Source: Syntrophomonadaceae bacterium
GTDB lineage: Bacteria > Bacillota > Syntrophomonadia > Syntrophomonadales > Syntrophomonadaceae
Direction of reading: 5' to 3'
Assembly: GCA_050943255.1 (NCBI GenBank)
Contig: JBMNOV010000002.1
Coordinates: forward strand, 38,605 to 62,604
Length of the DNA stretch: 24,000 bases
Shown in pieces: positions 1-24,000 of this stretch; positions within the stretch are counted from its first letter, which is position 1; the number at the start of each line of letters is the position of its first letter. Under the pieces are notes generated by a model. The model saw only the letters and a list, made by a program, of their open reading frames with translations, did not search any database and was not told where the DNA came from. The translations under genes and the position numbers were made by a program.

Positions 1-99
1 GCTGCTTCACCTGCCGGAGTGGGAAACTATGGTCAAATAGCATGTGTTATTGGAATTATATTAGTTAGTTGGATTGGATTTAGCTATCGAGAAGCATAG
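1..99 (+). CDS. 3' end of a membrane protein gene (partial); possibly a YeeE/YedE-type sulfur-compound transporter
   Basis: Frame 1 is open from the window edge to TAG at 97-99. It reads AASPAGVGNYGQIACVIGIILVSWIGFSYREA, a hydrophobic TM-like tail. The family guess rests only on the adjacent TusA-like gene (YeeE/YeeD-type pairing). Confidence 0.4.
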   Translation, partial: AASPAGVGNYGQIACVIGIILVSWIGFSYREA

Positions 100-112
100 G
101 AGGTGCTGATAC

Positions 113-322
113 ATGGAGAAACTTGATGTACGCGGACTTAGCTGTCCAGTTCCGGTATTACGAACTAAAAAAATTATAGATAATGGTGTTACTGAGCTGC
201 ATATAGTAGGCAGCAGCCAGGTTTCCAAAGAAAATGTAATTAGATTGGCTAAGTCGCAGGGCTTTGAAATAGATATAAAATTAGATAATAAGGATTTATG
301 GGAAATAGAAATCCGAAAATAG
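113..322 (+). CDS. TusA/SirA/YeeD-like sulfur carrier protein (CPxP motif)
   Basis: A 69-aa ORF with GGAGGTG 8 nt upstream of the ATG. The N-terminal motif DVRGLSCPVPVL carries the family-defining Cys-Pro-x-Pro. Size is typical of the family. Confidence 0.85.
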   Translation: MEKLDVRGLSCPVPVLRTKKIIDNGVTELHIVGSSQVSKENVIRLAKSQGFEIDIKLDNKDLWEIEIRK

Positions 323-394
323 GTTATTAGATACATAACAAAAGCTTCCCTTTGCATTCTACTACCATTAACTAAAAAGCATGCTAAAATATTA

Positions 395-431
395 CTAGGT
401 AAACTAAATCAGTTTACCTAGTTTCCTTTTT
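395..431 (+). terminator. Rho-independent terminator after the TusA-like gene
   Basis: Perfect 11-bp stem ctaggtaaact (395-405) / agtttacctag (411-421) with a 5-nt loop, followed by tttccttttt (422-431). Confidence 0.8.
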
Positions 432-515
432 ATATATTTTAGATGACTGCAATGCTATTCCCATATATCATAGCAATTTATTAATTAATCAAACTAATAC
501 GGGGGAGGTAGTTTT

Positions 516-1505
516 TTGCGTAAGAAAATTGGCTTGATAGTATTTTTTATTTTACTGACGAGTATTGCTATCTGGTTATATCTATATTATTCCCATCCCC
601 AAGCAGATACCCTTAAGGCCAGTGGAACAATTGAAGCAACAACTGTTGATATCTCCGCCCGTATTTCAGGAACACTAGTTAGCCTGAATTTACAGGAAGG
701 ACAAACAGTAGAAAAAGGGCAAATAGTAGCGGAACTTTCCCGCAGTGACCTAGTTGCGCAAAAGGAACGGGATGCTATGGCTGTTATGGTAGCTCAGGCT
801 AATTTGGAAAACCTCCGCTCAGGTGCTCGCAGGCAGGAACTGGAGCAAGCCCGCAGCAATGTCAATATAGCCCAAATAAATTTAGCTAAGGCACAGCAAG
901 ACCTGGACAAAATAAAGGTTTTGGCTGAGGCGGGGGCAGTTTCCCAGGATAAGCTGGATGAAACCCAGAATATTGTCGATCAAAGGAAATACCAGTTAGA
1001 AATAGCACAGGCTCAGCTTAGCCTTATAGAAGCTGGCAATCGTCCGCAAACTATCGCTGCTGCTGAAGCTGAACTGGAACGCAACAAAGCAATCTTGCAA
1101 GCCAGTCAAAGTATATTGGATGATCTAAAGTTAGCAGTACCCATTAGTGGTACTATTTTAAGCCGCAACTATGAACCTGGCGAGTATGTGCAGGCCGGAA
1201 GCTCCCTGGCTACCATCGCTGATTTGAATAACATGTGGATAAAAGTCTATATTCCAATAGATGACCTGCCCCAAATAAAACTAGGGCAAAAAGTATATTT
1301 TACTATAAGCGGGGACAGCCAGCGCTACAGCGGCACCATCATTAATATTGCTTCCCAGGGCGAGTTTACTCCCAAAACCATTCAAACGGAAAAGGAACGT
1401 ACTAATGTCGTTTTTGCTGTCAAGATCGGTTTTAACAATAAAAATGGTGCTCTAAAAATTGGTATGCCCGCTGATGTAGTATTTGGTGAGGATTCAATTC
1501 CATGA
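516..1505 (+). CDS. HlyD-family membrane fusion / periplasmic adaptor protein of an ABC exporter
   Basis: TTG start preceded by GGGGGAGG. There is one N-terminal TM helix (IGLIVFFILLTSIAIWLYLYY). A long coiled-coil middle (ARRQELEQARSNVNIAQINLAKAQQDL...) is flanked by barrel-sandwich/beta-barrel-like segments. The stop overlaps the next start (ATGA at 1502-1505). Confidence 0.85.
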   Translation: MRKKIGLIVFFILLTSIAIWLYLYYSHPQADTLKASGTIEATTVDISARISGTLVSLNLQEGQTVEKGQIVAELSRSDLVAQKERDAMAVMVAQANLENLRSGARRQELEQARSNVNIAQINLAKAQQDLDKIKVLAEAGAVSQDKLDETQNIVDQRKYQLEIAQAQLSLIEAGNRPQTIAAAEAELERNKAILQASQSILDDLKLAVPISGTILSRNYEPGEYVQAGSSLATIADLNNMWIKVYIPIDDLPQIKLGQKVYFTISGDSQRYSGTIINIASQGEFTPKTIQTEKERTNVVFAVKIGFNNKNGALKIGMPADVVFGEDSIP

Positions 1506-2425
1506 TAATATGCAGGAATTTAAGCAAGCGATTTGAAGAAATTCAGGCTTTGGATAATATTAACCTGAAAGTTAAACGCGGTGAAATTTGGGGACTTGTC
1601 GGACCTGATGGAGCCGGCAAAACCACGCTTATACGCACAATTTGTGGTCTAATTAAACCTGACTATGGGGAAATAGAACTACTGGGTTATCCTCCGCATG
1701 AGCAGGACAAAATTAGTTCCCGTCTAGGTTATATGCCGCAAAGATTCAGTTTGTATGGAGATCTTACCGTAATGGAGAACATATTTTTCTTCGGAGCTAT
1801 GTATGCAATAGACAAAAAAACAATCCGCGATAGAGCTGTAAAAATCCTGCAGATTACAGGGATGAACCGTTTTCAAAATCGTTTGGCTGATCAGCTTTCC
1901 GGGGGAATGAAACAGAAACTAGCTCTTACCACGGCTTTGATCACCCGCCCGGAAGTGCTGTTATTAGATGAACCCACCTATGGAGTAGATCCGGAATCCC
2001 GCAAGGAATTCTGGAAAATCCTTTATCGGCTTAATCAGGAAGGTATAACTATTCTGGTTTCTACCCCTTATATGGATGAAGCTGAGCAGTGCCATCAGGT
2101 TGCTTTTATTAACCAAGGACAAATCAAAGCAGTTGATTCTCCCCACGGCTTGCGTCAGTCTTGGGGCCATCAGGTTCTGGAACTTCGCATAGACAGTCGT
2201 GATCCGAAGATTTTAAGCAATGTTCCGGAATTACTGGATGTTTCTTTTTACGGTTACAAATATAGGGTGGTAGTTGATAATGAAGAGCAAGCCCGAGAAA
2301 ATATAGAAGACCATTTAAATAAATTAGGTCTCACCATACTAGAAATAACCAGGACAGTTCCATCTATGGAGGATGTTTTTGTCGCCCTGGCGGAAGATGA
2401 GGCAGACCATGGAATTCGCAATTGA
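1502..2425 (+). CDS. ABC transporter ATP-binding protein (first of two)
   Basis: Walker A GPDGAGKTT, signature LSGGMKQK and Walker B LLLDEPTYGVD are present. The C-terminal accessory domain is typical of ABC-2/DrrA-type ATPases. Confidence 0.9.
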   Translation: MIICRNLSKRFEEIQALDNINLKVKRGEIWGLVGPDGAGKTTLIRTICGLIKPDYGEIELLGYPPHEQDKISSRLGYMPQRFSLYGDLTVMENIFFFGAMYAIDKKTIRDRAVKILQITGMNRFQNRLADQLSGGMKQKLALTTALITRPEVLLLDEPTYGVDPESRKEFWKILYRLNQEGITILVSTPYMDEAEQCHQVAFINQGQIKAVDSPHGLRQSWGHQVLELRIDSRDPKILSNVPELLDVSFYGYKYRVVVDNEEQARENIEDHLNKLGLTILEITRTVPSMEDVFVALAEDEADHGIRN

Positions 2426-3314
2426 AACCTATAATCTAACGCGCCAATTTGGAGACTTTACCGCAGTTGATTCACTGGATCTGGCCATTAAGCCGGGTGA
2501 AATCTGCGGATTTTTAGGTCCTAATGGTGCGGGCAAATCAACTACCATTCGTATGCTTTGCGGTATCTTAAAGCCCAGTTCCGGAAGCGGCAGTGTACTA
2601 GGTTATGATCTGGTACGCGAGAGTGAACTCATAAAAAGGCGAATAGGTTATATGTCGCAAAAGTTCAGTCTCTACGACGATTTGACTGTATTGGAAAACA
2701 TCGATTTCTATGCCGGATTATATAACATTACCCGTCGGCAGCGGCGGGCCCGGATCCATGAGATACTGGAGCTGACGGGACTTATTAAACACTGTAATGA
2801 ACCGACAGCCAACTTAAGTGTAGGCTTTAAACAGCGTTTGGCTTTAGCCTGTGCCATTATCTCGCCAGCAGATGTCCTTTTTTTGGATGAACCTACTAGC
2901 GGGGTTAGTCCTACGGCTCGGCGGGCTTTCTTCGATATAATCTATACCCTGGCCCAGGCAGGAACCACCGTCATCGTTAGCACTCATTTTATGGATGAAG
3001 CAGAACGTTGTGACCGTATTGCCTTTATGTCCCAGGGGAAATTGCTGGCCCTGGATCGCCCGGATCACTTAAAAAAAATGACCATAAAAGGTGTTATGGT
3101 AGAACTGGAACTACCCTCCCCCATGGAATGGCTACCTCGACTGGAAGCTTCGACCTGGGTAAAAGAAGCCAGCATTCATGGTTCACTCTTGCATGTATTA
3201 CTACCGGATGAAAATGCCATATATGCACTAAAGGAACTTACCGGACAACAGCCGCGCGTGATAACCCCCAGCCTTGAGGACGTCTTTATCAATTTAGCCA
3301 GGAAAGAAGTGTGA
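2409..3314 (+). CDS. ABC transporter ATP-binding protein (second of two)
   Basis: Walker A GPNGAGKST and Walker B LFLDEPTSGVS are present, with a degenerate signature LSVGFKQR. I chose the ATG at 2409 (MEFAIETYNL...) rather than the track start at 2373, because ABC ATPases begin a few residues before this beta-strand. It overlaps the upstream gene by 17 nt. Confidence 0.88.
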   Translation: MEFAIETYNLTRQFGDFTAVDSLDLAIKPGEICGFLGPNGAGKSTTIRMLCGILKPSSGSGSVLGYDLVRESELIKRRIGYMSQKFSLYDDLTVLENIDFYAGLYNITRRQRRARIHEILELTGLIKHCNEPTANLSVGFKQRLALACAIISPADVLFLDEPTSGVSPTARRAFFDIIYTLAQAGTTVIVSTHFMDEAERCDRIAFMSQGKLLALDRPDHLKKMTIKGVMVELELPSPMEWLPRLEASTWVKEASIHGSLLHVLLPDENAIYALKELTGQQPRVITPSLEDVFINLARKEV

Positions 3315-4438
3315 TCGGCATGAGTATACAGCGAATCTTTGCAGTGGTTAAAAAAGAGTTTCTCCAAATGAAGCGTGATCGAATGACCCTGGGATTAATT
3401 TTTATGATACCGCTGATACAGTTAATTCTGTTCGGCTATGCCATTCAAACCGAAGTTAAACATATTCCTACAGTTGTTTTTGATCAATCGCTTTCCACCT
3501 CCAGCCGGGATTTACTGGACTCATTTTCAGCCTCCGGCTACTTTGATATAAAATATACCGTTAATAGTTATACAGAGGTAACGCAAAAAATTGACAGCGG
3601 CCAGGCACAGGTAGGAATCATTTTTCCGCCTGATTTCTATCGTGCTTTGCAGCGGGGTGAGTCAGCACCCGTTCAAGTAATTGTGGATGCCAGTGACAAC
3701 ATGGTGGCCAACCAGGCCGTGGCAGTCGCCAATGCCATCGGGCTGATTAAATCCCAGCAAATCCTAACGCAAAAAATGGCCTTTTCCGGAGGCCCCCCTT
3801 ATGACATAAGAGTAAGACCTTGGTATAACCCTGACGGGGTTACTGCATATTACATGGTACCGGCTATACTGGGCATGGTGGTAACCATGACCATGGTTAT
3901 TATTACTGCAGTTGCCATCGTGCGGGAGCGGGAGAGAGGTACCATGGAGCAGCTTCTTGTTACCCCCATTAAACCGCTGGAATTGATGATTGGTAAAATT
4001 CTCCCCTACATTGTTCTTGGCTATATACAAATAACAGTAGCTTTGCTGGTAGGAGTTTTAATCTTTAATGTACCTATCCGGGGCAGCTTACTGCAGCTCT
4101 ACTTATTAACCCTGTTTTTTATTACCGCATCACTGGGGTTAGGTTTAATGATCTCCAACGTAGCCAAAAACCAGATGCAGGCTTTTCAAATGTCATTTTT
4201 TATAATGCTGCCCAGCATCTTGTTGTCTGGTTTCATGTTTCCCCGTTTAGCCATGCCTCAGGTTATATATTATTTAAGCTATGTAATCCCTTTGACCTAT
4301 TATCTGGATATCATCCGGGGTATTATGCTAAAAGGAATAGGCTATCAGTATTTGATGGGACAGGTTATTTCGTTATTTGTCTTTTCCATTGTCATGCTGA
4401 CAATTAGTACCCTTAAGTTCCAAAAGAAGATAATTTAA
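3311..4438 (+). CDS. ABC-2 type transporter permease (YbhR/YbhS/YhhJ-like)
   Basis: One N-terminal TM helix, a large extracytoplasmic loop, then about five C-terminal TM helices, which is the typical ABC-2 layout. The GTG at 3311 overlaps the upstream stop (GTGA). The ATG at 3320 is an alternative start. Confidence 0.85.
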   Translation: MIGMSIQRIFAVVKKEFLQMKRDRMTLGLIFMIPLIQLILFGYAIQTEVKHIPTVVFDQSLSTSSRDLLDSFSASGYFDIKYTVNSYTEVTQKIDSGQAQVGIIFPPDFYRALQRGESAPVQVIVDASDNMVANQAVAVANAIGLIKSQQILTQKMAFSGGPPYDIRVRPWYNPDGVTAYYMVPAILGMVVTMTMVIITAVAIVRERERGTMEQLLVTPIKPLELMIGKILPYIVLGYIQITVALLVGVLIFNVPIRGSLLQLYLLTLFFITASLGLGLMISNVAKNQMQAFQMSFFIMLPSILLSGFMFPRLAMPQVIYYLSYVIPLTYYLDIIRGIMLKGIGYQYLMGQVISLFVFSIVMLTISTLKFQKKII

Positions 4439-4453
4439 AGTCAGGAGCAGTAT

Positions 4454-5014
4454 ATGAAAATTACTGAAAGAATTATTAAGGCTAGTCAGGAATTAGCACA
4501 GGCCAAGGGCTTTAATAATATGAAGATGGATGAACTGGCCCAACAGGCAGGGGTCAGCAAAAGAACAATTTATCGTTACTTTCGCAGCAAAGAAGAAGTT
4601 ATAGAAGCCAGCCTGGATACATTTATGGCTGAAATGGACCGACAGATTGAAAATATAATGGCACAGGATTTAACCGCCTCAGATGTAATAAAAGCCGTAA
4701 TTAATAACCTAATTATTTATGGGCAGTTTATAATGAACCCTATGGGGCTAAATGACCTGCGCACTTACTATCCTCATCTCTGGAAAAAAATCGATGCTTT
4801 CCGTCTGGAGCGGATCCGTATGGTGATTACTAAGTTTATTAAGCAAAGCCATAATGCCCTATTGCATGAAACAGATCCGCGCATTGTTACCGCAGTCATC
4901 CTCGCTTCCATTCAGGCGGTTGTAAATCCAGATTTTATTTTGGAAAATAATCTAACCTTTGAAGAAACGGCAAATCAGTTAAGTAAACTTATGATGGCAT
5001 TCTTTTATTTGTAG
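4454..5014 (+). CDS. TetR/AcrR-family transcriptional regulator
   Basis: The N-terminal HTH reads KMDELAQQAGVSKRTIYRYFRSKEEV. The protein is 186 aa, with AGGAGCAG upstream of the start. It is the last gene of the exporter operon. Confidence 0.9.
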   Translation: MKITERIIKASQELAQAKGFNNMKMDELAQQAGVSKRTIYRYFRSKEEVIEASLDTFMAEMDRQIENIMAQDLTASDVIKAVINNLIIYGQFIMNPMGLNDLRTYYPHLWKKIDAFRLERIRMVITKFIKQSHNALLHETDPRIVTAVILASIQAVVNPDFILENNLTFEETANQLSKLMMAFFYL

Positions 5015-5177
5015 CCTCCAAGGCCATAACATAAGCCGGTTCATCGGCAAAGTTCACCTCTATCAGCATATCGATGCAGCTGTTGCACTCATCATTATCA
5101 CCACCATGTAAAATGCCCACAATGGATTAGAGCCAATACCCTGTAAGATTTGCTTGCCGATTATTTTCTTTTTCTGA

Positions 5178-5206
5178 TTGACAACAAGTTGAGCCTAGCT
5201 TATAAT
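5178..5206 (+). promoter_or_regulatory. Consensus sigma-A promoter of the GntR-ABC operon
   Basis: TTGACA (5178-5183), a 17-nt spacer, then TATAAT (5201-5206). This sits 47 nt upstream of the GTG start at 5253. Confidence 0.7.
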
Positions 5207-5208
5207 GT

Positions 5209-5234
5209 TAGTGTACTAGGTTACTATTGCACTA
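5209..5234 (+). promoter_or_regulatory. Candidate operator (imperfect palindrome), probably for the adjacent GntR/YtrA-type repressor
   Basis: TAGTGTACTAGG (5209-5220) matches the reverse complement of ACTATTGCACTA (5223-5234) at 9 of 12 positions, with 2 nt between the arms. It starts 3 nt after the -10 box, so it covers the likely transcription start. Confidence 0.4.
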
Positions 5235-5252
5235 GGGAGGAGGTGCCTGAAT

Positions 5253-5636
5253 GTGGATTTTAATGCTTCACAGCCTATTTATAAGCAGATAATTAATGAT
5301 TATAAGAAAAGACTTATCCGCGGAGAAATAAAAACTGGAGATAAGATAGCATCACAGCGGGAATATGCGGAAAAAGCTAGAATTAACCCTAACACTGTAC
5401 AGAGAGCATATCGAGAAATGGAGAACATGAATATAGTTGAGACAGTAAGAGGCCAGGGTACATTTATCAGTATATCCAGTGACAAGCTAGAGGATATTAA
5501 AATGGAAATGGCCATTCAGCTAATTGATCATTTTATTAATGAAATGGAATCCCTGGGATTTAGCTATGAGGTTATGCTTAATCTCGTGGAACAGGAACAA
5601 GCCCAGCGAAGGAGGTTATCAGATGATAGAGTTTAA
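5253..5636 (+). CDS. GntR-family transcriptional regulator, YtrA-like short subfamily
   Basis: GTG start with GGGAGGAGG upstream. The winged-HTH reads PIYKQIINDYKKRLIRGEIKTGDKIASQREYAEKARINPNTVQRAYREMENMNIVETVRGQGTFI. The short helical C-terminus (127 aa total) is typical of YtrA-type regulators paired with ABC transporters. Confidence 0.85.
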   Translation: MDFNASQPIYKQIINDYKKRLIRGEIKTGDKIASQREYAEKARINPNTVQRAYREMENMNIVETVRGQGTFISISSDKLEDIKMEMAIQLIDHFINEMESLGFSYEVMLNLVEQEQAQRRRLSDDRV

Positions 5637-6318
5637 AAACGTAACTAAGAATTTTGGCAGTACAGTAGCATTGAATAATGTCAGTCTGGTTTTCCCACGG
5701 GGAAAAATAATTGGTCTGTTTGGCCCTAACGGAGCCGGAAAATCTACCAGTATCAAGCTTATAATAGGACTTAATCGCCCTGATGGTGGTGAAGTTTTGA
5801 TTGATGGGGAAAAACCGCAAAATAAAAAACATGATGTAGCTTATCTGCCCGAGATAGACCACCTTTATTCTTGGATGAATATTGCCCAGGCCGCCGACTT
5901 TACCCGCACTTTTTATGCTGATTGGGATGAGGCCAAATACAGGGATTTAATCAAGTTTTTAAACCTAAATGAAGATATGAATATTTCCCGTATTTCTAAA
6001 GGGCAACGGGCCAAAGCTAAGCTTCTTCTGACTGTATCCCGGCGGGCCCCTTATTTACTTATGGATGAGCCTTTGTCTGGTATCGATATATTAACCCGGG
6101 AAGAAGTTATTAATACCTTAATTCGGGATTATCGTGAGGGAGAACAGACCATTATTATTTCCACGCATGAGATTGCTGAGGTAGAAAGCCTGGTAGATGA
6201 AGTAGTGTTTCTGAATCAGGGTCAGGTAACCCTTAATGGTAACGCTGAAGATTTACGGGTACAAAGGGGCATGTCCTTAGTAGAATTGATGAAGGAGGCG
6301 TTTAGAAATGCCGACTAG
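5623..6318 (+). CDS. ABC transporter ATP-binding protein (YtrB-like)
   Basis: Walker A GPNGAGKST, a degenerate signature ISKGQRAK and Walker B LLMDEPLSGID are present. I chose the ATG at 5623 (MIEFKNVTKNFG), with GAAGGAGG 6 nt upstream, over the track start at 5524. It overlaps the GntR stop. Confidence 0.88.
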   Translation: MIEFKNVTKNFGSTVALNNVSLVFPRGKIIGLFGPNGAGKSTSIKLIIGLNRPDGGEVLIDGEKPQNKKHDVAYLPEIDHLYSWMNIAQAADFTRTFYADWDEAKYRDLIKFLNLNEDMNISRISKGQRAKAKLLLTVSRRAPYLLMDEPLSGIDILTREEVINTLIRDYREGEQTIIISTHEIAEVESLVDEVVFLNQGQVTLNGNAEDLRVQRGMSLVELMKEAFRNAD

Positions 6319-7090
6319 TATGAAAAAATTTTTAAAACTCTACTGTAAGGAAATGCATGATTTGCGTCCGGAAATTCTGGTAATAATTATTACCACATTA
6401 GTCATTGACGTTTACTTTTATTTTAAATTTCAGGATATGCCGAGTATAGTTATTGGACCATTGGTGATGATTTTAGGATTAGCGTCATTACTGCCCTTTA
6501 TCTCCTCTTTTAAACTGCTTAACCGGGAATTCAGTACTAATACGGCCTATTTGTTATTATCGCTGCCAGTTAAAGGAGGCAGTATATTAGGTTCTAAACT
6601 ACTGGCTTTGCTTAGCCAGTATGTTATAGGCACTTTAGTTGTGGGTATAGCAGGAGTAATTCTAATATCTTTGTTATTTCCTGAACCAGGATTGGAGGAA
6701 GTTATAAGCCAGGCACAGGCAGCAGGAATAGACATTAATCTGCAATCACTATTCAGCATGGTAGGATTATTCTATTTAATGAGTATTGTGAGTATTGCCT
6801 ATGCCATTGTTATAAGTTTCTTTAGCCAATTAACAGGAAAGCTCGTAAAACGTTTTTCCGGTCTTATAACGGTTATCATCTTCCTAGCCACTTTCTGGTT
6901 AATGGGTAAATTATTGACCCCGCTCTGGCAGCAATTGGGCAATTTCACCCATTATTATATGAATAATCATAGTTTCAGTGTAGCCGCATTTAATGGAATA
7001 ATGGGTCTTAATACCTTAATTATTTTGCTGGGTACAGCCCTGGTGTTTCTGGCAGCTGTGCTGATTTATAATCACAGGATTGAATTATAA
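6308..7090 (+). CDS. Polytopic membrane protein, putative permease partner of the YtrB-like ATPase
   Basis: About six hydrophobic helices and no recognisable catalytic motif. The ATG overlaps the ATPase stop, with GGAGG 9 nt upstream. The function is inferred from operon position only. Confidence 0.65.
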   Translation: MPTSMKKFLKLYCKEMHDLRPEILVIIITTLVIDVYFYFKFQDMPSIVIGPLVMILGLASLLPFISSFKLLNREFSTNTAYLLLSLPVKGGSILGSKLLALLSQYVIGTLVVGIAGVILISLLFPEPGLEEVISQAQAAGIDINLQSLFSMVGLFYLMSIVSIAYAIVISFFSQLTGKLVKRFSGLITVIIFLATFWLMGKLLTPLWQQLGNFTHYYMNNHSFSVAAFNGIMGLNTLIILLGTALVFLAAVLIYNHRIEL

Positions 7091-7093
7091 GAG

Positions 7094-7146
7094 TAAAGTC
7101 AGGAGTAAAGCAAAAGACTTTACCCCTGACTTTGGCCCTGACTTTA
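7094..7146. terminator. Interrupted long hairpin between convergent genes; possible bidirectional terminator
   Basis: aaagtcagg (7095-7103) pairs with cctgacttt (7125-7133). Inner gtaaag (7105-7110) pairs with ctttac (7118-7123), leaving a 7-nt loop. A second copy of cctgacttt at 7137-7145 offers an alternative pairing. There is no clear U-tract. Confidence 0.4.
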
Positions 7147-7262
7147 GGCGATTGCTGTATTCACCCCAGAATATCATGCAACTTTAAAGAACTTTCCCTT
7201 TGGGTTACGTAATAAATAATATTTTCCAGTATACATGAAGGATGTTAGAAGTATCTCTATTC

Positions 7263-8120
7263 CTACTCAATTGCTGATGTTTTTAACGAATTTATAATTA
7301 AATCACATTGTCCAGCTTGGTTATCATCAATTAAATCTTTGCTGACCGCAAAAACACATAAATAAATCCCGTCGTCTAATAATTTATAAGCATGGATATT
7401 AATAGTTCCTTCTTCCTCGTATACAACCCCCGCGATTACACCTTCGATAAAAGTACTGACTTCGTTTTTATCTGCATATTCCTTAAAGCATTCTTCAGCA
7501 AACTCATTAAAATTACTTGCGTTGATACCTTCTGCTGGGTCAGCCCAACCTACGAGACCAAAAATACTTTGGTAAGCAGATATTTCTACTCCTTCGACTG
7601 TTTCATCATCAACTACCCAATCAGCAGGAAGAATCATTTCAAAGCCTTGATCTTTATTAATATATGTTTTCAGGGAAATAGTAATACCTTGTGTAGCTGC
7701 ATTATAATCTACTTTTGAACCAAGACTTTCACTGATGAACCTTATCGGAACCATAGTGCTTCCATTTACTATTTGAGCTGGTATATCAATATTTGTTTTA
7801 TCCCCATTAATAACTGCATAGTTTAGGCCAACCGGTACTTCAATAATTTGGTCTGCAAGAACTACAGTTGCCGTACGCGAATCACCATCCCACTGAACAT
7901 CGCAGCCAAAAGCATCGCCGATAAACCTTAGAGGAACCAGAGTTCTGCCATCAGTTACCTGCGCTGGAGTAGACATGGTAACACTCTGTCCATTGATTTG
8001 TGCTTGAGTACTCCCTATAACCAGATTAATGCTTTTGTCAATTATTTCAGCACTGGCTGTCCCCGCAAAGATAAATACCATCATTAGCAAAGTAATTAAA
8101 AATAATAATGATTTCCTCAT
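7263..8120 (-). CDS. Secreted protein with two copper-amine-oxidase-N-terminal-like repeats and an unassigned C-terminal domain
   Basis: Signal peptide MRKSLLFLITLLMMVFIFAGTASA. There are two repeats of the motif DGRTLVPLRFIGDAFGCDVQWD / NGSTMVPIRFISESLGSKVDYN. I prefer the start at 8120 (AAGGGG upstream); the track start is 8150. Confidence 0.75.
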   Translation of the reverse strand: MRKSLLFLITLLMMVFIFAGTASAEIIDKSINLVIGSTQAQINGQSVTMSTPAQVTDGRTLVPLRFIGDAFGCDVQWDGDSRTATVVLADQIIEVPVGLNYAVINGDKTNIDIPAQIVNGSTMVPIRFISESLGSKVDYNAATQGITISLKTYINKDQGFEMILPADWVVDDETVEGVEISAYQSIFGLVGWADPAEGINASNFNEFAEECFKEYADKNEVSTFIEGVIAGVVYEEEGTINIHAYKLLDDGIYLCVFAVSKDLIDDNQAGQCDLIINSLKTSAIE

Positions 8121-8598
8121 AATAAATTTTTTACCCCTTTCTAATTGCAAACTTCCGTTTCGTAGTCCTGTCCTAACATCTTAATTGCGGCCACAAATAA
8201 ATCCATAAGATAATTTTAATTTAACTTCGATAAAATCCCCCCATAGTTAAATTTACAGAGTTTTTTGGCCAAAACGAAACTCTTAATCCAGATTATACCC
8301 TATGCCAATTCCTAATTCACCACTATTTCCTTAAAAATAAGGACTTTTATAATAGATAGTGTAGCCTTTTGGCTTGGTATCTTAGCCCTACATTTCTTTA
8401 TTACATTTGAGTTCATTTCCAATAATATGGTTAATTGCTAACCATTTTAGGGAACAGCACATTAGTTTAGCCCACAGTCTTACGTTCTTTGCTAAAATTT
8501 CATTATTTATATAACGATTCGATATTTTTTATGTAAAAAAAACCGAGCATATATAAACTAGCTTTAGTAATATGTAGGTATGCAAAGGAGTAGGGATA

Positions 8599-9462
8599 AT
8601 GTTAAATAAATTAAATCATGTAATTGATTATATTGAAGATCATTTAACCGATGAGCTATCACCTAAAATAATTTCTGAGTATGCTGGAGTTTCTGATTAT
8701 CACTTTAGAAAGATATTTTTTTATCTTTCAGGATTGACGCTTAGCGAATACATCAAAAATAGAAAATTGTCGGAAGCCAATAAGGATTTACTTAATGGAG
8801 AAAAAGTAACGGATGTCGCTTTTAAATATGGTTATCAGTCAATAGACGGCTTTACTCGAGCATTTAAAAAATGGAATGGGTCTTTACCCTCAGATGTATT
8901 TAAAAAAGGCATAAGTAAATCGTTTCCCAAACTTTCTTTCGTGATAACCGTCAAGGGAGGAATTACTATGGAATTTCGAATTGAAGACAAACCAGCGTTT
9001 AGCTTAGTTGGTGTAAGTAAACGTGTTCCTATGCAATTTGCAGGTGTTAATAACGAGATACTAAAGTTGGCAGAAAGCATAACGGACAAACAAAAAGAAG
9101 AGATGCATTCTCTGCAAAATATAGCGCCTTATGAAATTGTCAATGCATCTTATGATGCTGACGCTAATTTCTTAAAAGAAGAAGGATATTTAACTCACTT
9201 GATAGGGGTTTTAACGACTGAAAAACAAGTTAGTGATCTATTAGAAAAAGTGCCAGTAGAAGCCTGTACTTGGGCCATATTCCCCAACGAAGGCCCATTT
9301 CCTTCTACATTACAACAAACAATGGCAAAAATATATTCAGAGTGGCTTCCTTCTTCCAATTACGAAGTAATCAATGCCCCTTCTTTTTCATTTACTAAAA
9401 TGGATGCAAATAAAAAAGATTACGCTTATAGTGAAATTTGGATTCCTGTTCAGAAGAAGTAA
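8599..9462 (+). CDS. AraC-family transcriptional regulator with a GyrI-like effector-binding domain
   Basis: The N-terminal double HTH includes YAGVSDYHFRKIFFYLSGLTLSEYIKNRKL and VTDVAFKYGYQSIDGFTRAFKKWNG. The C-terminal half (MEFRIEDKPAFSLVGVS...EIWIPV) follows the GyrI/SbmC-like pattern. AAAGGAG lies upstream. Confidence 0.85.
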   Translation: MLNKLNHVIDYIEDHLTDELSPKIISEYAGVSDYHFRKIFFYLSGLTLSEYIKNRKLSEANKDLLNGEKVTDVAFKYGYQSIDGFTRAFKKWNGSLPSDVFKKGISKSFPKLSFVITVKGGITMEFRIEDKPAFSLVGVSKRVPMQFAGVNNEILKLAESITDKQKEEMHSLQNIAPYEIVNASYDADANFLKEEGYLTHLIGVLTTEKQVSDLLEKVPVEACTWAIFPNEGPFPSTLQQTMAKIYSEWLPSSNYEVINAPSFSFTKMDANKKDYAYSEIWIPVQKK

Positions 9463-9672
9463 AACTAACAATCTGTTAAACTTGCACAGGCTTCATTTAT
9501 AATTTACTATCAGCTTGAATGCTTAGACAGAAAGATATTTCTCAGGGCGTCGGCCAGAATTACCTTCTCTTTGTCGTTTAGGTTCTTAGGATCGACACCC
9601 GGTTTTCTTTACAATAAATTTCACTCGCTTATTACATTTGTTGGCCAATAACAATAATGAAAGAACTGTCCC

Positions 9673-11634
9673 TTAGCTTAAAATAGGGTAATACTTTCTA
9701 AAGAACGTGGAAATATTACCCAGAAAGTAGTTCCCTGGGGACCAGTATCCACTTTTATTTTCGCTTGATGCCTGGCAGCAATACGGTAACATACTGCCAA
9801 ACCCAAACCTGTTTCCATTTTCTTTAGTAGTTAAGAAGGGAGTACCCAGATTTTTGAGCATTAGTTGATCAAGTCCTGGACCTTCATCCCGGATAAACAA
9901 GAGGGCATTATCATTCTCGGAACGGATACCAATAGTGAGAGTTCCACCAGTTGACATTGCTTCAATACCGTTACGGGTTAAATTAAGAATGAGCTGGCGA
10001 ATCTCTTTTTCATCAATAAATACCAGGGGAGCGTCATCTAGATCTAGTTTGACCTGTATATCTGAATACCGGGCATCTGCCAGTATCATAGGTTGCAGGG
10101 ATTCTATGATTTCATGCAGGTGGCAGGATCTTAAGTCTAAGGGTTTATCCTTGGCCATACCCAGGTAGTCAGAAATAATGGTGTTGGCACGGTCAAGTTC
10201 CTCAATCATCAAGTCATAATAATCTTGGTTTGAACTATCTTCTTTGCTCTTAAGCATTTGCAGGAAACCTCTTATCGAAGTCATAGGGTTCCTGATCTCA
10301 TGACCAATTGAGGCAGCCATTTCTCCAACCAAGTTTAGGCGGTCAAGTCGAGATAGTTCGCGTTCAAAATGCTCAGACTCTTTACGCTGGGTGATATCTT
10401 CCATAGTTCCTTCATAATAGAGAATTTCGCCTTTATCATCAAGTACTACCCTGATATTTTCCGAAACCCAGATAACCGTACCATCTCGGCGGCTTACCTG
10501 ATGCTCAAATTCATTCCTTTGCGTTTTGCCATTTAATATACTTTTATAATCAATACTGGATTTTAGGTTAAGTAATTCTTCAGGTTTATTATACCCCAGG
10601 ATATGTGCCATTGCTGGGTTAACTATCAGATAGTGACCGTCACAGGCTACCCGAAAAATCCCTTCGGTCGCATTTTCGAAAATGGAGCGATATTGCTGTT
10701 CGGCCTTCTGTAGTTCTGCAAATAACCTGGCGTTGTCCAGTGCACTAGCTGCAGCAATCGCCAGGATCTCCAGGGTCTTGATCTTTTCTGGAGGAAAAGC
10801 AGAAAGTTTCGTTGAACCAACATTCAATACCCCCACACACTTACCCCCATTTAGAAGTGGAATATTAATTACTGATTCAATCTCAGGAATGGGTAGTAAG
10901 GGTGAATATTGGGTATTTTTTTCAGCTCCCTCGACCAATCCCTGGGGGGCGGGAACCAGTTGCCCTACAATACTTTCCGAATATCGACCCCGGGCAATGG
11001 CTACATATAGTTCATTATTGGCATCAGCTGGCAGCAAAATTAATACCTCATTTGCCCCACTTTGATCAATAACTGTATCAACAAGCTTATTAAGAATAAT
11101 GTTAATGTCAAGGGTACGGGAAATAGTCATAGCAAGGTCATAAATCGCCATGCTCTCGCGCAGCTGTAGGTTCTCATTTTTTAGATGGTTTATTTCTAGA
11201 GCACGAGATAATACTGGCAAGAGAATGTCCATTTTAAATGGTTTTAACACGTAGTCAAACGCCCCTAATTTCATCGTTTCTACCGCTGAATGAACTGTAG
11301 CATATCCGGTCATAATGATGCTAATCATATGGGGGCTTATTATGCGAGATTTTTTTAGGAATTCTATTCCATCCATTTCGGGCATCATTAAATCAAGCAA
11401 AAGAATATCAAAGTCCTGTTCTTGTAAGGCTTTTAATGCTTTGATAGCAGATGAAAAGCCAGAGGCTTCATACCCCCTATTTCTCAGGGCTTCACACAAT
11501 GCGTCCACTAGTTGAATTTCATCGTCAACAATCAGAACTGTAATTAAATCTGTAGTATTCAGTGTACTCAACCTCCGGAAATGTAAATTAAATATTCTAT
11601 TGTAACGACCAAAAAAATAACTGTAGGGAAACAT
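9673..11634 (-). CDS. Hybrid REC-GAF-PAS-HisKA-HATPase histidine kinase with a frameshifted 3' end (possible pseudogene or sequence error)
   Basis: REC domain: VLIVDDE...ILLLDLMMPEMDG...MTGY...LKPF. A GAF-like segment and a PAS domain (QYRSIFENATEGIF...GTMEDITQRK) follow. The H-box is ASIGHEIRNPMTSIRGFLQML, the N-box LNLTRNGIEAM and G1 DEGPGL. After TTKENG the frame reads nonsense, while the adjacent frame reads a canonical G2 box and C-terminus (see finding). AAGGGAG lies 5 nt upstream of the ATG at 11634. Confidence 0.8.
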   Translation of the reverse strand: MFPYSYFFGRYNRIFNLHFRRLSTLNTTDLITVLIVDDEIQLVDALCEALRNRGYEASGFSSAIKALKALQEQDFDILLLDLMMPEMDGIEFLKKSRIISPHMISIIMTGYATVHSAVETMKLGAFDYVLKPFKMDILLPVLSRALEINHLKNENLQLRESMAIYDLAMTISRTLDINIILNKLVDTVIDQSGANEVLILLPADANNELYVAIARGRYSESIVGQLVPAPQGLVEGAEKNTQYSPLLPIPEIESVINIPLLNGGKCVGVLNVGSTKLSAFPPEKIKTLEILAIAAASALDNARLFAELQKAEQQYRSIFENATEGIFRVACDGHYLIVNPAMAHILGYNKPEELLNLKSSIDYKSILNGKTQRNEFEHQVSRRDGTVIWVSENIRVVLDDKGEILYYEGTMEDITQRKESEHFERELSRLDRLNLVGEMAASIGHEIRNPMTSIRGFLQMLKSKEDSSNQDYYDLMIEELDRANTIISDYLGMAKDKPLDLRSCHLHEIIESLQPMILADARYSDIQVKLDLDDAPLVFIDEKEIRQLILNLTRNGIEAMSTGGTLTIGIRSENDNALLFIRDEGPGLDQLMLKNLGTPFLTTKENGNRFGFGSMLPYCCQASSENKSGYWSPGNYFLGNISTFFRKYYPILS

Positions 11635-11698
11635 CTACGCTCCCTTGGAAATGTGATTTAAAGTTTTCAGTGCCTTTCAGAAAATCTATGTCTATTCC

Positions 11699-12508
11699 TT
11701 AATTGTCAATATAAGGAATTTTTATCGAAACGGTTGTACCTTGATCAACATTGCTGGTAATATTCATTACACCATGATGATCGGTTACAATGCGACTGCA
11801 AATGGGCAAGCCCAACCCTGTTCCTTTACCATCTGGCTTGGTAGAATAAAACGGCTCAGTCACCTTGGACAAAATTTGAGGTTTAATACCTATACCGGTA
11901 TCTTTAATATGAATAGCCACCCAGTCAGTTTGAGCATGTTCTACATTAACCTGAATGGTTAGAGTACCACCTTCAGGCATAGCATCAATGGCATTGGTAA
12001 AAAGGTTGATAAAGAGCTGTCGAAGCTCCTGATGATCACCGTAAATCATTGGTATGGACGACTGGAAATCACATATTACCCTGATCCGGTTACTTCGAAA
12101 GTGATAGCTGATAAGCTCCACAGCGTCTTCTATCTCCTGGCAGACATTTACTGTAGATACCTGCCGCTGTTTACGGCGGCTGAAATCAAGTAATTCTGAG
12201 ATTAGGGTAGCCATACGATCAATTTCACTGGATATTATTTTTAATGTTCTTTGTTTGGGGTCATCGGGGGAAATCTGAGCAACCAGCGATTCAACCCGCA
12301 GGCTCAAAGTGGTTAGGGGGTTATTAAGTTCATGAGCAATACTAGCTGCTAGCTCTCCCATTGTCGCCAGCCGAGCCGCTTGTAACAGTTGTTGATTTAT
12401 GGCCTGGACTTCCTCATTCTTTTTCTCCACCTCCATGGTCAAAGCGAGAAGGCCGCGATTAGTTTCATTTAGTTCTTCCTGCAGCATTCGGTTTTGCTCA
12501 AGTACCAA
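11699..12508 (-). CDS. Cytoplasmic sensor-less histidine kinase (coiled coil + HisKA + HATPase_c)
   Basis: H-box ELAASIAHELNNPLTT, N-box INLFTNAIDAM, G1 DTGIGI, G2 GTGLGLPICSRIV. There is no TM segment and no sensor domain, only a heptad-rich leader. The start is uncertain: TTG at 12508 has no good SD, and the frame stays open up to 12562. Confidence 0.8.
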   Translation of the reverse strand: MVLEQNRMLQEELNETNRGLLALTMEVEKKNEEVQAINQQLLQAARLATMGELAASIAHELNNPLTTLSLRVESLVAQISPDDPKQRTLKIISSEIDRMATLISELLDFSRRKQRQVSTVNVCQEIEDAVELISYHFRSNRIRVICDFQSSIPMIYGDHQELRQLFINLFTNAIDAMPEGGTLTIQVNVEHAQTDWVAIHIKDTGIGIKPQILSKVTEPFYSTKPDGKGTGLGLPICSRIVTDHHGVMNITSNVDQGTTVSIKIPYIDN

Positions 12509-12562
12509 ATCCAGCTTTTCTTTTAACTCTTTAATAATGCTCTTTTTATCGAATATGACTGC

Positions 12563-13597
12563 TCACCCCGCTTGCATTTTGCTATTTCTAGCCACAATGA
12601 CTGAAGCATCATCATCATCTCGGGCAAGTTTCCGCAGCAGGTACTGAGCAGTATAATTAGCTGATGCTTTAGCCAGTTGGGGAAAATCTGACCACCTCCA
12701 GGTTGTTGCCAAACCGTCGGTGTGAAGAACCAGTACCATTGATGGTTCCCAACAGTATTCAGCAGCAATAGGATCGGGTGCATTAAATCCAACAATTCCG
12801 CGTTGTACTGGGAAACTTATCGGGTTCGGGTAACCAAAAACCCGAGCTGAGATATTACCAACGCGGACAAAGGTTAATCTTACACCACCTTTACCCCAAT
12901 TAAACCGGGCTAGGGCCATTACCACCCCCCGGGTGCTCCGGCAAGCCTTTCCCGCCCCATGAAAAATCATGGGCAGGGGCTGATCATAATGGGCTTCAAT
13001 ATATTCTTGGGCAATTCTAGCAGCCTGGTGTGCATATTTCCCATGTCCTAAACCATCGATTAGCGCTAACAAAGCAGAGTTATTCCATTGCCTGATGATA
13101 AAACTGTCACCGTTAAATACCATACCTGGTCGTGCCCGGGAGGCTGAACCAAAAGAAAGCGGACAGCTTACTACTTCCGGGGAGTGTTCACGCCATTTTA
13201 GGCAAGTTACCAATGTGCCGGTTTGACCCTCAGTCCTGGATTCGATATAAAATTCGTCCATCAGCCGTTTTATAGTACCCAGACCGTAGCCAAGGGTACC
13301 TGAGGTTGAAAAACCATCAATTAACGCTTTCTCCACTTCTGCAATTCCTGGCCCATTGTCCTGGGAATCTATTTTTATTCCTAATTTGGTACCATTATTA
13401 AATCCAGTAAAAATCAATTGCCCGCCTCCGGCATGTCTGACCAGGTTAGAAGATAGCTCGCTTACGACAATGGCTAGATCTTCACTCTCTTTCAGGCTGA
13501 AACCTAAATCGACGGCCATAGACCTAACCAGACGTCTGGCCTCATAGGCATCACTAGAATGAGAGACCTGCAATACATACTTTGCGGGAAGGAGCAT
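12563..13597 (-). CDS. Fusion of an RsbT/RsbW-like GHKL serine-kinase domain and a PP2C (SpoIIE/RsbX-like) phosphatase domain
   Basis: N-terminal half: VSELSSNLVRHA (N-box), DNGPGI (G1), GYGLGTIKRLMDEFYIES (G2). This is clearly paralogous to the upstream RsbT-like protein. C-terminal half: GDSF, IDGLGHG, LHTDGL and DDDDASVIVAR match PPM/PP2C metal-binding motifs. The SD AGAGGTGA lies inside the 3' end of the upstream gene. Confidence 0.85.
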   Translation of the reverse strand: MLLPAKYVLQVSHSSDAYEARRLVRSMAVDLGFSLKESEDLAIVVSELSSNLVRHAGGGQLIFTGFNNGTKLGIKIDSQDNGPGIAEVEKALIDGFSTSGTLGYGLGTIKRLMDEFYIESRTEGQTGTLVTCLKWREHSPEVVSCPLSFGSASRARPGMVFNGDSFIIRQWNNSALLALIDGLGHGKYAHQAARIAQEYIEAHYDQPLPMIFHGAGKACRSTRGVVMALARFNWGKGGVRLTFVRVGNISARVFGYPNPISFPVQRGIVGFNAPDPIAAEYCWEPSMVLVLHTDGLATTWRWSDFPQLAKASANYTAQYLLRKLARDDDDASVIVARNSKMQAG

Positions 13598-13604
13598 TTT
13601 TATA

Positions 13605-14009
13605 TCACCTCTGCCATTTAGTAATTATTACAATAGTGCCTTCTCCAACTCGAGATTCTATTTTCATTTCATCCATTAATCTTTGCGCACCGGGAAGACC
13701 CAGACCAAGACCCTGGCTGGTAGAAAAGCCTTCTTGCATAACCTGTTTCAGGTTGGTAATACCAGGACCATGATCTTCAAAGGTCAACTCAATTCCCTTG
13801 GCAGCATTTCTTTCAAGGATACGCCAACGCATCAGCCCTAAGCCAGCATATAGATAAATATTGCGTGCCAGCTCTGAAGCTGCAGTGACAATACGCGTAA
13901 TATTGGTAAGGCTGAAATTTAATTTTTCACATTCCTCACGGACAGTCTTCCTTACCAGAATAATATCGCTCTCGTGCCTGATAGCTACTTCCCCATTAAT
14001 ATCAGCCAT
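13605..14009 (-). CDS. rsbT: RsbT-like anti-sigma-regulatory-factor-type serine kinase
   Basis: A 134-aa single-domain GHKL kinase with TAASELARNI (N-box), DHGPGI (G1) and GLGLGLPGAQRLMDEM (G2). It lies 3 nt after the RsbS-like gene. Confidence 0.85.
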   Translation of the reverse strand: MADINGEVAIRHESDIILVRKTVREECEKLNFSLTNITRIVTAASELARNIYLYAGLGLMRWRILERNAAKGIELTFEDHGPGITNLKQVMQEGFSTSQGLGLGLPGAQRLMDEMKIESRVGEGTIVIITKWQR

Positions 14010-14012
14010 TAT

Positions 14013-14384
14013 TTATCTCTCCCGTGGGCTCGTAACACCTATAATTTCCAAGGCTTGATCGACATTAAGAGCAGTTCTGACTCCTCCCAGATTCAATCCT
14101 AGCTGGGTGGCAGTTATAGCAACACTAGGTTGCATTCCAGCTATAACCGTCTCGCCGCCCATCAAAACCACCATCTGAGCTGTTTCAGCTATAACCCGGG
14201 CAAAAAAGGAGTCCAATGTCTGACAAGCAGATATATCCAATATTAGACCTTTAACCTGGTACCTCTCCATCAAGTTTAATATCTTTTCCTGAAGAATATT
14301 AATAGAAGTATCATCGGTATCAGATGGCATCGTCACCAATAACACGTCCAATATTCTTATTACCGAAATATTTTCTACACTCAT
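14013..14384 (-). CDS. rsbS: RsbS-like single STAS-domain protein
   Basis: A 123-aa protein. The motif LILDISACQTLDSFFARV aligns with the B. subtilis RsbS segment around phospho-Ser59 (DSF). The family pattern GMQPSVAITATQLGL is present. The SD GGAGAGG lies upstream. Confidence 0.85.
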   Translation of the reverse strand: MSVENISVIRILDVLLVTMPSDTDDTSINILQEKILNLMERYQVKGLILDISACQTLDSFFARVIAETAQMVVLMGGETVIAGMQPSVAITATQLGLNLGGVRTALNVDQALEIIGVTSPRER

Positions 14385-14412
14385 TATTAAACCTCTCCAT
14401 TTAACCTTGGTA

Positions 14413-16296
14413 TTAAGGTTGTTTTACCACCTGTAGCTTCAATAGGGTTAAAGCAAAAAATAATCCTGTGGCGAAAGAGGAGCGGGTATTCACATTAGAT
14501 AAATCAATGCCTAATTGGACAAGAGTACGGGCAATTTCTGGGCGAATACCAGTCAAAACCACCTCAGCCCCCAATAGATTAACTGCTTTAATGGTCTCAA
14601 TTAGATACCGGGCAGTTTGAGAATCAATGGTAGGCACTCCTGTAACATCAATTAAAGCAACCGCAGATCCCGTCTCTACTATTTTTTGCAGCAACTGCTC
14701 CATCAACTGCTCGGTACGAATACTATCCAGGGTGCCAATTACGGGTACAGCTACAATTCCTTCCCAAATCTGGATCGCCGGGGTGGAAACTTCCAGAATT
14801 TCTTGAGCCTGACGGGAAATGATCTCCTCAGCCCGTTTACGTTCTTCGATTTCTGCACGCAATATCTCATTAAGCCTTTCCAGCTCAGCCGTCCGCTCTC
14901 TGACCCGAAATTCCAATTCTTCATGGGATTTGCGTAGCGCCTCTTCCGCCTTTTTACGTTCGGTGATATCCTGCCCCTGAGCAATGGTTGCGATAACGGT
15001 AGAGCCATCCTCCGCAAAAATGGTAGCTGAATTCCATAATACCGTCCGCACTGAACCATCGATATGGGCAATGAGAATCTCTACAACCTCCCAACGCTCT
15101 CCAGAAGCTGTGCGGCGAATAAGGGCCATTGATTCTTCTTTTTGGGAATCAGGGAAAAGGATTTCCAGGGAACTACCCAGAACTTGGTCAGCGCTTAGCC
15201 CGGTTAAGCGTTCAAATGCCCGGTTAAACTGCACAATTCTATACTCCGGATCCCATACAATGATGGGTGCGTTAGCATAGTTAAGCAGGTTTTTCAGGTA
15301 AGCATTGGATTTACGGAAAGCTTCCTCGGCCTGCTTCCGTTGAGCTAGTTCCACATTTAGTTCAGCAGTTCTTTCATTAACCCTCGCTTCTAAAATATCA
15401 TATGCTTTTTGAAGTTCGGCTTCTGTCTCCTTGCGTTTGGTGATGTCAATTCCCATCTCCATAATTAGAGTAGAACCATCACTATCAATAAAAGGGATAT
15501 CATAAATTTGATAAGTGCGGCCATCTGGACCGATCCATTCCCAATCATGCCGCTTCATTTTTTCTAAACATTGAAAGGATTCGCAATTCGTGCATGGTTC
15601 GCTCAATCCAAATAGAAATTCAAAACAGCGCCTGCCCTGAGATTCGCCAAAACGCTCCCTAAAAAAGCGGTTAGCAAAAGGTACATGATAATCTTGGGTT
15701 ATCAGTATCAGGTATGCAGGTAGGTGCTCTAAAACATCATTAAATTGCTGCTGTTCTTTTATTAATTTCTGTTCTGTTCGTTTACGCTCGTTTATTTCTC
15801 TCTGTAGTTCCCGGTTAACTTGTTCCAGTTCTGCAGTACGACTTCTAACCATTAACTCCAATTCTTTATTAGATTTTTGTAATGCTTCCTCAGCTTTCTT
15901 CCTGTTGGTAATATCAATAATAACTAAAATGGATTCTCGGGTTTCTGGTATAGGTGCGGTGGAAACATAGGTATGGATAACGGTGCCATTTTTATGTTGA
16001 AAGCGTACATCACAACAATAATGGGATGTCTTATCAGGGTTACTTCTACTCCTTTGATAGTAATCATAGATATTATTTCTTTCTTCTAACAAGCAGAGTT
16101 CAGTCCATTTTTGTTTAGACTCTATTTCCTCTTTGGAATAACCCAGGAGAGTCACAAAATTATCGTTCACCTGCTTAATTGTAGCATCTTCCTGAGCTAT
16201 TACTATGCTGCAACCAGATATATCGAAAATGGTCTGATATGCCTTTAACTTGTAAAGAGCATCTGGGATCTCCTTTTGGTCAATACCTGAATACAT
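14413..16296 (-). CDS. rsbR: RsbR-like stressosome sensor: three PAS domains plus a C-terminal STAS domain
   Basis: The C-terminal ~120 aa (VPVIGTLDSIRTEQL...LIDVTGVPTIDSQTARYL...LTGIRPEIARTLVQLGIDL) match the RsbR STAS pattern, including the Thr of GIRPEIA-x-T. The N-terminus has three PAS-like units. They are joined by repeated linkers of the form IT-x-RK-x-AEEAL...RTAELE. The SD GAGGTGA lies upstream of the ATG at 16296. Confidence 0.85.
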   Translation of the reverse strand: MYSGIDQKEIPDALYKLKAYQTIFDISGCSIVIAQEDATIKQVNDNFVTLLGYSKEEIESKQKWTELCLLEERNNIYDYYQRSRSNPDKTSHYCCDVRFQHKNGTVIHTYVSTAPIPETRESILVIIDITNRKKAEEALQKSNKELELMVRSRTAELEQVNRELQREINERKRTEQKLIKEQQQFNDVLEHLPAYLILITQDYHVPFANRFFRERFGESQGRRCFEFLFGLSEPCTNCESFQCLEKMKRHDWEWIGPDGRTYQIYDIPFIDSDGSTLIMEMGIDITKRKETEAELQKAYDILEARVNERTAELNVELAQRKQAEEAFRKSNAYLKNLLNYANAPIIVWDPEYRIVQFNRAFERLTGLSADQVLGSSLEILFPDSQKEESMALIRRTASGERWEVVEILIAHIDGSVRTVLWNSATIFAEDGSTVIATIAQGQDITERKKAEEALRKSHEELEFRVRERTAELERLNEILRAEIEERKRAEEIISRQAQEILEVSTPAIQIWEGIVAVPVIGTLDSIRTEQLMEQLLQKIVETGSAVALIDVTGVPTIDSQTARYLIETIKAVNLLGAEVVLTGIRPEIARTLVQLGIDLSNVNTRSSFATGLFFALTLLKLQVVKQP

Positions 16297-16677
16297 GTAA
16301 TCACCTCAATTATTTATTTAGCTAAAACAACTACAAGTAGGCTTGGACTGATAGCTTTAATTGTTATAGCTTTTCCGCTCAGGTCAAGGGAATCTCCAAC
16401 AAACAAAACCCCGGATGGTAAATATCAGATTGTAATAGGGTTTTGGTTGAAGAATAATCATAATAAATATTCCCTAAAAAATACATATATCCTTTATTTC
16501 TAGATAATAAAAGAAATTTATACTAAAATAGCAAAATATTAAAATATGATAATGATTTGATCCTGGCTCTTTTAGAATAAAATATTTATCAAAGTGAAAT
16601 AAAACTTAAAATGAAATAGTATATACTGTAAGACACACAACATAGAAACATATATTTGCCCAGGAGGTTTTTACATA

Positions 16678-17937
16678 ATGAAAAAAATAATAACAGCCTT
16701 ATTTTTGGCAGTAATTCTTTTTGCCTGCCCAACCCTAAGTGCCGGCGCTCAGGCCCAGGATACTGTTTCCGTATTAGTGGACGGTTTACCGGTAAACCTT
16801 GATGTTTTACCGGTTATTCAAGATGGACGGACTCTAGTTCCTTTCCGGGCTATAGCCGAAGCTATGAACATAGCCGTTAACTGGGATAATCAAACCCGTA
16901 CCATAAATGCAACAAATGGTAATACCATGGTAAAGTTACAGCTTGGCAGCTATACTGCTTATCGCGATAATACCCCTATTAGACTGGATGTTATGCCGCA
17001 AATAGTGGCTGAGCGTACTTTGATTCCATTGCGCTTTTTCGGAGAAGCCTTTAATTGTCAGGTGGGCTGGGATAGCAATACATATCAGGTAAGCGTGATT
17101 TCTCCTCCTAAAGCCATGACAGTTATAGGGTTCTATGCTCTGGGTGACAGCCAAACCAGCAGTTGGACTAATCTTTTCGGGAAAGCTTATCCCGAGACTG
17201 CGTCAGGTAATACAGATGTAATATCGGAACTGGCTTTAGGCTGGTATAGTATTGACAAACAGGGCAATTTACTAGATAAAAGCCGTACCGGGTGGCAGCG
17301 CCCTGATGGCTGGGAAAAGGTATTAGAAAGTGCCGCAAAGTATAAGATGGCAAGTGAAATGGTAATACATGTTACTGACGGCGATAAAACTATTACTTCT
17401 TTTTTAAATGACCCATCAGCCATGGCCCGAGCAGCAAAAGCCATTAGTGCCGAAGCCCGGCAATACAGCGGGGTTAATCTTGATTTCGAGGGTTTAGGTT
17501 ATAATGACAGTGGAGAGCAGCTCAAAGAGATACAGCAAAAATTTACTTATTTTATAAGCCTGCTTGCCCGGGAATTAAAAGCTAATAATAGCAGGCTTAC
17601 GCTCACTTTGCATGCTCCGAACAGTGCTTATCCTGGCTACGATTACCAGGCTTTGGGCCAAATTGCGGATCGTATTATTATCATGGCCTATGATTACGGT
17701 ATTAAGCCTGAGCCAGTCATTCAGGTTAAACAGGCGGTAGAAATGGCGACTGATCTGGTTCCTGCCCATAAATTAATCTTAGGCATTTCCGCCCCCAGTG
17801 AAACAACATCAAGTATTGCCACCAAAGTGGGAATTGCCAAACGTTATGATTTAAGTGGTGTAGCTTTATGGAGATTAGGGGTAATAGATGAAGAAATGTG
17901 GCAGATCATAAGAGGTAGTCTTATTGCTAAACGGTAA
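16678..17937 (+). CDS. Secreted glycoside hydrolase family 18 protein with two N-terminal copper-amine-oxidase-N-like repeats
   Basis: Signal peptide MKKIITALFLAVILFACPTLSAGAQA. The repeats contain DGRTLVPFRAIAEAMNIAVNWD and ERTLIPLRFFGEAFNCQVGWD. The GH18 catalytic strand is SGVNLDFEGL (D-x-E), and IIIMAYDY is typical of GH18 barrels. The SD AGGAGG lies upstream. Confidence 0.85.
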   Translation: MKKIITALFLAVILFACPTLSAGAQAQDTVSVLVDGLPVNLDVLPVIQDGRTLVPFRAIAEAMNIAVNWDNQTRTINATNGNTMVKLQLGSYTAYRDNTPIRLDVMPQIVAERTLIPLRFFGEAFNCQVGWDSNTYQVSVISPPKAMTVIGFYALGDSQTSSWTNLFGKAYPETASGNTDVISELALGWYSIDKQGNLLDKSRTGWQRPDGWEKVLESAAKYKMASEMVIHVTDGDKTITSFLNDPSAMARAAKAISAEARQYSGVNLDFEGLGYNDSGEQLKEIQQKFTYFISLLARELKANNSRLTLTLHAPNSAYPGYDYQALGQIADRIIIMAYDYGIKPEPVIQVKQAVEMATDLVPAHKLILGISAPSETTSSIATKVGIAKRYDLSGVALWRLGVIDEEMWQIIRGSLIAKR

Positions 17938-17950
17938 AAATTGTCTTTAA

Positions 17951-17980
17951 AAGCCCTGGTAAAATACCTAACCAGGGCTT
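17951..17980. terminator. Perfect 10-bp hairpin between convergent genes; probable bidirectional terminator
   Basis: aagccctggt (17951-17960) pairs with accagggctt (17971-17980), leaving a 10-nt loop. It lies between the GH18 stop (17937) and the activase stop (17999). The U-tracts are weak. Confidence 0.55.
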
Positions 17981-17998
17981 ACTGTAGCTAATTGTTTC

Positions 17999-18994
17999 CT
18001 ACACAACCTTAAGCTTATCCTGGCTATTTCTGGTTAGAGAGCTTTCCCATTTTTTACAACGATCACCCCAGTAGGCTAAAATCTCCTGACCTCTTTTAAT
18101 GCAAACTACTTCGCACAGATTGGGACATCCTTTGCATTCATGGCTACTAGATTTGAATTCACCCTCAATAATAAAATCATCGCCCCGAAAATTGCTTTGG
18201 GTATGGCTCTGCTCTACCTGTTCCTTAGCTAACATAGCAGCACCAATGGCACCCATAACTTCAAAAGGTTCAGGTACATGTATGGGAGTATTTAAGACTT
18301 TCTCAAAGGCCTTTTTAATACCTGAATTAGCAGCTACCCCGCCTTGAAAAACTATAGGTTCTGCGATCTTTTTACCTTTAGCAACATTATTTAAATAGTT
18401 TCTCACCAGTGCTTCACATAGTCCCATTATAATATCTCCAATAGGATAACCCATCTGCTGCTTGTGAATCATGTCTGATTCAGCAAATACCCCGCAACGG
18501 CCCGCTATCCTAACCGGTTGGCCGGAACTTAAGGCATAATCGCCGAAATCTTCAATAGCTATATTTAGCCTTGCCGCCTGTTGATCGAGAAATGATCCGG
18601 TACCAGCAGCACAAACCGTGTTCATAGCAAAATCCTGAACTATTCCATTTTTTAAAATAATTATCTTAGAATCCTGACCCCCAATTTCAATAATGGTACT
18701 TACGCCAGGAAAAAGAGCAGAAGCAGCTACTGCATGTGCCGTTATTTCATTTTTCACCACATCAGCACCTAGTAATATATCAGCAAGGTGACGTCCGCTT
18801 CCGGTAGTCCCAACTCCTTTAATGGAGAGACTCCTTCCCTGCTTGGATTTTATACAGGCAAACCCGTCCTTTACCGCTTTTACTGGATTTCCCTGAGTAC
18901 GCAGGTAGACTTTTTGTATAATATGACCATACTGATCCATTAAAACAAAATTACTGCTTACCGAACCTATGTCAACACCAAGATAATGCTCCAA
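17999..18994 (-). CDS. BadF/BadG/BcrA/BcrD-type ATPase (2-hydroxyacyl-CoA dehydratase activator-like activase)
   Basis: ASKHA-fold motifs are present: LGVDIGSVSSN, GVGTTGSGR, IIEIGGQDSK and FQGGVA. The two activator-family [4Fe-4S] ligand contexts are conserved (NTVCAAGTGSF and GRCGVFAESD). There is an extra Cys-rich C-terminal tail. The SD AGGAGGAAAAG lies upstream. Confidence 0.85.
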   Translation of the reverse strand: MEHYLGVDIGSVSSNFVLMDQYGHIIQKVYLRTQGNPVKAVKDGFACIKSKQGRSLSIKGVGTTGSGRHLADILLGADVVKNEITAHAVAASALFPGVSTIIEIGGQDSKIIILKNGIVQDFAMNTVCAAGTGSFLDQQAARLNIAIEDFGDYALSSGQPVRIAGRCGVFAESDMIHKQQMGYPIGDIIMGLCEALVRNYLNNVAKGKKIAEPIVFQGGVAANSGIKKAFEKVLNTPIHVPEPFEVMGAIGAAMLAKEQVEQSHTQSNFRGDDFIIEGEFKSSSHECKGCPNLCEVVCIKRGQEILAYWGDRCKKWESSLTRNSQDKLKVV

Positions 18995-19259
18995 ACTCTT
19001 TTCCTCCTAAATTTATTTTTTATAATAGTTAGGGAAGAAGGACACGGGTCAGGGGAACTTGAAGATTTTACGTGGTTTATTATTTACCTTTTACTAAGAT
19101 TTATCTGAGCAAAGACCATCGGCTCATGAAAGTATAGCCATTATTTATCCTGACCTAAACTCTTTCAACTTTTACCAAAGTAAGTAACCCAATAATGACC
19201 TCAGACCAACGGGAACATCTGTGGTTCCTTTGGTATGGTTCCTAAAGGGGATCTTTTCC

Positions 19260-20387
19260 TTACAATACGGGATTCGCAGCAGTTATTGGAGCTTTAATGA
19301 CCCCAGGTATCTGCTGCTGTGACCTCCTTTGAATCATATCTACAAATGCCTCCAAACGGGTATGAAGTCCAGCCTGACCGGAGTGTTCATCAAAATATAT
19401 CGTCATGCAAGGTATTCCTTCGATCTCACTAACCTTGCCCAAGATTGCTTGGGCCACTATTTCTGGCATACAGGTCAGGGGACCGATTTGTACAACTCCA
19501 TCATATTTCTTTCGGGCAAAATCTACTGAATAACCTACTGTCTCTTGACCATGCCCACCAACACAGTAATTTAGGTAAGTACTGGCACAATTAATTACTT
19601 CTTTACGATTAGATTTTTTAATCCAGCCCCCCAGCAAATGGTCATTGATCCATTCACTTAGATATATTGAACGTGTAACCTCAGCATTTAAACGGCCTAA
19701 AAAGTTAATTGTAGAATAATTAGCTGCTGGCTCTAATATGGTATATATCTCACCAACTAAGCCTATACGTATAATAGTTTGCTGATGTGCTGGTTCCCTC
19801 TTTAAATTTTCCAAATAGTAATTAGTAATTCGATAAACCTCATCCAGATTATCTGCTTTATCAATACAATCTAGTCCTTCAGTATATATTTGTTCCACTT
19901 TATCCTTGTTTAAAGCCCGGGGAAGGTAGTATTCAAAATGCCTTTCCAGTTTCTCAACTGCATTAAGTTTGCACCAAGCAAATTTTATCGCTTTCCAAGC
20001 CTGCCACAGACTTACATTACTCCCCAAAGACTTTAGTTGTTTTAACAAATCAGATAATCGTGAATCAGGAGCTTCCAGGACAATCATATTAAAATCAAAG
20101 TTTAGACATTTTAGTATATCCCTTTCCACCTGGGCATAATAACCGAATCGGCAAGGTCCCCACCCACCTGCCATAACAATGGTATCTGCCCCTTTTTCCA
20201 AAGCTTCAATAAAGTTTCCCATGTTTATTTTTAGTGGCATACAGGCAAATTCAGGCGAATGCTTAACACCGAGTTCTATCGTCCTTTCACTTATGGGTGG
20301 AGGAGGTATAACTTCCAGGTTAAGACCCTTTAATAAGGCTTTTATAGGAATATGGGCATTACCCATATGCGGGAAGGTTGCTTTCAT
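19260..20387 (-). CDS. Uncharacterised BCR/HAD-associated subunit (resembles the C-terminal non-ATPase region of long 'CoA-substrate-specific enzyme activase' fusions)
   Basis: Recognised by pattern from family memory only: FPHMGN...PEFACMPLKINMG, GGWGPCRFGYYAQ, GPLTCMPEIVAQ. I prefer the ATG at 20387 (GAAGGAGGA 6 nt upstream) over the track start at 20417. It overlaps the upstream gene by 29 nt. Confidence 0.65.
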   Translation of the reverse strand: MKATFPHMGNAHIPIKALLKGLNLEVIPPPPISERTIELGVKHSPEFACMPLKINMGNFIEALEKGADTIVMAGGWGPCRFGYYAQVERDILKCLNFDFNMIVLEAPDSRLSDLLKQLKSLGSNVSLWQAWKAIKFAWCKLNAVEKLERHFEYYLPRALNKDKVEQIYTEGLDCIDKADNLDEVYRITNYYLENLKREPAHQQTIIRIGLVGEIYTILEPAANYSTINFLGRLNAEVTRSIYLSEWINDHLLGGWIKKSNRKEVINCASTYLNYCVGGHGQETVGYSVDFARKKYDGVVQIGPLTCMPEIVAQAILGKVSEIEGIPCMTIYFDEHSGQAGLHTRLEAFVDMIQRRSQQQIPGVIKAPITAANPVL

Positions 20388-21351
20388 TAGATTTCCTCCT
20401 TCTCCGCAACATATCACAAAAGGCCTCTAGTCTTGTAACTAATCCGCCTTCACCACTATGTTCATCTATAGTTAACATCATAAATGGCTTATTTTGAACC
20501 TTCCTTTCTATTATTTCACCAATTAATGAATCAGGCCCACAGCCAAAACAAGCCAGATACACAATTCCATCTATTTCATTACTATTATCCATATGTAGAG
20601 CACTTCCTACCATTTTTCTTCCCAAAGTCCAAAACACCCTTTTAGGCATTGTTGCAGCTTCTTGTTCTATCATTTCCGGGTTAATAGATTCACTTAATAC
20701 AGTACTGCATCCCATTAATCTTAACCGGTTAATAAGATTCATGCTTATAAAAGAGTCATAAAGTGTATAACCATGCCCCAGTACTCCGATTCGAAGATCA
20801 CTTTGGGGATATTTATTATTTATCTGTTTGCCTTCCCACAAGGAAATAGCTTCTTCCCTGGTATATCCTTCGCCTGCAAGCATTGTACAAAAATAATTTT
20901 CTTGACAGGCATGAAGATAAGCTTTTTTAATTTTATTGGTGTTGCTGCTAAATAACCTTCCGACTCTTAATATATCCTTTTTTAAGAAACGATCAGTTTT
21001 ACTTATATCTATGGTAATATCTATTAATGGTGGTAAGTCTTTTACGGTAGCTCTTACCATATCGGGAACTCCCATAAATTTAGGACATATATAGCTCTTA
21101 GGCTCCACGCTCACCAAACGTGGAATAAAAAGATAATCAAGGTTCTGGTTACATAATTCTTTAACATGGCCAAAATAAATCTTTATCGGCAGGCAGGTTT
21201 CATCCACCGTAAAATTAATACCCTGGTCAAGGGTATGGCGGTTGCTTTCCGAAGAAGATATTACTTCAGCTCCCAGGTCAGAAAAAAAGGTCTTCCAAAG
21301 AGGATAGTAATAATAATAAAAAAGACCATGTGGAATCCCAACCCGTCCCAT
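20359..21351 (-). CDS. DUF2229-like protein (CoA enzyme activase uncharacterised domain)
   Basis: The N-terminus MGRVGIPHGLFYYYYYPLWKTFFSDLGAEVI is the characteristic DUF2229 opening. DETCLPIK and YLACFGCGPDS are also present. I prefer the start at 21351 (AAAGGAGG upstream); the track start is 21399. Confidence 0.7.
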   Translation of the reverse strand: MGRVGIPHGLFYYYYYPLWKTFFSDLGAEVISSSESNRHTLDQGINFTVDETCLPIKIYFGHVKELCNQNLDYLFIPRLVSVEPKSYICPKFMGVPDMVRATVKDLPPLIDITIDISKTDRFLKKDILRVGRLFSSNTNKIKKAYLHACQENYFCTMLAGEGYTREEAISLWEGKQINNKYPQSDLRIGVLGHGYTLYDSFISMNLINRLRLMGCSTVLSESINPEMIEQEAATMPKRVFWTLGRKMVGSALHMDNSNEIDGIVYLACFGCGPDSLIGEIIERKVQNKPFMMLTIDEHSGEGGLVTRLEAFCDMLRRRRKSNESNLPAYG

Positions 21352-21428
21352 CTTTTTTCCTCCTTTGTTAATTAAGAGCGTTTTCGGTCGAACCCCCAAT
21401 ATAACACTCCAAAATATTAAGTATAAAT

Positions 21429-21785
21429 TTACGCTTTAGGATTAAATATAACCGCAACAACATAACCAAAAATTATGGCAGCTGCAATTCCAGCTGCAGC
21501 AGCCTCTACACCACCACTAATAGCTCCGAGTAATCCTTTTTGCTCCACTGCTTTAAGGGTTCCCTGAGTTAATAAATGACCAAACCCAGATAGGGGTACA
21601 GTTGCACCGGTTCCCCCTATGTCTACCAGTGGCTGGTATAGCCCTAAACCGCTTAAAAGTGCTCCGCCACTTATGTACCCCACTAGCATATGTCCTGGTG
21701 TTATACTTGGTTTCGTTAAATCCAGTATTAGTTGTCCAATTAGACAAAGTGTTCCTCCAATCAAAAATGCCATTAATAGTGACAA
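21429..21785 (-). CDS. spoVAE: Stage V sporulation protein AE (SpoVAEB-type)
   Basis: A 118-aa polytopic membrane protein. GATVPLSGFGHLL and GGVEAAAAGIAAAI match the SpoVAE pattern. It lies immediately after spoVAD. Confidence 0.9.
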   Translation of the reverse strand: MSLLMAFLIGGTLCLIGQLILDLTKPSITPGHMLVGYISGGALLSGLGLYQPLVDIGGTGATVPLSGFGHLLTQGTLKAVEQKGLLGAISGGVEAAAAGIAAAIIFGYVVAVIFNPKA

Positions 21786-21802
21786 TGCTTAATACCCCCA
21801 AG

Positions 21803-22813
21803 CTAATACTCAATGGCAACAGCGTGTGCTATAGCCGGAATTGTTCTGCCCTGAAAACTGGTAGTAGGGCTCATTAGAGCACCGGTAGCAACTAACAACA
21901 GTTTCTTAATCTCAGCTTTAAACATCTTTTTTAAAAGAGGGCCACAGAGCATGGAAGCGCAACAGCCGCAACCGCTGCCACCAGATCCAATATCTTGAGC
22001 ATCATCATATAGAATAACCCCGCAATCGCTATAAACCGGTTGTGGTACGATACCCTCTTTAATAAAAAGTTGACCTAATATTGCCATCCCAACCTTTCCC
22101 AAATCACCAGTGACCACCAGGTCGTAATAATCAAATGGCCGGTTTAAATCATTAAAGTGCATTTTAATGGTATCGACTGCCGCTGGAGCCATGGCACTAC
22201 CCATATCATTAGTATCAGTCTGCCCCATATCAACTACTCTACCAATAGTAGCACAGGTAATCCGGGGTCCTGATCCCATACCTTCCAGAACTACAGCCCC
22301 AGCAGCAGTAGTAGTCCATTGGGAACTAGGAGGCTTTTGTACCCCCTGTTCAGTAGGGAATCGGTACTGTCTCTCGGCTGTGTAATGATGGCTGCAAGCA
22401 GCAGCAACTACTCGCTCAAAGAAACCACCATCAATCAGCATAGAACCAATTAAAATGGACTCAACCATGGTTGAACAAGCACCATAAAGGCCTAAAAAAG
22501 GAATATTTAACTGGGATGCGGCAAAGTTAGCAGAAACTAGTTGGTTTAATAAATCTCCCGCCAATAATACTTCTGCATCCTGTGTATTGAGGCCGCTTTT
22601 ATTAAGGGCTAGTTCTATTGTTTCCTTAAGCATCTTATTTTCAGCCTTTTCCCAGGTATCCTCACCCATTAGATAGTCGGGCATTATAAGATCAAAATCA
22701 TTACCCCATGGTCCTTGACCTTCTTTAGGACCAACTATGGAAGCCCAGGAGGATAGCACCGGGGGTTTATCAAATGATACTGTTTGTTTACCCTTTTTCT
22801 TTGCTTGCGGCAT
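21803..22813 (-). CDS. spoVAD: Stage V sporulation protein AD
   Basis: A 336-aa protein with a thiolase/ketoacyl-synthase-like fold pattern. Motifs include FDKPPVLSSWASIVGPKEGQGP, GLYGACST and GCGCCA, typical of SpoVAD. It sits between spoVAC and spoVAE. Confidence 0.9.
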   Translation of the reverse strand: MPQAKKKGKQTVSFDKPPVLSSWASIVGPKEGQGPWGNDFDLIMPDYLMGEDTWEKAENKMLKETIELALNKSGLNTQDAEVLLAGDLLNQLVSANFAASQLNIPFLGLYGACSTMVESILIGSMLIDGGFFERVVAAACSHHYTAERQYRFPTEQGVQKPPSSQWTTTAAGAVVLEGMGSGPRITCATIGRVVDMGQTDTNDMGSAMAPAAVDTIKMHFNDLNRPFDYYDLVVTGDLGKVGMAILGQLFIKEGIVPQPVYSDCGVILYDDAQDIGSGGSGCGCCASMLCGPLLKKMFKAEIKKLLLVATGALMSPTTSFQGRTIPAIAHAVAIEY

Positions 22814-22960
22814 TAAGATCCCCCTTACTTATGGAATATAAAACAGTTCTGCAGCCATTACCAGAAAATTAACTCATTATAATATCCGACATCACTAAAA
22901 ACTTATTCGGCTGATCCCTATGTATGGAAAGGCATTTGCTTTACATCTTCTTTTTGTGAA

Positions 22961-23425
22961 TTACATAAAGAATAATTTTACTAAGCCAATAAGGGTAGAA
23001 ACTGCAAAACCAAATACTAGGGTTGGACCAGCAACTGTAAAAATACGGGCTCCTACCCCGAAGACATAGCCTTCTCTTTTAAATTCCATAGCTGATGCTA
23101 CTATCGCGTTGGCAAACCCGGTAATAGGTACTATAGAACCGGCTCCTGCCCTTTTAGCCAGCACATCATAAATACCAATGCCCGTGAAAAAAGCACCCAG
23201 CGCTATCATAATTACAGAAGTAATTGAAGAAGCATCTGTTTTTCCTATACCGCCAGCCATTAACAAATTAAGTATAACCTGGGCAATAACACATATTAAT
23301 CCTCCCACTACAAACGCCCAGAGACAGTGTTTTAGCAAAGGCGGCTTAGGTTTTAACTGCTGTACCATACTATCATATTCATTAACTTCAGCTTGTTTTA
23401 AGTCCTCTGTATTAGGTGTTTGCAA
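22961..23425 (-). CDS. spoVAC: Stage V sporulation protein AC
   Basis: A 154-aa four-TM protein. AGAGSIVPITGFANAI and EGYVFGVGARIFTVAGP are SpoVAC hallmarks. It has a TTG start with GGAGGAG 7 nt upstream. Confidence 0.9.
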   Translation of the reverse strand: MQTPNTEDLKQAEVNEYDSMVQQLKPKPPLLKHCLWAFVVGGLICVIAQVILNLLMAGGIGKTDASSITSVIMIALGAFFTGIGIYDVLAKRAGAGSIVPITGFANAIVASAMEFKREGYVFGVGARIFTVAGPTLVFGFAVSTLIGLVKLFFM

Positions 23426-23485
23426 AGGTTAGTCTCCTCCTTCTATACCATGTTATTCTTTATAATCCGTTCCCAATACATGGTA

Positions 23486-23521
23486 AACCCCGGGAGAAAT
23501 TATGTGGTAACTCCCGGGGTT
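23486..23521 (-). terminator. Strong GC-rich hairpin between the dodecin gene and spoVAC (possible terminator)
   Basis: An 11-bp perfect stem, aaccccgggag (23486-23496) / ctcccggggtt (23511-23521), with a 14-nt loop. There is no obvious U-tract on either strand. Confidence 0.45.
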
Positions 23522-23664
23522 AACTCTTATAACAAAATCCCACGCCCTAAGGGTACACCACTTATAAAAGAACCCTTGTGTTATGCTAATCAAGAAGCTA
23601 AGAATTCCCCCCCTATGAACATCATGGTAAATTCTTAACTTTATTCATAATAATATAAAGAAAA

Positions 23665-23859
23665 TTAATCTACATAGGCAATTTTGATATTAGCCTTATA
23701 CTCAACAATTTTGTTATTTTTACAATCTGCAGTCCAATTGTACACTTCCACTCCAGTTATGTTTGATAAACTAGTGGAAGCTTCGCTTACTGCATTTTCA
23801 ATTGCCTCCTGCCAGCTTCTACGTGATTCACCTACAAATTCAGCTACTTTTACCTGCAT
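23665..23859 (-). CDS. Dodecin-family small flavin-binding protein
   Basis: A 64-aa protein following the dodecin beta-alpha-beta-beta pattern: VAEFVGESRRSWQEAIENAVSEASTSLSNITGVEV...KIVEYKANIKIAY. The SD AAGGAGG lies upstream. Confidence 0.7.
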   Translation of the reverse strand: MQVKVAEFVGESRRSWQEAIENAVSEASTSLSNITGVEVYNWTADCKNNKIVEYKANIKIAYVD

Positions 23860-24000
23860 TGAATATGCCTCCTTAACTCATTTTAATTTTATTTTTAGCA
23901 ATACTTATTTGTTTTATACAAAAGAACTGTCTCTATACCAGTTTTTTAACAACAAATATTATCTGACACTAATCTTTGTATATGGTATAGGCTGCACCTA

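Follow-up and report, generated by a model that had tools for sequence, protein, structure and literature searches.

A stressosome-type operon with a putative two-component output and a conserved helix at the head of its first kinase

How might a stressosome act on a histidine kinase when no sigma factor is encoded beside it? The question is raised by six genes of one orientation on the minus strand (9673-16296) of a 24-kb stretch of Syntrophomonadaceae DNA, hereafter the window, which a first-pass annotation had read as a stressosome operon wired into a histidine-kinase relay. That RsbRST modules can have non-sigma outputs, two-component ones included, was, as the annotation stated, already established; in Vibrio vulnificus such outputs are genetically linked to the stressosome (PMC9237108, PMC10014275), and PMC9237108 agrees with it that the step from RsbT to the kinase is biochemically unresolved. 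We find that the operon is of a familiar type and represents a variant with a wide distribution.

Operon layout and the RsbRSTX-type genes

Re-derived reading frames, each opened at its first canonical start, reproduced the six genes and the spacers given for them (28, 3, 7, 54, and 64 nt from gene 1 to gene 6), and the Shine-Dalgarno sequences of genes 3 and 4 were located within the preceding coding regions as claimed (GGGAGAG in gene 2, AGAGGTG in gene 3). The upstream region and first four genes comprise:

16360..16387 (-), candidate sigma-70-type promoter TTGACC-16-AACAAT, about 64 nt upstream of gene 1, from a consensus scan only
14413..16296 (-), gene 1, RsbR-like co-antagonist/sensor, 627 aa (Pfam and NCBIfam matches)
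15940-16173 (-), gene 1 PAS1 (Pfam)
15427-15732 (-), gene 1 PAS2, Cys-rich (Cys224, 235, 238, 243)
14953-15297 (-), gene 1 PAS3 (Pfam)
14479-14781 (-), gene 1 C-terminal STAS, carrying Ser559 and Thr591
14013..14384 (-), gene 2, RsbS-like single-STAS scaffold protein, 123 aa, Ser59 in TLDSFF
13605..14009 (-), gene 3, RsbT-like GHKL serine kinase/switch protein, 134 aa, HATPase_c_2
12563..13597 (-), gene 4, fusion protein of HATPase_c_2 and PP2C, 344 aa
13178-13597 (-), gene 4 N-terminal RsbT-paralog kinase-like domain, aa 1-~140, 38% identical to gene 3
12587-13159 (-), gene 4 C-terminal RsbX-type PP2C, aa ~147-337

Evidence for the promoter is weak, because consensus matches in the region are as numerous as in shuffled sequence. 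Across the 24-kb window, we found no STAS or RsbT/W-like ORFs beyond the operon's own, no RsbV or RsbW, and no sigma factor among the scanned ORFs of at least 110 aa, in agreement with the earlier claim that RsbV/RsbW/SigB-type genes are missing there. SpoVA genes are present, which marks the source organism as a spore-former.

Matches in sequence and fold to solved stressosome proteins support the assignment of genes 1-4 to an RsbR/RsbS/RsbT/RsbX-type module. In gene 1, the STAS domain and two PAS domains exceed the Pfam cut-offs and the third, Cys-rich PAS falls just short (22.8 bits, cut-off 23.1), which bears out the predicted triple-PAS sensor. Listeria RsbR matches its STAS region (E 1e-27), and Ser559 (TIDSQ) and Thr591 (GIRPEIARTLVQLG) align with both phospho-threonine contexts of that protein. 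The best solved relatives of gene 2 are B. subtilis RsbS (6jhk, E 1e-18), Moorella MtS (2vy9), and Listeria RsbS (6qcm), and its Ser59 aligns with the RsbS phospho-serine (MIDSFI in B. subtilis); the phospho-acceptor contexts are thus kept in both STAS proteins, as had been proposed. Gene 3, confirmed by profile as a GHKL-type kinase, has intact ATP-binding motifs and belongs to a type that was classed by score as 'free RsbT' in 79 of 82 ORFs from the loci described below. Over its full length, it is 48% identical to the presumed sequence of B. subtilis RsbT.

The view of gene 4 as a kinase::PP2C fusion with a duplicated RsbT-like domain also held up. Its C-terminal half matches MtX (3zt9, E 8e-18) and RsbX (3w40), an AlphaFold2 model (pLDDT 84) superposes on 3zt9 with a TM-score of 0.90 on the target, and the ATP-binding and metal-binding residues are invariant among 16 sequences.

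The two kinase genes

Downstream of the fusion gene lie two kinase-type genes:

11699..12556 (-), gene 5, soluble histidine kinase, 285 aa from ATA 12556 or 269 aa from TTG 12508
12410..12496 (-), gene 5 N-terminal conserved helix motif QNRMLQEELNETNRGLLALTMEVEKKNEE, proposed RsbT docking/input element
12170-12361 (-), gene 5 HisKA (Pfam)
11711-12040 (-), gene 5 HATPase_c (Pfam)
9673..11634 (-), gene 6, REC-GAF-PAS-histidine kinase (Pfam)
11218-11538 (-), gene 6 REC, AtoC/NtrC/ZraR-like
10735-11106 (-), gene 6 GAF
10387-10695 (-), gene 6 PAS
10150-10326 (-), gene 6 HisKA
9778-10014 (-), gene 6 truncated HATPase_c, matching profile positions 2-80 of 111
9812..9814 (-), gene 6 +1 frameshift site, with an extra A (AAA where orthologues imply AA)

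Gene 5 has an AtoS/ZraS-like kinase core, and the description of it as a histidine kinase with only a coiled coil ahead of its H-box was upheld: Pfam matched no domain in the first ~49 aa (RsbU_N not even at E<=10), and an AlphaFold2 model shows residues 4-94 as one unbroken helix. Its translation probably begins at an ATA codon (12554-12556) 6 nt after gene 4, with which the Met starts of more than 20 orthologues align and which GGGGTGA precedes; the 54-nt spacer, correct for the canonical start, would then shrink to those 6 nt. Both the ATA and the Shine-Dalgarno sequence are kept in two strains that have diverged by about 20%, and the frame is open throughout, suggesting that the region is translated.

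For gene 6, the annotated REC, GAF, PAS, and kinase domains were recovered, but the ATPase domain is frameshifted, which had been missed: the G2 box (GTGLGL) and the end of the domain with its C-terminal strands continue in another frame, in ORF 9678-9818. Lacking an in-frame G2 box, gene 6 has probably lost autokinase activity, and the proposal of a REC-first hybrid kinase as the endpoint of the circuit is not supported for this copy. An identical 653-aa product is encoded on contigs from three samples, which may come from one study. For all genes compared with a relative of ~80% identity, dN/dS is 0.17-0.23.

Distribution of the fusion gene and of the helix

The RsbT-like::PP2C fusion was found in 2672 proteins at E<=1e-5 and in at least 484 species genomes from many bacterial and archaeal phyla. 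Among 80 loci, all chosen via the fusion gene, RsbR/S/T genes lie upstream of it in 59 of 66, and a histidine kinase follows directly in 60 of 70 by automatic count, or 64 with inspection (adding L010, L016, L018, and L036); one locus has a GGDEF-EAL protein in that place. The fusion gene is the immediate upstream neighbour of the kinase gene and often overlaps it. These loci span Bacillota, Chloroflexota, Cyanobacteria, Acidobacteriota, Verrucomicrobiota, Pseudomonadota, Halobacteria, Asgard archaea, and others, and the synteny of RsbRST-like genes with the first kinase, on which the first-pass annotation had staked its reading, holds across more than 15 phyla. Conservation of the full six-gene order, which it had also raised, extends from RsbRST through the fusion to the first kinase and stops short of the second: of 58 loci, 18 have a REC-first kinase next and 8 a REC-GAF protein. 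Nearly every locus has the first kinase, but only a minority keep the sixth gene. Rather than an undescribed circuit with a special combination of parts, a fusion followed by a histidine kinase is the standard layout of a very large family.

The N-terminal helix of gene 5 belongs to this layout. It has the consensus LQxELxETNxGLxALxxELE with a nearly invariant Thr-Asn-x-Gly core, runs directly into the kinase dimerisation helix, and is covered by no Pfam family. An HMM of the motif, searched against 6900 ORFs, hit the gene immediately following the fusion in 49 of 76 loci and nothing else; the motif starts at a median of 54 nt past the fusion-gene stop codon. It also matches 1459 representative clusters, from residue 1 onward in most of the best 150 of these 1459. 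Because it is found ahead of HisKA, HisKA_2/HWE, and HisKA_3 kinases, of PAS domains, and of a GGDEF-EAL protein, the helix is portable. It could act in dimerisation instead of docking. Because every locus was chosen via the fusion gene, co-occurrence of the helix with RsbT is not separable from co-occurrence with the RsbT-like domain of the fusion.

Where a histidine kinase follows (60 loci), it carries its own N-terminal HATPase_c_2 domain in 13. All 14 kinase-fused domains, one of which sits on a kinase at another position in L023, were assigned by score to the RsbT class and none to the fusion class; 12 of the 13 loci have a degenerate helix motif. These fusions fall essentially into two clades, Pyrinomonadaceae and one Bacteroidales genome, which points to few independent fusion events.

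A candidate circuit, its parallels and its alternatives

We consider it probable that this is a stressosome-type operon with a two-component output, in which RsbT docks on the gene 5 helix and gene 5 phosphorylates the gene 6 REC domain. Homology identifies the RsbR-like sensor and RsbS-like STAS protein as subunits of the core, gene 3 as the RsbT-type switch kinase, and the C-terminal half of gene 4 as the RsbX-type reset phosphatase. Following the Bacillus/Listeria paradigm, a PAS-sensed signal would lead RsbT to phosphorylate RsbS Ser59 and RsbR Ser559/Thr591 and then to leave the core. Free RsbT may then dock on the N-terminal helix of gene 5, as suggested by comparative evidence, namely the RsbT-class domain fused to that kinase in 13 loci. 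The helix is predicted to continue unbroken into the DHp helix that bears the phospho-accepting His, and docking would switch autophosphorylation, much as RsbT activates RsbU by ordering its coiled-coil linker (PMC12143880). From the matching pair of an AtoS/ZraS-like core and an AtoC/NtrC-like REC in adjacent genes, and from this pairing and adjacency only, we infer that gene 5 hands its phosphate to gene 6, where further input would enter through GAF and PAS and the signal would go on to a response regulator whose gene lies elsewhere. In gene 4, the most likely role of the RsbT-paralog domain is to steer the phosphatase to the docking sites on the STAS core that RsbT has vacated.

The operon shares with the B. 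subtilis and L. monocytogenes stressosomes RsbS Ser59, the two phospho-site contexts of the RsbR STAS domain, an RsbT-type kinase, and an RsbX-type PP2C. Unlike those systems, it has no RsbU, RsbV, RsbW, or SigB in this window, its phosphatase gene directly follows rsbT and is fused to a second RsbT-like domain, its sensor is a triple PAS instead of a non-haem globin, and its output is a histidine kinase. Closer in layout is RsbRSTX-VvD1-VvD2 of V. vulnificus (PMC9237108, PMC10014275), also an RSTX module without a sigma factor and with a two-component kinase directly after, which like gene 5 lacks RsbU_N; there, the sensor is a haem globin, RsbX is described as single-domain, the kinase VvD1 is large and contains PAS, and signalling is believed to end in c-di-GMP turnover. 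Strains deleted for the stressosome genes resemble in phenotype those deleted for the downstream kinase (PMC10014275). The sole published attempt detected no interaction between Vibrio RsbT and VvD1 (PMC9237108). In a globin-coupled module from a metagenome (L090), the phosphatase is fused, the kinase bears the motif, and a REC-GAF protein is also encoded. In Moorella thermoacetica (MtR-MtS-MtT-MtX-MtG), the order R-S-T-X followed by a non-sigma effector recurs, and MtX and MtS are respectively the best solved match to the gene 4 phosphatase half and among the best for gene 2, but MtX (193 aa) lacks the kinase-like domain of gene 4 and the effector is a diguanylate cyclase with RsbU_N (PMC12143880) instead of a kinase with an N-terminal helix. 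The logic proposed for RsbU (Ho & Bradshaw 2025, PMC12143880) is shared—released RsbT binds an N-terminal helical element, and the signal runs down a helix to the catalytic or dimerisation domain of a dimeric effector—although RsbU_N is a four-helix bundle and the gene 5 element a single motif helix of ~30 residues continuous with DHp. Mycobacterium tuberculosis Rv1364c (PDB 3ke6, among the fold matches of gene 4) likewise joins a GHKL Ser kinase domain and a PP2C in one polypeptide, in reversed order (PP2C-RsbW kinase-STAS), with an RsbW-type kinase and RsbU-type phosphatase that serve a sigma-F partner switch and not a stressosome.

Two alternatives concern how the kinase is switched. RsbT might transiently phosphorylate it on Ser/Thr, which is how Heinz et al. 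account for the undetected RsbT-VvD1 complex (PMC9237108); the ATP-binding motifs of RsbT are intact and the invariant Thr of the helix could be the acceptor. We regard this as improbable: the neighbouring Asn and Gly are conserved equally, covalent RsbT::kinase fusions are easier to reconcile with a stable contact of domain and helix than with an enzyme acting on its substrate, and, to judge by the title of Kang et al. 1998 as cited in PMC4976288, RsbT kinase activity is not required for RsbU activation in B. subtilis. The partner of the helix might instead be the RsbT-paralog domain of gene 4, making the fusion both reset phosphatase and output switch. This domain has invariant ATP-binding residues, and the fusion is present in every motif locus (by construction of the sample), always directly upstream of the kinase and often overlapping it; yet none of the 14 kinase-fused domains is fusion-class, and L070, the sole locus without a separate RsbT, also lacks a motif-bearing kinase, which leaves this reading similarly doubtful.

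It is very improbable that the RsbRSTX genes act on a sigma factor or some other target encoded elsewhere, with the kinases as mere neighbours. Our view covers only 24 kb, and a spore-former must encode SpoIIAA/AB-type partner switches elsewhere, but a kinase follows the fusion in ~64 of 70 loci from many phyla, archaea included, and the motif is exclusive to that position. Somewhat less unlikely is that the operon is decaying in this lineage and its signalling lost, as the gene 6 frameshift with the same product in three samples, the ATA where orthologues of gene 5 start with ATG, and an IS3-family element interrupting rsbS of the closest relative (L085) might indicate. Against this, the dN/dS values show that purifying selection acted through most of the divergence, genes 1-5 are intact, the conserved ATA context suggests translation, and the three samples are possibly not independent. 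Impairment of the relay in this organism is nonetheless possible, given the frameshift in gene 6 and the lack of a canonical start where gene 5 ancestrally began. For the family, the new lead is the conserved short helix, which offers a possible account of how a stressosome switches such kinases.

Organization and identity of the stressosome module

Six co-oriented genes make up the operon, with the following coordinates and domain assignments (Pfam, NCBIfam):

14413-16296, minus strand: gene 1, RsbR-like, PAS + PAS + STAS above cut-off
14013-14384, minus strand: gene 2, RsbS-like, STAS
13605-14009, minus strand: gene 3, RsbT-like, HATPase_c_2
12563-13597, minus strand: gene 4, fusion of an RsbT paralog with an RsbX-type phosphatase, HATPase_c_2 + PP2C
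11699-12508, minus strand: gene 5, soluble histidine kinase, HisKA + HATPase_c
9673-11634, minus strand: gene 6, REC-GAF-PAS-HisKA-HATPase_c

The ORF coordinates yield spacers of 28, 3, 7, 54, and 64 nt and place the Shine-Dalgarno sequences of genes 3 and 4 within the preceding genes, exactly the packing described in the first-pass annotation, and the profile search proposed there assigned all of the domains it named (STAS, RsbT-type HATPase_c_2, PP2C, HisKA, and HATPase_c). Its description of gene 1 as a three-PAS sensor is also reasonable, since a third, Cys-rich PAS domain covers the full profile length and scores just below the Pfam cut-off (22.8 versus 23.1 bits).

Family and residue alignments agreed with the earlier assignment of genes 1–3 to RsbR, RsbS, and RsbT, including the phospho-acceptor contexts proposed for the two STAS proteins. 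RsbS-type single STAS proteins carry a conserved phosphorylatable serine, Ser59 in B. subtilis; the closest solved relatives of gene 2 are RsbS of B. subtilis (6jhk, E 1e-18), Moorella, and Listeria (E ~1e-18), and its own Ser59, in TLDSFF, aligns to the phospho-serine in B. subtilis MIDSFI. Gene 1 resembles Listeria RsbR in its STAS region (E 1e-27), with Ser559 and Thr591 occupying both known RsbR phospho-site contexts—DS559 aligns with DT, and RT591 with QT in GIRPEIAxT—although the first site is Thr in Listeria and Ser here. Gene 3, a HATPase_c_2 protein of 134 aa against ~133 aa for RsbT-type GHKL serine kinases, follows gene 2 after 3 nt, as an RsbT-type gene directly after rsbS, and is 48% identical over its whole length to the sequence taken here as B. 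subtilis RsbT. Gene 4 shares 38% identity with gene 3 over its N-terminal half and is related in its C-terminal half to MtX, the RsbX homologue of Moorella (E 8e-18), and to RsbX of B. subtilis (E 6e-8), so that the kinase::PP2C fusion proposed earlier, a duplicated RsbT-like domain joined to the feedback phosphatase, stands. Modelled with AlphaFold (pLDDT 84), gene 4 fits MtX with a TM-score of 0.90 and an rmsd of 2.1 Å, and RsbX with a TM-score of 0.79; in 16 homologues of ~50% identity, the residues that bind ATP in the kinase-like half and the Asp residues that bind metal in the PP2C half are all invariant. Homology establishes that genes 1–4 supply the sensor, the scaffold, the switch kinase, and the reset phosphatase of a stressosome-type module. 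Elsewhere, RsbR and RsbS assemble into a pseudo-icosahedral complex of ~1.5–1.8 MDa that sequesters RsbT; the RsbR- and RsbS-like proteins here are candidates for such an assembly.

The sensor has features of its own. Four cysteines in the middle PAS domain (aa 189-290, window 15427-15732; C224-x10-C235-x2-C238-x4-C243) are kept in the closest relative, L085 (77–82% protein identity), and absent from the RsbR proteins of other loci; they may form a metal, Fe-S, or redox-sensing site. Near-identical strains (L081 3019-3786; L086) carry a 754-aa gene-1 allele in which a 381-nt unit comprising linker and PAS3 is tandemly duplicated, bounded by 30-nt linker repeats that lie 381 nt apart in the window (14941-14970 and 15322-15351). 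Sensor PAS copy number thus varies within the population.

We found no third STAS protein or extra RsbT/RsbW-like ORF in the window, no sigma factor among its remaining scanned ORFs of ≥110 aa, and no RsbU/RsbV/RsbW/sigma-factor set adjoining rsbRST that would indicate a SigB-type output, consistent with the sigma-less character originally noted. The operon is instead flanked by ABC transporters, TetR/GntR/AraC regulators, BcrAD-type activase genes, and a SpoVA operon (21429-23425), from which we conclude that the host is a spore-forming, probably anaerobic member of Bacillota. Among the matches listed, the nearest named relatives of the operon are Peptococcaceae, Pelotomaculum, and Syntrophomonadaceae at ~60% identity. 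Promoter and terminator scans over 9300-16800 returned the same counts as shuffled sequence, so the operon boundaries are drawn from gene spacing. Gene 1 is separated from a divergent Cu_amine_oxidN1 + GH18 gene by an AT-rich intergenic region of 381 nt (16297-16677) with one weak promoter-like site; an Rfam scan of the whole window gave no match, leaving this leader without a known riboswitch.

Distribution of the gene order

Stressosomes are best understood where sigma B is the target. The majority of natural stressosome clusters lack sigma B, and the means by which RsbT, once released, acts on other targets is a recognised gap (PMC9237108). Catalogues of RsbRSTX modules that feed two-component or c-di-GMP outputs date back to 2005, according to the citations in PMC9237108 and PMC10014275. 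The fused phosphatase has 2672 homologues at E ≤ 1e-5, of which the best 120 are all ~314–380 aa with the same two halves and carry the NCBI name 'ATP-binding SpoIIE family protein phosphatase'. Scanning a single genome for each species, we located at least 484 fusion loci. We annotated the six-frame ORFs of the best 80 of these with the window's own domains, covering more than 15 bacterial phyla, Halobacteria, and one Asgard archaeon; being selected through the fusion gene, these loci cannot separate RsbT from the fused RsbT-like domain as kinase partner.

RsbR-STAS, RsbS, and RsbT lie directly 5' of the fusion in 59 of the 66 loci with enough flank, and by automatic count a histidine kinase comes next after it in 60 of 70; on inspection, the following gene is also a kinase in four further loci (L010, L016, L018, and L036). 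The sixth gene is less constant than the genes upstream of it: of 58 eligible loci, 18 have a REC-first protein at this position, 13 a REC...HK protein, and 8 a REC-GAF protein, and seven kinases are instead HK-REC hybrids. The order expected from the window therefore recurred through the kinase and did not hold in general for the sixth gene, though one locus from a metagenome (L090), whose RsbR is globin-coupled, has all six genes in the same order, including a REC-GAF protein clearly related to gene 6. This recurrence across phyla makes RsbR/S/T–fusion–kinase a standard architecture and not a singular one, contrary to the earlier ranking of the window's combination as the best candidate for an undescribed circuit. 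We file the locus as ordinary for its class, a member of a widespread sigma-less variant whose layout appears to be the most widespread among sigma-less stressosomes.

State of the operon in the window organism

Gene 6 carries a +1 frameshift: there is one A too many at 9812-9814, where the run is AAA and orthologues point to AA. Orthologues read ...TTKE(K/S)GTGLGLAVCY... against ...TTKENGNRFGFG... in the window, and the expected sequence resumes in another frame, such that the G2 box GTGLGL and the C-terminal ATPase strands fall out of frame in the ORF at 9678-9818. The H-box, N-box, and G1 box are retained, and HATPase_c is matched only over positions 2-80 of 111. An identical 653-aa product is encoded on contigs from three samples, one with a different gene-1 allele; a single assembly accident is thus not the explanation, and the frameshift either exists in the population or reflects a systematic error. 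We consider it probably real. Lacking an in-frame G2 box, the ATPase domain is unlikely to be functional, and the REC-first hybrid kinase that the first-pass annotation had placed at the endpoint of the circuit is, in this copy, short of the ATP-binding set of a HisKA-family kinase. A separate 1-nt indel breaks the gene 6 REC domain on a 99.95%-identical contig (L083, around 3959-3962), reflecting either assembly indel errors or a gene that is gathering lesions. The H-box region of gene 6 (GHEIRNPMTSIRGFLQML) weakly matches the sporulation kinase KinD model (145 bits, cut-off 775); that this orphan kinase of a SpoVA-bearing spore-former feeds Spo0A is pure speculation.

Gene 5 also has an unusual start. 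Where more than 20 aligned orthologues have their initiating Met, gene 5 has an ATA codon (12554-12556), 6 nt past the gene 4 stop and preceded by GGGGTGA (12557-12572 region), and the same SD-ATA arrangement with an open frame occurs in L085 (~20% diverged; around 5654), where the first canonical start falls past the N-terminal helix motif characterized below. From these alignments gene 5 probably starts at ATA, suggesting either a non-canonical start that holds kinase levels low or a shared start-codon lesion. In L085, an IS3-family element (HTH_Tnp_1 + rve ORFs; 2509-3972) has inserted into rsbS, leaving an 80-aa fragment. Part of the locus is probably damaged in the window organism; dN/dS between the window strain and L085 is 0.17–0.23 for all five genes or segments compared, and with purifying selection of this strength any decay of the operon would be recent.

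The N-terminal helix of the output kinase as a candidate RsbT receiver

Gene 5 is predicted to be a complete HisKA-family kinase, with an H-box His in the DHp domain and a full N/G1/F/G2 ATP-binding domain (HisKA, 1.3e-15; HATPase_c, 9e-28, profile positions 1-109 of 111; GTGLGL present). Aligning the kinases 3' of the fusion revealed a motif of ~30 residues near their N-termini, with the consensus I-R-x-L-Q-x-E-L-x-E-T-N-x-G-L-x-A-L-T-x-E-L-E-x-R-V, read in the window as QNRMLQEELNETNRGLLALTMEVEKKNEE; in gene 5 the motif, of LQxELxETNxGLxALxxELE type, lies within ~20 residues of the N-terminus (QNRMLQEELNETNRGLLALTMEVE). We built an HMM from 11 examples and searched all 6900 ORFs of the 80 loci; every significant match, in 49 of 76 loci, fell in the gene that directly follows the fusion, and the matches start a median of 54 nt past the fusion stop codon. 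An exhaustive search of the profile against 1.84 billion representative proteins, seeded from 17 short fragments of a word-indexed search with the helix profile, recovered 1459 clusters at E ≤ 1e-3 (239 at E ≤ 1e-10), and in most of the best 150 the match begins at residue 1. Eighty full-length matches included HisKA (72), HisKA_3 (3), PAS (35), GAF (11), and REC (10) domains, and in the 80 loci the motif is also found ahead of an HWE/HisKA_2 kinase and of a GGDEF-EAL protein, the latter taking the kinase's place after the fusion in a KSB1 genome (L021 9402-10865). In an AlphaFold model of gene 5 (26 homologues), residues 4-94 form a single unbroken helix, in which the motif (pLDDT ~85–90) is continuous with the His-bearing DHp helix.

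Known RsbT receivers of the RsbU_N type, a four-helix bundle, include RsbU, MtG of Moorella thermoacetica, and some proteobacterial kinases. At E ≤ 0.01 neither gene 5 nor gene 6 matched RsbU_N, nor did the gene 5 N-terminus at E ≤ 10, and no Pfam family covers the motif. Most proteins downstream of stressosome modules likewise lack RsbU_N, and no interaction was detectable between RsbT and VvD1, the kinase downstream of the Vibrio vulnificus stressosome genes (PMC9237108); deletions of the stressosome genes and of the downstream kinase have similar phenotypes in that organism (PMC10014275). The literature we searched yielded no description of the fused phosphatase or the N-terminal helix, with mention in Pane-Farre 2005 or Quin 2012 possible, and publications on PP2C evolution, photoglobin, and cyanobacterial PP2C mention neither. 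We rejected a generic signalling helix as a full explanation of the motif: the motif model does not match other kinases in the same loci, and the ExRVxERT-type repeats come after the Thr-Asn-x-Gly core. Two ~455-aa proteins resembling gene 5, considered as HK-REC hybrids, proved to be REC-HK proteins in chemotaxis-like clusters without stressosome genes (CheR-CheW-MCP-CheA-CheB), at the ends of which they lie (L088 6001-7374, L089 6001-7368). Their kinase core is 55–60% identical to that of gene 5 and an N-terminal REC replaces the helix motif—one kinase core, then, with different input modules.

We envisage that signal-dependent phosphorylation of the STAS proteins would release RsbT, as in the Bacillus paradigm, and that RsbT would then bind the N-terminal helix of the gene 5 dimer and shift its autokinase state through the continuous helix; the ordering of the RsbU linker into a coiled coil by RsbT offers an analogue (PMC12143880). 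Family pairing and the adjacency of the two genes suggest that gene 5, with its AtoS/ZraS-like core, would phosphorylate the AtoC/NtrC-like REC of gene 6. Neither the window nor the 4–5 kb covered in close orthologous loci contains a response regulator with an output domain. The RsbT-like domain of gene 4 would, in the role we favor, direct the phosphatase to the STAS-core sites that RsbT has left.

Alternatively, this gene 4 domain, and not RsbT, could be the partner of the gene 5 kinase, and natural fusions bear on the choice. In 13 of the 60 loci with a following kinase (12 from Pyrinomonadaceae-type Acidobacteriota, one from a Bacteroidales genome), the kinase itself bears an N-terminal HATPase_c_2 domain ahead of a coiled coil and HisKA, and these loci also keep a separate RsbT and the fusion phosphatase. 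When every kinase-like domain was scored against the window RsbT and the N-terminal half of gene 4, free RsbT proteins scored higher with the former (79 of 82) and phosphatase-fused domains with the latter (76 of 77), which separates two ancient classes. The 14 domains fused to kinases, one of them from a kinase at another place in L023, all fell in the RsbT class, favoring RsbT over the gene 4 domain as partner. So does the sole locus without a separate RsbT, from Halieaceae (L070 6533-8999), where the fusion is directly 3' of RsbS and is not followed by a kinase with the motif. Of the 13 loci whose following kinase bears such a domain, 12 have a degenerate helix motif, and in the Bacteroidales kinase the domain and the motif are adjacent. 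These fusions, from few independent events, provide Rosetta-stone evidence that an RsbT-type domain may act directly on the helix entering the kinase.

We further propose, tentatively and with rather less than even confidence, that the Thr-Asn-x-Gly helix is an unrecognised RsbT receiver, the counterpart of RsbU_N in a family of more than 1,400 clusters, and that the fused paralog is a decoy or targeting domain. The comparison supplies two handles, the ~30-residue helix that opens the output kinase and the natural RsbT::kinase fusions, which render the RsbT-to-kinase question directly testable. If RsbT docks on the helix, the coiled-coil switching of RsbU would extend to histidine kinases, and the soluble 269–285-aa gene 5 kinase would be a minimal system in which to study it. 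The helix family would then comprise stressosome-controlled kinases and a few c-di-GMP enzymes in bacteria and archaea, the phosphatase-fused RsbT paralog would couple reset to RsbT release, and the proposal would explain how stressosomes without RsbU reach two-component systems.

Follow-up and report, generated by a model that had tools for sequence, protein, structure and literature searches.

A split DUF2229-type reductase with its ATPase extends the spoVA operon of anaerobic spore-formers and is a candidate forespore enzyme

The window analysed here, a stretch of 24,000 nucleotides, carries on its minus strand three spoVA genes that are followed by a three-gene cassette whose members we call RedA, RedB and Act. 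The first spoVA gene is spoVAC (22961..23425, minus strand; PF03862, 131.7 bits; TIGR02838, 175.6 bits with a cut-off of 164); it is followed by spoVAD (21803..22813, minus strand; PF07451, 489.5 bits; TIGR02845, 455.5 bits with a cut-off of 411.8) and by spoVAEb (21429..21785, minus strand; TIGR02839, 141.1 bits with a cut-off of 131.1), the last spoVA gene at the locus. Many relatives have spoVAEa and spoVAF in addition. The coordinates were rechecked on the minus strand, and the spacings given in the original prediction all hold: a 77-nt gap separates spoVAEb from RedA, RedA and RedB overlap by 29 nt, and a 265-nt spacer precedes Act. The 77-nt gap (21352..21428, minus strand) contains an AAGGAGG ribosome-binding site, and a terminator search of it found no terminator-like hairpin; in relatives, PF14097 and GerA-family genes are located between spoVA and RedA. 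The RedB-Act spacer (18995..19259, minus strand) is lineage-specific and has no recognisable element: it gave no match in an Rfam search and no RNA fold signal (z-score 0.30), and it could not be aligned with the nearest relatives. In most orthologous loci the RedB-Act junction is shorter than 40 nt. A terminator-like hairpin, read from the sequence (GCCCTGGT ... ACCAGGGC then TTTT; 17949..17978, minus strand), lies 21 nt past the Act stop codon and faces a convergent GH18 gene.

RedA (20359..21351, minus strand) is a DUF2229 subunit of 330 aa, the counterpart of Red1 in the fused PlsA-like proteins discussed below. Its start is the ATG at 21351, behind the AAGGAGG, and this 330-aa form is the one covered by the orthologue alignments and annotated in the public collection. 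It matches PF09989 (DUF2229) with 170.8 bits over profile positions 1–217 of 218 (cut-off 29.4), and its score with Pfam HGD-D is 22.0 bits, below the gathering score of 28.4. Cys53, Cys89 and Cys271 are invariant in 104 sequences, and the basic residues R78, K91 and K237, which adjoin these cluster cysteines, are invariant in the split family. At E ≤ 1e-30, RedA is matched by 552 clusters formed at 50% identity. RedB (19260..20387, minus strand; start ATG 20387) is a second catalytic-type subunit of 375 aa, equivalent to Red2, and the overlap between RedA and RedB recurs in 64 of 165 loci. The N-terminal part of the DUF2229 domain accounts for its match to that profile (35.4 bits), and only its C-terminal ~65 residues match HGD-D, with 27.7 bits, just short of the 28.4 cut-off; Cys49, Cys79 and Cys306 are invariant in about 100 sequences. 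AF2 models of the two subunits have pLDDT values of 85 (RedA) and 83 (RedB). The best folds for RedA are BzdO, DCCP and HadC, and Foldseek ranks 1–7 are all BzdNO, MbdON, HadBC or DCCP; the top 17 fold matches of RedB are likewise all DCCP, HadBC, BzdNO or MbdON (TM-scores 0.5–0.6 for both subunits). The modelled folds of RedA and RedB are thus those of the BCR/HAD/DCCP superfamily.

Act (17999..18994, minus strand), which starts with the TTG at 18994 behind AGGAGG, is a BcrAD/HgdC-type ATPase of 331 aa. It scores 163.6 bits with PF01869 (cut-off 31.5) and 187.9 bits with TIGR00241 (cut-off 125.4), and its closest sequence matches in the PDB are MbdQ (7.5e-41), HgdC (7.6e-36) and HadI (3.2e-35). 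The activator-type cysteines Cys128 and Cys167, predicted cluster ligands, do not vary among 86 homologues and line up with those of MbdQ. A Cys-rich C-terminal tail (18056..18136, minus strand) contains a CxxCxxxC motif; Cys287, Cys290, Cys294 and Cys313 are invariant in it, and Cys298 is not. The original prediction of a BadF/BcrA-type ATPase with both Cys contexts, preceded by two DUF2229-related subunits, is borne out by these results, and the profile searches assign neither subunit to an unrelated family. Because the open frames are long and the profile matches strong, the three gene calls are not products of chance.

Fused counterparts of these modules, which had also been foreseen, exist as proteins of 1420–1436 aa that are collinear with the three genes. 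Their order is Act1-Act2+tail-Red1-Red2, so that the ATPase comes first in the fused proteins and last in the split cassette, as had been claimed, and each part finds its match in Act, RedA or RedB: RedA aligns to residues 670–985, its three cluster cysteines are common to both forms, and the Act tail is homologous to the linker behind the second ATPase domain. The BBD architecture, in which two tandem activase domains are fused before the reductase domain (PMC13159169), is present in these relatives and absent from the cassette. Identity between the split proteins and the fused PlsA-like proteins from the sampled genomes is 24–28%, and a phylogenetic tree sets the fused proteins well apart from the split genes, at the end of a very long branch. 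At the RedA positions R78, K91 and K237 the fused lipid-type proteins have hydrophobic or variable residues. S. wolfei and Phosphitispora have both fused PlsA-like genes and the type 1 form of the split cassette, type 1 being the orthologous group to which the window's cassette belongs.

The proximity to spoVA on which the original prediction was built turned out to be kept far beyond the window's own family. Of 149 type-1 loci, 131 have a spoVA gene of the same orientation immediately upstream, with a median gap of ~40 nt, and in 44 of the 131 adjacent loci the gap is ≤10 nt, with the genes overlapping in 18 of these (related genomes in these counts, and in the motif counts below, are not independent). 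Outside the window's own family the adjacency is found at 63 of 84 loci and in 38 of 49 families, among them Moorella, Thermacetogenium, Carboxydocella, Thermosediminibacter and Halobacteroides. An even sample of 111 genomes contains 95 that bear spoVAD; in at least 46 of these, a co-oriented RedA-type gene follows closely downstream. Split homologues occur in 3 of the 16 genomes of this sample that lack spoVAD, all three weak (33–42% identity) and none type-1-like, and the cassette is likewise missing from a complete genome of the window's family that has neither spoVAD nor dpaA. Judged by this gene order, the spoVA operon of anaerobic spore-formers in effect continues at its 3′ end into type 1. 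Our search of the accessible literature found no paper that joins spoVA or the forespore with BCR/HAD-type enzymes.

What happens upstream of the cassette when it lies elsewhere bears on when it might be expressed. Thirteen of 22 type-1 loci away from spoVA have a sigmaF-like motif of at least 14 of 15 (7 of 440 mononucleotide shuffles, used as controls for all of these motifs), and four of the 22 have a perfect sigmaG-like motif (1 of 440 shuffles); these motifs stand 55–73 nt upstream of the start codon. Forespore-type motifs, but not sigmaA motifs, are enriched in the same way at loci with a gap of ≥60 nt in front of RedA. A sigmaF-like motif was found at none of 13 loci of a paralogous form, type 2, which is a single clade (support 99) nested in the tree inside the spoVA-linked forms. 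Type 2 is also represented in the window's genome, where a copy lies next to selA-selB; a search of type-2 neighbours for a clue to the chemistry found none that recurs at over three related loci. Within the window, no promoter motif of the forespore type rises above chance, the best being 10 of 12 upstream of spoVAC. Further upstream, a dodecin gene is preceded by a 14-of-15 sigmaF-like motif.

We consider it reasonably likely that RedA, RedB and Act together make up one complete enzyme of the BCR/HAD superfamily, in its DUF2229 branch, and that the forespore would produce it alongside the dipicolinate channel. Expression in the forespore is suggested by the extension of the spoVA operon by type 1, together with the retention of a sigmaF/sigmaG-type motif where the cassette has moved away, and on this gene-order and motif evidence the cassette probably works inside the developing spore. 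As to mechanism, all of the chemistry is drawn from homology only: in an Act homodimer the two Cys128/Cys167 pairs would bind a shared [4Fe-4S] cluster, the dimer would accept an electron from a low-potential donor, and ATP hydrolysis would drive it on to the clusters of RedA and RedB, which would form a heterodimer and each offer three invariant cysteines. RedAB could then carry out a difficult reduction or dehydration that is initiated by one electron. The four-Cys tail of Act probably coordinates a further metal centre or serves in docking Act on RedAB.

The leading specific candidate for the substrate, though a tentative one, comes from the fused relatives: the cassette may be a forespore isoenzyme of PlsA/Ger that would convert sn-1 esters of inner-membrane glycerolipids to vinyl-ether or alkyl-ether forms. 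SpoVA proteins reside in the spore inner membrane, each of the three proteins, the tail of Act included, has its collinear counterpart in the fused form, and the fused proteins share RedA's three cluster cysteines. Exactly this reaction is carried out by the only characterised members of the DUF2229 branch, the lipid ester reductases PlsA/PlsR and Ger (PMC13159169, PMC12838417). However, the low identity to the fused homologues and their very long branch speak against a shared substrate, as do the fused PlsA-like genes that S. wolfei and Phosphitispora have alongside type 1. The basic residues R78, K91 and K237, invariant beside the cluster in the split family and replaced by hydrophobic residues in the fused lipid-type proteins, lead us to regard different, anionic substrates, taken together, as somewhat more likely than a lipid ester. 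A literature search yielded neither lipid data on the spores of these organisms nor anything useful on Syntrophomonas plasmalogens.

A reading that we hold to be rather improbable is that the cassette encodes a vegetative enzyme with no sporulation role, which, like lysA, merely sits in a block of inherited gene order. The genes spoIIAA, spoIIAB and sigF lie upstream of the cassette on the same strand, and in 46 of 166 loci a co-oriented lysA follows it. The same order of spoIIA operon, spoVA operon and lysA is found in B. subtilis, with its spoVAF-lysA junction, and the anaerobes differ in carrying three extra genes between spoVAF (or spoVAEb) and lysA. Since the cassette thus lies within an ancient spoIIA-spoVA-lysA block, part of its adjacency to spoVA could be inherited gene order. 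The terminator-like hairpins that occur in some lineages between spoVA and RedA (12 of 61 gaps of ≥40 nt) also fit this reading, and so does, though it carries little information, the spore proteome of Moorella thermoacetica, in the accessible part of which the cassette's inferred tags, Moth_1370–1372 (assigned by genome spacing and accession order, and so approximate), are not among the entries listed (PMC8745062). In the same part of that source SpoVAF (Moth_1373) was barely detected, and other HGD-D and activase proteins are listed (PMC8745062). Against simple inheritance stand the 44 loci at which the last spoVA stop and the RedA start overlap or nearly touch, the forespore-type motifs of the relocated copies, which the type-2 controls lack, and the distribution of the cassette: the 16 genomes without spoVAD have three weak homologues and no type-1-like one, and in the family's single asporogenous genome the cassette is lost too.

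The weakest reading assigns the cassette to dipicolinate or diaminopimelate metabolism, either as a dipicolinate synthase of another kind or as a reductase of the dipicolinate ring that feeds lysA. It could draw on the place of the cassette between the dipicolinate channel genes and lysA, on the dearomatisation of rings by BCR-type enzymes, on conserved basic residues near the RedA cluster that would suit an anionic substrate and on the window's genome having no DpaA or DpaB match above cut-off, but we think it very unlikely, as DpaA is present in 10 of 11 family genomes and in nearly every genome with a spoVA-linked cassette, the oxidation of dihydrodipicolinate should need no ATP-driven low-potential electron, and a reductase made while dipicolinate accumulates would be counter-productive. 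A substitute dipicolinate synthase is rejected: DpaA co-occurs with the cassette almost everywhere, and the cassette is therefore no replacement for SpoVF. Genomes in the sample that have a Bacillus-type DpaA have no RedA homologue.

The sporulation gene set has been defined largely from aerobic Bacillus. The enzyme proposed here would be, by its family, oxygen-sensitive, ATP-consuming and built for hard reductions; its genes stand with spoVA or behind a forespore-type promoter in dozens of families, and it is absent from the sampled genomes of Bacillus type. Should the link to the forespore be true, anaerobic spores would include a chemical step that nobody has described, and if the lipid reading is also true, this step would be a new kind of membrane remodelling that adds to the impermeability and stability of the inner membrane. 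A function for RedA would in addition open the way into a large family of uncharacterised proteins, represented by the 552 clusters that match RedA.

Among known systems, DCCP with its partner DCCP-R is likewise an ATP-driven reductase whose physiological substrate is unknown; it is a top fold match for both RedA and RedB and the only PDB sequence-profile match of RedA (E = 0.12), but it is a homodimer whose cluster is held by six cysteines of one chain, and the DCCP equivalog NF040772 scores 15.1 bits with a cut-off of 350. The class I benzoyl-CoA reductases (BzdNOPQ, MbdONQP) supply the best PDB sequence match of Act (MbdQ) and the best fold match of RedA (BzdO, 8s02_B); they differ in having four different subunits, two of which are distinct ATPases, and gene contexts of aromatic degradation, and the cassette proteins score far under the cut-offs of the NCBIfam benzoyl-CoA reductase equivalogs. 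HgdCAB and HadIBC are likewise built of three parts, with a homodimeric activator ATPase and a heterodimer of two related Fe-S subunits; Act matches HgdC and HadI at ~1e-35, and the folds of RedA and RedB resemble those of HadB and HadC (TM-scores 0.5–0.6). Classical 2-hydroxyacyl-CoA dehydratases, however, have neither a DUF2229 domain nor an Act-type Cys tail, and, unlike them, RedA and RedB remain under the HGD-D gathering score and carry no pointer to a CoA-thioester substrate.

The nearest characterised relatives are the two lipid ester reductases. Ger of Thermotoga maritima (Tmari_0479), likened here by its description, belongs to the same DUF2229 branch and has the same module set, with a BBD plus small D/H domains (PMC13159169); unlike the cassette it is one fused polypeptide, its products are saturated alkyl ethers of vegetative membranes, and a sporulation link is not described for it. 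PlsA/PlsR of C. perfringens (CPE1194/1195) shares the DUF2229 domain and a second, HGD-D-like reductase domain (PMC12838417), as well as the BcrAD-type ATPase with two bridging cysteines and a Cys-rich segment behind the ATPase; in Enterococcus, Lactococcus and Bifidobacterium PlsA is a single gene (PMC12838417). In contrast to the two tandem ATPase domains of the PlsA type, the cassette consists of three genes with one ATPase, placed last, and forms a separate clade that has its own, split-specific basic residues near the cluster and is tied to spoVA.

The minus strand of the window carries a unit in which spoVAC (22961–23425), spoVAD (21803–22813) and spoVAEb (21429–21785), all matched above cut-off by Pfam and NCBIfam models, are followed by genes for two related DUF2229/HGD-D-like subunits, RedA and RedB, and for a BcrAD/HgdC-type ATPase, Act (together "the cassette"). 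RedA (330 aa) runs from an ATG at 21351, with AAGGAGG ahead of it, to 20359; RedB (375 aa) runs from an ATG at 20387, overlapping RedA by 29 nt, to 19260; and Act (331 aa) begins after a 265-nt spacer at a TTG at 18994, preceded by AGGAGG, and ends at 17999. The coordinates and distances in the original prediction were all correct when the window was re-read. There is no terminator-like site in the 77-nt spoVAEb–RedA gap, and a hairpin followed by TTTT (17949–17978) lies at the 3′ end of the unit, facing a convergent plus-strand gene (16678–17937) that encodes a copper-amine-oxidase-N domain joined to a GH18 domain; its product is similar to the GH18 enzymes with which spore-formers lyse the cortex. 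Most orthologous RedB–Act junctions are shorter than 40 nt, so the 265-nt spacer is unusual; no conserved or structured element was found within it. Just upstream of spoVAC, with a hairpin between the two, is a minus-strand dodecin gene (23665–23859; 64 aa; PF07311, 78 bits) with a 14/15 sigmaF-like motif (GTATA, 15 nt, GCTAAAAATA; 23885–23919) ~60 nt before its ATG.

Profile searches bore out the predicted domains: RedA has a full-length DUF2229 match (170.8 bits), RedB matches the first part of DUF2229 and the last part of HGD-D, and Act is a BcrAD/HgdC-type ATPase (PF01869, 163.6 bits; TIGR00241, 187.9 bits) whose closest solved relatives are MbdQ, HgdC, HadI and DCCP-R. RedA and RedB are distant paralogues of one another (22% identity, E = 6e-16), and fold searches with their AlphaFold models (pLDDT 85 and 83, respectively) returned as significant only BzdNO, MbdON, HadBC and DCCP, with TM-scores of 0.5–0.6. 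Residue conservation scored over ~100 homologues, which span more than 40 families, leaves exactly three conserved cysteines in RedA (C53, C89 and C271) and exactly three in RedB (C49, C79 and C306); in Act, C128 and C167, the two cysteines by which HgdC-type activators hold the cluster between the subunits of the dimer, are conserved, as are four cysteines in its tail (C287, C290, C294 and C313). Some RedA homologues elsewhere have an internal insertion of ~35 residues, and some 690–770-aa proteins in other genomes resemble RedA–RedB fusions.

The synteny with spoVA extends far beyond the window. The cassette lies 3′ of spoVAC-AD-AEb and co-oriented with it in 80 species-level Syntrophomonadaceae loci, and where gaps of 0.6–2.1 kb precede it they hold spoVAEa and/or spoVAF. 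About 100 further loci were taken from an even sample across the whole phylum; outside the window's family a co-oriented spoVA gene is directly upstream in 63 of 84 loci of the orthologous, spoVA-linked cassette group (type 1), representing 38 of 49 families, and in three more a single gene intervenes. Carriers include Syntrophothermus, Phosphitispora, Thermacetogenium, Moorella thermoacetica, Carboxydocella, Calderihabitans, Desulfitibacter, Thermosediminibacter, Anoxybacter and Halobacteroides. The median distance from the last spoVA stop to the RedA start is ~40 nt over all loci; in 44 of 131 it does not exceed 10 nt, and in 18 of these 44 the genes overlap. Among 111 unselected genomes, each at least 90% complete, 95 have spoVAD; in at least 46 of these (34 families) a co-oriented RedA-type gene lies just downstream, as judged from coordinates paired by eye, and 3 of the 16 without spoVAD have a split homologue, all weak (33–42% identity). 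The sole complete genome in the family with neither spoVAD nor dpaA (G063; loci L202 and L203) also lacks the split cassette and keeps two fused genes of PlsA-like type, for proteins of 1432 and 1420 aa; it is apparently an asporogenous family member. The literature searched yielded no paper linking spoVA with the BCR/HAD-type enzyme family.

Could this adjacency, taken on its own, be simply inertia of gene order? It could, because the region is an old spoIIA-spoVA-lysA block: spoIIAA, spoIIAB and sigF, co-oriented with spoVAC, lie ~5 kb upstream of it (locus L205; contig C76:62000–70000 of the window's genome), beyond a ~5-kb insertion of sugar-nucleotide (GDP-mannose dehydratase, epimerase) and glycosyltransferase genes, and lysA is 3′ of Act in 46 of 166 type 1 loci. 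In B. subtilis, lysA likewise follows spoVAF. Promoter motifs upstream of RedA, however, speak against inertia. A sigmaG-type motif (GHATR, 17–18 nt, CATXHTA) scoring at least 11/12 is present upstream of spoVAC in 68/114 loci versus 47/570 shuffles and is thus usable as a probe in these organisms, although here and in the counts that follow the shuffles keep base composition only and related genomes are not independent. Where at least 60 nt precede RedA (n = 49), sigmaG-like motifs occur in 17/49 gaps versus 41/490 shuffles and sigmaF-like motifs in 15/49 versus 5/490, and sigmaA-like motifs are not enriched. Type 1 loci not adjacent to spoVA have a sigmaF-like motif of at least 14/15 in 13/22 cases (7/440 shuffles) and a perfect sigmaG-like motif in 4/22 (1/440 shuffles), at a constant position 55–73 nt ahead of the start codon. 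The forespore evidence is weaker in the window itself, where no forespore-type motif exceeds chance; the unusually long spoVAC–spoVAD gap (22814–22960, 147 nt) holds an 11/12 sigmaG-like motif (GAATA, 17 nt, GATATTA, at 22908) that is not above regional chance. The Moorella spore proteome was uninformative about the cassette.

The window's genome (2.18 Mb, 94% complete, assigned to Syntrophomonadaceae from its best hits) also has a paralogous, type 2 RedA-RedB-Act cassette on the plus strand of another contig (L010:8484–11586, contig C97:14483–17585), with the same gene order, 4-nt overlaps and 39%, 36% and 61% identity in the three proteins. It lies directly 3′ of selA-selB and ahead of a Liv-type ABC transporter; one further genome (L169) shows this selB-selA neighbourhood too. 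In the tree, type 2 genes form a single clade (support 99) nested within type 1. Among 13 type 2 loci none has spoVA nearby and none a sigmaF-like motif of that strength, and comparison of the loci found no conserved neighbourhood; in some, a third Red-like gene follows Act.

Weak RedA matches in other genomes (25–28% identity) fall within open frames of 1420–1488 aa. Four such fused proteins that we fetched consist of two BcrAD domains, a CxxCxNNC segment, DUF2229 and a RedB-like part; Act aligns with the second ATPase domain, Cys segment included, and residues ~670–985 and ~1016–1376 align with RedA and RedB, respectively. This architecture is known from the plasmalogen synthase PlsA and the glycerol ester reductase Ger (PMC12838417, PMC13159169), and the cassette is therefore, as originally proposed, a split and permuted relative of that branch. 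By sequence, the kinship appears not to be close: when the tree is rooted on the fused proteins, a very long branch leads to the split genes, which group by themselves, and R78, K91 and K237, two of which adjoin the cluster ligand C89, are invariant in the split family, with hydrophobic or varying residues at these positions in the fused proteins.

As in its enzyme family, an Act dimer would spend ATP on driving a low-potential electron into the clusters of RedAB, and RedAB would then perform a reduction or dehydration. That RedAB-Act acts on lipid esters follows from its sole characterised relatives, but we consider it less likely than not, given the low identity to that branch, the differing residues near the cluster in split and fused forms, and the coexistence of fused PlsA-like genes with the cassette in S. 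wolfei and Phosphitispora. A substitute dipicolinate synthase is rejected, since DpaA accompanies the cassette nearly everywhere. DpaA is present in 10 of 11 family genomes; neither DpaA nor DpaB was found above cut-off in the window's genome, whose dipicolinate synthase gene may be unassembled or lost. In the fused proteins the ATPase domains come first, whereas the cassette consists of three genes with the ATPase last.
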